From Nautiliales bacterium (GTDB lineage Bacteria; Campylobacterota; Campylobacteria; Campylobacterales; JAADDX01): a DNA stretch of 64,000 nucleotides. Position numbers and translations under genes: made by a program. The notes beneath the pieces were generated by a model. The model made no database searches. It was not told the DNA's origin and worked only from the letters and a program-made list of their open reading frames with translations. Position 1 is the first letter of the stretch. The number at the start of each line of letters is the position of its first letter. Positions 1 through 64,000 of this stretch are shown here, piece after piece. The DNA lies in NCBI GenBank assembly GCA_030826765.1, contig JAUUDM010000029.1, positions 42,181 through 106,180 on the forward strand. Direction: 5' to 3'.

Positions 1-2
1 TT

Positions 3-1307
3 AGTTTAAAACCAAAAATATTTGATATACAAGTAGCACAACAAAAATTCAAAAAGAAACCATTTAGTAAAGATGATTGGATAAATATAATTTTTTATTA
101 TGCTCCTTATAAAGTTTTTGATATAACTCAAACTATTCAGTTTTTACAAAAAGGTAGTTTTGGAATTGCTCTTGATGATATAAGTGGTGCCAATAAATAT
201 TTAGCCAAATCATCAACAATCTCAAATCTAAATCTAAAAATGAGCCAAGGGATAAAAGAGGCCCTTAATTATCACATAGTAATAGCAAATAAAATTTTTG
301 CAAAACTAGCTAAGAAACATAAATATCACTCTATTTTACAATATGATTTAGCATTAACTTATGCTAACCTAAAAGATTATCAAAAAGCTTATATTCATTT
401 TTTAAGAGCCTATCACTTAGATAGTAATAACTATTTAGCCGGTATATTTACACTTATTACAGGTAAAAGAATAGGAATAAAACAAAAATATTTAGATATT
501 ATCCAGTCACAACTAAATGCAGATATAGATTTTTCAAACCAAAAAAATAAAAAATATTCAGCTTTAATAAGTTTTGTAACAAATAATTATTCTGATTCTT
601 TAAGCTTTGTTCAAAGTAATCCAAAAAATACAAAATTTAATCTAGCTATTGAACTGGCAACACTGTATGAATTAGGTGAAAAAACATATTTTACTCAAAA
701 AGCCACTACACTTAAAACAATTGCACCAAAAGATGTAATATCTAATTTAATCTATTTTTATGCAACGCATAATGTAAATAATATTAAAAAGTTTGCACTT
801 GATTACCAAAGAGTTTTTCAAAATTCTTTGAATAATTGGAATTTAAACAGTGTTTATTATGGACCTTTAGTTGCAGGTGAAATGTATATAAAATTTGCTA
901 AACTCTCAGGTCAATTAGCAAAACTAAGAGATAAATTACAAAATGAAGTTTTATCTACAAATAGTGACTTAACTCCACTTCTTAAGAATTTAGCATTTGT
1001 TGAACTTTTTAGTGGTAACACAGAAGAGAGTTATTCACTATTTAATGATTTGATAGATAATAAACATCAAAATGATTCTAAAACACTTTTTTATGGTGCA
1101 GTTGCTTCAATAGCTGCTAATCATCACGCAAATGCCATAGCCTTACTTGCCTTAGCAAAAGCAAAAAATAAGCAAAATTATGAAGCAAGATATGGACTTG
1201 GACTTTTATACCACGAAGCCAAAAATCTTAGAGGTGCAACAGTTCAATATTCAAAAATACCAACTGGCTTTAAAAGTGAGTTTTTTGATTTTAAAGTAAA
1301 ACCTTAA
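3..1307 (+). CDS. TPR-like repeat protein, 5'-truncated by the window edge
   Basis: I translated the frame of track ORF 240..1307 codon by codon and it stays open back to nt 3. No RBS precedes the ATG at 240, so the gene probably starts upstream of the window. TPR-like helical segments are present (YQKAYIHFLRAYHLDSNNYLAG; YEARYGLGLLYHEAKNLRGA). Confidence 0.6.
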   Translation, partial: SLKPKIFDIQVAQQKFKKKPFSKDDWINIIFYYAPYKVFDITQTIQFLQKGSFGIALDDISGANKYLAKSSTISNLNLKMSQGIKEALNYHIVIANKIFAKLAKKHKYHSILQYDLALTYANLKDYQKAYIHFLRAYHLDSNNYLAGIFTLITGKRIGIKQKYLDIIQSQLNADIDFSNQKNKKYSALISFVTNNYSDSLSFVQSNPKNTKFNLAIELATLYELGEKTYFTQKATTLKTIAPKDVISNLIYFYATHNVNNIKKFALDYQRVFQNSLNNWNLNSVYYGPLVAGEMYIKFAKLSGQLAKLRDKLQNEVLSTNSDLTPLLKNLAFVELFSGNTEESYSLFNDLIDNKHQNDSKTLFYGAVASIAANHHANAIALLALAKAKNKQNYEARYGLGLLYHEAKNLRGATVQYSKIPTGFKSEFFDFKVKP

Positions 1308-1315
1308 GGAAAAAA

Positions 1316-3136
1316 ATGAATACTTTATTTGCTAAAAATTTACAATATTTTTATAATGAAATACCTGATTATTACGAATTAATTAAAAATATAAAAACAA
1401 GACAATTTAAAATAGTAACTAATAATGGATTTAATATTTTAGATACCATTACAAACACCTACTTTTATCCCGTAGAAAATGGTAAACATTTGATGCAAGA
1501 AGTAAGCCAAGTTTATGCTAATAATCCTATGAAAAATAATTTATGGACAAAATTTTTTTTAACAAAAGAGTTATATAAATATGATGATGAATTTTTAGTT
1601 ACAACTGCTAACATTGTAAATAAAATTATAGATATTGCTAAACATTCTAAAGATTTTACAGATGGATATTATTATGACAAAAACTTTTTATACACAACTT
1701 CTATTTTTGGCTTAGGAAGTGGCCAACACATACAATATTTAATCAAAAAATATGATTTTCAATCACTTTTTATTTATGAACCAGAACCAGAACTTTTTGC
1801 AATAAGTTGTTATTTTGTAGATTGGCAAAAAGCATTTGAAAAACTTGGGAGTAATTTATATCTATTTATAAAAGGCCATATTGATACAAAAATTTTAAAA
1901 AGATTTTATGATTCAAAAGTAGTTACAAGTAACTTTTTGAGACTTGAATTTACTACTTATAACTCTCCAAAAATAGAAAATGCTAAAAAAGAGTTTTATT
2001 TAGCAAATATTTCAAACAAAAGAGGATGGGGAAGTTTTGAAGATGAGAGTGTTGGATTTAAAAATCATCTAAAAAATATAAATAAGAATATTAAAGTGCT
2101 TTCAAAAACTACTAAAATAGATGCCCCTATTTGTGTAATCGCAAATGGTGCAAGTTTAGAAAATGATATTGAATGGATAAAAAAAAATCAAAATAATTTA
2201 ATACTTATTTCAGTTGGAACTTCTATTAGACCTTTGCTAAAAGCAGGAATTCACAGTGATTTTCATATAGAAATTGAAAGAATGCCGCTTCTTGTAGATA
2301 TTTTAAGACCAAGTTTAGAAAAATATAAAGGTTATTTTGTAGGTGCAAGTGTAATTGATAGCGAACATTTTAAAATAGCAAAAAAACCTTTAATGTTTGT
2401 TCGTGACGCCTCTGCAACTACTGGTATAAGTAATTTTTTCTTAAGATTTTGTTCACCAATGGTTGGAAATACCGGATTTAGCTTTGCCGCTCATTTTAGT
2501 GATGAGATTTATATGTGTGGATTTGATGTTGGATTTCATAAAAACAAAAAAGTTCATGCAAGTGGCTCTTATTATGATGATAAAGATGATACAAAAGAAG
2601 GTTCTCCTGTAAAAGGTAATTTTAGAAATGAAGTTATGAGTGATGATTTACTAAATCTTTCTCGTCAAAATTTAGAAATGACTATCTCTATTCTTAAACC
2701 TAAAAAAGTTTATAATTTAAGTGATGGTGCTTTTATAAATGGAGCTATACCAAAACACTCAAATGAAATTAAACTAAAATCTATAAATAAAGAAAAATAT
2801 ATACAAGAAATAATAAAAAATTTTAAAATAGATAAAATAAAAACAATAGATTATTCACAATTTTTAGAACTTTATAAAGATAAAATAATAGAATTATTAG
2901 ATAAACCAATTAAAAATAAAAAAGAATTAACCCAAACTATTGATTTAGTAAATGATTATACATTAGCATTTTTGAGATATGAACCAGCAGTGGGAACTTT
3001 GATGAAAGGAACTATTTGGCATATTTTGAATGCAATTTATATTTCTCTTCATAAAACTTCACTAAAAGAATACCCTAAAATGGTAAAAACCTTAAAAAAA
3101 GAGATAAAAAATTATAAAATTCCAAAAATCTCTTGA
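1316..3136 (+). CDS. Maf-like (motility accessory factor, DUF115/MptE-like domain) protein, putative flagellin glycosyltransferase family
   Basis: 606 aa, the size typical of Campylobacter Maf proteins. The N-terminus (LFAKNLQYF...) is Maf-like. The central segment ICVIANGASLENDIEWIKKNQNNLILISVGTS...HSDFHIEIER resembles the DUF115 nucleotide-binding core (GNGPSL-type). Family assignment is from memory of the motif only. Confidence 0.55.
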   Translation: MNTLFAKNLQYFYNEIPDYYELIKNIKTRQFKIVTNNGFNILDTITNTYFYPVENGKHLMQEVSQVYANNPMKNNLWTKFFLTKELYKYDDEFLVTTANIVNKIIDIAKHSKDFTDGYYYDKNFLYTTSIFGLGSGQHIQYLIKKYDFQSLFIYEPEPELFAISCYFVDWQKAFEKLGSNLYLFIKGHIDTKILKRFYDSKVVTSNFLRLEFTTYNSPKIENAKKEFYLANISNKRGWGSFEDESVGFKNHLKNINKNIKVLSKTTKIDAPICVIANGASLENDIEWIKKNQNNLILISVGTSIRPLLKAGIHSDFHIEIERMPLLVDILRPSLEKYKGYFVGASVIDSEHFKIAKKPLMFVRDASATTGISNFFLRFCSPMVGNTGFSFAAHFSDEIYMCGFDVGFHKNKKVHASGSYYDDKDDTKEGSPVKGNFRNEVMSDDLLNLSRQNLEMTISILKPKKVYNLSDGAFINGAIPKHSNEIKLKSINKEKYIQEIIKNFKIDKIKTIDYSQFLELYKDKIIELLDKPIKNKKELTQTIDLVNDYTLAFLRYEPAVGTLMKGTIWHILNAIYISLHKTSLKEYPKMVKTLKKEIKNYKIPKIS

Positions 3137-3161
3137 CATAAGAAATGATTTTTTATATAAT
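3133..3161 (+). promoter_or_regulatory. Consensus sigma70-type promoter (TTGACA-17 nt-TATAAT) for the tRNA cluster
   Basis: TTGACA lies at 3133..3138, followed by an exact 17-nt spacer and TATAAT at 3156..3161, about 20 nt upstream of tRNA-Gly. The -35 hexamer overlaps the TGA stop (3134..3136) of the Maf-like ORF. Confidence 0.7.
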
Positions 3162-3182
3162 TTCAGCCTAATTTAGTTAGAC

Positions 3183-3259
3183 GCGGGAGTAGCTCAGTTG
3201 GCTAGAGCGTCAGCCTTCCAAGCTGAGGGTCGCGGGTTCGAGTCCCGTTTCCCGCTCCA
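3183..3259 (+). tRNA. tRNA-Gly (anticodon UCC)
   Basis: I folded the cloverleaf by hand. Acceptor stem is GCGGGAG/TTCCCGC. Anticodon stem is TCAGC/GCTGA with loop CTTCCAA. T-loop is GGTTCGAGTCC. CCA is encoded. Confidence 0.9.
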
Positions 3260-3318
3260 CTTTTAAATTTCCCAAAACATTTTTATGTTTAAATTTAAAG
3301 TAAAATGACTAAATTATT

Positions 3319-3393
3319 GGCGGCATAGCCAAGTGGCTAAGGCAGGAGCCTGCAAAGCTCTGATCCCCGGTTCGAATCCGGGTGCCGCCTCCA
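3319..3393 (+). tRNA. tRNA-Cys (anticodon GCA)
   Basis: Acceptor stem is GGCGGCA/TGCCGCC. Anticodon loop is CTGCAAA. T-loop is GGTTCGAATCC. CCA is encoded. Confidence 0.9.
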
Positions 3394-3481
3394 AAAAAAA
3401 AATTTGAAAAAGTTTTTTTGAAATTTAAGCTTAGTTTAAGCTAAGTTTTATTATAATTTCACTCCACAAACAAAACCACCT

Positions 3482-3568
3482 GCCTGGGTGGTGGAATTGG
3501 TAGACACAAGGGACTTAAAATCCCTCGGTAGCAATACCGTGCCGGTTCAAGTCCGGCCCTAGGCACCA
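3482..3568 (+). tRNA. tRNA-Leu (anticodon UAA)
   Basis: Acceptor stem is GCCTGGG/CCTAGGC. Anticodon stem is AGGGA/TCCCT with loop CTTAAAA. It has a long variable arm, T-loop GGTTCAAGTCC and an encoded CCA. Confidence 0.9.
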
Positions 3569-3632
3569 TTACAATCAAAACAAAATTTAACTTAAATTTT
3601 ATTTTGAAAATGTAACTACTATAATACTTGTT

Positions 3633-3720
3633 GGAGAGATGGCTGAGTGGTCGAAAGCGGCGGCCTTGAAAGCCGTTGAGGGTCACACCTCCCAGGGTTC
3701 GAATCCCTGTCTCTCCGCCA
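3633..3720 (+). tRNA. tRNA-Ser (anticodon UGA)
   Basis: Acceptor stem is GGAGAGA/TCTCTCC. Anticodon loop is CTTGAAA. It has a long variable arm, T-loop GGTTCGAATCC and an encoded CCA. Confidence 0.9.
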
Positions 3721-3798
3721 CTTATCTGCAAATAAATCTCATAATTTTAAAAAATATGTTAAAAATACTAATTATTTATAAATTTTAAATATTATTTA

Positions 3799-3807
3799 TG
3801 CTATAAT
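3799..3807 (+). promoter_or_regulatory. Extended -10 promoter element TGcTATAAT (lipoprotein gene)
   Basis: Exact TGnTATAAT lies 37 nt upstream of the ATG at 3844. An AAAAGGA RBS lies between them. Confidence 0.5.
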
Positions 3808-3843
3808 TTTACCTCTAAATAAAAAACTTTAAAAGGAAAAAAA

Positions 3844-4149
3844 ATGAAATCAATTTTTAAACTTTCAATCGCAAGTATAGCCGTAATGTTTTTAGCAACA
3901 GGTTGTACATATAGAAACTCAATTGGTGTTTCACAAGTTGATATATCTAAAACAGATATGTCAAAAATTAGCACACTAAAATCTGGTGAAGCATGCCAAT
4001 CATGGTTTTTAATATTCCCAACAGGATTTGATTCTACAGCAAGACAAGCTGCTAAAAATGGTAACATTTCAAAAATTGTATATCAAGAAGCTTCAGATAC
4101 TAATTTTATATTAGGTGGTTCTCACTGTATTAAAGTATATGGAAATTAA
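3844..4149 (+). CDS. Small lipoprotein (possibly TRL-like family)
   Basis: Signal peptide with lipobox MFLATG|C, and a good RBS. The C-terminal part (ARQAAKNGNISKIVYQE...HCIKVYGN) resembles TRL-like lipoproteins from memory. The antisense track ORF 3801..4067 was rejected. Confidence 0.7.
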   Translation: MKSIFKLSIASIAVMFLATGCTYRNSIGVSQVDISKTDMSKISTLKSGEACQSWFLIFPTGFDSTARQAAKNGNISKIVYQEASDTNFILGGSHCIKVYGN

Positions 4150-4188
4150 ATTATTTTAATTTAATTTGAAAAATAATATTTCTCAATT

Positions 4189-4221
4189 ACATATAGCAAT
4201 TAATTTTAATTTGCTATATGT
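4189..4221 (+). terminator. Perfect 11-bp inverted repeat (ACATATAGCAA-11 nt-TTGCTATATGT) downstream of the lipoprotein gene; possible terminator
   Basis: Arms were verified as exact reverse complements. The stem is AT-rich and no clear T-tract follows, so terminator function is uncertain. Confidence 0.35.
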
Positions 4222-4311
4222 ATAGAAAATATCTTCTGATCTAATAAATTAAATTTAAATTACACTACTTATTTAATATATCTTTACTCTAATAAATTTA
4301 ATTTAATTTTT

Positions 4312-4320
4312 TGTTATAAT
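4312..4320 (+). promoter_or_regulatory. Extended -10 element TGtTATAAT upstream of recJ
   Basis: Exact TGnTATAAT lies 21 nt before the recJ ATG at 4341. The leader contains GGGAAAAGG. Confidence 0.45.
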
Positions 4321-4340
4321 TAGGGAAAAGGTTATCTTAT

Positions 4341-5885
4341 ATGCTCACAAAAGAAAAAATCAAACAATTATTATCACAAAAAATTACTGAACTATCTCCA
4401 AAAGATATTTATCATTTTTCACTTCTTAAAAATATGGATAAAGCTACAAAAAGAATAGTAAAAGCTATTCAAAACAACGAAAAAATAACACTCGTTGGTG
4501 ATTATGATGTAGATGGAGTTACCTCTTCTACAATAGTTAATCAATTTTTCAAAAAAATAGACTATCCTTTAGAAATAGTAATACCTGATAGATTCAAAGA
4601 CGGATATGGACTTACAGCAAAACTAATGGATAGAATTAATTGTGATGTTTTAATCACTGTTGATAATGGGATTACAAGTTATGAAGCGGGAATTATTTGC
4701 AAAGAAAGAAATATTGATTTGATAATCACAGACCACCACACTCCGACCTACCCTCTTCCTGAAAGCTACACAATAATCGACCCAAAACAAAAAGATGAAA
4801 CTTTTCCTTTTATTGATATTTGTGGGGCTGAAATAGCTTGGTATTTATGTGCTTCATTAAATAGTGCTTTAAATAGCAAAATAGATATGAAAGAATTTTT
4901 AGATTATTTAGTTTTAGCAATTATTGCTGATGTTATGCCTTTAAATGATTTAAATAGAATTTTGGTAAAAATGGGACTTTCTCGCCTTTCAAAATCACAA
5001 AAGCCTTTTGCATTAGTTTTAAAAGAAGCTTTAAATAAAACTGAATTTAATAGCGAAGACATCGCTTTTAATATTGCACCAAGAATTAACAGTGCTGGAA
5101 GAATGAAAAATGCAAAATTAGCATTTGATTTTTTAAATAGTGAAAATTTAGTCCTTGCAAGAAAACTTTATGATAAATTAAATGAAACAAATGATTATAG
5201 AAAAGAGATTGAAAAAGAGATAAGTGAAATTTGTATAAATAGTAATCAAAATGAACATTTTATAATTGCAAGTGGTGATTTTCACGAGGGAGTAGTCGGA
5301 ATAGTTGCCAGTAGACTTGTTCATCACTACAAACTTCCTGCAATTATTTTTTGCGAAAAAGGAGATATTTTAAAAGGAAGTGGAAGAAGTTTAGGAGATG
5401 TAGATTTATATGAATTAATTAGTAACTGCAAAGAGCTTTTAGAAGGATTTGGAGGACATAAACTCGCTTGTGGACTCTCAATCAAAAAAGAAAACTTAGA
5501 CAAATTCACAACTAAAATAAACTATTTAACTTCACAAATTCCAAAAGACAATTTCTTTTTAGATGAATTTATTTTAGGTGAATTACCTTTAAGTGAATGT
5601 GATTTTGAATTATTAAATATTTTAAAAGAGTTTGAACCATATGGAGAAGCAAATCCAAAACCAAAATTCAGAGCTAAAGTAAAAATAGAAAATATTAGAA
5701 ATTTAAAAGATAATCATTACAAATTAATTGTATCTCAAAATGGAATTTATAAAGATGCGATAATTTTTAAATATGATGGTGAGTTTGATAATGAAATGGA
5801 GATTATTTTTACAGTAAATGAAAATAATTGGAATGGAAACACAAATATCCAACTCATGATAGAAAGATTTGAAGAAATTAAATAA
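4341..5885 (+). CDS. recJ: Single-stranded-DNA-specific exonuclease RecJ
   Basis: DHH-family motifs are present: LVGDYDVDGVTS, ITVDNGI, IITDHH and GFGGHKLACG. Length is 514 aa. Confidence 0.9.
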   Translation: MLTKEKIKQLLSQKITELSPKDIYHFSLLKNMDKATKRIVKAIQNNEKITLVGDYDVDGVTSSTIVNQFFKKIDYPLEIVIPDRFKDGYGLTAKLMDRINCDVLITVDNGITSYEAGIICKERNIDLIITDHHTPTYPLPESYTIIDPKQKDETFPFIDICGAEIAWYLCASLNSALNSKIDMKEFLDYLVLAIIADVMPLNDLNRILVKMGLSRLSKSQKPFALVLKEALNKTEFNSEDIAFNIAPRINSAGRMKNAKLAFDFLNSENLVLARKLYDKLNETNDYRKEIEKEISEICINSNQNEHFIIASGDFHEGVVGIVASRLVHHYKLPAIIFCEKGDILKGSGRSLGDVDLYELISNCKELLEGFGGHKLACGLSIKKENLDKFTTKINYLTSQIPKDNFFLDEFILGELPLSECDFELLNILKEFEPYGEANPKPKFRAKVKIENIRNLKDNHYKLIVSQNGIYKDAIIFKYDGEFDNEMEIIFTVNENNWNGNTNIQLMIERFEEIK

Positions 5886-6747
5886 TTTTACCTATTTCTT
5901 CTTTAAGTCCTTTACCCATTCTCATATTATGATAAGCCCATCTTAAATAATCAAAATCTCCTTGATTTGCAACTTCTTCAGGAGTTAATCCTTTATATTT
6001 TCCTACTTCAAATCTGTAAACTGGTGTTACTTCTTGCAAATAATAATTGATTGAATATCTAACATCGAAATCTAACTCTTGTTCTTGATTATTTAGTAAA
6101 TAATCGATATATCCCATATCTTTTTCAATTACATCTGCAATATTTTCAAATTTATATTTTCCAAAATAGAATTTTTCATATAAAATTGGCTCTTTTGAAA
6201 GCTTTATAAGTTCTTCAATTGTATGTTCTTGTAATAAATGATCAAGTAAAAGTTTTAAAACTATAACATCACCGAGGGAATTATGTGCATTTATCTCAAT
6301 ATTATATTTTTCAGCTATCTCTTTTTCTTTTTTATACAATCCAAGTGAATATCTATTGATTTGCAAAGAATGACGTCCCTCTGGCCATAAATGCTTAATA
6401 CATCTAAAAGTATCAATAATTTGCATTCTGTTTTCAAAATCTTCTTTAAAAAGCATTTCAACATCAAATTTTGCATTATGAATAACCATTACATTATCAG
6501 GTATATTTAATTCATTAAGTCTTTCCCACGGTTTTGTATTATGAATAACATCTGCTTTTTCTATCATTTCAGGAGTTATATGATGAATTGCCATAGCTTC
6601 ACAACTTATAGGAAGTGGTGCTTTACATAAAGTATCATGAATTTCTTCTATTTCATTATTTTCATCTGTTATCAGGAAACTTAGTTGAATTATTCTATCT
6701 TCTTCTTTTGTTCCTGTTGTTTCTGTATCCAATATTACAAACTTCAT
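5878..6747 (-). CDS. DEDDh 3'-5' exonuclease (DnaQ/ExoX-like) with a C-terminal DUF3820-like repeat
   Basis: Exo motifs are ILDTETTG (I), HNAKFDVEML (II) and AHNSLGDV (III, Hx4D). The C-terminus has two FGKYK(F/G)-type segments. The start overlaps the stop of the upstream cyclase gene (ATGA). Confidence 0.8.
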   Translation of the reverse strand: MKFVILDTETTGTKEEDRIIQLSFLITDENNEIEEIHDTLCKAPLPISCEAMAIHHITPEMIEKADVIHNTKPWERLNELNIPDNVMVIHNAKFDVEMLFKEDFENRMQIIDTFRCIKHLWPEGRHSLQINRYSLGLYKKEKEIAEKYNIEINAHNSLGDVIVLKLLLDHLLQEHTIEELIKLSKEPILYEKFYFGKYKFENIADVIEKDMGYIDYLLNNQEQELDFDVRYSINYYLQEVTPVYRFEVGKYKGLTPEEVANQGDFDYLRWAYHNMRMGKGLKEEIGKII

Positions 6748-8387
6748 TTATCACCTTCATAATTTGACGCTTCAAGTAATTTTTGAGAAAACTTAATTAC
6801 TTTGTTTCTTCCTGTATTTTTAGCTTCATAAAGAGCTAAATCAGCATATTTTATTGCTTCCCAAATTTTAGTAGTATGTTTAGGGAAAATAGAAACTCCA
6901 ACAGAAATTGTTTTTGTTAAAGTTTTACCATTTACTGTAATTTGAGTATTTGCAAAAGTTTCCCTTATTTTTTCAGCTACTTTTACAATTCCTTCTTCAT
7001 CTTTTATATTTTGTAAAATAATTATAAATTCTTCCCCACCAAATCTAACTACAAAATCACTTTCTCTTACACTATTTACCATAGTTTTTGCTAACTCTTT
7101 TAACACAGCATCACCTGCATCATGTCCATAAGTATCATTTACTTTTTTGAAATAATCAACATCAACCATCAAAATACCAAGTAATGATTTTTCTCTAATT
7201 GTAGAAGCTGCTATTTTATCAAGTATTTCTTCTAAATATCTTCTATTATAAAGTCCTGTCATTTGATCGGTTAATGAATTTTCTTTCATTAAATTAAGAG
7301 TATATTTTGCTTCTACTATCGAAGCTGCTTCATTTAAATAGCTTTCAACATATGCTATTTCATTTTTATGAGTTTTCCACTCTTCTTTTGAAAAATTTAT
7401 ATTTACAATACCTGTAAATGTCCCACCAGTACTAAATGGAATACAAATATAATTACATCCTTCACAAAAATTTTCTTGACAAATATGTGGAAATTTAAAA
7501 GAATTAACTTCTGAAGCTGTTCTATATGCTCTACACATTTTAGGTAAATGAATCTCACAACAATTTTCACCTTTTTGATAAATAGTTTCAATTTTTTGTT
7601 TTTCATTTAAAACTGCATATATTTTAAAATTTTCTAATTTAAATTTATTTTCTAAAATATCAATAATTCTATTATAAATTTCAGCTGTATTTGAATCTTC
7701 TTCAATAATTTTTTTGAATCTATTTATATCTCCTAAAACTTGCATATTTTTTTCAACATCTACTATTCTATCACCACTTACTGAAGCATTAGGAATTAAA
7801 ACTTTTAAATTATCTTCTATTAATTTAAAATTTTTATCTATTTGAGAAATAAATTGATTATAACTTTCAATTATATATTTTACTTGATTATTAAGTTTTG
7901 TACTTATTTTTTTAGAAAAATCTCCATGTTTAGCTTTTTTCAAACTTTGCCCAAATTCTTCAAAAATATTTAAATAAGGAGTTATTAGCCAGTTTAAAAG
8001 TAAATTTGAAAATAAAATAAATAAAATATTTATAATAACTGTTTCTAAAATAACCTGATATTTTTCATTTTCAAATTCAGCCAAAGATTTAAATTCTATT
8101 TGCAATACTTCTTTATTATTCAAATTTTCACATATAACATTTTTCTTTTTTTCTTTGCATAAATTTTTATCTGATATTCTTATATCTTTAATATTTGGCA
8201 TATTTTTAATAAGATCAAGTGCTTCATTTTTATCTTTTGAATACAAATAAATATCTCTAACTGTATCAGCTGAATGTTTAATAGCAAGTTCTGTAATAGT
8301 TGAAAATCTATACGCAGTAAAAGCGGTAAATATAATTCCACCTACAGTAATAACTAAAAATATAAATAATAATATTTTCTTTTTCAT
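6744..8387 (-). CDS. Membrane-bound diguanylate cyclase (2 TM, HAMP-like linker, Cys-rich GAF-like module, GGDEF)
   Basis: The GGDEF domain shows MVDVDYFKKVNDTYGHDAGD and RFGGEEF. There is an N-terminal TM, a region of about 90 aa, then a second TM. A cysteine cluster CC-x7-C-x17-C-x4-C-x2-C-x3-C spans residues 276-315. Confidence 0.85.
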   Translation of the reverse strand: MKKKILLFIFLVITVGGIIFTAFTAYRFSTITELAIKHSADTVRDIYLYSKDKNEALDLIKNMPNIKDIRISDKNLCKEKKKNVICENLNNKEVLQIEFKSLAEFENEKYQVILETVIINILFILFSNLLLNWLITPYLNIFEEFGQSLKKAKHGDFSKKISTKLNNQVKYIIESYNQFISQIDKNFKLIEDNLKVLIPNASVSGDRIVDVEKNMQVLGDINRFKKIIEEDSNTAEIYNRIIDILENKFKLENFKIYAVLNEKQKIETIYQKGENCCEIHLPKMCRAYRTASEVNSFKFPHICQENFCEGCNYICIPFSTGGTFTGIVNINFSKEEWKTHKNEIAYVESYLNEAASIVEAKYTLNLMKENSLTDQMTGLYNRRYLEEILDKIAASTIREKSLLGILMVDVDYFKKVNDTYGHDAGDAVLKELAKTMVNSVRESDFVVRFGGEEFIIILQNIKDEEGIVKVAEKIRETFANTQITVNGKTLTKTISVGVSIFPKHTTKIWEAIKYADLALYEAKNTGRNKVIKFSQKLLEASNYEGDK

Positions 8388-10846
8388 TCAAATTCTCCTA
8401 AAATTGTATTGATTTTTTCACAAAATCTTGATGTTTTATTAATAATAAAAATATCTCTTACAATGTTTTTTTGTATAGAAATTTTGACATCTTCTACATC
8501 TATTTTGTATTTATCTAAAATTTTCATTATAAATGCTATTATACCATTTTTATTTTTAGTTTTTAGTTTTAAAGCTATATAATTTTTAGAATGATTACAA
8601 TCTGTAATAAATTCCTCTTTTTTTAGCATAGGTTTACTAAATTTTATATCTTTATCTATTTTGAAACTATCTTCAATAATTTCATAAATTAAAAATTTGT
8701 CATCTTCATCTATATTTTCTTCATACTCTATTTTAAAATATTTTACATTATCAATTTTATAAATAGCAATGTGTCCTAATGATAAATGTGAAAGCTTTGC
8801 AAGTAAATAACCTAAATTAAGATTAATATCCTTTTTTATTATTTCTATACTTAAATGCTCTTTTGTATAAATTGAATAATTATATTTTTCACACTCTAAC
8901 ATTCTTTTAGCAATCTTTACTATTTCTTGTACACTATTTCTTAAAAACATTTGAATTGAAGGTGAATTTAATACTTTTTTTTGCCATAATTTTGGTAATA
9001 TTAAAAACTCATCATTTTTTAAAAGTTGCTTTTCTTTTCGTTGTCTCTTATTTGAAGCTAAAATAAGTTCTCTATTTTCTAATACTTCAAGAGTATTATT
9101 ATAAAAAGTTTTTAAAAGATTAGCTTTAAAATCATTAAAAATATTACCTACTGCATCCATATCTGCATAAGTTAAAATATAGAGCATTTTCAAAAACTCT
9201 TTTGTTTGAACTATATTTGCAAAATTTAATAAAACCCTATCATTATCAATATCCTCTCTTTGAGAAATATTTGACATAGTTGTATGATATTTTATAAGTT
9301 TTTTTGCTATTTCTATCTCTTCATTTTTGAATTTTAAATTTTGCATAAATTCTGCTACTAATTTTGCTCCAACTAAATGATGGTCTTCTTTTCTTCCTTT
9401 TCCTAAATCGTGAAAAAGTGCTACAATTTTTAAAACTTGTCTATTTTTTTCATTTAAACTATCAAACAACTCTTTTATATTCTCATATTTAATATTTTCT
9501 AAATTATATAAAGTTTTAATAGAATGAATATCTACAGGATATTGATGATATCCATCAAATTGAGCTAAATTTTCTACTTGTTTAAAGGCAGGAATTATGC
9601 TTGAAAGTTTATCTGCTTTATAAAGCGCTTTAATAACTGGATAAAGATTTTCTTTTTTAAATAGTTTTTTTAATTGTTTATTTGTAATATTTACTTTTTG
9701 ATGATAAAAAAGATTTACCAAACTTACATCATAAGTTTTAAAATCATTTTCCAAAAACACTTTAAAACTTTCTCTCATAGAATCACTATTATGCCAATTT
9801 ATATAAATTTTATCATCACAAATATAATACCATTTAGCAATTCTATTTATTTTACTAATGGTTTTACAATCAAATAAAAATGGTTTTAATATTTTCTTTA
9901 TATTTATCGAAGTAAATCTATTTATTGTCCATAATGATTTTAATAAATCTCTTACAAAAATCCTTTCTGCCTTTAATCTTATAGAATCTTTATATCCAAG
10001 TTTTAAAGCTATATCTCTTTGATAATCAAGTAAAACTACATCTTTATGAGATTTTGTGATAATGTGTAAATGTGTTCGAACTCTAAAAATAAACTCTAAA
10101 GCATTTCTATACTCTTTATACTCTTCTTCTGAAGATAGAATCCCTACTAATTCGGAGTTGTTTTTTACTCCATAAATAACATTCGCTATCCAATAAAGAG
10201 TATTTGCATCTCTCATTCCACCAAAACCATGTTTAATATCTGGCTCCATTGAAAGAGGATATTTTTTATGATATTCTTGTATTTTTTTATATCTTGCAAT
10301 TACAAATTCTTTTTGATTATCAAATCTGATTTTTTTCAGCTCATTTTCTACCTCAACCCACAAATAACGACTTCCAAAAATATATCTACTTTCTAAAATA
10401 GCAGTTTTTATCATTATATCTGTTTTACTAACTTCTAAAAGTTCATCTATTTTATGAACCCTATGTCCTATTTCCAATCCCAAATCCCAAAGCATTGTTA
10501 CAAAAGTTTCAATAATCGGAGTTAAATTATAACCCTTTATCTCTTTATAAACTATCATAATATCAATATCAGAATATAAAGACAACTGCTCTCGCCCAAA
10601 ACTTCCAAGGGCTGTCAAAACTATTGGCAAAGAGTTTATATTTGGTCTATAAAATCCAAATTTTTTTTGTAATACAAATTTAAAAACAATAGTTATAAAT
10701 TCATCCATCTTTTTTGTATATTTTATAAAAAACTGTTTACCACTAGCTTCTAAATCAATATTGTCTCTATATTTTTTAATTTCATTTCTTAACTCTTTTA
10801 TAATTTCAAATTCATTTTTATTTGAATATATAATTTCTTCTAACAT
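8384..10846 (-). CDS. glnD: [Protein-PII] uridylyltransferase/uridylyl-removing enzyme GlnD
   Basis: 820 aa. It has a nucleotidyltransferase motif (GSFGREQLSLYSDIDI), an HD domain (ALFHDLGKG ... HHLVGA) and C-terminal ACT-like repeats. Confidence 0.85.
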   Translation of the reverse strand: MLEEIIYSNKNEFEIIKELRNEIKKYRDNIDLEASGKQFFIKYTKKMDEFITIVFKFVLQKKFGFYRPNINSLPIVLTALGSFGREQLSLYSDIDIMIVYKEIKGYNLTPIIETFVTMLWDLGLEIGHRVHKIDELLEVSKTDIMIKTAILESRYIFGSRYLWVEVENELKKIRFDNQKEFVIARYKKIQEYHKKYPLSMEPDIKHGFGGMRDANTLYWIANVIYGVKNNSELVGILSSEEEYKEYRNALEFIFRVRTHLHIITKSHKDVVLLDYQRDIALKLGYKDSIRLKAERIFVRDLLKSLWTINRFTSINIKKILKPFLFDCKTISKINRIAKWYYICDDKIYINWHNSDSMRESFKVFLENDFKTYDVSLVNLFYHQKVNITNKQLKKLFKKENLYPVIKALYKADKLSSIIPAFKQVENLAQFDGYHQYPVDIHSIKTLYNLENIKYENIKELFDSLNEKNRQVLKIVALFHDLGKGRKEDHHLVGAKLVAEFMQNLKFKNEEIEIAKKLIKYHTTMSNISQREDIDNDRVLLNFANIVQTKEFLKMLYILTYADMDAVGNIFNDFKANLLKTFYNNTLEVLENRELILASNKRQRKEKQLLKNDEFLILPKLWQKKVLNSPSIQMFLRNSVQEIVKIAKRMLECEKYNYSIYTKEHLSIEIIKKDINLNLGYLLAKLSHLSLGHIAIYKIDNVKYFKIEYEENIDEDDKFLIYEIIEDSFKIDKDIKFSKPMLKKEEFITDCNHSKNYIALKLKTKNKNGIIAFIMKILDKYKIDVEDVKISIQKNIVRDIFIINKTSRFCEKINTILGEFE

Positions 10847-10859
10847 TTTTGCCCTTTTT

Positions 10860-10868
10860 TGCTATAAT
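10860..10868 (+). promoter_or_regulatory. Extended -10 element TGcTATAAT upstream of the radical-SAM menaquinone gene
   Basis: Exact TGnTATAAT, followed by an AAAAGGA RBS and a TTG start at 10891. Confidence 0.45.
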
Positions 10869-10890
10869 CCATTAAAAAAAAGGATTATAT

Positions 10891-11955
10891 TTGCAAACTA
10901 TTATATCAAAAATAGAAAATAAAGATAGAATTAATTTTGATGAAGCTTTAAAATTATATGATTTAGATTTAGCAACACTTGGAGAATTAGCAAACAATAT
11001 TCGTGAAGATAAATTTGGTAAAAAAACTTATTTTAATATAAATAGACATATAAATCCTACAAATATTTGTAAAGATGTTTGTAAATTTTGTGCCTTTAGT
11101 GCAAATAGAAAAAATCCAAATCCTTACACAATGAATATCGATGAAATTGTAGATACTGCTATAAAAGCCCACGAAAAAGGTGCAAAAGAGATTCATATAG
11201 TTTCAGCTCACAATCCAGACGCAGGACTTGAATGGTATCTTGGAATGTTTAAAGAGATTAGAAAAGCCCTTCCAGATATTCACATAAAAGCCTTAACAGC
11301 TGCTGAGATTAATTTTTTAAGTGAAACTTATAATCTAAGCTATGAAGAAGTAATCGATAAAATGATAGAAAACGGAGTTGATTCTATGCCTGGTGGTGGT
11401 GCTGAAATCTTTGATGAAAAAATAAGAGATATTATTTGTAAAGGAAAAGTAAGTAGTGAAAATTGGCTAAAAATTCACGAAATTTGGCACAAAAGAGATA
11501 AAAAAAGTAATGCAACTATGCTTTTTGGTCATATTGAAAGCAGAAAAGATAGAATTGACCATATGATGAGGCTTAGAAATCTTCAAGATAAAACAGGTGG
11601 ATTTAATACTTTTATTCCTTTAGTTTATCAAAGAGAAAATAACTATTTAAAAGTTGAAAATTTTCCAACTGGAAATGAAATTTTAAAAACTTATGCAATA
11701 GCAAGAATTGTTTTAGATAACATTCTTCATCTAAAAGCATATTGGGTAACTTCTACTATAAATCTAGCTTTAATAGCTCAAGAATATGGGGCTGATGATT
11801 TAGATGGAACTATTCAAAAAGAATCAATCAACTCAGCCGCCGGAGCAAAAAGTGCAAATGGAATGAAATTAGATGAATTTATTCACCTTATAAAAGATAG
11901 TGGATTTATCCCTGTTGAGAGAGATTCACTTTATAATGAATTGAAAGTTTGGTGA
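10891..11955 (+). CDS. Radical-SAM enzyme of the futalosine menaquinone pathway (MqnE/MqnC family)
   Basis: Contains the Cx3Cx2C motif CKDVCKFC. Size (354 aa) and overall layout fit the MqnC/MqnE/CofH family. I cannot tell MqnC from MqnE without an alignment. The start is TTG. Confidence 0.65.
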   Translation: MQTIISKIENKDRINFDEALKLYDLDLATLGELANNIREDKFGKKTYFNINRHINPTNICKDVCKFCAFSANRKNPNPYTMNIDEIVDTAIKAHEKGAKEIHIVSAHNPDAGLEWYLGMFKEIRKALPDIHIKALTAAEINFLSETYNLSYEEVIDKMIENGVDSMPGGGAEIFDEKIRDIICKGKVSSENWLKIHEIWHKRDKKSNATMLFGHIESRKDRIDHMMRLRNLQDKTGGFNTFIPLVYQRENNYLKVENFPTGNEILKTYAIARIVLDNILHLKAYWVTSTINLALIAQEYGADDLDGTIQKESINSAAGAKSANGMKLDEFIHLIKDSGFIPVERDSLYNELKVW

Positions 11956-12806
11956 GAATAAATATCATAAATTCTATTATTATAACTAAAATTAATTCTA
12001 TGAGCATGAAGCATCAAACGGCTTGCTCCAGTGAATTTAATTCTTTCTTCTGGATTTAATTCCCCTTTTAGATATTTGTCCGCTATTTCACTTTCTACTC
12101 CATAAAGGGGGTCTCCAACAATTCTATGACCAATCGAATAAAGATGAACTCTTATTTGATGTTGTCTTCCTGTAAGAGGTTTTGCTACAACAAGTGTATT
12201 ATCTCCTATAGTTTTAATTGGAGTGATTATAGTCTTTGAATTTTTACCTTCTTTATCAATTAAAACTTTCATCTTAATATCTAAATTTTTATTAGCAATA
12301 ATTGGTTTATTGATTGTAAGTTGATGAGTAATTTTACCTTCTACTAACGCTAAATAATATTTTTGAATCTCTTTATCTTCAAACATTTTTTTGATAATCT
12401 TTTCACTCCACTTATTTTTAGAAGCAATCACTAATCCACTTGTTTCTTTATCCAATCTATGAGCTAAATTTGCATCTTTTCCATACAAAAATCTAACATC
12501 ATCAAGCAAAGTTTGAGAATGAGTAAATCCTTTAGGATGAATAGCAACTCCACTTGGTTTATCAAAAATAGCAAACTGTTCTATTTCAAAAATTGGCTTA
12601 ATTCCAAGTGGTTCAGGTTTAAAATAGATAATATCCAAAACTCCACTATAATTTTGATTATAATATTTAAGTCTTTCACCATTAAGCCCTACCCGACCTC
12701 TATTCACCATTTTTTTGGCTTCTCTTTCATTTAAATCAAAAGTTTTAGTTAAAAAATTAAGCAGTTTTTCATTTTCTATTTTAAATTTCTCTTTTACAAA
12801 ACCCAC
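11931..12806 (-). CDS. RluA-family pseudouridine synthase
   Basis: Catalytic motif HRLDKETSGL, an S4-like N-terminus, and a C-terminal RQHQIRVHL motif. Confidence 0.85.
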   Translation of the reverse strand: MGFVKEKFKIENEKLLNFLTKTFDLNEREAKKMVNRGRVGLNGERLKYYNQNYSGVLDIIYFKPEPLGIKPIFEIEQFAIFDKPSGVAIHPKGFTHSQTLLDDVRFLYGKDANLAHRLDKETSGLVIASKNKWSEKIIKKMFEDKEIQKYYLALVEGKITHQLTINKPIIANKNLDIKMKVLIDKEGKNSKTIITPIKTIGDNTLVVAKPLTGRQHQIRVHLYSIGHRIVGDPLYGVESEIADKYLKGELNPEERIKFTGASRLMLHAHRINFSYNNRIYDIYSHQTFNSL

Positions 12807-13330
12807 TATAAATACTCCCTAAAATTTGGCATTATATTTTCTATAAAATTATAAAACTCTTTTGAATGATTTGGATGAATAAGATGCGTTAATTCGTGTA
12901 ATACTACATATTCTATGAATTTTATATCTTTTTTCATAAGTTCTATATTTAAATTAATATACCCCTTTTTATAGTTACAACTTCCCCATCTTGTTTTCAT
13001 TTTTTTTATTCTAATTTTTGTAACAGGTTTATTTATATAAACTATATATTTATCAATTAATTCTCTAAACAAAATTTCAGCTTTTTTATAATAAAACTGA
13101 TATAAATCTTCTTTTAATTCATTTTTATTATAAAGTTTACCTAAATATAAAAACTTATTTTCTGGCACTTTTTTACATTTAGATAACCTTTTATCTATCC
13201 ACTTTTGCTGTTTTTTTACAAACTCTAAAATAAAATCATCTTTCATTTTAAATGGTACAGTAACTACAACTTCACACTCAGAAGTTATTCTAAGTGTGAG
13301 ATTTTTGACATTCTTACGAATTATTTGCAC
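12806..13330 (-). CDS. YgjP/DUF45-type zinc metallopeptidase-like protein
   Basis: The HExxH-containing motif VVLHELTHLIHPNHSKEFY is typical of the DUF45/SprT-like family. Confidence 0.7.
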   Translation of the reverse strand: MQIIRKNVKNLTLRITSECEVVVTVPFKMKDDFILEFVKKQQKWIDKRLSKCKKVPENKFLYLGKLYNKNELKEDLYQFYYKKAEILFRELIDKYIVYINKPVTKIRIKKMKTRWGSCNYKKGYINLNIELMKKDIKFIEYVVLHELTHLIHPNHSKEFYNFIENIMPNFREYL

Positions 13331-13781
13331 TTTGTAGTTCTTTTAACTTCTCTTTTACTTTTTCTACATGCCCTTTTACTCTTACATTTCTCCACTCATG
13401 TGCTATTTCACCTTCTGGATTAATTATAAAAGTACTTCTAATTACACCTTCATATTCTCTTCCATAATTTTTTTTCAGTCCCCAAGCTCCATATGCTTTT
13501 AAAACACTTTTATCTTCATCACTTAAAAGAGTAATTTTTAAATCTTTTTTTTCAATGAAATTTCTATGTTTTTTAGGACTATCAGGACTAACTCCCAAAA
13601 TCACTGCATCAAGTTCTTCAAACTCTTCAAGCTCATTTGTAAAATCACACGCTTCAGTCGTACATCCTGGTGTATTATCTTTTGGATAAAAATATAATAC
13701 TACCCATTTTCCACTTAAATCTCTAAGACAAATCTCTGTTTCATCCTGATTTGGCAGGCAAAATTTTGGTGCTTTCATCAT
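13314..13781 (-). CDS. bcp: Thiol peroxidase Bcp (peroxiredoxin)
   Basis: Peroxidatic-Cys motif FYPKDNTPGCTTEAC. Length is 155 aa. Confidence 0.85.
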   Translation of the reverse strand: MMKAPKFCLPNQDETEICLRDLSGKWVVLYFYPKDNTPGCTTEACDFTNELEEFEELDAVILGVSPDSPKKHRNFIEKKDLKITLLSDEDKSVLKAYGAWGLKKNYGREYEGVIRSTFIINPEGEIAHEWRNVRVKGHVEKVKEKLKELQSANNS

Positions 13782-14140
13782 AAGTCCCCTTTTAGATATA
13801 AATTCACAACTTCATCAGCTTTATCTCCGTGTTTTTTTCTAATTTTCACTATTTCAATATTAGCTTCTTTTAATGCTTCTTGCATATTAGGTCCAACTCT
13901 TCTAACTAAAACTTTATCAACATCAGGAATTGCTTTTTCTACTTGATGTTTATGCTCATTTGTGTGTTCTACGGTTGAATGATTATGATGCTCGTCGTGT
14001 TCATCGTGAGAATGTGAATGTTTTGGATTTTCTCTTAATTCTAAAAACTTATCATCTTCAAATATAGTAAAAAACGGAGCTTGTCCTGTTCTTTCAAAAA
14101 TTTCTAATCCTTCATCAAATACTGGTACTGCTAGCTTCAT
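13778..14140 (-). CDS. NifB/NifX-like (dinitrogenase FeMo-cofactor-binding fold) small protein with a His-rich insert
   Basis: MKLAVPV...GQAPFFTIFE at the N-terminus and an IEIVK...G ending match the layout of the NifX/NifB C-terminal family. The insert HSHSHDEHDEHHNHSTVEHTNEHKH has 11 His in 25 residues. Confidence 0.55.
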   Translation of the reverse strand: MKLAVPVFDEGLEIFERTGQAPFFTIFEDDKFLELRENPKHSHSHDEHDEHHNHSTVEHTNEHKHQVEKAIPDVDKVLVRRVGPNMQEALKEANIEIVKIRKKHGDKADEVVNLYLKGDL

Positions 14141-14173
14141 TTTAATCCTTTTTTATTTTATTATAGCAAAATA

Positions 14174-14182
14174 TGTTATAAT
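14174..14182 (+). promoter_or_regulatory. Extended -10 element TGtTATAAT upstream of thrC
   Basis: Exact TGnTATAAT lies 34 nt before the ATG at 14216. Confidence 0.45.
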
Positions 14183-14215
14183 TTTAACAAAAATCAACCC
14201 TTTAAAAGGATAATA

Positions 14216-15661
14216 ATGAAATTTATAGGAACAAGAGGAACTGAAGAAAAAAAGAGTTTTAGCCAAGCGATTTTAAACCCGGCAGCACCAAAAGGTGGAT
14301 TATATTCGCCTGAGAGCTTACCTTCAATTGATGAAGAATTTATTACAAAATATACAGATTATAAAAGTTTAGCTAAAGCTGTACTTAAAAAATTTGAAAT
14401 TGATATAAGTGATGAAAGTTTAGATAAAGCACTTAAATTATATGATAAATTTGATACCAAAGATGTAGTGCCAGTAGAAAAAATAGAAGATGACCTTTTT
14501 ATAGCTGAACTTTGGCACGGACCAACAAGAGCTTTTAAAGATATGGCTCTTCAACCATTTGGTTCAGTTTTAAGTGATTTAGCAAAAGAAAAGAATGAAA
14601 ATTACCTTATTTTAGCAGCTACAAGTGGAGATACAGGTCCAGCTACACTTGAAACATTTAGAGATAAAGAAAATATAAAAGTTGCTTGTATGTATCCAGA
14701 AAACGGAACAAGTGATGTTCAAAGACTTCAAATGGTAACAATTGATGCAAAAAATGAAAAAGTTATCGGCGTTAAAGGAAATTTTGATGATACTCAAAAT
14801 ACTTTAAAAAAACTTTTAAATAGTGAGACTTTTAAAAACACTCTTAAAGAAAAAGATATCAAACTTTCAGCAGCAAATTCAGTAAATTTTGGGAGAATTA
14901 TTTTCCAAACAATCTATCACATTTGGGGATATGCAAAATTATTGCAAAACAATGAAATAAAATTTGGAGAAAAAATTGATATTATTGTGCCAAGTGGAAA
15001 TTTTGGAAATGCTCTTGGTGGATATTATGCTAAAAAAATGGGGCTTCCAATCGATAAAATAGTAATTGCTTCAAATATAAATAATGTTTTAACTGAATGG
15101 GTAAACAGTGGAGTTTATGATTTAACTACAAAACATCTAATAAAAACTGCTTCACCTGCAATGGATATTTTAAAATCTTCAAATGTTGAAAGAGTTTTAT
15201 TTGATAAATTTGGAGCAGTTAGAACTGCGGAACTTATGGAAAGTTTAGAAAAAAATGGAAAATATTCTTTAACTGATGATGAAGTAGCAAAAATAAAAGA
15301 AGACTTTATCGCTACAAGTTGTTCAGACGAAGAAGGATTTGAATATATCAAAGAGTATGCTAAAAAAGGGTATATTATGGATACTCACACAGCAACTGCC
15401 ATCAAAGCATACAAAACTCTAAATTCACAAAATAAACAAGTTGCTTATTCAACTGCAGAATGGACTAAATTTGCTCCAAGTTTATACAGAGCGTTAATCG
15501 AAGATAAACAAGTTCACGATAAAGAAGCACTTGAAGTAATTTCACAAAAATATAATGTTTCTATTCCAAATATGGTAAAAGAATTATTTGAAAAAGAGAT
15601 AACTCAAAAAACAGTTGTTTCAAAAGAAGAAATCGAAAAAGAAATTATCAACTTTTTATGA
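14216..15661 (+). CDS. thrC: Threonine synthase (long form)
   Basis: PLP-lysine motif TRAFKDMALQ and ATSGDTG. Length is 481 aa. Confidence 0.85.
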   Translation: MKFIGTRGTEEKKSFSQAILNPAAPKGGLYSPESLPSIDEEFITKYTDYKSLAKAVLKKFEIDISDESLDKALKLYDKFDTKDVVPVEKIEDDLFIAELWHGPTRAFKDMALQPFGSVLSDLAKEKNENYLILAATSGDTGPATLETFRDKENIKVACMYPENGTSDVQRLQMVTIDAKNEKVIGVKGNFDDTQNTLKKLLNSETFKNTLKEKDIKLSAANSVNFGRIIFQTIYHIWGYAKLLQNNEIKFGEKIDIIVPSGNFGNALGGYYAKKMGLPIDKIVIASNINNVLTEWVNSGVYDLTTKHLIKTASPAMDILKSSNVERVLFDKFGAVRTAELMESLEKNGKYSLTDDEVAKIKEDFIATSCSDEEGFEYIKEYAKKGYIMDTHTATAIKAYKTLNSQNKQVAYSTAEWTKFAPSLYRALIEDKQVHDKEALEVISQKYNVSIPNMVKELFEKEITQKTVVSKEEIEKEIINFL

Positions 15662-16533
15662 TAACTGTTATTGGAATTTACCTGTTCATCGTAATAGGTT
15701 TTATAGCAAAAAAGAAATTCCCTGAGATTCACGAAAAAAGTTTTGTGATAATGTCTGTATATTTTTTACAGCCATTTTTAACCCTCTGGGGACTTATGCT
15801 AAAACCAATTAATTTATCTACTGCAAATGCCCCCCTTAGTTATTTAGCCGTTATTTTTATTTCATTTATTTTTACATTTACTTTAGCTAAACTCTTTTTT
15901 AAAGGTAAAAATCAAAACATAGTAACAATTACTTCACTTGTAGGAAATACTGGAAATTTAGGGATACCTTTAAGTCTTGCTCTTTGGGGCAGTGAAGGAG
16001 CTTTTTGGGCAACAATTATAAATATAAGTAATGTTCTTTTTATATATTCATTTGCTATATTTTTCTATGCAGGAAAATTTAATATTGAAAATGCAAAAAA
16101 AATCTTTAAAATCCCAATTATTTGGGTAGGAATTATTGCAGTTATTTTAAATACAAATCATATTATGTTTAATACTGATATTATGAAAATATTGCAAATG
16201 GGTGCTTTTAGCTCAATGGTAATTCAACTTATAATTTTTGGAATCTACACTGCAAACATTAAAATTCATAAAATTGATAAAAAATTATCGCTTGCTATAG
16301 TTTTTGAAAAATTTATTATTTTACCAGTAATTGGATATCTGTTTTTACAACTTTTAGGATTAAATTCTCTTTTAATCAAAGTTATTTTATTAGAAGTTAT
16401 GGTTCCAATTGCAGTTAGTAATGTAAATTTAGCAGCTCTTTTTGATACTGAGCCTGAAGAAGTAGCTTGGCTTGTAATTCTTACAAGTATTCTATTTATT
16501 CCCTATTTTTTAATAGTAGCAAAATTTATATAA
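15658..16533 (+). CDS. AEC-family (auxin efflux carrier-like) membrane transporter
   Basis: 291 aa polytopic membrane protein with an AEC-like layout. It overlaps the thrC stop by 4 nt. Confidence 0.6.
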   Translation: MITVIGIYLFIVIGFIAKKKFPEIHEKSFVIMSVYFLQPFLTLWGLMLKPINLSTANAPLSYLAVIFISFIFTFTLAKLFFKGKNQNIVTITSLVGNTGNLGIPLSLALWGSEGAFWATIINISNVLFIYSFAIFFYAGKFNIENAKKIFKIPIIWVGIIAVILNTNHIMFNTDIMKILQMGAFSSMVIQLIIFGIYTANIKIHKIDKKLSLAIVFEKFIILPVIGYLFLQLLGLNSLLIKVILLEVMVPIAVSNVNLAALFDTEPEEVAWLVILTSILFIPYFLIVAKFI

Positions 16534-16551
16534 AAAAAGAAAAAAGAAAAA

Positions 16552-18354
16552 TTATTTTTTAGATTTTCTTTTTCTCTCAGTAGGATTAAGAATTTTCTTT
16601 CTAATTCTAATATTTAACGGAGTAATTTCAAGTAATTCATCATCTTCAATCCATTCAAGTGCTTTTTCAAGATTCATATCAACCGGTGGTACAAGTTTGA
16701 TAGCTTCATCAGCACCACTACTTCTAACATTTGATTGAGCTTTTCCTTTGATTGGATTTACATCTAAATCATTTGGTCTTGCGTGTTCTCCAATAATCAT
16801 ACCAACATAAACTTTATCTTGTGGTTTAATAAACATTCTTCCTCTATCTTGAAGGTTGAAAATTGCATATCCAGCTGCAACTCCATCTTCCATAGAGATT
16901 AAAGCACCTTGAACTCTTGTATGATGAGTTCCATTAAATGGTCTATATTCTAAGAAAGATGAGTTAATAATTCCTTCACCTTTTGTATCAGTTAAAAATT
17001 CACCTCTATATCCAATAAGTCCTCTTGCTGGGATTTCAAATTCAATTCTTGTATATCCATCAGCCATAGGAGACATTGATTTCATTTCAGCTTTTCTTTT
17101 ACCAAGTTTTTCAATAACAGCACCACTATATTCATCTGGAACATCAACTACAACATATTCAAATGGTTCTAAATGAACTCCATTTTCTTCTTTTACAATA
17201 ACTTCCGGTCTTGAAAGACTAAATTCAAATCCTTCTCTTCTCATATTTTCAGCCAAGATTGTAATTTGAAGTTCCCCTCTTCCTGAAACTCTAAATTTAC
17301 CTTCACCAGCATCTTCTACTTTCATAGCAATATTAGTTTCAACTTCTTTAAGAAGTCTTTCTCTAATTTTATTACCAGTTACGTGTTTACCTTCAGTCCC
17401 AGCAAGTGGTGAATCATTTACACTCATCATAACACTTAAAGTAGGTTCTTCAATATGAAGTGGATCAAGTGCTTCGATGTGATTTGGATCACATAGAGTA
17501 TCTCCAATATCAATTGTTGCAAATCCTGCAACCGCTACGATATCTCCAGCTTCAGCTTCGTCAATTTCGATTCTATCTAAACCTTTAAAACCGATAAGTT
17601 TTGTAACTCTTCCGTTTGTTATTTCTCCATCAGCTTTTACAAGTGCTAAATTATCACCTCTTTTAATTTTTCCATTAAATACTCTTGAAATACCAATTTT
17701 TCCAATGAATGGATCAGAATCAAGTGTAAATACTTGAAGTTGTGCTGGATTATCAGCACTTCCTTTTGGAGCTGGTACTTCGTTAATAATAGTTTCAAAA
17801 AGTGGAGTTAAATCTTTGTTTTCATCTTCAAGATTAAGTTTTGCATAACCATCTCTTGCAGCAGCATAAACTACAGGAAATTCAAGTTGTTCATCATTTG
17901 CATCCATTGCAGCAAAAAGGTCAAATACCTCATCAACAACTCTATCTGGTTCAGCTCCAGGTTTATCAATTTTATTTACAACTACGATTGGTCTATGTCC
18001 AAGTTCTAAGGCTTTTTTCACAACGAATTTAGTTTGTGGCATTACACCTTCTTGAGCATCTACAAGTAATAAAACAGAATCAACCATTTTAAGAACCCTC
18101 TCAACTTCTCCACCAAAATCGGCATGCCCTGGTGTATCAATAATGTTAATTTTGTAATCTCCATAGTTAATAGCTGTATTTTTTGAAAGAATAGTAATTC
18201 CTCTTTCTTTTTCAATATCATTATTATCCATAGCTCTTTCATCAACTTGTTGATTTTCTCTAAATGTTCCTGATTGTTGTAATAGACCATCAACTAATGT
18301 AGTTTTACCGTGGTCAACGTGAGCGATAACTGCAATATTTTTAATTTTTTGCAT
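16552..18354 (-). CDS. typA: Translational GTPase TypA/BipA
   Basis: G motifs [18 protein letters not shown] and NKIDK. Length is 600 aa with an EF-G-like domain order. Confidence 0.92.
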
Positions 18355-18409
18355 TAAATTCCTTTAGTAATATTTTTCTGCAATTATACCACAATAAAAT
18401 GATATAATT

Positions 18410-20440
18410 ATGATAAAAAAGGATATTAAAATTCATTTTCTTATAAAATTCTTAAAAAGCCTAAATAGTGCAGAATCTTCAAAAGCACTAAGTCTAGCAT
18501 TAGCGTCAGGAGTTATTAGTGGTTTTTTACCATCTTTCAATATAATAAATATAATAATATTATTAGTTGTTTTTAGTTTTAGAATCCCCATAGGTCTATA
18601 TTTTGCAAGTAGTACAGTTTTTGCAATAGTTGGATATTTTTTAGACCCAATATTTCATTATACTGGACTTTATTTATTACAAAATCCAACTTTAAATTCT
18701 TTTTGGACTTCTTTATACAATACTCCATTTTTAAGATGGAGTGGATTTAACAACTCTATCATTTTAGGAAGTTTCGTATGGGGAATTGTTTTAGCACCAA
18801 TTTTTTATATAATCTTAAACAAACTAAGTAATAAATATAGAGAAAAAATATTCCCTATTTTGAAAAAAAGTAAATTAACAAGTTGGATTGTACCAGAAGA
18901 AATAAAAAAACAAGGAATATTTAGAATTTCTGGACTTATAGGATTTGCAGTAATTTTTGGTGGTATAGCCTTTTTAATAATTACATTTTTAGATCCACTT
19001 TTAAAAAATTCACTTCAATATTCACTTTCAAAAGTACTTAAAAAACCAGTAATGATAGAAAATTTAAATACTTCAATCTCAAAAGCTTCTTTAAATATTA
19101 CAGATATAAAAGTAGGAGACATCAAAACTGATAAAATATATCTAAATCTAAATTTGGACTATTTAGTATGGAAAAAATTTGATATTCAAAACTTAATAAT
19201 TAAAAATATTCATACAGATAAAACATTAGTTTCTCTAATCAATTCTAATTCTAACACTACTGAAAAAGATAACTCTAATAAATCACATAATTTTACACTT
19301 CCTTCTATTAAAGTTCCAAAAGCCGATAAAATACTTGCTAAACAACAGCTAAAAACTACAATAGCTATTAAAAAATTAAAAAAAGATTATCAAAAATCAA
19401 AACAATTAATTGATAAGATTAAAAATCTAAAAAATGATAATAAAGTTGCTAATTTAAAAACTGAAATTGAAGAAATTAAAACTCTTGCAAACAAAATAAA
19501 AACTCCTCAAGATGTTCAAAATATCTTAGCAAAAATAGATAAAATTAAAAAAGAGATAAATTCTATAAAAACAAATGTTCAAAAATATAAAAAAGAGTTA
19601 TCTCAAGATTTAAAAGCCATAAAAATTGCTTCAAAAGAAGATTATCAAAATTTATCAAGCAAATATGATATGTTAAAAAATGGAAAATATACAGAATTTA
19701 CTGAATCAATTTTAACTCCAAAACTTGCAAAATATTTAAAAACAGCTGATGAAATTTATACAAAAATAAAACCTTACTTACCTCAAAAAGAAAAAACAAA
19801 AGAAACAAAATATATAAGAGGAAAAGGTATGAATGTTAAATTTACAGATAAAATCAAATATCCTTCATTTGTAATTGAACATACTGATATATCGTTTAAA
19901 ACAAGTGATTCTAAATGGCAATTAATTGCTAAAAACATTACAAATAATCAAACTCTACTAAACAGACATACAACAGCTAAAATAACAGGAGTAAGTCCAT
20001 ATTTTACAAACTTACAAGCAAATTTAGATTATTATAAAATAGCTACTATTAATTCTACTGTTCTAAATTTAAAAACTGGAATAAAAATAATGCCTATTGT
20101 TAAAAAAGTTACATTAAATGGAACAATCAGTGGAACTTTACAAAAACCAATTATAAAACTAAAATCAAATTTAGATAAGATTTTAGCAAATTATCTAAAA
20201 ACAAGAATTAATAAAGAAATAAATAAACAAAAAGCAAAATTAAATTCTTTATTAAATAAAAAATTACAAAATGAGTTAAAAGATATCAATCTAAAAGATT
20301 TAGATTTAGCAAATATGGATCTAAATAACTATAATAAAACTTTAGATTCCTTCAAAAATAAATTAGAAAAATATAGGAAAAAAGAGTTAGAAAAGAAAAT
20401 TATGGGAAATGGATTAAATAAATTAAAATCTTTATTTTAA
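18410..20440 (+). CDS. Large Lys-rich membrane protein: N-terminal 4-TM module plus long coiled-coil/AsmA-like region (possible TIGR03546+TIGR03545 fusion)
   Basis: The N-terminal ~160 aa is hydrophobic (KFLKSLNS...ALSLALASGVISGFLP...), followed by one more TM. After that come about 480 aa of K/N/L-rich sequence ending in GTISGTLQKPIIKLKS, an AsmA/TamB-like GTL..P motif. Family assignment is from memory and tentative. Confidence 0.5.
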   Translation: MIKKDIKIHFLIKFLKSLNSAESSKALSLALASGVISGFLPSFNIINIIILLVVFSFRIPIGLYFASSTVFAIVGYFLDPIFHYTGLYLLQNPTLNSFWTSLYNTPFLRWSGFNNSIILGSFVWGIVLAPIFYIILNKLSNKYREKIFPILKKSKLTSWIVPEEIKKQGIFRISGLIGFAVIFGGIAFLIITFLDPLLKNSLQYSLSKVLKKPVMIENLNTSISKASLNITDIKVGDIKTDKIYLNLNLDYLVWKKFDIQNLIIKNIHTDKTLVSLINSNSNTTEKDNSNKSHNFTLPSIKVPKADKILAKQQLKTTIAIKKLKKDYQKSKQLIDKIKNLKNDNKVANLKTEIEEIKTLANKIKTPQDVQNILAKIDKIKKEINSIKTNVQKYKKELSQDLKAIKIASKEDYQNLSSKYDMLKNGKYTEFTESILTPKLAKYLKTADEIYTKIKPYLPQKEKTKETKYIRGKGMNVKFTDKIKYPSFVIEHTDISFKTSDSKWQLIAKNITNNQTLLNRHTTAKITGVSPYFTNLQANLDYYKIATINSTVLNLKTGIKIMPIVKKVTLNGTISGTLQKPIIKLKSNLDKILANYLKTRINKEINKQKAKLNSLLNKKLQNELKDINLKDLDLANMDLNNYNKTLDSFKNKLEKYRKKELEKKIMGNGLNKLKSLF

Positions 20441-20451
20441 AGAGATTTTAA

Positions 20452-20478
20452 AGAGTTTAGAAAGATTTTCTAAACTCT
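20452..20478. terminator. 12-bp perfect inverted repeat between convergent genes, overlapping the last codons of amt
   Basis: Arms AGAGTTTAGAAA and TTTCTAAACTCT are exact reverse complements separated by GAT. It lies 12 nt after the stop of the 18410..20440 gene. No strong T-tract is present. Confidence 0.4.
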
Positions 20479-21623
20479 GGATATGCTTCTATACCACATT
20501 CAACTGAATCAAGACCTTCAATTTCCTCTTCTTCATCTGCTCTAAATGGAGAAATTTTATTGATAATAAAAATAGTTATATAACTTAAAGAAAATGCTAA
20601 AATTCCTATAACCACAATTCCTTTTAATTGAGTCATAAATGAAGCAGTACCAAAAATAGCTACTGCTAATGTCCCCCAAATACCATTTATTAAATGAACA
20701 CTAAGTGCCCCTACAGGGTCATCAATTTTTAATTTATCAAAAAATGGAACTGCATAAAAAACTAAAGCCCCACCAATTAATCCTACAATAATAGGTGCAT
20801 AAATATTCATCACATCTGCCCCTGCAGTAATCGCTACAAGTCCACCTAAAGCACCATTTAAAATCATTGTAATATCAAATTTTTTATAATATATATAACT
20901 TAAAATCATCACAATAAGTCCACCTGCAAGTCCAGCAGTATTTGTATTCATAATAGTCAAAGCAACAACTTCTACATCTTTTTTTGTGGCAATACTTCCT
21001 ACACTTCCACCATTAAATCCAAACCATCCAATCCAAAGTAAAAAGCCACCTAAAACAACTAAAGGAATATTACTTGCAGGAATAACTCTAACTTTTCCAT
21101 TTTTATATCTTCCTTTTCTTGGTCCAATAACTAAAATAGCTGCCAAAAGCGCCCAACCACCAGTTGAGTGAATAACAGTTGAACCTGCTAAATCTTTTAA
21201 ATTTGAAATATCAAACATTGTACCACTTAAAAAATTACTTCCCCAAGTTAAATTTACTGCTATTGGATAAATAACTCCAGCCATAGCTACTGTAAAAAAT
21301 ATAAGTGGAATAATTCTCGTTCTTTCACTAACACCTCCACTCATAATATTTACTGTTTTACCAACGAATGCCATTTGAAATAAAAACAGTGCCCAAGCAG
21401 ACATACTTTCACTCCCAAAAGCACCAAAAGCTATATGATAACCAACCAATAAAAACATCATACTTGCCACTAAATAAATCATTGTATTTGTAGTCAAAAC
21501 TGCAGTTACATTTTTTGTCCTTACAAGCCCTGCTTCAAGCATTGCAAAACCTGGCACCATTAAAATAATTAATACAAATGCAAAAAGTGTAAAAAATGTA
21601 TTTAAAATATATGCTATATCCAT
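20457..21623 (-). CDS. amt: Ammonium transporter (Amt family), copy 1, no signal peptide
   Basis: 388 aa, about 11 TM. Amt signatures are present: FNGGS, GGLVAITAGADV, DDPVGALSVHLINGIWG. Confidence 0.9.
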   Translation of the reverse strand: MDIAYILNTFFTLFAFVLIILMVPGFAMLEAGLVRTKNVTAVLTTNTMIYLVASMMFLLVGYHIAFGAFGSESMSAWALFLFQMAFVGKTVNIMSGGVSERTRIIPLIFFTVAMAGVIYPIAVNLTWGSNFLSGTMFDISNLKDLAGSTVIHSTGGWALLAAILVIGPRKGRYKNGKVRVIPASNIPLVVLGGFLLWIGWFGFNGGSVGSIATKKDVEVVALTIMNTNTAGLAGGLIVMILSYIYYKKFDITMILNGALGGLVAITAGADVMNIYAPIIVGLIGGALVFYAVPFFDKLKIDDPVGALSVHLINGIWGTLAVAIFGTASFMTQLKGIVVIGILAFSLSYITIFIINKISPFRADEEEEIEGLDSVECGIEAYPEFRKSF

Positions 21624-21689
21624 AAATTCTCCTTAAACAAAAATTTTTTCTATTATAATATAATAATAAAATTTTTACATATATAAAAT

Positions 21690-21706
21690 TGCTTAAATTT
21701 TAAGCA
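21690..21706. promoter_or_regulatory. 17-bp perfect palindrome TGCTTAAA-T-TTTAAGCA between divergent amt and PII promoters (candidate nitrogen-regulator operator)
   Basis: Arms were verified as reverse complements. It lies 32 nt from the minus-strand TATAAT (21657..21652) and 31 nt from the plus-strand TGaTAAAAT (21735..21743). The same dyad occurs at 39011..39027 and a variant at 49138..49154. Confidence 0.6.
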
Positions 21707-21751
21707 GTTAAAAATTTTGATAAACTAAAAATTATGATAAAATTACAATAA

Positions 21752-22102
<351 letters not shown>

Positions 22103-22181
22103 TCAATTATCTATTCAACTTCCTTTTATTTAATAAATTTTTCTTACTTCTTATTTATTATTTAAACAAAAAATTATAAAC

Positions 22182-22218
22182 AGTTTTAGGGTTTATATAA
22201 CCCCTAAAAACTTTTATT
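22182..22218. terminator. Bidirectional rho-independent terminator between PII gene (+) and gltX (-)
   Basis: The stem TTTTAGGG/CCCTAAAA (8 bp, extendable with a 1-nt bulge) is followed by TTTTATTTATT on the plus strand. An A-rich tract precedes it, which gives a T-tract on the minus strand. Confidence 0.6.
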
Positions 22219-22220
22219 TA

Positions 22221-23597
22221 TTATTCACTTAAAAATTTCTCAACTCTTTTAATAACTTCATCTTTTCCAAGAATTGCAAGTAAATTAGATAAATCTATTC
22301 CTTTAGTATCACCATTCATACAGATTCTAAGTGGTGGCATAATATCTTTTGGCTTAAGGTTATTTTGTGGAATAAACTCTTCCATCAAAATATCATGCCA
22401 TTCTATTGGTAAATGTAATTCTCTATCTTTTATAAATTCTACAAATTTAGCTAAATTTTCTTTAACGCCATCTTTTATAAATTTTTTCACGGCTTTTGGA
22501 TTATATTCACTTGGCACAGTCATAATATTTTGAATAATTTCAGCCATCTCTTTTAGAGTTTTAGCTCTATCTTTTACATCATCTAATAAAATTTCCAATT
22601 TATCGTGATTTTCAACATCAACATCAAAATCTTCTTTTAAAAGTCTTGCAACTTCTTTGTTTGGTTTGTTTTTGATGTAATGTTGATTTAACCATAAAAG
22701 TTTCTCTAAATTATAGCTACTTGCTGATTTATTTATATCTTTTGGATCGAATAATTTTATCATTTCATCCATACTAAAAATCTCTTGATCTCCATAACTC
22801 CATCCAAGTCTAACTAAGAAATTAAGCAGTGCTTCAGGTAAAAATCCTTCTCTTTTATAATCCATTACATCCACAGCACCATCTCTTTTAGACAATTTTT
22901 TGCCTTTTTCATTATTTATCATAGGCACGTGATAAAATTTAGGAACATCCCAACCAAATGCTTCATAAATCAAGATTTGCTTGAAAGTATTGTTTAAGTG
23001 GTCATCACCTCTAATAATCTCTGTCATTTTCATTTCATGGTCATCAATAACTACAACAAAGTTATAAGTAGGAACTCCATTACTTCTTGCAATAACAAAA
23101 TCATCACTTGGTTTTATATCAACAGTAACTTTTCCTTTTACACCGTCATCAAGTGTTACACTTCCACATAATGGTGCTTTAAATCTAATTACATAATCTT
23201 TGTCAAGTTCACCTTTGAAATCTCTATATTTTCTGATGTCAAATGGAGCCTCTTTACCTGATTGAACAGCTTCTCTATACTCTTTTAACTCTTCTGGAGT
23301 TAAATAACATTTATATGCCAAATCTTTTTCAAGTAAAATATTCACATATTCTTTGTAAACATCAAATCTTTCAGATTGATATACAACCTCATCATCCCAA
23401 TTCATTCCAACCCATTTAAAAGCTTCTAAAATTGCTTGTGTAGCTTCTTCTTTATTTCTTGCTAAATCTGTATCTTCTATTCTAAGTCTAAATTTTCCAC
23501 CGTTTTTTCTTGCCCATAAATAGTTGAAAAGTGCTGTTCGAAGCCCTCCAATATGTAAATATCCTGTTGGAGATGGTGCAAATCTTGTAATTGTCAT
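22221..23597 (-). CDS. gltX: Glutamyl-tRNA synthetase
   Basis: HIGH motif (PTGYLHIGGLRTAL) and KMSKS variant (KLSKR). Length is 458 aa. Confidence 0.9.
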   Translation of the reverse strand: MTITRFAPSPTGYLHIGGLRTALFNYLWARKNGGKFRLRIEDTDLARNKEEATQAILEAFKWVGMNWDDEVVYQSERFDVYKEYVNILLEKDLAYKCYLTPEELKEYREAVQSGKEAPFDIRKYRDFKGELDKDYVIRFKAPLCGSVTLDDGVKGKVTVDIKPSDDFVIARSNGVPTYNFVVVIDDHEMKMTEIIRGDDHLNNTFKQILIYEAFGWDVPKFYHVPMINNEKGKKLSKRDGAVDVMDYKREGFLPEALLNFLVRLGWSYGDQEIFSMDEMIKLFDPKDINKSASSYNLEKLLWLNQHYIKNKPNKEVARLLKEDFDVDVENHDKLEILLDDVKDRAKTLKEMAEIIQNIMTVPSEYNPKAVKKFIKDGVKENLAKFVEFIKDRELHLPIEWHDILMEEFIPQNNLKPKDIMPPLRICMNGDTKGIDLSNLLAILGKDEVIKRVEKFLSE

Positions 23598-23659
23598 TGT
23601 TATCCTTTATAAAATCAAACTTTTTTGATATTATACTATAAAAAATTCAAAGGATAAAA

Positions 23660-24466
23660 ATGAAAATAGTTTTGACACTTTTATTACTCTTTTTCTCATT
23701 ACAGGCAAAAGTTATTGATAAAATTGCAATAGTTGTAAATGATATTCCAATCACAACATATGATATAGAGAAAATGACTAAACAGACAAAAGATAAAAAT
23801 ATTGCTATTGAAACACTTATAAATAAAGCCCTTATAAAATCAGCAATCAAAGAAAAAGGTATCTATGTAGATGACTTTGACGTAGAAAACAAAATGGAAG
23901 AAATAGCTAAAAGAAATCATATGAGTCTGTTTGATTTTAAAACTATGTTAATTAAAAAAGGGGAACTTGATAGTTTAAAAGAGCAAATAAAAAAACAATT
24001 AGAAATAAATAAACTTATAAGTTACTATAATAAAAGAGTTACAAGAGATGATATTCAAAACTATTATGATTCTCATAAAAATGAATTTATAGTAGCACAA
24101 AAAATAGATGCAACAGTTTATTCATCAAATAATCCAAATATTCTAAAACAAGTAAAAGAAAATCCACTTTTAAATTCATCAAATGTAGAAATGAAAGATA
24201 TGAGCTTTGATTACAATCAAACAAATCCAAAACTTATGCTGTTTTTAAGTAAAGTTAAAACAAACTCTTTCTCTAAAATTGCTCCTATTGCTCCAAATAA
24301 GTTTTCACTATTTTATGTAACAAAAAAAGAAGGAAATATAACACTACCTTTTAATGCAGCAGCTTCTATTATTTATGAAAAACTTTCAAATAAGCAAAAT
24401 CAAAAAGCTATTCAAGATTTAATATCTAAACTAAAAGCAAAAGCAGATATTCAGTTTTTAAACTGA
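23660..24466 (+). CDS. SurA-like periplasmic chaperone (SurA N-terminal domain type, no obvious PPIase core)
   Basis: Signal peptide MKIVLTLLLLFFSLQA followed by IDKIAIVVNDIPITTYDIE, typical of SurA N-terminal domains. Length is 268 aa. Confidence 0.6.
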   Translation: MKIVLTLLLLFFSLQAKVIDKIAIVVNDIPITTYDIEKMTKQTKDKNIAIETLINKALIKSAIKEKGIYVDDFDVENKMEEIAKRNHMSLFDFKTMLIKKGELDSLKEQIKKQLEINKLISYYNKRVTRDDIQNYYDSHKNEFIVAQKIDATVYSSNNPNILKQVKENPLLNSSNVEMKDMSFDYNQTNPKLMLFLSKVKTNSFSKIAPIAPNKFSLFYVTKKEGNITLPFNAAASIIYEKLSNKQNQKAIQDLISKLKAKADIQFLN

Positions 24467-24473
24467 TTATCTT

Positions 24474-25178
24474 TTATCCTAACAAATTTTTCATCTGCTG
24501 TGCTAATAACTCTGTATTATGAACAGCTGCAAAAGTAGATGCATTTAATTGTAAATTATCTTTTTTAATATTATTTATATTATTTGCCATATCTGGTTCA
24601 AACTGAGCTTTTGAACTAGCTTCATTTACAAATTTAGAAGTTAATTCATTTGCCTTTTCAGTTGCACCTATTGTAAATGATGCAATATCACTTCTTGTAT
24701 TATGTATAAATTTTTGAAAATCAGCTATAGACTTCGAATCATTTATATCTAAACTATCACTTTTTATTTCTAAACTCACATCTTCATCACCCAATCTAAA
24801 AGAATTATTAAATACATTAAGTCCATTATAAGTAGTATTTGATATAGTTTCAGAAATACTTTTTTTAATTTGTTGCATTTGCTCTCTTAACATACCTTTT
24901 TGATCATCGTTTAAAGCATCATTATGAGTAGCAACATCAAGTTTATTTAAAACATCTGTTTGCTTAGAAATACCATTTAAAACCCCATCAGCAATTTGCA
25001 TATATCCGATAGCATCATTATAATTCATCAGCTCAGCTTTTGTAGAATTCATATCACTACTCATAGAATCGTGTAAAATTTTATCAGCAGAATCTGTATT
25101 ATTTACTCTATTAGGCTCTGTTATTTGCACAAGATTCAATTGTAAGTTATTGAGTATATTATTTGTATTGATTTGCAT
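24474..25178 (-). CDS. flaC: FlaC-like truncated flagellin (flagellin N/C helices only, no central domain)
   Basis: 234 aa. It has a flagellin-like N-terminus (MQINTNN). The internal segments NDALNDDQKGMLREQ and TTYNGLNVF closely parallel C. jejuni FlaC (NAALNDSQKGMLRTE, ATYNGKNVF, recalled from memory). The C-terminal helix ends ...QQMKNLLG. Confidence 0.6.
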   Translation of the reverse strand: MQINTNNILNNLQLNLVQITEPNRVNNTDSADKILHDSMSSDMNSTKAELMNYNDAIGYMQIADGVLNGISKQTDVLNKLDVATHNDALNDDQKGMLREQMQQIKKSISETISNTTYNGLNVFNNSFRLGDEDVSLEIKSDSLDINDSKSIADFQKFIHNTRSDIASFTIGATEKANELTSKFVNEASSKAQFEPDMANNINNIKKDNLQLNASTFAAVHNTELLAQQMKNLLG

Positions 25179-25254
25179 AATTTCCTCCTTTTTGGCTTTA
25201 TATATTTATATTATACCACTAAAAGGAGAAAAAAAAGAAGTTTTTTAGAAAAAA

Positions 25255-26586
25255 TTATCTTTCTAAATATTTAGTATCAAAATTATTAGTTATAAAGTCA
25301 ACATTATCCATCATTTTAGAATGAAAATCAATAGTTGATTTAATACCTTCAATTTTAAATTCTCGTAAAGCTTCTTTCATTTTAGCAATAGCTCTTTCTC
25401 TATCTTTATCCCAAACAATTAGTTTTGCAATTAAACTATCATAATATTTTGGCATTTCATAACCACAATAAATATGAGTATCAAGTCTTACATTTCTTCC
25501 ACCTGGTGTGATTAAATGAGTAATTTTACCTGGAGTTGGATAAAATTTAACAGGGTCTTCTGCTGTAATTCTACACTCAATTGCGTGACCTTTAAGTTCA
25601 AATTCATCTTGACTTGGAAGTTTTTCACCTTCTTCAATTCTTATCATCCACTCAATTAAATCAAGTCCACTTACCATTTCACTTACAGTATGTTCTACTT
25701 GAAGTCTTGTATTCATTTCCATAAAATAGAAGTTTTTATCTGCATCTACTAAAAATTCAAATGTTCCAGCACTTTGATAACCAATATATTTTGCTGCTTT
25801 TACTGCACTTTCGTGAAGTCTAGCTCTTACCTCATCATCAAGTAAAATTGCAGGAGATTCTTCTATTAGTTTTTGATGTCTTCTTTGAAGGGAACAGTCT
25901 CTCTCACCTATGTGAATAACATTCCCGTGTTTATCTGCTAAAATTTGCACTTCAATATGTCTTGGATTTTTGATATATTTTTCAATATACATTGTTCCAT
26001 CACCAAAAGCACTCTGGGCTTCTGTGCTTGCGGCAATATAAGCATTCTCTATTTCATCTTCACTTTCAACAACTCTCATTCCTCTTCCACCACCACCACT
26101 TGCAGCTTTTAGAATTACTGGAAATCCAATCTCTTTGGCTATTTTTTTTGCTTCATCAGCATCTTTTAAAGCTCCATCATTTCCAGGAACTACTGGAACA
26201 CCTGCTTTTTTCATCACTTCTTTTGCAGTCGATTTATCAGCCATTAGTTTCATATTATCTAAACTTGGACCTATGAATCTAATATTGTGAGCTTCACAAA
26301 TTTCTACGAAATCTTGATTTTCACTCAAAAATCCATATCCAGGGAAAATTGCATCAGCATCTGCTAATTCTGCAGCTGAGATAATAGCTGGAATATTTAA
26401 ATAACTTGTAGTTGAAACATCTTTTCCTACACAAATAGAAGCATCAGCAAATTTTAAATAACTTGCCTCTTTATCAGCTTTTGCATATACACAAATAGCT
26501 TCTTTACCAATCTCTTTAATAGTTCTCAAAGCTCTTAATGCAATTTCCCCTCTATTTGCAATAAGAATTTTTTTGATTTTACTCAT
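25255..26586 (-). CDS. accC: Acetyl-CoA carboxylase, biotin carboxylase subunit
   Basis: ATP-grasp motifs (GGGGRGMRVV, EMNTRLQVEH). Length is 443 aa, directly downstream of accB. Confidence 0.92.
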   Translation of the reverse strand: MSKIKKILIANRGEIALRALRTIKEIGKEAICVYAKADKEASYLKFADASICVGKDVSTTSYLNIPAIISAAELADADAIFPGYGFLSENQDFVEICEAHNIRFIGPSLDNMKLMADKSTAKEVMKKAGVPVVPGNDGALKDADEAKKIAKEIGFPVILKAASGGGGRGMRVVESEDEIENAYIAASTEAQSAFGDGTMYIEKYIKNPRHIEVQILADKHGNVIHIGERDCSLQRRHQKLIEESPAILLDDEVRARLHESAVKAAKYIGYQSAGTFEFLVDADKNFYFMEMNTRLQVEHTVSEMVSGLDLIEWMIRIEEGEKLPSQDEFELKGHAIECRITAEDPVKFYPTPGKITHLITPGGRNVRLDTHIYCGYEMPKYYDSLIAKLIVWDKDRERAIAKMKEALREFKIEGIKSTIDFHSKMMDNVDFITNNFDTKYLER

Positions 26587-26587
26587 A

Positions 26588-27049
26588 TTAAACTCTTTTT
26601 ACTTTAAATAATGGAGTATCAAATTCAACTGCTTGACCATCTTCTACTAATTTTTCAACTATTTCACAATCAAATTCAGCTTGAATTTCATTCATAATTT
26701 TCATAGCTTCTACGATACATACAGTTTGACCAGCTTTTACTTTATCCCCTACTTTTACATAAGCATCACTTGTCGGAGATGGAGCTTCATAAAATGTTCC
26801 TACCATTGGTGAAGTAATATAATCAGCATTATCATCATTTTGAGCTGAAGCTGAAATCGAAGTTTGTGGTACTACAGGAGTAGATACTGGAGCTTGAACT
26901 GTTTGAGCTACTGGTGTAGAAGCTACTACTGGAGCTGCTGTTATATTTTTATCAAGTTCTATTTTAAATTCACCCTCTTTTATACTTAATTTTGATAATT
27001 TACTTTCATCAAAAACTTCTATTAATTCTTTAATCTCTTTAAAAGTCAT
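26588..27049 (-). CDS. accB: Biotin carboxyl carrier protein
   Basis: Biotinyl-lysine motif VEAMKIMNEI and a Pro/Ala/Val-rich linker. Length is 153 aa. Confidence 0.9.
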   Translation of the reverse strand: MTFKEIKELIEVFDESKLSKLSIKEGEFKIELDKNITAAPVVASTPVAQTVQAPVSTPVVPQTSISASAQNDDNADYITSPMVGTFYEAPSPTSDAYVKVGDKVKAGQTVCIVEAMKIMNEIQAEFDCEIVEKLVEDGQAVEFDTPLFKVKRV

Positions 27050-27101
27050 ATTTTCTCCTTGGATTTACCATAAATTTTAATTTTATAATTTTAACATAAA
27101 T

Positions 27102-27110
27102 TGATATAAT
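27102..27110 (+). promoter_or_regulatory. Extended -10 element TGaTATAAT upstream of dcd
   Basis: Exact TGnTATAAT lies 32 nt before the ATG at 27142. Confidence 0.45.
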
Positions 27111-27141
27111 TTTACAAAAACTTTATAAAAGGATTAAAATA

Positions 27142-27702
27142 ATGGGTATAAAATCAGATAAATGGATAAGAACTATGTCAAAAGAGTTTGATATGATAAA
27201 TCCATTTCACGAAAAACAAGTAAGAGAAGGAATAGTGAGTTATGGTGTTAGCTCTTATGGATATGATATTAGAGTAAGTGATGAATTTATGATTTTTACA
27301 AATGTAAATACTACAATTGTTGACCCAAAAAATTTTGATAAAAAAAATGTAGTAGAAGTAAAAGGAGATTGTATAATTCCACCTAATAGTTTTGCGTTGT
27401 GTAGAAGTGTAGAATATTTCAAAATGCCAAGAGATGTTTTAGCTATTTGTGTTGGTAAATCAACTTATGCAAGATGTGGAATTATTGTAAATGTTACTCC
27501 AATTGAACCTGAATGGGAAGGTCATATTACTATTGAAATTTCAAATACAACTCCACTTCCAGCCAAAATTTATGCAAATGAAGGAATAGCACAACTTTTA
27601 TTTTTAGGTGCTGATACAATTTGTGAAACAAGTTATGGAGATAAAGGTGGAAAATATCTAAAACAAAAAGGTATTACACTTCCAAGAATTGATAAAAAAT
27701 AA
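27142..27702 (+). CDS. dcd: dCTP deaminase
   Basis: 186 aa with the typical Dcd sequence (SYGYDIRVS..., [10 protein letters not shown]..., GHITIEISN). Confidence 0.88.
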
Positions 27703-27770
27703 AACGATATATTTGTAATCAAATTGTTATTTAAAGTAAGTAAAATAACCTAAAATAAAAGGTTCATTTT

Positions 27771-29510
27771 ATGAAAATAATGAAAAAATGGCAAAAGATT
27801 ATAGATGAATTAGATTTTGCTTATCAACCAATTATAAGTTTTGATACTGGAAAAGTTATAGGTTTTGAATCACTTTTGCGAAACACTGAAAAAACTGAAT
27901 TTAAAACAATTGATGAATTTTTTGACAAAGCATATGAAGAAAATATTTTATATGAAGTTGAATTAGAACTGAGAAAAAAAACAATTAAAAAATTTCTAAA
28001 ATATAAAAATCCTAATAAATTTAAACTTTTTTTAAATATAGATAACAGAATTATTAATACAAAAAAATTTGAAACTGGAAAAACTAAAGAATTTTTAAAA
28101 TCTTTAAATGTTGAAGATTCATTTATTACTTTTGAAATATCTGAAAAACATCAAATTAATTCTTTAAAAAATTTAAAAAAACTTTTTCGTCATTATGAAA
28201 AACAAGATTTTCAAATAGCAATAGATGATTATGGATCTGGTTTTTCTAGTATGGAACTTCTTTATCATACGGACCCTGAATATGTTAAAATTGATATGTT
28301 TTTTATCCAAGGTATTGATAAAAATCTAAAAAAACAGATTTTTCTAAAAAAAATAGTAGAAATTTCTCATCTTTTAGGATATTTACTAATAGCGGAAGGG
28401 GTAGAAACTAAAGAAGAATTTTTGTATTGTAAAGATTTAGGAATAGATATGATTCAAGGATATTTCTTAGAAAAACCAAATATCAAACTAAAATCATTAC
28501 CTGATCATTATGAATTAGTGCCAAATTCCAAGAGAATAAAAAAAGAAAATAATGATATTACTGATAATATTGAAATATATCCAAGTATTCACTATAAATC
28601 TCTATTTAGTGAAGTATTTACTATTTTAAAAGAGAATAATTTTGTAGTAGTTGTGGATGATGACAATGTCCCATTAGGTGTATTAGAAGATAGAAAATTA
28701 AAAGAATATATCTACTCACCGTATGGAAACGAACTATTATCTAAAAAAATAATTTTTGATAAAATGGACAAATTTATTACAAAAAGTTATGTAGCAGATA
28801 TTAATGAACCTATAGAAAAGCTTATTCAAATTTTTAGTCATAATAATGGAAATAATTTTTCATCTATCATTATTAAAAAAACTGGAAAATACAAAGGTAT
28901 TTTATCTGCGCAAAAACTATTAGAAATTATTCACAAAAAACAACTTTTTGATGCAAGAGACCAAAATCCTCTTACAAAATTAGGAGGAAATAGTACAATT
29001 AATAAATATATGCAAAAATGTATGAATAAAGATGAAAATTATTTACATATATATTTTGATTTAGACAATTTTAAACCATATAATGATACTTATGGTTTTA
29101 GAAATGGAGATAGAATTATTCTTTTGTTTGCTGATATTTTAAGAAATTTTGCAAATAATAACAAAAATATTATGATAGGACATATTGGAGGAGATGATTT
29201 TTTCTTATCAATTTCTTTAAAAAATAGAGATATTGAAGAAACTTTAAAATTCATTCGAAAAATAATAGAAAAATTCTCGAAAGATGTAATAAGTTTTTAT
29301 AATAAAGATGATATTAAAAAAGGACATATTGAATCAAAAGATAGAGAAGGAAATATAAAAAAATTTAATTTCTTAACTGTTAGTGCTGCTATATTAGAAG
29401 TAAATGGGACTAAATCTAAATTTAAAAATAAATATGGAGATGTTTTAGCAAAACTTAAAAAAGCTGCAAAACACTCTCCTGAACATTATAGCATAGCTAC
29501 ACTTTTATAA
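27771..29510 (+). CDS. EAL phosphodiesterase - CBS pair - degenerate GGDEF (GGDDF) signalling protein
   Basis: EAL-domain residues are intact: ESLLR, NID, EISE, DDYGSG, KID, EGVE, QG. The central region is CBS-like. The C-terminal GGDEF fold shows YFDLDNFKPYNDTYGFRNGD and HIGGDDF. Confidence 0.8.
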   Translation: MKIMKKWQKIIDELDFAYQPIISFDTGKVIGFESLLRNTEKTEFKTIDEFFDKAYEENILYEVELELRKKTIKKFLKYKNPNKFKLFLNIDNRIINTKKFETGKTKEFLKSLNVEDSFITFEISEKHQINSLKNLKKLFRHYEKQDFQIAIDDYGSGFSSMELLYHTDPEYVKIDMFFIQGIDKNLKKQIFLKKIVEISHLLGYLLIAEGVETKEEFLYCKDLGIDMIQGYFLEKPNIKLKSLPDHYELVPNSKRIKKENNDITDNIEIYPSIHYKSLFSEVFTILKENNFVVVVDDDNVPLGVLEDRKLKEYIYSPYGNELLSKKIIFDKMDKFITKSYVADINEPIEKLIQIFSHNNGNNFSSIIIKKTGKYKGILSAQKLLEIIHKKQLFDARDQNPLTKLGGNSTINKYMQKCMNKDENYLHIYFDLDNFKPYNDTYGFRNGDRIILLFADILRNFANNNKNIMIGHIGGDDFFLSISLKNRDIEETLKFIRKIIEKFSKDVISFYNKDDIKKGHIESKDREGNIKKFNFLTVSAAILEVNGTKSKFKNKYGDVLAKLKKAAKHSPEHYSIATLL

Positions 29511-29519
29511 GAAAGAGAA

Positions 29520-30308
29520 TTAATCTCTTCCAAATTCGATAAGTCCTTCGATAGGAGATGAAGCAGTTGCGAAAGGTTTTTTAGCGATTCTTCCAGCTAA
29601 ATAACTTTTTCTACCAGCTCTAACAGCTTCTTTCATAGCTTCTGCCATTAAAATAGGATTTTTTGCCCCAGCAATAGCTGTATTTGTAAGAACTGCATCT
29701 GCTCCAATTTCCATAGCAATTGCCGCGTCACTTGCACATCCAATTCCAGCATCCACTACAACTGGCACTTTTACAGCTTCTTTTACAAATAAAACATTAT
29801 ATCTATTTTGAATACCAAGTCCACTTCCAATTGGTGCAGCAAGAGGCATAACTGCTGCAGCACCTGCATCTTCCATTCTTTTAGCCATAATTGGATCATC
29901 ATTTGTATAAGCCATAATTGTAAAACCTTCTTTTGCCAAAACTTCACATGCTTTTAAAGTTTCCATTACATCTGGATACAGAGTTTTTGCAGTATCTCCA
30001 ATTACTTCAAGTTTAATCAAATCAATTCCAACCGCTTCTTTTACTAATCTAAAAGTAGTAATAGCTTCTTCAGCAGTTGTACAACCTGCACTGTTTGGTA
30101 AGATTTTTACATTTGTATCTTTGAAATAATCCATCAAATTTTCTTCATTTGGATTTGTAATATTTACTCTTCTAACTGCAACTGTAATCATTTCAGCTTC
30201 ACTAGCAAGTGTTGCATCTCTTGTTGTTTGGAAATCTGGATATTTTCCACTTCCTACAATTAATCTACTTGTAAATTCATATTTACCTATTTTTAGAATA
30301 TCACTCAT
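29520..30308 (-). CDS. thiG: Thiazole synthase ThiG
   Basis: 262 aa with a typical ThiG sequence (KLEVIGD..., [11 protein letters not shown]). Confidence 0.9.
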
Positions 30309-30359
30309 AATCTATCCTTTTTTTTCGAATATTACCACAATTTTTTAAAATATTTCAAA

Positions 30360-30812
30360 TTATTTCCATTCATTTTTCTTTTTTTCTAAAAAATAATACA
30401 AAATAAACATACCAATACTAAAATCTATCATCACATCTGCAAAATTAAATACTGCAAAATTAAAAAGTCCATGATAATAAACATAATCAACTACACCCGC
30501 CCGATTAAATCTATCAAAAATATTACTAATCCCTGCACCAATTAATATTCCGCTAATTATAGGATGTTTTTCTAAAATTTTTTCTTTGTAAATAACAAAT
30601 CCAATTACAAAAATTAAAATCAATTGAATATACTTCAAATACTCTTTTAAAAAGGCAAACATACTAAATGCTACACCTTTGTTATAAACCAAAATCAGAC
30701 TTATCGGGTCGCCATCATATCTAAATCCATTTATAAAAAGTAATTTTATATATTGATCAATTACAAAAATAGCAACTATTGATACTAAAAAAATAATTAA
30801 AGCTTTTTTCAT
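30360..30812 (-). CDS. lspA: Lipoprotein signal peptidase II
   Basis: 150 aa, 4 TM, with motifs [18 protein letters not shown] and FNFAD. Confidence 0.88.
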
Positions 30813-32137
30813 CCGAGCTTACTTTTGAAAAATTTAACTAAATCATCTAATAATTCTTTTGCTTTTTGTTTATTAGCACCTTCAACTAAAAGTCTAAGTT
30901 TATTTTCAGTCCCTGAATATCTTACAATATGATTATATCCTTCTTTCTCAACTGCATCTAATTTTTCTTGTGCTCCATCTATTTTTTCTAATGGAGTTTT
31001 CTTTATTACATTTATATTTGTTTGTACTTGCGGATATAATTCAAAAAGATTAAACGCCTCACTTGCCTTTTTACCACTTTCTATCAAATAAGCCATTGCT
31101 TGAAGAGCTGACACTACTCCATCACCTGTTTTAGCAAAATCTCCAAAAATTATATGACCTGATTGTTCTCCACCAAAATTCAAATCTTTTTCTTTCATAA
31201 CTTCTAAAACAAATTTATCACCTACTTTGCTTTTATAAGTTTTTATTCCGTGTTTTGCTAAAAAATCAACCAATGCAGAATTACTCATAATCGTTACAGC
31301 AACTGCATCATTTTTAAGTTTTCCTTTGTTATGAAGATATAAAGCTAATGCTCCTAAAAGTTTATCTCCATCAATAATTTCACCTTTTTCATCTACAACA
31401 ACTAATCTATCCGCATCTCCATCAAATGCAAATCCAATATCAGCTCTATATTCTCTAACTTTATTTGCTAAATTTTCTGGATGCATAGCACCACAAGTTT
31501 CGTTAATATTATATCCGTTTGGTTCATCTGCTAAAGTTATTACATCAGCTCCTAATTCATCAAAAACAATAGGTGCAACTTTATAACTCGCACCATTTGC
31601 AGTATCTAAAACTATTCTAAATTTACTTAAATTTTTATCTTTTGGAAAAGATGATTTGATGTGAGCAATATATCTTCCAATAACATCATCGATTCTTTTT
31701 GATTTTCCTATTTCTTTACCAGTTTTTAGTTCAAAATTTTCTTCAAAATAGATTTTTTCGATAGCCTTTTCAACTTCTACATCCAGTTTATTTCCTTTTG
31801 AATCAAAAAGTTTAATTCCATTATCATAAAAAGGATTATGACTTGCACTTATCATTATTCCTGCATCACATCTCATATCTTCCGTCAAAAATGCAACAGC
31901 AGGTGTTGGCATAGGTCCTATTTGAATCACATTATAACCCACAGCAGTTAAACCTGCTACGATTGAATTTTCAATCATATATCCACTTTTTCTCGTATCT
32001 TTTCCTACTAAAATTTTATTTGTTTTAGAATTTTTTCTAAAATACATTCCCATACTCATAGCAAGTTTCATTGCTAAAAATGGAGTTAAAACTTCTCCCG
32101 CTTTACCTCTTACTCCATCTGTTCCAAATAATTTCAT
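30809..32137 (-). CDS. glmM: Phosphoglucosamine mutase
   Basis: Active-site motif [13 protein letters not shown], metal-binding motif FDGDADR, and an N-terminal FGTDGVRG. Confidence 0.92.
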
Positions 32138-32209
32138 ACAATTCCTTTTTTTAAAAATAATAATATGTTGATATTATACTAAATTTTATTTGTTTTTTTA
32201 AATTTTTTT

Positions 32210-32218
32210 TGATATAAT
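32210..32218 (+). promoter_or_regulatory. Extended -10 element TGaTATAAT upstream of rpsT
   Basis: Exact TGnTATAAT, preceded by a T-rich tract, 37 nt before the ATG at 32255. Confidence 0.5.
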
Positions 32219-32254
32219 GTCACACAAAAACTAAAAATTCAAAGGACTTAGAAA

Positions 32255-32530
32255 ATGGCTAATCATAAATCAGCTAAAAAAAGAATTATTCAAACAATAA
32301 AAAAAACTGAAAGAAATAGATTTTATAAAACAAGAATTAAAAATCTTACAAAAGCAGTAAAAGAAGCAGTAGAAACTGGTGAATTAGAAAAAGCACAAGA
32401 AGCTTTCAAAAATGCAAACAAAAAACTTCACCATTTTGTAAGCAAAGGTATTTTGAAAAAAAATACAGCTGCAAGAAAAGTAAGCAGACTAAACAAACTT
32501 GTAAAAGAATTAGCTCAAAAATCAGCTTAA
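32255..32530 (+). CDS. rpsT: 30S ribosomal protein S20
   Basis: [11 protein letters not shown]... N-terminus. The protein is 91 aa and basic. Confidence 0.92.
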
Positions 32531-32584
32531 TTTTTTTCCCCTTCCCTTTTTACCAAATTTAATTAAACTCACAAAGGCAATTTA

Positions 32585-33652
32585 ATGCTAAAAGATAAAC
32601 TTCAACCATTTTTAGATAGATATAATAAAATTTCAGAACTCTTATCAGATGAAAAAATCACACAAGATATCAAAAAACTTACAGAACTTTCAAAAGAACA
32701 ATCAGATTTACAAAAAATTGTAGATAAAGCTAATGAATACATACAAACTTTAGAAAATATTGAAGAAAATAAAGAATTACTTTCAGATAAAGAATTAGGT
32801 GAACTTGCAAAAGAAGAACTTAAAGAATTAGAACCAAAAGTTCCTATTTTAGAAGAAGAAATTAAACTCCTACTTTTACCAAAAGATCCAAATGATGATA
32901 AAAATATCTATTTAGAAATTAGAGCTGGAACTGGTGGTGATGAAGCAAGTCTTTTTGTAGCGGATCTGTTTAGAGCATATGTAAGATATGCAGAAAACAA
33001 AAAATGGAAAGTTGAAATTGTTAGCCAAAGTGAAAGTGATGTTGGTGGTTACAAAGAGATAATTTTACTTATAAAAGGTGAAAGTGTTTATTCAAGACTT
33101 AAATATGAGGGTGGAACTCATAGAGTCCAAAGAATCCCTTCAACTGAAAGTCAAGGACGAGTTCATACCTCAGCTGTTACGGTTGCAGTTATGCCAGAAG
33201 TTAGTGATACTCAAATCGAAATCCCAGCAGATGAAATAAAAATAGATGTAATGAGAGCTGGGGGAGCTGGAGGACAGCACGTAAATAAAACTGAAAGTGC
33301 CGTAAGAATGACACATATTCCAACAGGTATTCAAGTTTCTATGCAAGATGAAAGAAGTCAACAAAGAAACAAAGATAAAGCCTTAGCTATTTTAAAAGCG
33401 AGAGTTTTTGAAAAATATGAATCTGAAAGGTTAGCAAAAATTGCAGATACAAGAAAATCACAAGTTGGTTCAGGAGACAGAAGTGGAAGAATTAGAACTT
33501 ATAATTATCCACAAAATAGAATTACAGACCATAGAATTAATTTAACACTTTATAGACTTGAAGCTATTATGAGTGAAGGACTTTTTGATGAAATAATTGA
33601 TCCATTAATTGCACATTATCAAGGAGAAGCCCTTAAAGAAGCTGGACTATGA
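32585..33652 (+). CDS. prfA: Peptide chain release factor 1
   Basis: GGQ motif ([10 protein letters not shown]) and RF1-type tripeptide PST. Length is 355 aa. Confidence 0.92.
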
Positions 33653-34344
33653 CATTTAATATTTTATTTAATAATGTCAGAGGAGAAAAAGGTTATCAAA
33701 CTTTATGGGGGTTTTCTTGTTACATTCCCGAATTAAATCTACTTTTTGATACTGGAAGTAATGGAAGATTTTTACTTAAAAATGCTAAAAGAATGGGAAT
33801 TGATTTTAAAAAAGTAAAATATCTTTTTATTTCTCATTCTCATTGGGACCATATTGGTGGAATTGATACAGTTATCGAAGAAAATCCAAATATTACAATT
33901 TTTGTACCAAGTTCACTTTCAAAACATTTAATAAAAGATTTAAAAACTTTAGCAAAAGAAGTAATTATAATTAATGATAAATTCTCTGAAATTTTACCAA
34001 ATGTTTACACTACTGGAATTATGCCTCCAATTGAAGAGCAATCAATGGCAATCAATACTCCTAATGGACTAATTATAATAACTGGTTGTGGTCATTCTGG
34101 AATTATAAATATCCAAAATAGAATCAAAGAAAATTTAAATAAAGAAATTTATTATATTTTAGGTGGATTTCATCTACTTAGAAGTTCTAATGAAGAGATT
34201 GAGAAAGTTATTCAAAATCTTGATACAAAATTCATATCCCCTACTCACTGCACAGGTGAAAAAGCTATCAAAATGATTAAAACCAAATTTCAAGATAATT
34301 TTATAAAAGCAGGAGTTGGAAATATAATTAATTTAGAGATTTAA
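33649..34344 (+). CDS. MBL-fold metallo-hydrolase
   Basis: HSHWDHIGG (HxHxDH) motif. Length is 231 aa. The start overlaps the prfA stop (ATGA). Confidence 0.7.
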
Positions 34345-36244
34345 AATAATCTACCCCCCCCACCGATAATTCGGGAGAAAATTCAATAACAAATTCAGCT
34401 CCATTTTCACTATTTTTAGCATAAATATCTGCTTGCATATTTCTTAAAATCATTTTTGACATATATAAACCAATTCCAGTTCCTTGCACACCTTTTGTAG
34501 AAAAATATGGCTCAAAAATTTTATTTATATTATCTGTTTTTATTCCACCACCATTATCTTTGATATATAATTTTTTATTATTTTTATCTAGAATAATAGT
34601 TATTTTACCTTCTTTTATTTTGTTTTCTAAAATTGCATCTTTTGAGTTTGTTATTAAATTCAAAATCACTTGTGCAAATTGATTTTTATACCCAATAACT
34701 TCAAAATCTTCGCCTAAAATTTCTAAATCTATATTATGAGTTTTAAGCTGTGCAGAAACTAAACTACAAACTTTATCTAACTCTTTTTTTATACTAAATT
34801 TTTCTTCTTTTTTATCACTTTTAAAAAAGTTTCTAAAATCATCTATAGTATTCGACATAAATTTAATAGTTTTCATATTTTTTTTGATAAACTCTTCACA
34901 CTCTTCATTTTCTTCACAACATTCAAACATTTCAGGAAGAGATTGAATATAAAGAGCAATAGCATTTAAAGGTTGTCTCCATTGATGAGCAATCATTCCT
35001 ATCATTTCACCCATTTGTGCAAGTTTTGCTTGTTCTTGAAGCATTTTATCTTTTTTTATAGATTCTTTTACTGCTTTATCGATTCTATTTTCCAAATCAT
35101 CTTTATAAATATTAAAAGCTTTTTTTGTTTTTTTTGATAATCTGTATGCAAAAAATAATACAATACTTAAAACTAAAAATAAAACACCAAAAAATATAAA
35201 ATAAAGCATTGTAGTTTCTTTTTCTATTTCTTCTTTTTGTTTATCTATAATTTTATTTATCTCACTTAAATAAACTCCTGTCCCTATAATCCAATTAAAT
35301 TTTGGATAATACTCTACATAAGATATCTTTTCTTCAATTTTATTAGTTTCTGGATTTTTCCAATAATATCTAACAAATCCTCCACCATTTAAAGCAACTT
35401 CTTTAAATCTTTTTGCAAATAAATTTCCTTTTAAATCTTTTAAATTACACCAACTTTTTCCAATTTTTCCCTTTGCATTTGTATCTACTAACATTATACA
35501 ATTTTTAGCATTCATAATAAAAAAATATTGATTTTCCCCATATCTTTTATTGTTAATTTTATTTAATTGTTCTTTTTGAAACTTTTTTAATGAATTATCA
35601 ATATAAAATCCTGTCCCTACTACCCAATTAAGCTCCGGAATATATTTTACAAATACTACTTTTTTATATGCTTTTTTAGTGTTAGTTGGTTTTATATAAT
35701 AAATATTGAAAAACCCTTCTCTATTTTCTTTGATTATTTTTTTACTTTTTTTGAAAACATAAGTTCCTTTTGCATCTTGAAAATTTATCATATTCTTACC
35801 TATTAACTTTTTAAAGGCATGCACTAACATTATATTTGTATCATAATTATAAACAAAATAATAACCATCCCCATTTTTAAATCTAACTGCACTAACTGTT
35901 TGTTTAATTATATTTTTTAGTTGTTCTTTTGATAAATTAGGATTATTTTTAATAACTCTTTTTATAATATTATCTGCTTCATAAACCCTATCTTTTATAT
36001 ATTTTTTTTCTTTGTTTATTAAGTGTTTATAATCATTATCTATTCCAGCAATTGTACTTTTTACTTCCATTTTTGCTAACTCTTTTTTAGAATATAAAAG
36101 TATAGTTTTATAATCATTTAACTCTTTTGCTTTATATTCACTCACAATAAAAAATAAACTTATACCTAAAAGGAGTGCGAATAATAAAAGTGAATAAATT
36201 GGTAATCTTATTATATTTTTTGTTATTTCTTCTGATTTATCCAT
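34328..36244 (-). CDS. Sensor histidine kinase with tandem periplasmic Cache_2-like domains
   Basis: N-terminal TM, then two repeats of the pattern GYYFVY.../YFFIMN... ...W(V/I)IGTG(F/V)Y, then a second TM. H-box is MIAHQWRQPLN. The HATPase domain shows DNGGGI and GTGIGLYMS. No response regulator gene is adjacent. Confidence 0.8.
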   Translation of the reverse strand: MDKSEEITKNIIRLPIYSLLLFALLLGISLFFIVSEYKAKELNDYKTILLYSKKELAKMEVKSTIAGIDNDYKHLINKEKKYIKDRVYEADNIIKRVIKNNPNLSKEQLKNIIKQTVSAVRFKNGDGYYFVYNYDTNIMLVHAFKKLIGKNMINFQDAKGTYVFKKSKKIIKENREGFFNIYYIKPTNTKKAYKKVVFVKYIPELNWVVGTGFYIDNSLKKFQKEQLNKINNKRYGENQYFFIMNAKNCIMLVDTNAKGKIGKSWCNLKDLKGNLFAKRFKEVALNGGGFVRYYWKNPETNKIEEKISYVEYYPKFNWIIGTGVYLSEINKIIDKQKEEIEKETTMLYFIFFGVLFLVLSIVLFFAYRLSKKTKKAFNIYKDDLENRIDKAVKESIKKDKMLQEQAKLAQMGEMIGMIAHQWRQPLNAIALYIQSLPEMFECCEENEECEEFIKKNMKTIKFMSNTIDDFRNFFKSDKKEEKFSIKKELDKVCSLVSAQLKTHNIDLEILGEDFEVIGYKNQFAQVILNLITNSKDAILENKIKEGKITIILDKNNKKLYIKDNGGGIKTDNINKIFEPYFSTKGVQGTGIGLYMSKMILRNMQADIYAKNSENGAEFVIEFSPELSVGGVDYFKSLN

Positions 36245-36437
36245 GAAGTTTTCCTTTTAAATAGTTTTATTTAAAATAATATCATATTTTCATTACAATA
36301 CAATACAATAATAATTGTAAAAACTATTCTACTCAATAAAGCTAAATATATTGTGAAAAATTTAATACTTACGATATAAAAATGAAAAATTATCTAATAA
36401 AAGTTTCGAAAATTTTGATAATAAAGTAAAAGGCCTT

Positions 36438-37298
36438 TTATTCTTCTTTTGATTTTGTTAAAAATATTAGCACAGCTAAAGATAAAATGATAAAAGATAC
36501 ACCACCCATTAAATAAAGGGCATTTATCATTTTTTCATAATTATGAATCGAAATTTTAAATACAATTATTAATGTTTCAATAGAAAGAGCAATTAAAATT
36601 GTTACTAAAAATTTTGTTAATACTTTAATCTCTAATTTTGATTCTTTTGAATAACTTTTAAAAAATACTTCTTGTTCTAAAATAGTTCTTGCTAAATCAA
36701 ATATAGCAAGTCCCAATGTAGTTGCTATAACTGGTTTAAAAATTCCATCAATATTTATATCACTACCTTGTATAAAATGATTTATAAAGTTATATCCACC
36801 ATAAATAATTGTTGAAATTGAAAGTATCATCATAAAAAATCCTGCAATAAAATAAAAACTTTTAATGATTTTACTAAAATAAATATGTTTTTCTATAATC
36901 CCCACGCGTTCAAGTAGCTTTTCTAAATCAAAATCTAAAAAGATTATATTATCCCCATCTTTTTTTGAGACTGTGATACAAAGTGTTCCAGTTGAACTTT
37001 GATAAGGTTTTGTAAAAGCAAAACCATTATTTTTAATTGTAAGTTTATTTATAAGATAACTTCTATCTTTATTTTTTTCATCATTATCACTATTTTTTTT
37101 ATATATATTTGGTGAGATTTGAATATTTGTTTTGGCATCTACTATGTAAATTAATTCAAGAGAGGGGAAAGTTAAAAAAAGTTGTTTATAAAAATCATCT
37201 GATTGATTTTCTAATTTTCCTAAACTTTCAATACTATTTTCTATAAAATTTTCAATCTTTCCTTTATTTTTAATATAAAGATCAATATATTCTTTCAA
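36438..37298 (-). CDS. Uncharacterised membrane protein: ~140-aa soluble N-terminal (Cache/PDC-like?) domain plus 4 TM helices
   Basis: 286 aa. No TM precedes the N-terminal domain. The C-terminal half has four hydrophobic helices. Only 30 nt, with no hairpin, separate it from the upstream amt stop, and an AAAGGA RBS is present. Confidence 0.6.
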   Translation of the reverse strand: MKEYIDLYIKNKGKIENFIENSIESLGKLENQSDDFYKQLFLTFPSLELIYIVDAKTNIQISPNIYKKNSDNDEKNKDRSYLINKLTIKNNGFAFTKPYQSSTGTLCITVSKKDGDNIIFLDFDLEKLLERVGIIEKHIYFSKIIKSFYFIAGFFMMILSISTIIYGGYNFINHFIQGSDINIDGIFKPVIATTLGLAIFDLARTILEQEVFFKSYSKESKLEIKVLTKFLVTILIALSIETLIIVFKISIHNYEKMINALYLMGGVSFIILSLAVLIFLTKSKEE

Positions 37299-37328
37299 AA
37301 AATATCCTTTAATTTAAAGAAGAAAGAA

Positions 37329-38973
<1,645 letters not shown>

Positions 38974-39009
38974 TTATAATATTATTTAGATTAATTTTTA
39001 TATAGATAG

Positions 39010-39028
39010 TTGCTTAAATTTTAAGCAA
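39010..39028. promoter_or_regulatory. 19-bp perfect palindrome TTGCTTAAA-T-TTTAAGCAA upstream of glnK-amtB (same dyad as 21690..21706)
   Basis: The 17-bp core at 39011..39027 is identical to the site at 21690..21706. It lies 32 nt from the minus-strand TATAAT (38978..38973) and 65 nt upstream of the glnK ATG. Confidence 0.6.
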
Positions 39029-39096
39029 TCAGAAGAATAAATTATAAATATTGGAATTTGTTAAATTATTTTAAAAATGGAGAAAATGGAGAAAAA

Positions 39097-39477
39097 TTAA
39101 GAAAGTTTAGAAAAATACTCCTCCAAATTAATTTTATGAAATAGATTTGGATACTCTGTTTTTACTTTTTCAACAGCTTTATCAAGAGGTAAATTTTCTT
39201 CTTCCATCTCTTTTTTGACAACCAATTTAACATCATCAAAATCAATAGGAAATTCATTCATTATTTTAGCTTCAATTTTGTATTCTAAATTTTCTTCTAA
39301 AATATTTCTTAAAAGAAGAATAAGTTTATCATATTGCTCTTCTTCAAGTAAAACATAATTTTTACCTTCACTTTCAATTAACCAAGGCTTCTCTTCTAAA
39401 TCCCCCTCAATTAATTCAACATCAATATTTTTTATTTTTACTTTTGTTTTAGGGTCTAAATTTAATTCATTAACCAA
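39097..39477 (-). CDS. Small acidic hypothetical protein (possibly epsilonproteobacterial UPF0763/DUF2603 family)
   Basis: 126 aa, rich in Glu/Lys/Leu. The segments PIDFDDV and EYPNLF resemble my recollection of UPF0763 proteins. The start overlaps the argF stop by 16 nt. Confidence 0.45.
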
Positions 39478-40373
39478 ACCATCAATCCTTTTTGAGCGTG
39501 TAATCTATTTTCTGCTTCACTAAATATTTCATCTGCGTGAGATTCAAAAACTTCTTCACTCACTTCATAACCTCTATAAGCTGGAAGGCAATGTAAAAAC
39601 AGAGCATCATCTTTTGCTAAACTCATAAGTTCATCATTTACTTCATAGCCTTTAAAATCTTTAATTCTTTTTTCTTTTTCTTCTTCTTGTCCCATACTTA
39701 CCCAAGTATCAGTTGTAACTACATCAGCATCTTTTACTGCTTCTTTTGGGTCATTTGTATAAATTAATTTTGCTCCACTCTCTTTTGCGAACTCTTCACA
39801 CATCTCTTTTACATCATCAAGAGGTTCATAACCTTTTGGAGTGGCAATTCTAAGTTCAAGTCCAAGTTTTGAAGCTAAAATCATCCAAGAGTGAGTCATA
39901 TTATTTCCATCACCTACATAGGCACAAACCCCGTTTTCTTTTTGAAACTCAATCATTGTCATATAATCTGCTAAAAGTTGCACTGGATGATATTTATCAG
40001 TAAGTCCATTAATTACAGGTACTTTTGAAAAAGAGGCAAATTCTTCTAATCTATCTTGACCAAAAGTTCTAATCATAATCAAATCTACCATTCTTGAAAT
40101 AACTCTTGCAGTATCTTTGATAGGTTCACCTCTTCCTAATTGAATATCTTTACTTGAAAGAAAAAGACCATTCCCTCCAAGTTGATTAATTCCAGTTTCA
40201 AAAGAAACTCTCGTTCTTGTTGAACTTTTTTCAAAAATCATAGCTAAATTAATATTTTTAAGATATGGTTGAAAAATTCTGTTTTTTGTCTCTTTTTTAA
40301 TTTTTAATCCAACATTTATAATTTCAATAATTTCTTCTTTTGTAAAATCTTTTAGACTTAAAAAATGTCTCAC
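39462..40373 (-). CDS. argF: Ornithine carbamoyltransferase
   Basis: Motifs [13 protein letters not shown] and HCLPA. I place the start at the GTG at 40373 (giving MRHFLSL..., the usual OTCase N-terminus, with AAGGAA 7 nt upstream). The track ATG at 40436 would add 21 atypical residues and overlap the ribA start. Confidence 0.85.
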
Positions 40374-40423
40374 AATAATTTCCTTAAATTTTTTGTTATA
40401 ATTATACCAAAAAGGATAATTAA

Positions 40424-40981
40424 TTGAAAACTTCAAAAATTGCTAATCTTCCTACAAAATTTGGTCAATTTAAAATTCAATCTTTTATAGAAAATGATAA
40501 AGAACATTTAGTCATTTTTAAAAAACCTTTTGGAGAAATTCCAATAGTTAGAGTTCACAGTGAATGTTTAACAGGTGATGCATTAGGAAGTTTAAAATGC
40601 GATTGTGGTGAACAACTACAAACTGCTCTAAAATTAATTGAAGAAAATGGTGGAATGGTAATTTATCTTAGACAAGAAGGTAGAGGAATTGGGCTTTTTA
40701 ATAAAGTAAATGCCTATAATCTTCAAGATAACGGAGCTGATACAGTTGAAGCCAATCATCAATTAGGTTTTTCAGCTGATATGAGAAATTTTGATATTGT
40801 AAGTAAAATCTTAAAACACTTCAACATCTCAAAAATAAAACTTTTAACAAACAATCCAAAAAAAATAGAAGAACTTAAAGATATTGAAATTATCGAAAGA
40901 ATTCCTATAAAAATAGAGCCAAATAAATTTAATGAGAATTATCTAAAAACTAAAAAAGAAAAAATGGGACATATGCTGTGA
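40424..40981 (+). CDS. ribA: GTP cyclohydrolase II
   Basis: Zinc motif [21 protein letters not shown] plus [11 protein letters not shown]. Length is 185 aa. The start is TTG with an AAAGGA RBS. Confidence 0.88.
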
Positions 40982-41514
40982 ATAAATATGAAAAATATAT
41001 AGAATTACTTCTAAAATGGAACAAAACTCACTCTGTTACAAACTATAATAAAAATGAGTTAAAAGAACAAATAAAAGAAACTATTAAACCTATTAAATAT
41101 TTAAATCAAGAAATAAAAACTGCTATTGATATTGGAACGGGTGCTGGAATACCAGGATTAATTTTAGCAATTGCAATGCCTGAAACTAAATGGTTTTTAA
41201 TTGAGCCACTACAAAAAAGATATAGTTTTTTAAACTATGCAAAATTATCTTTAAAACTAAACAATGTAAAAGTTATTCCAAAAAGAATAGAGCAAATTGA
41301 ACCTTTTAAAGTTGATTTAATAACTTCAAGGGCTGTAAAAAATACAGAATTTTTAATAAATCTTTCTTGTGAATTTATTGATGAAAAAACAGAGATGCTT
41401 CTTTACAAAGGTGAAAAAGCAAAAGTTGAGATAAAAAATATAAATGCTGATAAAAAAATAATCGAAGATAAATTAAATTATGTAATTTTAAAGGATATTA
41501 AATGTTCAAACTGA
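40978..41514 (+). CDS. rsmG: 16S rRNA (guanine527-N7)-methyltransferase RsmG (GidB)
   Basis: SAM motif DIGTGAGIPGL. Length is 178 aa. It overlaps the ribA stop by 4 nt. Confidence 0.8.
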   Translation: MNKYEKYIELLLKWNKTHSVTNYNKNELKEQIKETIKPIKYLNQEIKTAIDIGTGAGIPGLILAIAMPETKWFLIEPLQKRYSFLNYAKLSLKLNNVKVIPKRIEQIEPFKVDLITSRAVKNTEFLINLSCEFIDEKTEMLLYKGEKAKVEIKNINADKKIIEDKLNYVILKDIKCSN

Positions 41515-41699
41515 TAATTTTAATAGTAATTGGTTTTATAGTTTATAAAATGTTTTTTGATAAAAAAGTAGAAAACAACTCTCAAAATACCTCAAATGAT
41601 AGTGATGAATTAATAGAATGTTCTAAATGTCATACTTTTGTGCCAAAAAATGAGTGTAAATGGACAAATAGTGGATGTTTATGTAAGGATTGTCAATGA
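41502..41699 (+). CDS. Small membrane-anchored Cys-rich protein (zinc-ribbon-like C-terminus)
   Basis: 65 aa. N-terminal TM is FKLIILIVIGFIVYKMFF. The C-terminus is CSKCHTFVPKNECKWTNSGCLCKDC (CxxC...C...CxCxxC). An AAGGAT RBS is present. Confidence 0.55.
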   Translation: MFKLIILIVIGFIVYKMFFDKKVENNSQNTSNDSDELIECSKCHTFVPKNECKWTNSGCLCKDCQ

Positions 41700-42064
41700 T
41701 AATTTTAAATGATAAAAGATTTAGTGATGAAAAATTTTTTGAAATAAAAACCAAAGAAGATATTCAAAACTCAAAAAATAATTCAACTTTGCTTTTTCAA
41801 TACAATGAACAAGATATAGAATTATATAAATTTTGTAAAAAAAACAATATTCCTTACGCTGTAGAAATAACTTCTATAACTGAATTTATTTTTATTAGCA
41901 CTTTAGATGCAAAATATGCTTTTTGCTCTGATTTAGAAATAGCTAAAAATTTACAAAAAATAGCTGATAATTATTTAAGTGATACAAGAATAATAGTAAA
42001 AGCACCACTAAAAAAAATAGAAAAAATAGCTATTTTTGAAATTGATGGAATTTTTGTGATATAA
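41696..42064 (+). CDS. Hypothetical protein
   Basis: I prefer the ATG at 41696, which gives an ATGA overlap with the previous stop and has AAGGA 6 nt upstream, over the track TTG at 41690. I found no recognisable motif. Confidence 0.5.
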   Translation: MIILNDKRFSDEKFFEIKTKEDIQNSKNNSTLLFQYNEQDIELYKFCKKNNIPYAVEITSITEFIFISTLDAKYAFCSDLEIAKNLQKIADNYLSDTRIIVKAPLKKIEKIAIFEIDGIFVI

Positions 42065-42115
42065 TTTTATCATTACGAAAATATATTGAATGTAATATAA
42101 AAAAGGAGAAAAAGT

Positions 42116-42649
42116 ATGAGAAAACCTCACGTAAAACCTACTGATAAAGAAACTATATTAACAGATAATGATTTTATAGTTTCAAAAACTGATTTAAAAA
42201 GTAGAATTAAGTATGGAAATGAATATTTCATTAAAATTTCTGGTTGGCAAGAAAAAGAGTTATTAGGACAACCTCATAATATTTTAAGACATCCTGATGT
42301 TCCACAAGTTGCTTTTAAAATTTTATATGAAATGCTTGATAGAGATGAAGAGTTTTTGGGATTTGTTAAAAATCTAAAAAAAGATGGAGGATATTATTGG
42401 GTATTTGCTTCAATATCTTGTGATTATGATTCAAATGGTAAAAAAGTAGGATATTATGCAGTTAGAAGAAAATGTAGAGATGGTTTTAAAAATATAATTG
42501 AACCTCTATATGCAAAACTTGTAGAAATTGAAAAAACTGGTGGAATAGATGCAAGTTATGAAGCTATTCAAAATTTACTAAAAGAAAAAAATCTTACATT
42601 TAATGAACTTACTCTTGGTATTCAAAAAGGAGAAATAAATGAACTCTAA
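42116..42649 (+). CDS. Stand-alone Aer-type (FAD-binding) PAS domain protein, CetB-like
   Basis: The residues align closely with the E. coli Aer PAS domain (recalled): ...[41 protein letters not shown]...GYYWVFA versus ...STTDLQSYITHANDTFVQVSGYTLQELQGQPHNMVRHPDMP...DHYWVRA. There is a strong RBS (AAAAGGAGAAAAAGT before the ATG). Confidence 0.8.
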
Positions 42650-44069
42650 AACTATAATAAGAATTGCAAATATACTATTTTTAATATCTGCAATTATTGA
42701 TTACTCTACGACTGGTGCTTATTATGGATTTATGTTATTTGCTATATCTATGATTATTTCAATATATTATTGTTGGTTTAGTAATCCATCTGACAATTCT
42801 AAGTCTGATCTATCTAAAACAATTGAAAAAGTTTTATTAAAAGCAGAAAATGGAGATTTTACAGATAGAATCACTCATATAGATAATTCTAGACCATTAG
42901 CAAAAACAGCTTGGGCTCTAAACAATCTACTTGACCAGTTAGAATCATTCCAAAGAGATATTACATCTGCAATTAATGCAGCTCAAAAAGGATGGGAGAG
43001 AGGAATACTACTTAGTGGATATAGAGGTAACTTTAGAATAAGTGCCGAAAATGTAGATAAAGCTGCAAAAGCAATTGGTGAGAGCCAAAAAAATCAAATT
43101 AAAAATAATCTAAGACTTACACTTAATGAAATTGGTGGTGGTATAAGAGCAGAACTAAATACTATTAAAGGTGATATACAAGGAAGTTTAAGCGATTTCT
43201 TAAGTACTATTGAAAAACAAAGTCAAGAAATTTATGAAAAATCATTACAATCAAATGAAGGTGTAAATAATATTTCTGATACATTACTTCAACTTATAGA
43301 ATTTATAGACCATACAAATGAATCAATTAATATGCTAAACCAAAGAAGTAATGAAATTGGGAATATTGTAAATTTAATTACTGATATTGCTGATCAAACA
43401 AATCTACTAGCATTAAATGCTGCTATTGAAGCAGCAAGAGCTGGTGAGCACGGAAGAGGATTTGCTGTAGTTGCTGATGAAGTAAGACAACTTGCAGAAA
43501 AAACTCAAAAAGCAACTGCAGAAATTAGTATTACTATTAAAACTCTTCAACAAGATGCAAGTGAACTTCAATCAAATTCTGAAAAAATTACAAACATTGC
43601 AAATACTTCAAGAAATGATATAGGTGAGCTAGAACACACAATTAATGAATTTAGTCTATTATCAGATAAAAATTCTCAAATAGCTCTTCTCGCAAACCAA
43701 AAATTAATTATGGATTTAGTACAAATAAGTCATTTAATCTATAAATCTACTATTAAAGAAGCTATTGTAGATGAAAAACAAATTAAAAAAGTAAAAGATA
43801 CAGAATGTGAATTTGGTTTATGGTTACACTCAAATGAAACAAAAACAATGTTTGCATGTCATGATCAATTTAAACAACTAATAGAATTACACCATGCAAT
43901 TCATGATAATGTAAATAAACTTCTTGAATGTATAGATACAAAAAGTTGCATAGACAATTCAAAAGAAATTATAGATAAAATAGGACAAATTGAAGAAATT
44001 TCTAAAAAAATGAATGGAGTTATGAGTAAACTTTTTGAAAAGACAACACAAAATCCTTGTAATCAATGA
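42639..44069 (+). CDS. Methyl-accepting chemotaxis protein, CetA-like (TM hairpin, HAMP, signalling domain) with C-terminal CZB zinc-binding domain
   Basis: Two adjacent TMs with no periplasmic domain. The MCP hairpin tip is [34 protein letters not shown]. The C-terminus contains HLIYK...CEFGLWL...HHAIH, matching the CZB pattern Hxx[WY]...CxFGxWL...HxxxH. It overlaps the PAS gene by 11 nt. Confidence 0.85.
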
Positions 44070-45160
44070 CAAAAAAGATCATTTATCATTTTGATTTTTT
44101 ACTTCCTCTTATGCTTTTCCCCTTTATGGGGATTTCTCTTTTTTTAGTAAATGAATTAAATCATCATCTTTTTCAAAAAGAAATCGCCTATATGGTAATA
44201 GGTTTTATTGCTTTTTTTATTGCTTTTTTATTTCCTATTAGAAAATATATTTGGCTTATTCCTTTTTTATACTTTTTAAATATAATTTTATTACTTGGTG
44301 TTGATCTGTTTGGTATAAGTATATTAGGTGCTAAAAGATGGCTTAAAATTCCAATGCTTGGTTTAACTATTCAACCAAGTGAATTTATGAAAACAAACAT
44401 GATTTTAATGCTTGGATATTTAATATACAAAAATCCACCAGATAAAAATGGATATAATTTAAAACAACTTCTAAAACTTTCTATTTATATTCTTATTCCT
44501 TTTCTACTTATAGCCAAAGAACCTGATTTAGGAACTGCTTTGATTCTTTTTATTATAGGTTTTGGAATATTAGTTATAGTTGGAATTAGAATGAAAATCA
44601 TTCTTTTTGGAATTTTATTTACAATTATTTTTATTCCTTTTGCTTATAAATTTATATTACACGATTATCAAAAACAACGAATTAAAAATTTTTTAGGTCA
44701 TCATAGTTATCATGTAGAACAATCCATAATTGCAGTAGGAAGTGGAGGTTTAAGTGGTGTAAGCAAAGAAAAAGCAACTCAAGCACAACTAAAATTTTTG
44801 CCTGTTGCTTCAAGTGATTTTATATTTGCATATTTTACAGAAAGATTTGGATTAGTTGGAGTTATATTTCTTTGCTTAGGATATTTCTTTTTAGTCTATT
44901 ATCTTTTAAGTTATACTGAAAAACTAAAAAATGATTATTTTGCAATGCCTATTTTTGCAGGAGTTGCTATTATTATTTTTGTATATTCTTATGTGAATAT
45001 GGGAATGACTATTGGACTAGCCCCCGTAGTTGGTGTACCACTTCCATTTTTATCTCATGGAGGAACAAGTTTTATAAATTTTATGATAATTTTTGGAATT
45101 TTAGAAAATTTACTTGCATTTAAACACGAATTTATATATAATTTCAATTCAGAAATGTAA
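44066..45160 (+). CDS. rodA: FtsW/RodA/SpoVE-family peptidoglycan polymerase (RodA-like)
   Basis: 364 aa polytopic protein with conserved segments [20 protein letters not shown] and PFLSHGGTS. Confidence 0.75.
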
Positions 45161-45237
45161 GGGTCTTTAGCTCAGTTGGTTAGAGCACTCGGCTCATAAC
45201 CGAGTGGTCCGGAGTTCGAGTCTCCGAGGACCCACCA
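45161..45237 (+). tRNA. tRNA with CAU anticodon (elongator Met or lysidine-modified Ile2; not initiator-like)
   Basis: Acceptor stem is GGGTCTT/AGGACCC. Anticodon stem is CTCGG/CCGAG with loop CTCATAA. T-arm is CGGAG-TTCGAGT-CTCCG. CCA is encoded. It starts 1 nt after the rodA stop. Confidence 0.88.
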
Positions 45238-45266
45238 TTTATTTTCTACTTATACTTGGAGCAAAA

Positions 45267-46226
45267 ATGAAACTCCCTCAAAATTCCGAAGAATTATTAT
45301 CTAATCTTGAATATTTAATCAATCAAACTTATGAAGTCGAAAAAGAGTTTAAAGAATTAAAAAATATCTTAAATGGTGTAATTGAGTTTTTACCACAAGC
45401 TATTTGGGTAATTGATAAAGAAAATAACATTATTGCACAAAATTCAAAAGCCAAAAATTTACCTGAAATTTTAAATACAAAAGAATCAGAAATAGAACTT
45501 AATAATCAATTTTACTTAGTTCAAAAATCAAATCTTGAAGATAAGATAATAATTTCTGCTACAAATATCACTGAACAAAAAAGAAACCAAAGACTTATAT
45601 CAATGGGACAAATGGCAGCACATTTAGCTCATGAAATTAGAAATCCAATAGGAAGTGTTTCTATACTACTATCTGTATTATCCAAAAAATGTAATGCAAA
45701 TAATATAATTATGGAAATAAAACAAGCTATATTTAGAGTTGAAAGAATCATCAAAACTACTCTTTTATTTTCAAAAGGTGTTATTATAAAACCTAAAACT
45801 TTTTATATAAGTGAACTTGAAAAAGAGCTAAAAAATGTAATAAAATATTATAGTTATTCTAAAAATATAGAATTTATTTTTTTTATGCCTGATATTGAGA
45901 TAAATGCTGATTTTGAATTATTTTTATTAGTTTTACAAAACTTAATTTTTAATGCAATTGATGCTATTGAAGAAAATAGTGAAGATGAAGGATTAATAGA
46001 AATCATATATGAAAAAAATGAAGATAATCATCTATTTCATATTTATGATAGTGGAATTCCTTTTGAAAATAAAAATATACTTTTTGATGCTTTCAAAACT
46101 ACCAAAACAAAAGGAAATGGTTTAGGTTTGGCTCTTTCTTTACAAATTATACAAGCTCATAATGGGAATATAACTCTTTCAGAAAATAAAAAAGGATTTG
46201 ATATACAAATTCCTTGTAATATATAA
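45267..46226 (+). CDS. Cytoplasmic sensor histidine kinase (PAS-like N-terminus, HisKA, HATPase_c)
   Basis: I moved the start to the ATG at 45267 (GGAG RBS) because track ORF 45204 begins inside the tRNA. H-box is HLAHEIRNPIG. N-box is LQNLIFNAIDA. G-boxes are DSGIPF and GNGLGLAL. No TM is present and no response regulator gene is adjacent. Confidence 0.8.
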   Translation: MKLPQNSEELLSNLEYLINQTYEVEKEFKELKNILNGVIEFLPQAIWVIDKENNIIAQNSKAKNLPEILNTKESEIELNNQFYLVQKSNLEDKIIISATNITEQKRNQRLISMGQMAAHLAHEIRNPIGSVSILLSVLSKKCNANNIIMEIKQAIFRVERIIKTTLLFSKGVIIKPKTFYISELEKELKNVIKYYSYSKNIEFIFFMPDIEINADFELFLLVLQNLIFNAIDAIEENSEDEGLIEIIYEKNEDNHLFHIYDSGIPFENKNILFDAFKTTKTKGNGLGLALSLQIIQAHNGNITLSENKKGFDIQIPCNI

Positions 46227-46655
46227 TTATTTCTTAAAAAATTTCTTATTTTTAGGATTATTGGCAAAAACATCAAAAGGATTTTTTTCCTCTTTTTTTG
46301 GTGCTGATGCAGTAACATTTATAAAAATAGGAGTATCACCTATTACAATTTGTAAAATTCTATCCATATCCACATATACCATAGCCCCTATATTTTCAGC
46401 TCCAAATCCAGCTTCAAATATAAATGTATCATTTTCTATAAATGCACTTTTAAATGTATATCCAGCTATTGCAAAAACAGTAAAATCTCTAAAACCTGAG
46501 CTGATTTCTTCTGGTAAAGGAGGATTGAAATCAACTCCATTATCCATATGAACTATTATTGAAAATTCAGTATTACTTTCTAACATATATCTTATTTGCT
46601 CTTTTACTTGTTTAGTCATAAGTTCTTGATATTTTGTATCATAAATTATTTTCAT
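46227..46655 (-). CDS. Hypothetical protein, possibly SspB-like ClpXP adaptor
   Basis: 142 aa with a strong RBS (AAAGGAGAAAATA before the ATG). The pattern of a beta-rich core followed by a flexible K/E/P-rich tail (...FIFEAGFG...VYVDMDRILQIVIG...APKKEEKNPF...KKFFKK) recalls SspB. This is tentative. I chose it over the antisense track ORF 46198..46551. Confidence 0.45.
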   Translation of the reverse strand: MKIIYDTKYQELMTKQVKEQIRYMLESNTEFSIIVHMDNGVDFNPPLPEEISSGFRDFTVFAIAGYTFKSAFIENDTFIFEAGFGAENIGAMVYVDMDRILQIVIGDTPIFINVTASAPKKEEKNPFDVFANNPKNKKFFKK

Positions 46656-46733
46656 TATTTTCTCCTTTCATTAGTTTTTTAGTACTAAATTAAATAAACG
46701 AAACAACTGTAAATTTTAACGAAAAAAAGCGTT

Positions 46734-46781
46734 AAAAAAAGTGTGCTTCAAACCCGAAGGGCGCTTGCGTTGACACTTTTT
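46734..46781 (-). terminator. GC-rich hairpin followed by a U7 tract downstream of pepF (rho-independent terminator)
   Basis: The minus strand reads AAAAAGUGU-[CAACGCAAGCGCCCUUCGGGUUUGAAGC]-ACACUUUUUUU. The outer arms are exact complements and there is an inner CCC-UUC-GGG hairpin. This is the only GC-rich patch in this intergenic region. Confidence 0.55.
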
Positions 46782-46824
46782 AGCTTTTTATAGTGTTAAT
46801 AAATTTGCATTATTGTTAAGAGTT

Positions 46825-48540
46825 TTAATTAAGTACTAATTTCTTGAATTCATTTAACATACTTCTAATAGAATTAATTCCTTCAAGCCAAAATTCTTCA
46901 TCATCTATATTTTTACCAAACATTGCTATTTGCTCTTTTGGGGCAATACTTCCACCACTTTTTAGGAAATTTATATATTTTTCTTCAAAATTTTCATATC
47001 CATTTTTATAAAGATTATATAAGCTTACCACTAAAAGTTGAGCATAAGAGTATGAATAACAATAAAAAGGTGAATGAATAAAATGAGGAATATAACTCCA
47101 CCAAATTTTATAATTACTTGTTAAAATCACAGAATTTCCAAACATTCTTTGATTTTCTTCTTGCCAAATTACATTAAATTCATTTTCACTTAGTTCCTCA
47201 CTATTATGTACTCTTCTTTCAAAATTTGTAAATACAATTTGTCTAAAAAGTGTAGCAAACATATCTTCAAGTTTATTTGCATAAACACTAATCAACTCTT
47301 CTTCACTTAAACTTTTTTTGATATTTTCAAAAAGCATCATTTCAGAAAAAATAGAAGCAGTTTCAGCAGTTGTCAAAGGTGTATGTTGATTTAAATACCC
47401 CACTTCTTTTGCTAAATATTGATGAATTGCATGTCCTAATTCATGTGCTAATGTAAACACATCTCTAATTTGATTTGTGTAGTTTAACATAACATAAGGA
47501 TGAGCTTTTGGAGTTGCTCCGTGTGAAAATGCACCTCCTCTTTTTCCCTCTTTTGGATATACATCTATCCATTTTTCATCAAAAGCTTTTAAAGCAATTT
47601 CATAAAAAGTATTGCTAAAATTTTTGAATGAATCTAATACCATCTCTTTTGCTTGCTCAAAAGGTATCTCTTTTTTCACTTCTTTAAGTGGAGCATATCT
47701 ATCATAATCATATAATTTTTCATATCCTAAAAGCTCTTTTTTTATATTATAATACTCTTCTACGATATCAAAATTTGCATTAGTTGCATTCACAAGTGCA
47801 TCTACTGATTTTTGACTTGCTTTATTTGATATATGTCTTGGCTCTTCTGGTGTTTTATAATTTCTAAGTTCACACTCTATTTTCCAATCTTTTTTGATGT
47901 TATTATAAATAAAAGCAAAAAGTTTTTGTTTATCTTTAAGTCCATTTGTCAAGGCAACTGCACCTTTTTTTCTAATATTTCTATCACTTGAATAGAGTTT
48001 ACTTAAAATTTCTTCTTCACTTACATAATTTCCATCCCAGAAAAATTTACTGTTTGAAATAGTTTCATCAAAAAGTCTGCTAAATGCGCTACTTGAAGTT
48101 AAATCTTTTTTCATTAAAATTTTTTCTTCATTTTCACTAAGTTTATGTTTTGCTTCTTTTTGTAAAGTTTCTAAATATAATTTATTAACCCCACTCTCTT
48201 TTATAAATTCACTCTGTTTTTCAAGTGGTAATTTTGTAAACTCAAGTTCAAAAAACAGTAACTTTTCTTCAATATTAGTTGCAATTGTTTCATATTTACT
48301 AAGTAAATTTCCTTTACTTGTATCTGTTGCAAACTGTAAATAGATATAAGTCATTACTCTGCTTACTTTTTCACTTATATCAATATAACTGTTTAATGCT
48401 TCTAAAAATTCATAAGCATTTAAATTTGATAATTTACCCTTATATTTATTATTAAACCAATTAGCTTCATTTTGAGCTTCATTCAAAAGATAATCCACAT
48501 CTTCTATCGAATTAAAAAGTGCTTTTAAATCCCAATTCAT
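46825..48540 (-). CDS. pepF: Oligoendopeptidase F (M3B family)
   Basis: Zinc motif HELGHAIH. Length is 571 aa with an M3B-like layout. Confidence 0.8.
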   Translation of the reverse strand: MNWDLKALFNSIEDVDYLLNEAQNEANWFNNKYKGKLSNLNAYEFLEALNSYIDISEKVSRVMTYIYLQFATDTSKGNLLSKYETIATNIEEKLLFFELEFTKLPLEKQSEFIKESGVNKLYLETLQKEAKHKLSENEEKILMKKDLTSSSAFSRLFDETISNSKFFWDGNYVSEEEILSKLYSSDRNIRKKGAVALTNGLKDKQKLFAFIYNNIKKDWKIECELRNYKTPEEPRHISNKASQKSVDALVNATNANFDIVEEYYNIKKELLGYEKLYDYDRYAPLKEVKKEIPFEQAKEMVLDSFKNFSNTFYEIALKAFDEKWIDVYPKEGKRGGAFSHGATPKAHPYVMLNYTNQIRDVFTLAHELGHAIHQYLAKEVGYLNQHTPLTTAETASIFSEMMLFENIKKSLSEEELISVYANKLEDMFATLFRQIVFTNFERRVHNSEELSENEFNVIWQEENQRMFGNSVILTSNYKIWWSYIPHFIHSPFYCYSYSYAQLLVVSLYNLYKNGYENFEEKYINFLKSGGSIAPKEQIAMFGKNIDDEEFWLEGINSIRSMLNEFKKLVLN

Positions 48541-48565
48541 TTTTATCCTTTTTATTTTTATTATA

Positions 48566-49126
48566 TCAAAAAACTATTGAATTTATATCTATTTCATAAA
48601 ATCCAATAATCGCATTCATCATAGCTACTTTTTGATAATTTTTAATTTCCTCTATTTTAATTTCTTTCTCTTTTAAAAAACCTTTTTGAAGTAATTCTTC
48701 TCTTTTTGTTCCTTTTAAAAGTGGTGTTTTTGGAGTTACCCACTCATTCCCATCAAAAAAAGCTAAATTTGAAATAGTTGTATCTGTAACTAAGTTATTT
48801 TTAACGATTATAACCTCATCAAATCCTTCAACTTTCAAAGAATTTAGCTTTTCTCTATCTTCACTTTTATAATCATATTCAATATCATCACACTCTACTA
48901 CTTTCAAACTATTAAACTTTCGTTTAGTTAACTCAAAATATTCTATTTTTTTTATTTCTTTTTCATAAACTACACGCACTCTTTTATTTGGAATAATTTC
49001 TATATAATCTACTAAATTAATTGCACTTGCATTATAAAAAACTTTGCGGGTTTTATTCATTCTATCATTATGATATTTTAAATTTTCTATTTTATCAGTT
49101 ATTAAAATTGTTTCGATATAGCCCAT
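48566..49126 (-). CDS. Aminotransferase class IV-fold protein (short, PabC/aminodeoxychorismate lyase-like)
   Basis: 186 aa. The N-terminus (ETILITDKIENLKYHNDRMN) and the segment GTKREELL match the pattern of short class-IV fold proteins. This is tentative. Confidence 0.4.
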   Translation of the reverse strand: MGYIETILITDKIENLKYHNDRMNKTRKVFYNASAINLVDYIEIIPNKRVRVVYEKEIKKIEYFELTKRKFNSLKVVECDDIEYDYKSEDREKLNSLKVEGFDEVIIVKNNLVTDTTISNLAFFDGNEWVTPKTPLLKGTKREELLQKGFLKEKEIKIEEIKNYQKVAMMNAIIGFYEIDINSIVF

Positions 49127-49137
49127 TTTTTACCTTT

Positions 49138-49154
49138 TGATTAAAATTTAATCA
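49138..49154. promoter_or_regulatory. 17-bp perfect palindrome TGATTAAA-A-TTTAATCA upstream of glnA (variant of the amt/PII dyad)
   Basis: Arms were verified as reverse complements. It differs from TGCTTAAA-N-TTTAAGCA only at the symmetric third position. It lies 31 nt upstream of TATAAT (49186..49191) and 71 nt upstream of the glnA ATG. Confidence 0.55.
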
Positions 49155-49224
49155 CTTTTTTATACACTTTTACTTAAAATCATACTATAATTATTACAAA
49201 TTTTAAATAAAATAAGGAGTTTAA

Positions 49225-50643
49225 ATGACTGCAACAGAATTTATGAACGAATGTAAAGAAAAAGAGATTGAATTTATCGATTTTAGATTTACAGATATTA
49301 ATGGAACTTGGCACCACGTAAGCTATGATATAGATGCTATTGATGAAGATACATTTAAAAATGGATTACCATTTGATGGAAGTAGTATTCCAGCTTGGCA
49401 ACCAATCAACGACTCAGATATGGTGTTAATGCCAGATATTGAAATAGGTACTCATTTTGAAGATCCTTTCACAGCTGATCCGACTATGGTAGTATTTTGT
49501 GATGTATTAAATACAGATTATACTCCATATCACAAATGTCCAAGAGGAATTGCAAAAGCAGCTCTTAAATATTTAGATGAATCTGGAATGGGTGATGTTG
49601 CTTATTTTGGACCAGAAAATGAATTTTTCGTATTTGATGATGTAAAAATTACAGATAAAATAAATTCTCAAGCTTATTATGTAGAAACAGAAGAAGGTGA
49701 ATGGAACAGTGATACTGAATTTACTGATAGTTACAACACAGGACACAGACCTGGAACAAAAGGTGGTTATTTCCCAGTAGCTCCAATTGACAGTATGGTA
49801 GATTTAAGAGCAGAAATGGTAAAAACTCTTAAAGAAGTTGGACTTGAAACTTTCGTTGTTCACCACGAAGTTGCACAAGGACAAGGTGAAATCGGTGTTA
49901 AATTTGGAACACTTGTAGAAGCTGCTGATAATGTTCAAAAACTTAAATATGTTATCAAAATGGTAGCTCACTTAAACGGAAAAACTGCTACATTTATGCC
50001 AAAACCTCTTTTTGGAGATAACGGAAATGGAATGCATGTTCATCAATCAATTTGGAAAGATGGTAAAAACTTATTCTTTGAAGATGGAACTTATGGAAAT
50101 CTAAGTGAAATGGCAAAACACTATATCGGTGGTATTTTCCATCATGCAGCAGCAGTAGCAGCAATTACAAACCCAAGTACAAACTCTTATAAAAGATTAG
50201 TTCCAGGATTTGAAGCACCTTCAATTTTAACTTATTCTGCAAAAAACAGAAGTGCAAGCTGTAGAATTCCTTTTGGAAGTGGAGAAAAATCAGTTAGAAT
50301 TGAAATGAGATTCCCAGATAGTTCATCTAATCCATATTTAGCATTTGCTACTCTTCTTATGGCTGGACTTGATGGTATCAAAAACAAATATGAACCAGTA
50401 GGACCAATGGATATTGATTTATTTGAATTAAGTCTTGATGAAATTAGAGAAAAAGGAATCAAACAACTTCCTCATACTCTAAGAGAAGCAGTAGAAGGGT
50501 TAATTGCAGACCACGAATTCTTAACACCTGTATTTAGTAAAGAATTTATCGATACTTATCAACACTACAAATTCGAAACTCAAATCTGGCCAGATGAAGC
50601 TAGACCAACTGCATTCGAATTTGCTTCTACTTATTCTTGCTAA
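49225..50643 (+). CDS. glnA: Glutamine synthetase type I
   Basis: 472 aa with GS-I motifs ([38 protein letters not shown]...RIEMRFPD). Confidence 0.92.
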
Positions 50644-50691
50644 TAACTTTCCCCTTTGGGGAATATTTCAAAACTCATAAAAAGGATTTAA

Positions 50692-51063
50692 ATGCAAAAA
50701 ATTCATACAAAAAATGCCCCTGAAGCAATAGGTCCATATTCACAAGCTATCAAAATAGGTAATTTCATCTATACATCAGGACAAATTGCACTTACTCCAA
50801 ACGGAGAATTTTTAGGTGGAAATGTGACAGCTCAAACAAAACAAGTATGTGAAAACCTAAAAGCTGTATTAGAAGAAGCTGGTGCAAGTCTTCAAAATGT
50901 AGTAAAAACTACAATATTTTTAGCAAATATGGATGACTTCAATGATTTAAATATTGTATATGGAGAATATTTCTCTCACAAACCTGCAAGAAGTACAGTT
51001 GCTGTAAAAACTTTACCAAAAAATGCTCTTGTAGAAATAGAGTGTGTTGCTTATATAGACTAA
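50692..51063 (+). CDS. ridA: RidA/YjgF-family reactive-intermediate deaminase
   Basis: 123 aa with [20 protein letters not shown] and VEIECVA. Confidence 0.88.
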
Positions 51064-51071
51064 TATAAACT

Positions 51072-51093
51072 TACTCTCTTTTTGAGAGTATTT
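51072..51093 (+). terminator. Hairpin TACTCTC-TTTTT-GAGAGTA followed by TTT downstream of ridA
   Basis: The 7-bp arms are exact complements and the hairpin begins 9 nt after the stop. The T-tract is short. Confidence 0.5.
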
Positions 51094-51207
51094 AAAGTAA
51101 TATCTTTAAAAGAGATTTTATGTTTCAACTTAATTTAAGCTTAATTTAAACTTTATTTTGATAAAATACCACACTAAAAAATCAAACCACTTCAAAGGTG
51201 ATATAAA

Positions 51208-51516
51208 ATGTATGCTATCGTAAAAAATGGTGGAAAACAATATAAAGTTCAAGAAGGTGATATTTTACTATTTGATAAAATGAATTTAGAACCAAAAACT
51301 GAAATTGAACTTGATGTTTTACTATTAGATAATAATGGTGATGTAAAAATAGGAACTCCAGTAGTTGCAAATGCTAAAGTTAAAGCTGAAGTAATCAACG
51401 AAGGTAGAGGAGAAAAAGTTATAATCTTCAAAAAAAGAAGAAGAAAAGATTCTAAGAAAAAAAGAGGTTTCAGAAGAGACTTCACAAGAGTTAGAATTAC
51501 TAAAATCGAAGCGTAA
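51208..51516 (+). CDS. rplU: 50S ribosomal protein L21
   Basis: [18 protein letters not shown]... canonical L21 N-terminus. The antisense track ORF 51249..51560 was rejected. Confidence 0.92.
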
Positions 51517-51527
51517 AGGAGACTGAT

Positions 51528-51785
51528 ATGGCTCATAAAAAAGGACAAGGGTCCACTCAAAATAATAGAGACTCAGCTGGTAGAAGATTAGGTGTCAAAA
51601 AATTTGGTGGTGAATTTGTAAGAGCTGGTAATATCATTATCAGACAAAGAGGAACAAAAGTTCATCCTGGAAATAACGTAGGAATCGGAAAAGATCATAC
51701 AATTTTTGCTTTAACTGATGGATTTGTAAAATTTGAAGTTAAAGATAAAAAAAGAAAAAAAGTTTCAGTTTATACTGAAAAATAA
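51528..51785 (+). CDS. rpmA: 50S ribosomal protein L27
   Basis: [24 protein letters not shown]... canonical L27 sequence. Confidence 0.92.
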
Positions 51786-51832
51786 TTCCCCTTCTTCTCT
51801 CTTCGGAGACTTTCAAAAATTCCCCTAATTTA

Positions 51833-51841
51833 TGTTATAAT
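51833..51841 (+). promoter_or_regulatory. Extended -10 element TGtTATAAT upstream of obg
   Basis: Exact TGnTATAAT lies in the 131-nt rpmA-obg spacer. Confidence 0.4.
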
Positions 51842-51916
51842 TATTAAATAATTTATTATTTTAAAGTCTATACTTATATATTTTAAAATAATATAAAATT
51901 AAATCAAAGGCAATTA

Positions 51917-52987
51917 ATGTTCGTAGATAATGTAAAAATAAAAGCAACAAGTGGAAAAGGTGGTGCAGGATGTGCATCTTTTCATAGAGAAAAATTTATC
52001 ATCAAAGGTGGTCCTGATGGTGGAAATGGTGGAAAAGGTGGAGATGTCTATATTTTAGCAGATAAAAACTCTCATACTTTATCACATTTTACTGGGACTA
52101 AACATATAAAAGCACAAAATGGAAAACCAGGAAAAAGTAGAAATTGTTATGGAAAAGGTGGAGAAGATGCTTATATCATCGTACCACCTGGAACGCAAAT
52201 ATTTGACGAAGAAACTGGTGAACTTTTGGCTGATATGAAAGAAGATGGACAAAAAGTTAAACTTCTTGAAGGTGGAAAAGGAGGACTGGGAAATGTTCAT
52301 TTCAAAAGCCCTACTAATCAAAGACCAACATATGCACAACCAGGACTTCCTGGAGTTACAAAAGAACTAAGATTAGAGCTTAAATTAATTGCAGATGTAG
52401 GACTTGTAGGTTTTCCAAATGTTGGCAAATCAACACTTATTTCAAGTATCTCAAACGCTGAGCCTGAAATAGCAAACTACGAATTTACAACAATTACACC
52501 AAAACTTGGAGTTGTAAAAGTTGGAGATTATGACAGTTTCGTAATGGCTGATATTCCTGGAATTATAGAAAATGCAAGTGAAGGAAAAGGACTTGGAATT
52601 GAATTTTTAAGACATATAGAAAGAACTCAAATTCTTCTTTATATGATAGATTTAGCAAACTATAGAGACCCTGTAACTCAATTTAAAACTTTACAAAAAG
52701 AAGTTAAAAAATATTCAGAAGTTTTATCAAAAAGAAAATTTGCAATAGCTCTTACAAAAGCAGATTCAACAATTCCCGAAATGGTAGATGATTTCTTTGA
52801 GAAAATAAACATAACACCAACAAATTCATCTAAATTTGGACTAAAAACAGATTTATCTAACTATTTTGGAGAAAATCCTGAATTTATTATTCCAATTTCA
52901 TCTGTAACTCACTACAATATAGAACCGCTGAAATGGGCTTTATTTGATATTGTTAAGGAAAATAGAAAGAATGCGAATAGTAATTAA
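51917..52987 (+). CDS. obg: GTPase Obg/CgtA
   Basis: Gly-rich Obg fold ([26 protein letters not shown]). G motifs are GFPNVGKST and DIPG. Confidence 0.92.
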
Positions 52988-53729
52988 AGTAGGAACTGCA
53001 ACACTTTATCAAAACGAAAAACTTTCAAGTAGAATAGATAATTTAGTAGAATTTCTCTCTACTTTAAATAAAAAGAATGAAATAATTTTAGTTTCAAGTG
53101 GGGCAGTAGGTGCTGGATATACCAAATGTAAACTCGATAAAAGTAATATCTCAAACAAACAAGCACTTGCTTCTATTGGGCAACCACTTTTGATGAAAGA
53201 ATATAAAACAAGATTTGAGAAATATAATCAAATTGTAGCTCAAGTTTTATTAACTGCACAAGATTTTGATAGCAGAAAAAGAACCGAGAATGCTAAAAAT
53301 ATGATAGAAGTCTTACTCGATAATAAAGTAATTCCTATTATAAATGAAAATGATGCTGTTTCTATTGAAGAGATAGTTTTTGGAGATAATGACCAATTAA
53401 GTGCCTATGTTGCTCACTATTTTGATGCAGATTTATTAGTTATTTTAAGTGATATAGATGGACTTTATGATTCAAATCCAAAAGAAAATCCAAATGCAAA
53501 ACTATTAAAAATAGTTACTGAAATTGATAAAAGCCTAATGCAAACACCTTGTAATCCAAATGATAAATTTGCGACAGGTGGAATAGTTACAAAACTACAA
53601 GCTGCTGAGTTTTTAATGCAAAAAGGTAAAAATATGTTTTTAGCAAGCGGTTTTGATTTAAGTGATGTTAAATCATTTTTAATTGAAGGTATTCACAAAA
53701 AAGGAACACTTTTTAAAGGAACTAAATGA
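52971..53729 (+). CDS. proB: Glutamate 5-kinase (no PUA domain)
   Basis: I place the start at the ATG at 52971 (MRIVIKVGT..., the usual ProB N-terminus), which overlaps the obg end by 17 nt. Motifs are VSSGAVGAG and NENDAV. Confidence 0.85.
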
Positions 53730-54178
53730 AAATAGTAGCAAGAAATAGAAAAGCTTTTCACGATTATGAAATTTTAGATAAATATGAAGCTGGAATTGAA
53801 CTTTTAGGAAGTGAAGTAAAAGCTATTAGAATGGGAAGAGTCAACCTAAAAGATAGTTATGTAAAAATCCATAATGGCGAAGCGTGGTGGATGCAAGGAC
53901 ACATCTCAAATTTAGAAACTACAAATGTTCATTTTAGACACGATGAAACAAGACCAAGAAGACTTTTATTACATAAAAAAGAGATTGGAAAATTAGCAGG
54001 AGCTACAAGTGAAAGAGGATACTCGCTAATTCCTATTGATTTACACTTCAATCATAAAAACAAAGCAAAACTAACTATTGCAGTAGCCAAAGGAAAACAA
54101 CTCCACGATAAAAGACAAGCTCTAAAAGAAAAAACTCTCAAAAGAGAAGCACAAAGTGCTATGAAAAAGTATATATAA
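53726..54178 (+). CDS. smpB: SsrA-binding protein SmpB
   Basis: [14 protein letters not shown]...[10 protein letters not shown] is a canonical SmpB sequence. Length is 150 aa. Confidence 0.92.
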
Positions 54179-54307
54179 CAATTATGTTGGGACTATTCCT
54201 CAGTCTGTGTCAAGCCATTAGATAATTGGCAAAAATCTATCTCAAATTAGGCTGAAATTATCTCTCAATTTGCTATAAGATTAGAGAAATATCTGTAGTG
54301 GTTTTTT

Positions 54308-56959
54308 TCAAATAATTTTTAATTCACTTCTTCCATTTTCTTTTTTAATAACTTGAATTTGTTTAGGAATCTCCTCTTTTAGAGAATCAACGTGTGAAAT
54401 AATTCCTATCATTTTACCTGCACTTGCATCTTTTAAAATATTCAAAGCATTACTTAATGTATTATTATCAAGTGAGCCAAAACCTTCATCTAAAAATAGA
54501 GTCTCTATTTGAACCTTTTGTCTAATCATATCACTAAGTCCAAAACTGAGAGCCAATGAAGCTAAAAATGATTCTCCTCCAGACAAAGTAGCCACTCCTC
54601 TTTTTTGATTTTCATTAAACTTATCTATTACAAACAAATTAAGTTTTTCAATATCATCATTATTTTCAAAAACATATCTATGATTTGAAAGTTTATCTAA
54701 GTGCATATTTGCAATATAAATTAACTCCTGCATCATAAAATTTATTGCGATTTTTTTGAATTTTTTACCATCAGAAGAGCCAATTAAATCATTTAATTTC
54801 GTATATAATTTCAAATCAACATTTAATTTTTCTTTTTGACTGTTTAACTCTTTAAATTTTTCAATATCTTTTTGAATATTTGTAATAATTTGAACTGTTT
54901 TTCCAAGTTCTTCTGAAAAATTTCTAATTTTCCCACTAATTTCATTTTTTAATGTTTCATAATCTTTATCTTCAATAGTTATATTTTCTAATTTTATATT
55001 ATTTTGAACTATTTTCTTAGATTTTTCTTCTTTTAGTTTATTATTTGTATTTATTTTATTTTCTATTTCATTTAAACTCTGTAATTTATTATTAAATAAC
55101 CCATTTAATTCTTGATTTTTTTGAATTAATTCATCTTTTTTATCATAAACATTATCAAACTGCCCTACTTTTTTTGCTAATTCTTCTTTTAATACACGGG
55201 CATTTTGCAAATGCGTTTTATACTTTTTTTCTAAATTTTTAACTCCATCTTTTATTTCATCTAATTGAATATTTTTTTCTTTTATTATTTTAAAGTTTTC
55301 TTCTATTCTTGTACTTAAAACTTTTATATCAGATTCAATTTTGTTTTTGATTTCTAAATTTTTATCACTCTCTTCTTTTTGTTTTTTTAATTCATCAAAT
55401 TCAAAAACTTTTATATTTTTATTTTCAAAACTTTTTTCTATCTCTTCTATTTTATTTTTAGCAACTTTTAACTCTTTAGAGTTTTCTTCACTCCATTTAT
55501 TAATTATACTAATCTCTTGTTCAATCTCTTTTACTTCTTTTTCATCTTTTTTTAGCTCTTCTTGAAGCTTTCTATACTCTTTTTCATCCACTTTTGGTGC
55601 ATTTATTTTATAAGGATGATTCAGGCTACCACATAAAGGACAAGGCTCGTTATCTTGAAGCTCCATCCTATCTTTTTCATATTTTAAAACTTTAATCTTT
55701 GCTTCTAAATATTCCAATTTTTCACTATTATTAGAAATTAAATTTTTTAATTTTTCTTTTTTATTTACTAATTTTTTCTTTTTTTGTATATTTATATCTA
55801 AATTTTTATTTAATTCAATTTTCTTTTTTTGTAAATTATCATATTCAACTTTTACAGGAATTAATTCTTGAATATATTCAAATTTTTTATTATTTTTTAT
55901 ATTTAAAGAATTTAATTTTTTATTTAAATTTTCTATTTCTTCTTTATGTTTTTTAATCAATTCATTTAAATTATTTATCTCTTTTTGCAACTTTTCTTTA
56001 TTACTTATTTTAATATCTTTCTCTTTTTTTATATTTTCTAAAAATTGTCTTAGTTCTATTGCTTTATCAAGTTTACTTAGATTATTTGATAAATCCTTTT
56101 CAAAATCTGTTTTTTCTTTTTGTAAATTTTCAAACTCTTCTTTTAGAAGTAAACTCTGTTTTTTTAAATTAATATTTTGATTATCTAACTCTTTTATATC
56201 TTCTTTTGATTTTTGATTTTCATCTAATAATTGATTTTTTAAAGTAACTTGTTTTATATTTTCTTCTACATTTTCAAGTTCTATTTCTAATTTTTCTAAA
56301 TCTTTTTTAAGCTGTTTTTCTTTTTTTATATTTTCATCTAAAATAGATTTATCTTTATATTCAATATCATCTATAAATTTATTTATATCAATAATTGAAT
56401 TTTCTATTTCTCTTTTCTTAGTAAAAATCTTTTTAGAAATTAATTCATACTCTTTAATTGGTAAAATTTTTTCTAAAACTTTTATTTTTTCATCATCTTT
56501 GGCTTTTAAAAACGCATCAAATTCACCTTGTGCTAAAATTATAGCTTTTGTGAATTGCTCAAAACCTAAATTTAAAATTTTACTAATCTCTTTATCAAAT
56601 TCTGTTGTTTTATCCGCAATTTGTGATTCATTTTTATAAAGAGCTCTTTTAATATTTCCAATTGTTTTATCTTTTTTTCTTTTTACTTCCCAAATAGCAG
56701 TAAATTTATCATTTTCTACACTAAAATTAAGTTTTATATAAGCTTTATCACTGATATTATTTAACAAATCCTTTGGATTATTTCCAAGTCTTGGAGTTTT
56801 ATTATAAAGCACTGCACAAATAGCATCAAAAATAGTTGTTTTTCCACTACCAGTAGCACCTGTTATCAAAAACAGTTCATTTTCTAATTTTGTAAAATCA
56901 ATTTTTTTCTCTCCAACAAAAGAGTTTATATTATTAATTACTAATTTTTCCAGTTTCAT
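54308..56959 (-). CDS. sbcC: SbcC (Rad50-like) nuclease ATPase subunit
   Basis: Walker A is GATGSGKTT. A long K/E/N coiled coil carries the zinc hook CPLCGS. The signature motif is LSGGESF and Walker B is LFLDEGFGSLD. Confidence 0.9.
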   Translation of the reverse strand: MKLEKLVINNINSFVGEKKIDFTKLENELFLITGATGSGKTTIFDAICAVLYNKTPRLGNNPKDLLNNISDKAYIKLNFSVENDKFTAIWEVKRKKDKTIGNIKRALYKNESQIADKTTEFDKEISKILNLGFEQFTKAIILAQGEFDAFLKAKDDEKIKVLEKILPIKEYELISKKIFTKKREIENSIIDINKFIDDIEYKDKSILDENIKKEKQLKKDLEKLEIELENVEENIKQVTLKNQLLDENQKSKEDIKELDNQNINLKKQSLLLKEEFENLQKEKTDFEKDLSNNLSKLDKAIELRQFLENIKKEKDIKISNKEKLQKEINNLNELIKKHKEEIENLNKKLNSLNIKNNKKFEYIQELIPVKVEYDNLQKKKIELNKNLDINIQKKKKLVNKKEKLKNLISNNSEKLEYLEAKIKVLKYEKDRMELQDNEPCPLCGSLNHPYKINAPKVDEKEYRKLQEELKKDEKEVKEIEQEISIINKWSEENSKELKVAKNKIEEIEKSFENKNIKVFEFDELKKQKEESDKNLEIKNKIESDIKVLSTRIEENFKIIKEKNIQLDEIKDGVKNLEKKYKTHLQNARVLKEELAKKVGQFDNVYDKKDELIQKNQELNGLFNNKLQSLNEIENKINTNNKLKEEKSKKIVQNNIKLENITIEDKDYETLKNEISGKIRNFSEELGKTVQIITNIQKDIEKFKELNSQKEKLNVDLKLYTKLNDLIGSSDGKKFKKIAINFMMQELIYIANMHLDKLSNHRYVFENNDDIEKLNLFVIDKFNENQKRGVATLSGGESFLASLALSFGLSDMIRQKVQIETLFLDEGFGSLDNNTLSNALNILKDASAGKMIGIISHVDSLKEEIPKQIQVIKKENGRSELKII

Positions 56960-58016
56960 CTTCTACCTCTTTTTGGATTTGTTTAAAAATATTTACTATT
57001 TCTGTGCTACTTTCATCATCTTTTAGCATTTTTTCTATAATATTTAAAGGAGTTAGCGTTTCTATTTCTTCTTTTATCTCTTTTGGAGTGTAAGGAATTT
57101 GAATTTTTACAATATGAATATTTGGATTTATTTTTCTCATATCAGTTAAATCACTACTTGATACTATTTCTTCTAAATTAATTTCTACAAAAGAATCTTC
57201 TTTTAATTCTTCTAACTTCTTACTAACTTCTAACAAAGTTCCATTTAAACTTATAAATTCTCGAAATTTAGGAACTTCTATTTTTTCTATTTTCCAAATA
57301 CTAGTGTCTAAAATAATCATAGATTTTTGGTAATTTTCTGTAAAACTTAAGCTAAGAGGAGAGCCAGAATAATAAATATTTTCTTTTATTTTTTGAGATT
57401 TGTGAATATGTCCAAGAGCTACATAATCATATCCTTCAAAAATATCACTCCCGATACTCTCTAAATTTCCTATATAAATCTCTCTTTCACTATCTCCTAA
57501 AACTGAGCCATAAGCTGTTAGATGTCCTGTAGCTATTACTTTTTTACCATATTTTTTAGCTTCTTTTAAAGCATTTTGATAAATAGATTTTATTGCTACA
57601 CTTAAATTTTCATCAATCTTTCTTAAAATTCCTTCTCTTAAAAAAGAGACAGCTACTACAACTACCTCATCTAATTCAATTATTTTTAAATAATCATCAC
57701 TAGCCCCACTTATAACTTCAATATTCATACTTTTTAGTAATTCTTTTGGAGCTCTTAGTGTATTTGCACTATCGTGATTACCTCCGACAATTATTGTTTT
57801 TATATCAACTGATGCTAAAAAATCATAATATTGTTTTAATGCACTGTTTGAAGGAAAATAAACATCAAAAATATCTCCACTAACTATAAATAAATCAATA
57901 TTTTCTTTTTTTATAGTTTGTTTTAAAAATTCAAAAAATTTTTCAAATTCATCACTTCTATCAATTCCAGAAAAATTATGTCCAATATGTAAATCACTTG
58001 TATGTAAAATTTTCAT
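56934..58016 (-). CDS. sbcD: SbcD (Mre11-like) nuclease subunit
   Basis: Phosphoesterase motifs HTSDLHIGH, SGDIFD, GGNHDS and GHLT...ALGHIH. It overlaps sbcC by 26 nt. Confidence 0.9.
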   Translation of the reverse strand: MKILHTSDLHIGHNFSGIDRSDEFEKFFEFLKQTIKKENIDLFIVSGDIFDVYFPSNSALKQYYDFLASVDIKTIIVGGNHDSANTLRAPKELLKSMNIEVISGASDDYLKIIELDEVVVVAVSFLREGILRKIDENLSVAIKSIYQNALKEAKKYGKKVIATGHLTAYGSVLGDSEREIYIGNLESIGSDIFEGYDYVALGHIHKSQKIKENIYYSGSPLSLSFTENYQKSMIILDTSIWKIEKIEVPKFREFISLNGTLLEVSKKLEELKEDSFVEINLEEIVSSSDLTDMRKINPNIHIVKIQIPYTPKEIKEEIETLTPLNIIEKMLKDDESSTEIVNIFKQIQKEVEDETGKISN

Positions 58017-58110
58017 CTTATTCCTTAGAAAAGTTTTTATGATTATAGCTAGTTAAATTGAGATAGTATAAAAGAAAGTAAATAAGTAAAGTGTTAAGAA
58101 CAACCTAAAT

Positions 58111-58338
58111 TTATAGGTTGTGTTCTTTTTTGTATTCTAGAACCATAGCATAAGCTTCATCTTTTAGAGCAAGTTTTTCTTTTTTTAGTTTTTCAAGTTC
58201 TAAATCATCCAATGGAAGTTCTCCACTTTCAGCTTTTTGAATTTTATCATCTAGTTCATTATGTTTTTCAAAAATTTTATGAAAATGTGCATTTTCAACT
58301 TTTAATTTTGAAACTATGTCTTTGTATTCGTGTAACAT
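58111..58338 (-). CDS. DUF465 (YdcH-like) small protein
   Basis: 75 aa. The sequence L..EN..F..L...H..LD..I matches the DUF465 pattern. Confidence 0.7.
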   Translation of the reverse strand: MLHEYKDIVSKLKVENAHFHKIFEKHNELDDKIQKAESGELPLDDLELEKLKKEKLALKDEAYAMVLEYKKEHNL

Positions 58339-58390
58339 ATAATCTCCTTCTTTTTTTAAAATTATAACAAATAAAACTTAAATATTTATA

Positions 58391-59569
58391 TTAAGTTCTA
58401 TAATCTGCATTAATTTTTACATATTCATAACTCAAATCACATCCATAAGATGTAAATTTACCTTCACCTAAGCCTAAATCACAAATTATTCTAAATTCAT
58501 CTTTTTTCATAACTTTAGCAGCTTTAGCTTCAATCTCTTTATCAAAATAAATTTCACCCTTATCATAAACTAAAATATTTTCAAATGATATTTTTAGTTT
58601 TTCTTCATCACATTCACATCCACTAGCCCCTATTGTAGAAGCAATTCTTCCCCAGTTTGGATCTTCTCCAAAAATAGCAGTTTTTACTAAAAGTGAATTA
58701 GATAAAGCTTTTCCGATTTTTTGAGCTTCTTCTTTTGTTTTAGCACCTTTAATATCAAAAGCCACTAATTTATTTGCACCTTCTCCATCTTTAACAATAT
58801 CAAATGCAAGTTTTTGAAGTGTTAATCTAAGAGCTTCTTTAAAAGCTTCTTTTTCATATCCAGCTTTTTTAGTTGTAAGTAAAAAGCAACTATCATTTGT
58901 AGAAGTATCCCCATCCACACTAATTGCATTAAAACTCGTCTCAACCACTTCTTTTAGTAATTCTTGCTTATCATCAGTTATATTTGCATCAGTTACCACA
59001 AAACAAAGCATTGTAGCCATTGCAGGATTTATCATACCAGCACCTTTTGCAATAGCCCCTATTCTAAATTTTTCACCATTTTCTAATGTAACTTCAAAAG
59101 CTATCTCTTTTTCATAACTATCTGTCGTCATTATTGAACGAGCTACTTTTTTATCATCTTTTTCTAATTCAAACTTTTCAATACCTTTTTTAAGTTTTTC
59201 TTTATCAAGTCTTACCCCAATTACACCAGTTGAACTCATAATTGGATTAATTAACTCTTTATTAAATTTCTCTTTTGTAAATTCTAATAATTCTTTTATA
59301 TCTTCTATTCCTTTTTTACCAGTCATAGCATTTGCATTTTTAGAATTTAAAAGTAAAAAATTAGTTTGTTTTATATTATTAGCTAAAACATATTTAATTG
59401 GAGCTGCTTGAAATTTATTAGTTGTAAAAGTATAGGCCACATCACATAAATTTTCACTATAAATATAACCTAAATCATAATCATCTTTTTTGAATCCACT
59501 TTTTACACCACTTGCATAAAATCCATCAACTGCTGTAATACTTCCATTTATTGGTATAATTTTAAACAT
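58391..59569 (-). CDS. argJ: Bifunctional ornithine acetyltransferase / N-acetylglutamate synthase ArgJ
   Basis: Autoprocessing site PAMATMLCFVVTDA and C-terminus DLSYEYVKINADYRT. I place the start at the ATG at 59569 (MFKIIPING...), which overlaps the upstream gene's end by 8 nt. The track start at 59629 would lie deep inside that gene. Confidence 0.88.
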   Translation of the reverse strand: MFKIIPINGSITAVDGFYASGVKSGFKKDDYDLGYIYSENLCDVAYTFTTNKFQAAPIKYVLANNIKQTNFLLLNSKNANAMTGKKGIEDIKELLEFTKEKFNKELINPIMSSTGVIGVRLDKEKLKKGIEKFELEKDDKKVARSIMTTDSYEKEIAFEVTLENGEKFRIGAIAKGAGMINPAMATMLCFVVTDANITDDKQELLKEVVETSFNAISVDGDTSTNDSCFLLTTKKAGYEKEAFKEALRLTLQKLAFDIVKDGEGANKLVAFDIKGAKTKEEAQKIGKALSNSLLVKTAIFGEDPNWGRIASTIGASGCECDEEKLKISFENILVYDKGEIYFDKEIEAKAAKVMKKDEFRIICDLGLGEGKFTSYGCDLSYEYVKINADYRT

Positions 59570-60680
59570 ATTGTGCTTCCTTTGGTTTTTTCGAACTTCT
59601 AAGTAAAATTCTTGCTCTTTTAAGGCCATCTTTTGTTCCCATTAAATATAATATATCATCTACATTAAGTATAATATCACCTTTAGGCATTGGAATAAAT
59701 TTAGAATTTTTATCTTTTATCCCCACAACTGAAACATTTGTTAAATCTCTTAAATGAGTCTCTTTAAGTTTTTTAAAAATAACCCAAGATTGTTTTGGAA
59801 TTCTAAGTTGTTCTAAATTTATATTACTTTCTGAATATAAAAATTCTTCTAAAAGATTTTTAATTTTATTATCTTTTGCAATAGCAGTTGCTCTTTGTGC
59901 CATTAATTTACTTGGATTTAAAACTTCATTTGCTCCAAGTTTTTTCAATTTTTCTACATCTCTATCTTTTTCACCAATACTCATAATATAATAAGGAATT
60001 CTTCCTAATTCTTGTTCAAATAACCTTACAGATGAAATCATAGCAATATTATCTGCTATATGTTCTGAAAGTGTTATCATTCCTTTTGCACTACTTAAAT
60101 GAGATTTTTTCATCGCTATATCTGTATGAGGTTCTTCTTGGAGATAAAATGGATAATTATACTCTTTTGCAATTTCTTCTAAGTCTTCTCTTGGAGAAAC
60201 TACAACAAAAGGTATATGAGCTTTTCTAAACTCATTTGTAAGTTCAATTGTAAATTGTGTATGATAGCAAATAACATAATGTTTTTTTAATCTTGCAATT
60301 TTATAAAGCATTCTTCTTTCCTTTAAAAGGTTTATTAGCGTACCTCTTCTAATAACTTCAATAACAACCCCAACAGATAGTGCAAATACCATATAACCAA
60401 CAATGATCAAAAATACACTAAAAAGTCTTCCATTATCACTCATAGGATAAATTTCACCATATCCAACTGTTGTAAAGGTAATACCTGTTTCATAAAAAGC
60501 CATAAATACATCTACATTATCAATAGCAACATATCCAAGTGTTCCAAATAAGAAAACTAAAATAATTAAAATTACAGGAAGTCTAAAAGGTTTTAATTCT
60601 GAATAAATTTGTGGGGAGATATTATATTCTGGTTTAGGTGTTGGTTCCCAATGTAGAAATTTTTGAAGTTTTTTAATCAT
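59562..60680 (-). CDS. Potassium channel protein (2-TM pore with TVGYG filter plus RCK/TrkA-like domains)
   Basis: Selectivity filter TFTTVGYGE. Two TMs are followed by a cytoplasmic region of about 250 aa. The start is uncertain between the ATG at 60680 and the track TTG at 60695, and neither has a strong RBS. Confidence 0.8.
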   Translation of the reverse strand: MIKKLQKFLHWEPTPKPEYNISPQIYSELKPFRLPVILIILVFLFGTLGYVAIDNVDVFMAFYETGITFTTVGYGEIYPMSDNGRLFSVFLIIVGYMVFALSVGVVIEVIRRGTLINLLKERRMLYKIARLKKHYVICYHTQFTIELTNEFRKAHIPFVVVSPREDLEEIAKEYNYPFYLQEEPHTDIAMKKSHLSSAKGMITLSEHIADNIAMISSVRLFEQELGRIPYYIMSIGEKDRDVEKLKKLGANEVLNPSKLMAQRATAIAKDNKIKNLLEEFLYSESNINLEQLRIPKQSWVIFKKLKETHLRDLTNVSVVGIKDKNSKFIPMPKGDIILNVDDILYLMGTKDGLKRARILLRSSKKPKEAQYV

Positions 60681-60708
60681 TAAAACTATTCCCAAAAGGG
60701 AAAAAAAG

Positions 60709-60882
60709 TTAAACTGATTTTTTCATAGTTCTAAGACAAGTAGAACAAACTTTCATTTTTTCTCCATCAATTCTGATAGAGTGTAAATTTGGTAAAAATT
60801 TATGTCTAGTCTTGTTATGAGCATGGCTCACTCTATTTCCAAATTGAGGCCCTTTTCCGCATATATCGCATTTTCTTGCCAT
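60709..60882 (-). CDS. rpmB: 50S ribosomal protein L28 (57 aa; absent from the supplied ORF track)
   Basis: My hand translation of the minus strand gives [57 protein letters not shown]. An AAGGAT RBS lies 6 nt upstream. This is the canonical L28 pattern (MSR.C...GK....GN.VSH....T.R.F.PNL). Confidence 0.9.
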
Positions 60883-60928
60883 TTTTTATCCTTAGTAAGT
60901 TTTTAGTGGGGTATTATACTAAATTTTT

Positions 60929-60937
60929 TGCTATAAT
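60929..60937 (+). promoter_or_regulatory. Extended -10 element TGcTATAAT upstream of rpe
   Basis: Exact TGnTATAAT lies 30 nt before the ATG at 60967. Confidence 0.45.
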
Positions 60938-60966
60938 TCAAGATATTTTAATAAAAAGGATAAATT

Positions 60967-61605
60967 ATGTTAGTAGCACCCTCAATACTTTCAGCAGACT
61001 TTGGAAAATTAGATAATGAAATAGATGCAATTTGCAAAGCAGGTTGTGATTTAGTTCATGTAGATGTAATGGATGGACATTTTGTTCCAAATATGACAAT
61101 AGGGCCTGTTATCGTAGATGCAGTAGCAAAAGTCGCTACAAAACCACTTGATATTCACATAATGGTAGAAAACAACAACTTTTTTATAGACCTTTTAGCA
61201 CCTTTTAAACCTGAATATCTTTCATTTCATTACGAATCAGAGAATCATCATAATAGAATCATTCAAAAACTTAGAAATTTAGAAATAAAACCTTCAATAG
61301 CAATTAATCCTGCAACAAATATAGATGTTTTAGAATATATGATAGAAGATTTAGATATGGTACTTCTAATGAGTGTAAATCCAGGATTTGGTGGTCAAAA
61401 ATTTATACCAAATGTTTTAGAAAAAGCTAAAAAATTAAAAGAGATGATTGAAAGAAAGAATCCTAATTGTTTAATAGAAGTTGATGGTGGTATAAGTGAT
61501 AAAAATATAAATGAATTAAAACAAGCTGGAGTTGATGTTGTTGTAGCTGGTAGTTATGTATTTAAAAATGATTATAAAACAGCTATTGAGAGTTTAAAAG
61601 TATAA
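60967..61605 (+). CDS. rpe: Ribulose-phosphate 3-epimerase
   Basis: APSILSADF..., HVDVMDGHFVPN, MSVNPGFGGQKF and VDGG. Length is 212 aa. Confidence 0.92.
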   Translation: MLVAPSILSADFGKLDNEIDAICKAGCDLVHVDVMDGHFVPNMTIGPVIVDAVAKVATKPLDIHIMVENNNFFIDLLAPFKPEYLSFHYESENHHNRIIQKLRNLEIKPSIAINPATNIDVLEYMIEDLDMVLLMSVNPGFGGQKFIPNVLEKAKKLKEMIERKNPNCLIEVDGGISDKNINELKQAGVDVVVAGSYVFKNDYKTAIESLKV

Positions 61606-61628
61606 AAGTGTGAAATTTATGGAAAAGC

Positions 61629-61666
61629 CTTATTAAGCTAATAAGAAATTAAATTTATGATATAAT
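61629..61666 (+). promoter_or_regulatory. Palindrome CTTATTA-AGC-TAATAAG over the -35 region of a TGaTATAAT promoter (DUF1007/NicO-like operon)
   Basis: The 7-bp arms are exact complements (61629..61645). They lie 15 nt upstream of TATAAT (61661..61666, with TG at 61658..61659) and 32 nt upstream of the ATG at 61698. Confidence 0.45.
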
Positions 61667-61697
61667 TTCATTCTAAATTTTCTTAAAAAGAGCTAAA

Positions 61698-62210
61698 ATG
61701 ATAAAATATATTTTATTTTATTTCTTATATATAAATTTACTATATGCACATCCACACGTTTTTATAGAAGTTCATCCTACAATAGAAGTTAAAAATAGTA
61801 AAACAACTAAAATCCATTTCGAGTGGAAAATAGATGAAATGACTTCTTCTATGTTAATTATGCAACTTGATACAAATGGAAATGGTAAAATTGATAAAAA
61901 AGAAAATTCAATTGCTTATAGTGATTATTTTTCATCGTTAAAAGAACAAAATTTTTATACAAATATGAAACTAAAAAACAGAGTGCAAAAATTTAATCCT
62001 ACAAATTTCAAAGCAACTATTGAAAATCATAAAGTTTGTTATTCATTTGATATAAAAGGTAATTATAATATTAAGGATTTAAAATTTTATTTCAGGGATG
62101 AGACCTTTTTTGTAGCAATGATTTTAAAAAAGAAATTTATGAAGATAACAGGTGTAAAAGCAATAATAAAACCACTTGGTACTGGTGGTTATGAATTGGA
62201 GTTTAAATAA
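61698..62210 (+). CDS. DUF1007-family periplasmic protein (metal-uptake accessory component)
   Basis: Signal peptide followed by the AHPHVFIEV motif characteristic of DUF1007. Length is 170 aa. It is always paired with the downstream permease type, according to my recollection of COG3683/COG2215 pairs. Confidence 0.65.
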   Translation: MIKYILFYFLYINLLYAHPHVFIEVHPTIEVKNSKTTKIHFEWKIDEMTSSMLIMQLDTNGNGKIDKKENSIAYSDYFSSLKEQNFYTNMKLKNRVQKFNPTNFKATIENHKVCYSFDIKGNYNIKDLKFYFRDETFFVAMILKKKFMKITGVKAIIKPLGTGGYELEFK

Positions 62211-62977
62211 TGGAAATATACAGTCACTTTTTACAATATTTTATTAATTTGCAATATACTTTAAATAGTTATATTGCCTCAACAATAAGAAGTCTTAATG
62301 ATGGTCATAGTTTAACTACTTCACTACTTATTATAGGTATTGCATTTATATATGGAGTAGTGCATGCAGCAGGTCCAGGACACGGAAAAACTTTAGTTGC
62401 TTTTTATTTTACTTCAAATAAAGGAAGTTACAAAAAGGCTTTTAAAATAGGTTATCTTATTTCTATAATACATGCAATTTCTGGGCTTACTGTTACTTTT
62501 GCGATATTTTTTACACTTAAAGCAATGTTTAGAGAAAAATTTGATAATGTTTCTGAATTAACTATGCAAATAAGTTCTGTTATGATTATGATGATAGGAA
62601 TTTATCTTATATATGAAGCATATAAGAATAGAAAAGCAAAAGAATTGCAAATAAAAAAAGAAGATAAAAGTGAATACGCTGTTGCACTTGGTGCAGGTAT
62701 TGTACCTTGTCCTGGTGTTATGAGTATAGTATTATTTTCTATTTTGCTTAAACACTATTTATTAGGAGTTTTAGCAGCTATTTTTATGAGTATTGGAATG
62801 GGACTTACTATTTCAGTAGCAGGAATTTTATCAATTGCTGTAAATAAAAAAGCGGGTGGTTTTTTGGATAAAAAAGGTTATATTTTAGAAATGTTAGGGG
62901 CAGTTTTAATTTTTAGTTTAGGTCTTTTACTTTGGTTTGCAAGCAATAGTCACATTACTCAACATAAAATTATTTAG
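62210..62977 (+). CDS. NicO/RcnA-like nickel/cobalt (divalent metal) transporter permease
   Basis: 255 aa, about 6 TM. It has the motif VHAAGPGHGK and a charged central loop. The start overlaps the previous stop (TAATG). Confidence 0.65.
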   Translation: MEIYSHFLQYFINLQYTLNSYIASTIRSLNDGHSLTTSLLIIGIAFIYGVVHAAGPGHGKTLVAFYFTSNKGSYKKAFKIGYLISIIHAISGLTVTFAIFFTLKAMFREKFDNVSELTMQISSVMIMMIGIYLIYEAYKNRKAKELQIKKEDKSEYAVALGAGIVPCPGVMSIVLFSILLKHYLLGVLAAIFMSIGMGLTISVAGILSIAVNKKAGGFLDKKGYILEMLGAVLIFSLGLLLWFASNSHITQHKII

Positions 62978-62979
62978 AG

Positions 62980-63009
62980 AAAAGAAGCATAATCACTTCT
63001 TTTTATTTT
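62980..63009 (+). terminator. Rho-independent terminator after the NicO-like gene
   Basis: The stem AAAAGAAG/CTTCTTTT (8 bp, 8-nt loop) is followed by a T-rich tract and lies 3 nt after the TAG stop. Confidence 0.7.
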
Positions 63010-63089
63010 ATTACTCTTCTACTTTTTATAAAATCCATTATTTTAAAGAGTTAAATAGTGGATACGGATTTATATTAGCTTACAAAAGT

Positions 63090-63098
63090 TGATATAAT
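63090..63098 (+). promoter_or_regulatory. Extended -10 element TGaTATAAT upstream of the DUF262 gene
   Basis: Exact TGnTATAAT lies 24 nt before the ATG at 63122. Confidence 0.45.
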
Positions 63099-63121
63099 TA
63101 TGAAAAATCAAAAGGTTTTAA

Positions 63122-64000
63122 ATGCAAAGAGTAGGAGAATTAAGTTTAAAAGAAGTTTTTGATAAAGATTTATATATACCAGATTTTCAAAGGCCTTATA
63201 GTTGGAGTAATGAACAAGTAGAACAACTTATAGAGGATTTAAAAGAAGCTTATGAAAATAAAAAATTATATTTAATTGGTAATATGATTATTTATGAGAA
63301 TTATGAGAATAAAGAAAAAAATAAATTAGAAATTATAGATGGACAGCAAAGAATTACTACATTAGCATTACTTTTATATATTTTAGGAGAAAAGACAAAT
63401 TTTTTAAAAAATAAAATTAATGTTTTATCAGCAAAAAAATTAAAAGATAATCACAAGCAAATTAAAAATTATTCGACTAAATATTTTACAAATAAAAAAG
63501 AATTTTTAGAATTTTTATTAGAAAAAGTTAAAATAACTTATATAATGGCTTCTTCTCTTGATGAAGCGTTTGTTTTATTTGATTCTCAAAATACAAGAGG
63601 AAAAGCTTTAAAAAGAAAAGATATTTTAAAAGTTCATCATATAAATCCTATAAAAGAAAATAGAAAAATGTATGCTAAAAAATGGGAAGAATGGGAAAAA
63701 ATAGATAAAACTGAAGATTGGGATAGATTAGAAGATGTATTGTATTATGTTTGTTTTGTAAGAAAAGGAATACAAAGAGAAATAAATGTAGATGATTTTG
63801 ATTTTATTGATGTATTTAAAGAACTAAAAACTCAAAGTAGTGGATATAAACTAAATAATTATAACCAGCCTCCAATTTTTGAAAATTTTGAATTTGATTT
63901 TGAAAATAATGAAATTTCTTTTATTACAAAGCCAATTAGATATAAAAACAATAAAATTTTTGAAGGAATTAAATATTTACCATTTGAACTTAATAGTTCT
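63122..64000 (+). CDS. DUF262 (ParB/Srx-like NTPase domain, as in GmrSD/type IV restriction and other defence proteins), 3'-truncated by the window edge
   Basis: This ORF is absent from the supplied track because it has no stop within the window. I translated 293 codons by hand with no stop. DUF262 motifs are present: YIPDFQRPYSW, IIDGQQRITTL, and FVLFDSQNTRGKALKRKDILK. Confidence 0.8.
   Translation, partial: MQRVGELSLKEVFDKDLYIPDFQRPYSWSNEQVEQLIEDLKEAYENKKLYLIGNMIIYENYENKEKNKLEIIDGQQRITTLALLLYILGEKTNFLKNKINVLSAKKLKDNHKQIKNYSTKYFTNKKEFLEFLLEKVKITYIMASSLDEAFVLFDSQNTRGKALKRKDILKVHHINPIKENRKMYAKKWEEWEKIDKTEDWDRLEDVLYYVCFVRKGIQREINVDDFDFIDVFKELKTQSSGYKLNNYNQPPIFENFEFDFENNEISFITKPIRYKNNKIFEGIKYLPFELNSS

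Follow-up and report, generated by a model that had tools for sequence, protein, structure and literature searches.

The window, by which we mean the whole 64-kb stretch of DNA that was analysed, has a G+C content of 26.7% and encodes glnD together with two PII genes. Three of its intergenic regions carry a 17-bp dyad. The genes concerned, the dyads and the -10 elements are as follows.

8384..10846, minus strand: gene for a glnD-like PII uridylyltransferase (Pfam GlnD_UR_UTase above cut-off; TIGR01693 UTase_glnD under curated cut-off)
20457..21623, minus strand: ammonium transporter gene amt, marine-type Amt (TIGR03644 and TIGR00836, both under curated cut-offs)
21652..21657, minus strand: predicted -10 hexamer for amt, TATAAT, at a distance of 32 nt from the dyad
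21690..21706, no strand: perfect 17-bp dyad TGCTTAAA-T-TTTAAGCA, that is TGCTTAAATTTTAAGCA, common to the divergent amt and PII promoters
21735..21743, plus strand: predicted extended -10 TGaTAAAAT of the PII promoter, its hexamer beginning 31 nt past the dyad
21764..22102, plus strand: PII nitrogen regulatory protein gene, glnB-like (NCBIfam)
37329..38946, minus strand: glnK-amtB operon, with glnK at 38608-38946 and amtB at 37329-38621 (NCBIfam)
38973..38978, minus strand: predicted -10 hexamer for glnK-amtB, TATAAT, at a distance of 32 nt from the dyad
39011..39027, no strand: second copy of the dyad, the identical 17-mer TGCTTAAATTTTAAGCA, upstream of glnK-amtB
49138..49154, no strand: variant dyad TGATTAAA-A-TTTAATCA, that is TGATTAAAATTTAATCA, upstream of glnA
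49186..49191, plus strand: predicted -10 hexamer for glnA, TATAAT, at a distance of 31 nt from the dyad
49225..50643, plus strand: glnA, type I glutamine synthetase (NCBIfam)

An earlier note on this DNA had described four promoters, all of ammonium-assimilation genes, with a dyad at the same distance from each, and the NCBIfam assignments bear out these gene identities. Precomputed annotation also places Pfam PF00909 on the window Amt and its homologues. The kinship to Arcobacter that the same note had assumed was not upheld. The genome is Nautilia-like and belongs with vent-type Campylobacterota: at 90% the window PrfA clusters with MAG proteins of 'Nautilia sp.', and the window Amt shares 89% identity with a MAG protein from Nautilia sp. 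and 73–76% with proteins of Nitratifractor, Nautiliaceae and Hydrogenimonas.

On re-reading, the three dyads proved exact in both coordinates and sequence. The dyad at 21690-21706 sits in the 140-bp gap between amt on the minus strand and the PII gene on the plus strand, and it scores 25.4 bits against a weight matrix that we built from related sites. When the 64 kb were scanned with this matrix, the three dyads scored 22–25 bits and no other strong match appeared; the runner-up reached 14 bits and lay within a coding region, and the scan placed no dyad near the glnD-like gene. The pattern search that had been proposed for the motif, run here on the window, recovered the same sites, with three exact matches to TGMTTAAANTTTAAKCA against 0.01 expected from shuffles. 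All three are in promoter regions of ammonium-assimilation genes as identified by NCBIfam. The gene adjoining the glnK dyad encodes a DUF2603 protein, which is acidic and has no DNA-binding signature.

The distance from dyad to -10, recomputed at the four promoters, gave the same values of 31–32 nt as before, and a -10-like hexamer occurs at an offset of 31 or 32 by chance with a frequency of 3.8% in the intergenic DNA of the window. The centre of the dyad lies 40–41 nt ahead of the predicted -10 elements. On the assumption that the hexamer spans -12 to -7, this corresponds to a position of about -52 relative to a transcription start inferred from sequence, in agreement with the centre near -52 that had been proposed. 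The 17-bp length and this position also sustain the likeness to TnrA-type sites drawn in the earlier note, as well as its caveat that the sequence is not of the TnrA/GlnR consensus: TGTNAN7TNACA has no match in the window. Its statement that there is no sigma54 promoter likewise stands, GG-N10-GC being absent from all three intergenic regions with dyads. We rejected a classical NtrC/sigma54 enhancer, since each site in the window is a single dyad 31–32 nt from the -10 with no tandem sites at least 100 bp upstream, and a sigma54 enhancer arrangement is excluded. A site of the NtcA/CRP type was rejected as well, the window dyad being of odd length (8-1-8) and without GTA/TAC.

Footprinting of the amt, glnB/K and glnA upstream regions, as suggested earlier and run here on Campylobacterota relatives, shows that the dyad is kept and that the spacing is 31–32 nt. 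For glnA, a metagenome scan with GlnA yielded 25 loci (L127–L151) at 64–76% identity. The sequence TG[A/C]TTAAWTTTTAA[G/T]CA stands 65–77 nt ahead of the glnA start codon in 13 of the 23 scanned loci and in Sulfurimonas (L035), and three further glnA loci have TGTATAWWWWWTATACA at the same place. Across 16 aligned glnA upstream regions, the invariant blocks are the TG, A6, T12-A13 and CA of the dyad, the -10 (four columns: T, A, A, T) and the start codon (two columns); the DNA between these blocks is free to vary, and the alignment contains no conserved -35. The -10 begins 31 or 32 nt past the dyad in all 16 aligned promoters and in one further locus (L149). Ahead of glnA, a separate conserved block corresponds to the 3′ end of the neighbouring gene, which is PHP-family phosphatase-like by sequence alone.

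For amt and PII, we traced the contigs that carry homologues of the window proteins. The locus with 82% Amt identity (L123) has the same divergent PII/amt pair, with the dyad TGCTTAAAATTTAGGCA and a -10 at 31 nt on both sides, and four others (L216, L219, L220 and L223) have the dyad TGTCTAAATTTTAGACA and a -10 at 32 nt on both sides. Tandem dyads were found only in Nitratifractor salsuginis (L125) and L207, where two copies lie 53–54 bp apart, with 42 nt between the -10 and the nearer copy. In L208 and L209, amtB and a divergent nitrate-assimilation operon, narK-(kinase)-nasA-nirA, each have a dyad at 32 nt from their -10; in L208 a third dyad belongs to amt3, a second amt gene, and its distance to the -10 is 21 nt. 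A putative urea ABC transporter gene of Sulfurospirillum cavolei (L044) has the exact 17-mer at 32 nt from its -10. The sites before narK-nasA-nirA, amtB and the urea ABC transporter gene belong to loci that had been left out of matrix building. A GG-N10-GC element just downstream of the L208 amtB dyad is only about 20 nt away from it and was judged coincidental. The dyad is absent from the close relatives L124, L215, L217, L218, L221 and L222, and the amt-PII spacers of the last five are only 51–78 bp long.

Offsets of 21, 31–32 and 42 nt place the dyad on the same helical face. They also provide a rule for scanning genomes, namely TGNNYAWWWWWTRNNCA located 31–32 (or 21 or 42) nt ahead of a TAnnnT hexamer. 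A dimer bound there would most likely activate transcription under nitrogen limitation through contact with RNA polymerase. It is unlikely, in our estimation, that the protein is instead a repressor or anti-activator which binds under nitrogen excess and blocks upstream (UP-like) RNA polymerase contacts. The L210 dyad stands 31 nt from the -10 of PII and only 10 nt from that of amt, where it overlaps the -35 region, and for this amt arrangement repression fits better than activation. The glnA dyad of the window almost abuts the start codon of a divergent pabC-like gene (only 11 nt), and the relatives without a dyad keep amt and PII with good -10 elements, so these promoters can work without the site. 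However, repressor sites normally overlap the -35, the -10 or +1, whereas the strict helical phase upstream of the -10 is the signature of an activator, and there is no conserved -35.

The half-site takes several forms across lineages (TGCTTAAA, TGATTAAA, TGTCTAAA, TGTTTAAA and TGTATAA), and the two halves co-vary symmetrically: symmetry holds in 87.5% of cells, and the covariation observed was reached by 0 of 500 shuffles. Arms that co-vary would also be compatible with a palindrome that binds no protein and is instead a repeat element or a nucleic-acid structure (a cruciform, or the hairpin of a terminator or attenuator), a reading that we regard as extremely improbable. One relative (L123) has an extra exact copy directly past the amt stop codon, followed by a T-run, that may be a terminator there, and elsewhere many of the 120 exact matches listed lie inside longer terminator-like palindromes. 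Two of the three window copies, however, lie between divergent genes, where no transcript ends, and on either side the -10 is downstream of the dyad. The stem would consist of seven A/T-rich pairs with a 3-nt loop, and the window dyads showed neither a G+C-rich stem with a T-run at the end of a transcription unit nor a match to a known RNA family in Rfam. Moreover, TG/CA and A6/T12 are invariant, yet in 5 of 16 promoters position 3/15 is asymmetric and would stay unpaired, which is to be expected of a protein that tolerates degenerate positions but not of a stem. The proposal of the earlier note, a dimeric nitrogen-responsive factor with the dyad as its operator, is supported: the dyad is conserved at fixed spacing, its half-sites change together, and predicted sites in further loci precede more nitrogen genes. 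We consider it highly probable that the dyad is the operator of a nitrogen regulator.

Compared with the Fis consensus GNTYAAAWTTTRANC as published (PMC6907758), the inner 15 bp of the dyads (GCTTAAATTTTAAGC and GATTAAAATTTAATC) agree at every specified position. This consensus was defined independently of the present dyad analysis, and in the 64-kb window it matches exactly the three dyads, against 0.11 matches expected. The window dyads differ from one another at 3/15 and at the centre, where the Fis consensus has N and W, and G-7, Y-4 and R-3 are kept by all lineage variants. As these are the Fis-type requirements (G at -7, a pyrimidine-purine step at -4/-3 and an A/T-rich centre), an NtrC-family or Fis-like protein is the likeliest binder, although we put forward a Fis-type HTH/NtrC-family protein only as a tentative candidate. 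Fis-like A/T-rich palindromes could also arise by convergence at 27% G+C.

The same 17-mer occurs in other bacteria. A scan for exact copies over 185,579 species genomes returned at least 120 loci, in arbitrary order, and 118 of 120 among the matches listed are intergenic. Genes for dusB form the largest downstream group among the matches listed, with 12 loci at 30–75 nt: nine betaproteobacterial, two alphaproteobacterial (nifR3, that is dusB) and one of Geobacteraceae. In both betaproteobacterial loci that were read (L100 and L106), fis follows dusB. Also among the matches listed, the 17-mer lies about 150 nt upstream of glnK-amtB in two sphingomonads, before urtA in one Hyphomicrobiales locus and before an NCS1/allantoin permease gene in one alphaproteobacterial locus. 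In alphaproteobacteria, nifR3 is the first gene of the nifR3-ntrB-ntrC operon, and control by Fis or NtrC of the dusB-fis, nifR3 (dusB), glnK-amtB and urtA promoters is established knowledge, in part from the literature. The NtrC motif obtained by ChIP-seq in Caulobacter has been reported as related to the Fis motif, and one of the NtrC peaks is labelled CCNA_01813-ntrB (PMC10274813). Caulobacter NtrC is without the GAFTGA loop and acts at the sigma70 promoters of glnBA, glnK and its own operon (PMC10274813). An NtrC-family or Fis-like binder at the present dyad would similarly work without sigma54, as do the NtrC proteins of Caulobacter and Rhodobacter. The single dimer site at -52 differs from the tandem sites at least 100 bp upstream that are usual for NtrC, an observation that speaks against an NtrC-family binder. 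The dyad sequence has a known counterpart, as it matches the Fis consensus and proteobacterial 17-mer sites. For Campylobacterota, the literature searched on Arcobacter, Nautilia, Sulfurimonas and related genera contains no description of this operator or of a nitrogen regulator.

A second possibility, which we take seriously without leaning towards it, is that the dyad serves as operator for an undescribed nitrogen regulator from a different family (IclR-, GntR-, XRE-, TetR- or Lrp-like, for instance) that has converged on a TG-N13-CA, A/T-rich 17-bp dyad, the likeness to Fis and NtrC sites being coincidental. We know of no stand-alone Fis in Campylobacterota. Using Pfam or NCBIfam, we found no transcription factor gene among about 60 of the 67 ORFs of at least 80 aa in the window, and the window together with about 400 kb of related loci contained no Fis-type HTH (PF02954), enhancer-binding protein or other transcription factor. 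Nor did the flanks of the relatives' loci hold a regulator gene in synteny with glnA, amt or PII. NtrC orthologues are reported in the literature to be missing from epsilonproteobacteria, and Arcobacter butzleri is reported to be without the NtrB/NtrC family (PMC2147049). Classical sigma70 activators, unlike enhancer-binding proteins, typically use one dimer site at about -52 that is locked to the -10, and half-site positions 3–5 drift freely between lineages, both of which would suit a protein of another family. Set against this, an external Fis consensus selects exactly the three dyads, the invariant G-7, Y-4 and R-3 are the positions known to matter for Fis, and the identical 17-mer precedes glnK-amtB, urtA and nifR3-ntrBC in alphaproteobacteria.

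The soluble kinase at 45267-46226 of the window is the flagellar kinase FlgS. The Cache-domain kinase at 34328-36244, downstream of glnK-amtB, was considered as a nitrogen sensor and rejected: its homologues adjoin REC-GGDEF or other genes, with no nitrogen genes or NtrC-type regulators alongside.

Taken together, we consider it likely that the dyad is a homodimeric HTH operator of an ammonium-assimilation regulon in Nautilia-like Campylobacterota and their relatives. Following this model, one HTH homodimer would bind TGnnYA-N5-TRnnCA about 52 bp upstream of the transcription start, on the helical face set by the 31–32 nt to an extended -10, at a sigma70-type promoter without a conserved -35. 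In the gap between amt and PII, a single dimer equidistant from the two divergent -10 elements would serve both promoters. The predicted regulon would comprise amt, glnB, glnK-amtB and glnA here, with nitrate-assimilation and urea-uptake genes added in relatives. The nitrogen signal would probably be passed through the GlnD-PII system encoded in the window, with the glnD-like protein probably acting as the upstream sensor of the signalling chain. We further entertain, at somewhat less than an even chance, that the binder is a new global nitrogen regulator of free-living Campylobacterota, either of a non-NtrC family or a minimal Fis-like/NtrC-derived protein acting as a single dimer at -52 of sigma70 promoters and controlled by GlnD-PII without NtrB or sigma54. 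If true, the PII pathway would be wired here in a new way, and this in a phylum without described nitrogen control.

Campylobacterota are dominant primary producers at hydrothermal vents. A large comparative regulon study left this phylum out. The sites above define a regulon of amt, glnB/K, glnA and genes for nitrate and urea assimilation, and the 17-bp dyad can serve as bait for finding the regulator. The dyad also ties the regulon to the Fis/NtrC recognition code and so bears on the origin of Fis, which Morett and Bork are said to have proposed in 1998 to have arisen from the NtrC DNA-binding domain.

Among known nitrogen-control systems, the NtrC of alphaproteobacteria, as in Caulobacter crescentus and Rhodobacter capsulatus, acts at sigma70 promoters on the same core regulon of glnA, glnK-amtB, PII and urea/nitrate uptake. 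Shared with it are sigma54-independent action, the lack of GG-N10-GC and the presence of GlnD and PII. It differs in using tandem sites further upstream, whereas here one dimer site is phase-locked at about -52, and in its NtrB/NtrC genes, of which the window and about 400 kb of related loci showed none. Enteric NtrC (TGCACC-N5-GGTGCA) shares the 17-bp length, the target genes and, in two of the three sites, the TGC...GCA ends. Its inner half-site is different, however, there is no sigma54 promoter here, and the dyad is 40 nt from the -10 and not at least 100 bp upstream; the enteric consensus has no match at any nitrogen promoter, even with 3 mismatches. Escherichia coli Fis sites and the autoregulated dusB-fis promoter resemble the dyad in that the Fis consensus is matched and the 17-mer precedes dusB-fis in many Betaproteobacteria. 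Fis, though, is a growth-phase nucleoid protein that binds hundreds of sites with loose specificity, whereas the window dyads are few, nearly perfect, extended by T-8/A+8 and found at nitrogen genes only. Cyanobacterial NtcA (GTA-N8-TAC at -41.5) is likewise a global nitrogen activator with a site phase-locked upstream of a -10-only promoter, but its site is an even-length CRP-type dyad of another sequence in a class II position.

The closest promoter architecture is that of the TnrA/GlnR sites of Bacillus subtilis, with a 17-bp, odd-length TG...CA dyad, an A/T-rich centre and a location about 50 bp upstream (the consensus TGTNAN7TNACA is centred about -49 to -51 at activated promoters), and with amtB-glnK and nitrate-assimilation genes among the TnrA targets. 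A MerR-family binder of the TnrA/GlnR type, as at Bacillus nrgAB (amtB-glnK), nevertheless seems to us very improbable: the consensus is unmatched, the discriminating positions 3, 5, 13 and 15 differ in every site, and the available related loci contain no TnrA/GlnR-like ORF. To our knowledge, the TnrA/GlnR family is not represented in Campylobacterota. As an operator of a global nitrogen regulator, the dyad is of an ordinary kind, NtrC/Fis-like in sequence and TnrA-like in architecture; what is new is the phylum, the 31–32 nt rule from dyad to -10 and the sharing of one site by divergent promoters.

The spacing and even the presence of the predicted nitrogen operator between amt and the PII gene vary among relatives of the window. 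In locus L210, a dyad of sequence TGTTTAAAGTTTAAACA (9943-9959) lies 31 nt from the PII -10 element but only 10 nt from that of amt, and this inequality suggests that in the L210 lineage the dyad may act oppositely on the two genes. Five close relatives encoding an identical PII protein (L215, L217, L218, L221 and L222) have an amt-PII gap of just 51-78 bp and no dyad; near relatives differ by gain or loss of the operator. L123 carries an additional exact copy of the dyad (11172-11188) immediately 3' of the amt stop codon, followed by a T-run; at that place the palindrome looks like a terminator hairpin, not an operator.

L208/L209 hold a nitrogen island in which the narK to nirA genes diverge from amtB-glnK-amt. 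A GG-N10-GC element about 20 nt past the amtB dyad was discounted as coincidental.

Features of L208/L209:
1-11176, nitrogen island
one arm, genes for narK, a fused PP2C phosphatase/Ser-Thr kinase, an Fe-S protein, nasA and nirA
7979, 8119 and 9929, dyads

At glnA in the window (49127-49154), only 11 nt separate the end of the dyad from the start codon of a divergent pabC-like gene, whose promoter must either overlap the operator or sit inside the glnA leader.

Other window features:
13778-14140, gene for a small Nitro_FeMo-Co (NifX/NifB C-terminal-like) protein, adjoining a peroxiredoxin gene
34328-38946, glnK-amtB and, after it on the same strand, genes for a 286-aa membrane protein without a family match and then an orphan double-Cache histidine kinase
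45161-45234, tRNA gene
45204-46226, FlgS kinase open reading frame (ORF) in its longest reading
48566-49126, pabC-like gene, divergent from glnA
62978-64000, long ORF continuing past the window edge

Elsewhere, homologues of the double-Cache kinase pair with REC-GGDEF proteins. The tRNA gene overlaps the longest FlgS reading, and translation of FlgS probably begins at the ATG near 45267. Judged by its sequence alone, the terminal ORF looks like a DUF262/GmrSD-type protein.

The A/T-rich 17-mer is also present in genomes of 50-65% G+C, where it precedes glnK-amtB, urtA and a gene for an NCS1/allantoin permease. Its copies there are presumably NtrC sites of Alphaproteobacteria.

17-mers at alphaproteobacterial nitrogen genes:
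L025, 3335-3351, sphingomonad
L105, 4182-4198, sphingomonad
L069, 3316-3332
L114, 7607-7623

In at least 12 genomes (12 of 120 among the matches listed), the exact 17-mer TGCTTAAANTTTAAGCA precedes dusB at 30-75 nt: in Betaproteobacteria (L009, L012, L023, L061, L075, L090, L100, L106 and L116), Alphaproteobacteria (L015 and L033) and Geobacteraceae (L092). Downstream in L100 and L106, dusB is followed by fis. The 17-mer before dusB has the look of a conserved Fis/NtrC site for autoregulation of the dusB-fis and nifR3-ntrBC operons.

What the first reader, a model, noticed from the sequence alone, without database searches (positions are those of the whole stretch)
49138..49191. glnA promoter carries a symmetric variant of the same palindrome at the same spacing
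TGATTAAA-A-TTTAATCA (49138..49154) is a perfect palindrome. It differs from the amt/PII dyad only at position 3 and its symmetric partner (C/G changed to A/T). It lies 31 nt upstream of TATAAT (49186..49191). A compensated, symmetric change is what is expected of a functional dimer-binding site, possibly one of different affinity. glnA is not paralogous to the PII or amt genes, so this copy argues against simple co-duplication. The dyad also abuts the RBS and start of the divergent class-IV-fold gene (ATG at 49126), which it could occlude.
Basis: partly seen in the sequence, partly recalled or inferred. Interest (0 to 1): 0.6.

Follow-up and report, generated by a model that had tools for sequence, protein, structure and literature searches.

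The report
Conserved nitrogen-regulon operator upstream of glnA
The 17-base palindrome in front of the glutamine synthetase gene is a real regulator docking site, conserved across much of the phylum Campylobacterota in front of nitrogen-uptake genes and always 31-32 bases upstream of the promoter's -10 box; no regulator for it turned up in the literature I could search.

Summary
TGATTAAAATTTAATCA lies at 49138-49154, 31 nt before TATAAT and upstream of glnA. Two TGCTTAAATTTTAAGCA copies sit in the amt1/PII-1 and PII-2-amt2 promoters, 31-32 nt from their -10 boxes.

A weight matrix built only from other genomes' glnA sites scores these three at 22 bits. The next best site in the window scores 12.4, and random sequence averages a maximum of 13.8.

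The same dyad precedes glnA in 15 of 17 loci with full upstream sequence from Sulfurospirillum, Sulfuricurvum, Sulfurimonadaceae, Sulfurovum, Halarcobacter and unclassified Campylobacterota MAGs (16th: weaker TGGTGAA half-site; 17th: TGTATAA variant). It also precedes amt/PII, assimilatory nitrate/nitrite genes and porins elsewhere. The gap to the -10 box is 31-32 nt in 28 of 31 promoters. Campylobacter and Helicobacter lack it.

It is most likely the activator site (centre about -52) of a nitrogen regulon. Its invariant T-8 G-7, T-4 A-3, A/T centre and C+7 A+8 match the rules for a Fis-type helix-turn-helix.

The best regulator candidate is a receiver-less NtrC relic without the sigma-54 contact region, carrying a Fis-identical recognition helix and paired with a PAS-like partner. 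Relatives encode it beside PII-amt or glnD-gltDB, but it is not in this window, and binding is untested.

The "compensated symmetric change" argument fails, because position 3/15 varies freely and is often asymmetric.

The parts
49138..49154 (.). glnA operator: perfect 8-1-8 dyad TGATTAAAATTTAATCA
   Evidence: Scores 22.2 bits with a matrix built from other genomes. The orthologous position is conserved in 17 other glnA loci.
49186..49191 (+). -10 hexamer TATAAT of the glnA promoter, 31 nt after the dyad
   Evidence: The 31-32 nt gap is shared by 28 of 31 promoters. The transcription start is not mapped.
49225..50643 (+). glnA (glutamine synthetase type I, 472 aa)
   Evidence: Pfam Gln-synt_C and Gln-synt_N.
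48566..49126 (-). Divergent 186-aa Aminotran_4 / PabC-like gene whose start lies 11 nt from the dyad
   Evidence: Pfam Aminotran_4 and a weak NCBIfam pabC match. This neighbourhood is not conserved elsewhere.
21690..21706 (.). Bidirectional operator TGCTTAAATTTTAAGCA between amt1 and PII-1
21738..21743 (+). -10-like TAAAAT for PII-1, 31 nt from the dyad
21652..21657 (-). -10 TATAAT for amt1, 32 nt from the dyad on the minus strand
21764..22102 (+). PII-1 (GlnB/K, 112 aa)
   Evidence: Pfam P-II and NCBIfam.
20457..21623 (-). amt1 ammonium transporter (388 aa)
   Evidence: Pfam Ammonium_transp.
39011..39027 (.). Operator TGCTTAAATTTTAAGCA of the PII-2-amt2 operon
38973..38978 (-). -10 TATAAT of the PII-2-amt2 operon, 32 nt from the dyad
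37329..38946 (-). PII-2 (38608-38946) and amt2 (37329-38621)
   Evidence: Pfam.
36438..37298 (-). orf286, a conserved Cache-like membrane protein downstream of amt2, probably in the same operon
   Evidence: 47% identical to the gene following amt in Nautilia. A weak dCache_1 match was seen on the Nautilia orthologue.
8384..10846 (-). GlnD (PII uridylyltransferase), the presumed upstream nitrogen sensor
   Evidence: Pfam GlnD_UR_UTase and HD. Its role in this circuit is inferred.

Best explanation
The dyad is the glnA copy of a nitrogen-regulon operator used by most Campylobacterota other than Campylobacter and Helicobacter. Its consensus is T G n T T A A w w w T T A A n C A.

A dimeric regulator binds it one fixed distance upstream of a -10 box. 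These promoters have no -35 element. The gap is 31-32 nt, so the dyad centre is at about -52 if transcription starts 6-7 nt after the hexamer. From there the regulator most likely activates the housekeeping-sigma RNA polymerase when nitrogen is scarce. This switches on glnA, amt/PII and, in other genomes, nitrate/nitrite assimilation genes and porins.

The invariant bases (T-8, G-7, the T-4/A-3 pyrimidine-purine step, the A/T centre, C+7, A+8) are those that define a high-affinity site for a Fis-type helix-turn-helix.

The best candidate regulator is a 220-265 aa NtrC/bEBP relic. It has no receiver domain. It keeps Walker A but has lost the middle of the AAA+ domain, which includes the sigma-54-contacting GAFTGA region. 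Its C-terminal recognition helix, G(I/L)NRNTLRKK, is essentially that of Fis.

This gene is paired with a PAS-like partner gene. By analogy with NtrB or NifL, the partner would relay the GlnD/PII signal.

What is shown: the site, its conservation, its fixed spacing, its gene set, and the candidate's domain make-up and neighbourhoods. What is inferred: activation rather than repression, the identity of the regulator, and the PII link.
For: Specificity. There are three 22-bit sites and nothing else above 12.4 bits in 64 kb. Each roughly 13-kb glnA locus of a relative has its single strong site just upstream of glnA.

Conservation and spacing. Seventeen glnA loci carry the dyad or a TGTATAA half-site variant, as do amt/PII loci in Lebetimonas, Caminibacter, Nautilia, L127 and L140. 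The gap to the -10 box is 31 nt in 16 cases, 32 in 12, 33 in 1 and 28 in 2.

L013 and L018 keep a weak pseudo-site at the end of the upstream gene, and the strong site lies 53 bp further on at the canonical distance.

Regulon content. Sites at canonical spacing precede nirA-nasA and an MFS nitrate transporter (L112, L119, L129), OprD-like and Gcw_chp porin-like genes (L101, L213, L215; L193 cut at the contig end, spacing not measurable), and amt/PII clusters.

Absence. Campylobacter and Helicobacter glnA promoters have no dyad at that position.

Fis logic. T-8, G-7, A-3, T+3, C+7 and A+8 are invariant in 34 of 34 sites, and T-4 in 33 of 34. This matches the rules in PMC4784862: G/C at +/-7 read by Arg85, a pyrimidine-purine step at +/-(3-4), an A/T centre, and T/A at +/-8.

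Candidate regulator.
- Its neighbourhoods link it to nitrogen genes: PII-amt-orf289-TF-partner in Nautilia, Caminibacter and Lebetimonas; TF-partner-amt2-PII-amt1-PII in L140; TF-partner next to glnD-gltD-gltB in the same MAG whose glnA (L019) carries the dyad; TF-partner-glmS with OprD-amt 8 kb away.
- Sequence: it aligns to NtrC1 residues 24-59 and then 171-208, so the GAFTGA region is missing. It gives weak ntrC/HTH_8 matches.
- Structure: the AlphaFold model has pLDDT 88.5, and its best structural match is the sigma-54-independent NtrX, followed by VpsR and NtrC1.
- DNA-binding domain: its best PDB sequence match is E. coli Fis, MGINRnTLRKK against MGINRgTLRKK.
- Distribution: named family members are all Campylobacterota.

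Background. A large comparative study left epsilonproteobacteria out because they lack orthologues of NtrC and the other target regulators (PMC5343134).
Against: No transcription start site, expression data or binding data exist, so activation and the -52 position are inferred from geometry alone.

The candidate regulator is not encoded in this 64-kb window. I could not confirm that it is present elsewhere in this genome.

Two family members (Hydrogenimonas, Sulfuricurvum) sit between slyD and fabD with no partner and no nitrogen genes nearby, and a third pair (L210) has only asnB and an aminotransferase nearby. The family is therefore heterogeneous and the neighbourhood argument is imperfect.

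Its Pfam HTH_8 and Sigma54 matches are at or below the curated cut-offs.

The regulator gene's own upstream regions carry only weak or off-spacing sites.

Many sites in the 34-site table were found with a pattern that fixes some positions. Part of the apparent invariance is therefore ascertainment. Only the sites found by position are independent tests of which bases vary (L007, L019, L020, L023, L201, L204, L213, L215).
Confidence: 0.62

Rival explanations
1. The site is the same and so is the regulon, but the bound protein represses. It would sit on the upstream A/T-rich region used by the polymerase alpha subunits and be released when nitrogen is scarce.
For: The dyad lies just upstream of the core promoter, and its A/T-rich surroundings could act as an UP-like element. 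In the window it also abuts the start of the divergent gene. Many Fis-type and NtrC-type proteins can repress.
Against: These promoters have no -35 element, and the gap to the -10 box is held to within 1 bp across about 30 promoters and many genera. That pattern is what an activator needing a fixed contact with polymerase would produce. A repressor would tolerate, and more often shows, overlap with the -10 box or the start site. The target genes are ones normally induced on nitrogen limitation.
Confidence: 0.18
2. The site is a real nitrogen operator but is bound by a different family. Candidates are a TnrA/GlnR-like MerR protein, an Lrp/AsnC protein or another unlinked regulator. In that case the NtrC-relic/PAS pair would be only a neighbour of nitrogen genes.
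For: From my own knowledge, the length (17 bp), the TG...CA ends and a centre near -50 resemble the TnrA sites of activated Bacillus promoters. The candidate is absent from the window. Some family members have neighbourhoods unrelated to nitrogen. There is no binding evidence.
Against: The TnrA-defining T3 and A5 (TGTNA) are not met: position 3 is variable and position 5 is T. No MerR, Lrp or Crp gene recurs next to any target in 24 glnA loci and about 10 amt, nas or regulator loci. The invariant bases fit Fis-type recognition point for point, and the neighbouring regulator carries that exact recognition helix.
Confidence: 0.25
3. The dyad is a chance A/T-rich palindrome, or a by-product of the conserved C-terminal codons (L-I/V-N/K-F-stop) of the PHP-domain gene that often precedes glnA.
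For: The genome is 26.7% GC, and the window holds 19 perfect 8+8 palindromes. The simple pattern count is only marginally unusual. In about 10 loci the dyad overlaps the stop codon of the PHP gene.
Against: Scores are 22 bits against a background maximum of about 14. The dyad occurs in non-coding DNA in the window and in L008, L013, L018 and L024, and upstream of unrelated genes (amt, PII, nirA, MFS transporter, porins). Campylobacter L022 keeps the peptide LVKF-stop without the dyad. L013 and L018 separate the gene end from the true site. The spacing to the -10 box is fixed.
Confidence: 0.02
4. The palindrome acts as an RNA or DNA hairpin, for example a terminator of the upstream gene or a structure in the 5' leader of the divergent gene.
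For: It can form a 7-bp stem, and in the glnA copy a T6 run follows it.
Against: The stem is very weak: -3 kcal/mol for the glnA copy and -5.8 to -8.2 for the others. Complementarity is not maintained where bases vary: +/-6 pairs in 21 of 34 sites and +/-5 in 27 of 34. No Rfam family matches. The element lies upstream of the -10 box of its target genes, and in the window no co-directional upstream gene exists for it to terminate.
Confidence: 0.03

Closest known systems
NtrC (NRI) binding sites and the proteobacterial Ntr regulon
   Same: The target genes are the same (glnA, amtB, glnB/K, nitrate assimilation; PMC5343134). The layout is the same: a 17-bp dyad with TG(C)...(G)CA ends, where NtrC reads TGCACCAnnnTGGTGCA (own knowledge). 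The candidate regulator is an NtrC/bEBP derivative with a Fis-type HTH, encoded next to PII-amt or glnD.
   Different: The inner half-site is TTAA, not ACCA. There is no -24/-12 sigma-54 promoter; instead a TATAAT box sits at a fixed 31-32 nt. The site is promoter-proximal and held to within 1 bp, not a distant enhancer. The candidate has no receiver domain and no GAFTGA region, so neither phosphorylation control nor sigma-54 activation is possible.
Sigma-54-independent NtrC-family activators (NtrX, VpsR, Rhodobacter capsulatus NtrC)
   Same: NtrX is the best structural match to the candidate regulator, and VpsR is close behind. From my own knowledge, all of these are bEBP-like proteins that have lost sigma-54 coupling and act on housekeeping-sigma promoters.
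   Different: Those proteins keep a receiver domain and a complete AAA+ fold and bind different sequences. The candidate here is about half their size, has no receiver, and is paired with a PAS-like protein instead of a histidine kinase.
Fis and its DNA site
   Same: The site obeys every Fis rule: a 15-bp core bounded by G-7/C+7, a pyrimidine-purine step at +/-(3-4), an A/T centre and T/A at +/-8 (PMC4784862; counts). The candidate's recognition helix, MGINRnTLRKK, is essentially that of Fis, including Asn84 and Arg85.
   Different: Fis is a small nucleoid protein with degenerate, genome-wide sites. Here the sites are near-perfect, rare (3 in 64 kb), confined to nitrogen genes and locked to one promoter position. 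The protein carries an AAA+ remnant in place of the Fis N-terminal arm.
Bacillus TnrA/GlnR boxes
   Same: It is a 17-bp dyad with TG...CA ends in front of amt-PII (nrgAB), glnA and nitrate genes. For activated promoters the centre is near -50 (own knowledge, not checked in a paper here).
   Different: The consensus TGTNAN7TNACA is not met at positions 3 and 5. The regulator there is a MerR-type protein controlled by glutamine synthetase, and no such gene was seen near any target.
NifL-NifA partner switch
   Same: It offers a possible analogy for control: a PAS-containing, kinase-like but non-phosphorylating partner gene sits next to a bEBP-type activator gene, in organisms that have GlnD and PII.
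   Different: This is entirely inferred. The partner has no significant match to NifL, NtrB or any solved structure.

Membership tests
Sigma-54 / NtrC enhancer-type glnA promoter | -24/-12 promoter (TGGCAC-N5-TTGCA) downstream of the sites | tested here: not met
   Direct reading of 49127-49224 shows no GG/GC element apart from the ribosome-binding site. A TATAAT box lies at a fixed 31 nt. The same holds in 30 other promoters.
Sigma-54 / NtrC enhancer-type glnA promoter | NtrC consensus TGCACCA-N3-TGGTGCA | tested here: not met
   Only the 17-bp layout and the TG..CA ends are shared. The inner half-site is TTAA in 30-34 of 34 sites.
Sigma-54 / NtrC enhancer-type glnA promoter | A regulator with receiver + complete AAA+ (GAFTGA) + HTH | tested here: not met
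   The candidate lacks a receiver domain and the NtrC1 60-170 region. PMC5343134 reports no NtrC orthologue in epsilonproteobacteria.
Fis-type HTH binding site | 15-bp core bounded by G at -7 and C at +7 | tested here: met
   34 of 34 sites. The rule is from PMC4784862.
Fis-type HTH binding site | Pyrimidine-purine step at +/-(3-4), A/T-rich centre, T/A at +/-8 | tested here: met
   T-4 in 33 of 34 sites; A-3, T+3 and A+4 in 34 of 34; centre A/T apart from one G at +1 (L215 OprD site); T-8 and A+8 in 34 of 34. Part of this reflects how the sites were found.
Fis-type HTH binding site | Bound by a dimer carrying the Asn84-Arg85 recognition helix | not testable with these tools
   A candidate with MGINRNTLRKK exists in relatives. 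It is not in the window. Binding needs experiment.
TnrA/GlnR (MerR) box | TGTNA-N7-TNACA | tested here: not met
   Position 3 is A, C, G or T (21, 4, 6 and 3 sites). Position 5 is T in 33 of 34 sites.
TnrA/GlnR (MerR) box | MerR-type regulator, often glnR-glnA linked | tested here: not met
   No such gene lies next to glnA in 24 loci. One MerR gene 9 kb from a regulator locus (L213) is unrelated to the sites.
NtcA (CRP-family) site | GTA-N8-TAC centred at -41.5 | tested here: not met
   The dyad has odd length, a different sequence and a centre near -52.
Operator of a conserved regulon (general test) | Conserved in orthologous promoters while flanks diverge, and enriched before functionally related genes | tested here: met
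Activator site (class I-like) | Mapped start site, with loss of induction when the site is mutated | not testable with these tools
   Only the fixed spacing to the -10 box is available.

The most novel reading that the evidence does not exclude
Campylobacterota outside Campylobacter and Helicobacter control nitrogen assimilation with an undescribed system. The regulator is a minimal NtrC descendant that has lost its receiver domain and its sigma-54-contacting AAA+ core but keeps a Fis-identical DNA-reading head. It binds a near-perfect Fis-type dyad centred at about -52 and activates housekeeping-sigma promoters that lack a -35 element. It is switched through a PAS-like NtrB/NifL-style partner that reads GlnD/PII, not by phosphorylation. 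This window shows three operators of that system.
Probability: 0.4. Interest if true: 0.75.

Novelty: new variant of a known kind. Interest (0 to 1): 0.62.

Why it matters
Nitrogen control is textbook knowledge for Proteobacteria (NtrBC), Firmicutes (TnrA/GlnR), Actinobacteria (GlnR/AmtR), cyanobacteria (NtcA) and archaea (NrpR). I found no regulator or operator described for Campylobacterota, a phylum that dominates sulfidic and hydrothermal-vent habitats. One large comparative study explicitly skipped the group because it lacks NtrC orthologues (PMC5343134).

The dyad plus its spacing rule gives a ready-made predictor of the nitrogen regulon in any genome or MAG of the group. So far the regulon includes glnA, amt, PII, nitrate/nitrite assimilation genes and porins.

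The analysis also points to a specific, testable regulator pair. If that candidate is right, it would be an example of a sigma-54 enhancer-binding protein being cut down into a promoter-proximal activator that keeps a Fis-like reading head.

Tried and rejected
Metagenome motif scan. Only about 10 of the 120 loci returned were usable.

Exact look-ups. Neither window PII protein is on record. Amt2 is on record, but the look-up returned only short contigs of the same organism, so the rest of this genome could not be searched for the regulator.

Regulator search near glnA. Clustering the genes of 26 glnA loci found no recurrent DNA-binding gene.

Regulator search inside the window.
- Pfam and NCBIfam scans of about 28 ORFs found sensor kinases, GGDEF, MCP and GlnD proteins but no transcription factor.
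- tblastn with the Nautilia regulator and its partner found nothing.
- A regular-expression search for the recognition helix found nothing.

Uninformative scans. The sigma-70 and terminator scan gave 4 promoter-like matches against 4.2 expected in this A/T-rich DNA. The Rfam scan of the glnA region found nothing relevant.

Literature. Seven searches, one using the literal site sequences, found no description of the motif or of a Campylobacterota nitrogen regulator. The CemR paper concerns a different regulator.

Partner protein. A profile search against PDB sequences gave only noise.

Neighbourhoods that did not help. Three regulator-family look-ups showed no strong nitrogen link: slyD-TF-fabD in two cases, and aminotransferase-TF-partner in one.

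Hypotheses considered and dropped: NtcA, Fur-like 7-1-7, Lrp, LysR T-N11-A and HP1043/HsrA TTTAAG repeats. Their sequence or geometry does not fit, or no such gene recurs near the targets.
Full report
**1. The observation**

The sequence is exactly as described. TGATTAAA-A-TTTAATCA lies at 49138-49154, followed by 31 nt and then TATAAT at 49186-49191. A GGAG ribosome-binding site and the ATG of a 472-aa type I glutamine synthetase follow at 49225 (Pfam). On the other strand a 186-aa Aminotran_4/PabC-like gene starts at 49126, 11 nt from the dyad.

A search allowing two mismatches finds exactly two more copies, both TGCTTAAATTTTAAGCA, at 21690 and 39011.
- The first lies between a divergent ammonium transporter gene (amt1, 20457-21623, minus strand) and a PII gene (21764-22102, plus strand).
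- The second lies upstream of a PII-amt2 operon (38946-37329, minus strand).

Measured towards each gene, the gap from dyad to a -10-like hexamer is 31 nt (glnA, PII-1) or 32 nt (amt1, PII-2). The 21690 copy therefore serves two divergent promoters symmetrically.

**2. Is it more than chance?**

The window is 26.7% GC and contains 19 perfect 8+8 palindromes. The raw pattern count is only mildly unusual: 3 found against 0.85 expected. The decisive test uses outside information.

A weight matrix built solely from glnA-upstream sites of other genomes scores the three window sites at 22.1-22.2 bits and everything else at 12.4 bits or less. In 200 composition-matched random sequences the maximum averaged 13.8 +/- 2.1 bits. 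All three sites fall in the 7.6% of the window that is non-coding. They occupy all three ammonium-assimilation promoters present.

**3. Conservation**

The window comes from a member or close relative of the Nautiliaceae. Amt2 is 82-84% identical to Caminibacter and 80% to Nautilia.

A genome-collection scan with GlnA returned 26 Campylobacterota loci. The results were as follows.
- In 15 loci (Sulfurospirillum, Sulfuricurvum, Sulfurimonadaceae, Sulfurovum/Sulfurovaceae and unclassified Campylobacterales or 'Epsilonproteobacteria' MAGs, 34-46% GC) a TGnTTAAwwwTT(A/T)(A/G)nCA dyad lies upstream of glnA.
- In a further locus (L023, 52% GC) the dyad has a weaker TGGTGAA half-site.
- In a Halarcobacter MAG (L007) the same position holds the variant palindrome TGTATAAATTTTATACA.
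- In every case a TAnAnT hexamer follows after 31-33 nt, although the intervening sequence is unrelated.
- Each locus of about 13 kb has this as its only strong site.
- Campylobacter and Helicobacter loci have nothing at that position.

A complication is that in about 10 loci the dyad overlaps the last codons and stop (L-I/V-N/K-F-stop) of an upstream PHP-domain gene. Coding constraint cannot explain the dyad, for four reasons.
- It is non-coding in the window and in L008, L013, L018 and L024.
- L013 and L018 keep only a weak pseudo-site at the gene end and have the strong site 53 bp downstream at the canonical distance.
- A Campylobacter locus keeps the peptide without the dyad.
- The dyad recurs before unrelated genes.

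**4. The regulon**

Further loci came from later look-ups.
- glnA: L133.
- amt2-PII-amt1(-PII) clusters: L127, and L140 with two sites.
- Assimilatory nitrite/nitrate reductase operons: L112 and L119.
- MFS nitrate transporters: L119 (divergent, with its own dyad 89 bp from the other) and L129.
- A Gcw_chp porin-like gene: L101.
- OprD-like porins and amt in L213 and L215.
- PII-amt promoters of Lebetimonas (TGATTAAAATTTAATCA), Caminibacter (TGTTTAAAATTTATACA) and Nautilia (TGTATATTTTTTAATCA), each 32 nt from the -10 box.

Over 31 promoters the gap is 31 nt (16 cases), 32 (12), 33 (1) and 28 (2). This is the signature of a regulator that must sit on one face of the helix at one distance from RNA polymerase. 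With the usual 6-7 nt from hexamer to start site, the dyad centre is at about -52. None of these promoters shows a -35 element. I therefore read the site as an activator site. That is an inference, because no start site or expression data are available.

**5. What kind of protein reads it?**

Across 34 sites, T-8, G-7, A-3, T+3, A+4, C+7 and A+8 are invariant and T-4 nearly so. The centre is A/T. Positions +/-6 and +/-1 vary freely. Some of this invariance reflects how the sites were found; the sites found by position alone show the same pattern.

These are the determinants of a high-affinity Fis-type site (PMC4784862): a 15-bp A/T-rich core bounded by G/C at +/-7 (contacted by Arg85), a pyrimidine-purine step at +/-(3-4), a compressed A/T centre, and T/A preferred at +/-8.

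It is also the 17-bp TG(C)...(G)CA layout of NtrC sites (own knowledge), and NtrC carries the same kind of DNA-binding domain.

**6. A candidate regulator**

No DNA-binding protein is encoded near the sites in the window. The window does encode GlnD at 8384-10846.

In Nautilia profundicola, Caminibacter pacificus and Lebetimonas, the PII-amt operon (with an orf286 homologue in Nautilia and Lebetimonas) is followed by a ~222-aa 'Fis family' gene and a ~220-aa gene.

The first protein is an NtrC/bEBP relic.
- It has no receiver domain. Walker A is present, but the alignment jumps from NtrC1 residue 59 to 171, so the GAFTGA/sigma-54 contact region is gone.
- It gives weak ntrC and HTH_8 matches.
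- A confident AlphaFold model (pLDDT 88.5) has the sigma-54-independent NtrX as its best structural neighbour, followed by VpsR and NtrC1.

The second protein has a PAS-like N-terminus and a faint NtrB match, and nothing else recognisable.

A full HMM search finds about 85 representative clusters of this 220-270 aa family. Every named member is from Campylobacterota: Sulfurimonas, Sulfuricurvum, Hydrogenimonas, Nautiliaceae, and MAGs labelled 'Helicobacteraceae' or Campylobacterales.

The pair recurs next to nitrogen genes in independent lineages.
- Directly upstream of amt2-PII-amt1-PII in L140.
- Tail-to-tail with glnD-gltD-gltB, and divergent from a dyad-controlled porin gene, in MAG BIN3. 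That MAG's glnA (L019) carries the dyad.
- Followed by glmS, with OprD-amt 8 kb away, in L213.

The recognition helix is almost invariant: G(I/L)NRNTLRKK, or KINRVTLTKK in Nautiliaceae. The best PDB sequence match of the C-terminal domain is E. coli Fis itself, MGINRnTLRKK against MGINRgTLRKK, which includes Asn84 and Arg85.

So the site obeys Fis rules, and the regulator encoded beside the targets has the Fis reading head. This is the main argument for the assignment.

The weaknesses are these.
- The gene is not in this window, and I could not check the rest of the genome.
- Two family members sit between slyD and fabD with no partner and no nitrogen genes. A third pair has only asnB and an aminotransferase nearby.
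- Domain scores are below Pfam cut-offs.
- Nothing has been tested for binding.

I put the assignment at about 0.5.

**7. How it probably works**

The following is inferred except where marked.
- GlnD and the two PII proteins (shown to be present) sense glutamine and 2-oxoglutarate.
- The PAS-like partner relays this signal to the receiver-less regulator by protein-protein contact, as in NifL-NifA. Phosphorylation is excluded because there is no receiver domain.
- Under nitrogen limitation the dimer binds the dyad at about -52 and recruits or stabilises RNA polymerase at promoters that have only a -10 box.
- This induces glnA, amt/PII and, where present, nitrate assimilation genes and porins.
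- Because PII genes are themselves targets, the circuit is autoregulatory.

**8.

The shared element, the equal spacing and 'not a duplication artefact' are all supported.

The 'compensated symmetric change' is not evidence. Position 3/15 (+/-6) is complementary in only 21 of 34 sites and takes all four bases. Orthologous glnA sites read TGA..TCA, TGG..GCA, TGG..TCA, TGA..ACA and TGA..GCA. amt/PII sites read TGC..GCA, TGA..TCA and TGT..TCA. There is therefore no gene-specific variant.

Occlusion of the divergent gene's ribosome-binding site or start is geometrically possible. That neighbour is specific to this genome, so comparative data say nothing about it.

A hairpin role is unlikely. The stem is worth only -3 kcal/mol, pairing is not conserved, and there is no Rfam match.

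**9. Novelty**

Seven literature searches, including one with the literal sequences, found no description of this motif or of a nitrogen regulator in Campylobacterota. A large regulon study excluded the group because it lacks NtrC orthologues. The library does not cover subscription journals, so an earlier description cannot be excluded.

The kind of thing, a nitrogen-regulon operator, is well known. The motif, its promoter geometry and the probable cut-down NtrC/Fis-type regulator are a new variant. I rate interest at about 0.6.

Noticed in passing
window 5878-10846 (minus strand): GlnD (8384-10846), a GGDEF protein (6744-8387) and an RNase_T exonuclease (5878-6747) form a block. In Nautilia, Caminibacter and Lebetimonas the same exonuclease is preceded by the NtrC-relic regulator and its PAS-like partner. 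In MAG BIN3 that pair abuts glnD-gltDB. This suggests an ancestral nitrogen-sensing cluster that has been rearranged in this organism.
   Followed up: partly
window 36438-37298 (minus strand): A 286-aa protein with no Pfam family has a Cache-like N-terminal part and a C-terminal membrane segment. It is conserved directly after amt2 in Nautilia (47% identity; a gene of similar size sits there in Lebetimonas). It is probably co-transcribed with PII-2-amt2 and so under dyad control.
   Followed up: partly
window 21652-21743: The single dyad at 21690-21706 is flanked by -10 boxes 32 nt to the left (amt1) and 31 nt to the right (PII-1). One bound dimer could therefore drive two divergent promoters.
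   Followed up: yes
L001-L023, about 100 nt upstream of glnA (e.g. L004 5904-5920): In many Campylobacterota the glnA dyad overlaps the last codons and stop (L-I/V-N/K-F-stop) of an upstream PHP-domain gene. L013 and L018 keep a weak pseudo-site there and have a separate strong site 53 bp downstream.
   Followed up: yes
L119 1544-1649; L129 203-295; L140 926 and 2771: Nitrate-assimilation and amt clusters of other Campylobacterota carry two dyads. The pair is 89 bp apart in L119 (divergent promoters), 76 bp apart in L129, and in L140 one dyad precedes each amt-PII pair.
   Followed up: partly
L101 607; L193 1292; L213 1785; L215 786: OprD-like porins and a Gcw_chp porin-like gene carry the dyad (canonical spacing in L101, L213 and L215; L193 is cut at the contig end). 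The nitrogen regulon seems to include outer-membrane channels.
   Followed up: partly
L201 12195-12726; L204 9585-10000: Spacers of 400-530 bp containing short repeated motifs (ttttccatt..., cacaaactca...) separate the amt/orf289 genes from the regulator gene in Nautilia and Caminibacter. In Lebetimonas the gap is only 20 nt.
   Followed up: no
L208 8001-8786; L209 8001-8792: A second context exists for the regulator family, FKBP/slyD - TF - fabD, in Hydrogenimonas and Sulfuricurvum. It has no PAS-like partner. This may be a paralogous subfamily with the same recognition helix.
   Followed up: partly
window 45204-46226 (plus strand): A cytoplasmic 340-aa histidine kinase most similar to FlgS/NtrB-type kinases lies 3 kb upstream of glnA (NCBIfam FlgS 317 bits, below the 600-bit cut-off). 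No response regulator gene is adjacent.
   Followed up: no
window 20796-20812: The next-best matrix hit, TGCATAAATATTCATCA at 12.4 bits, lies inside the amt1 coding region. It is within the range expected by chance.
   Followed up: yes
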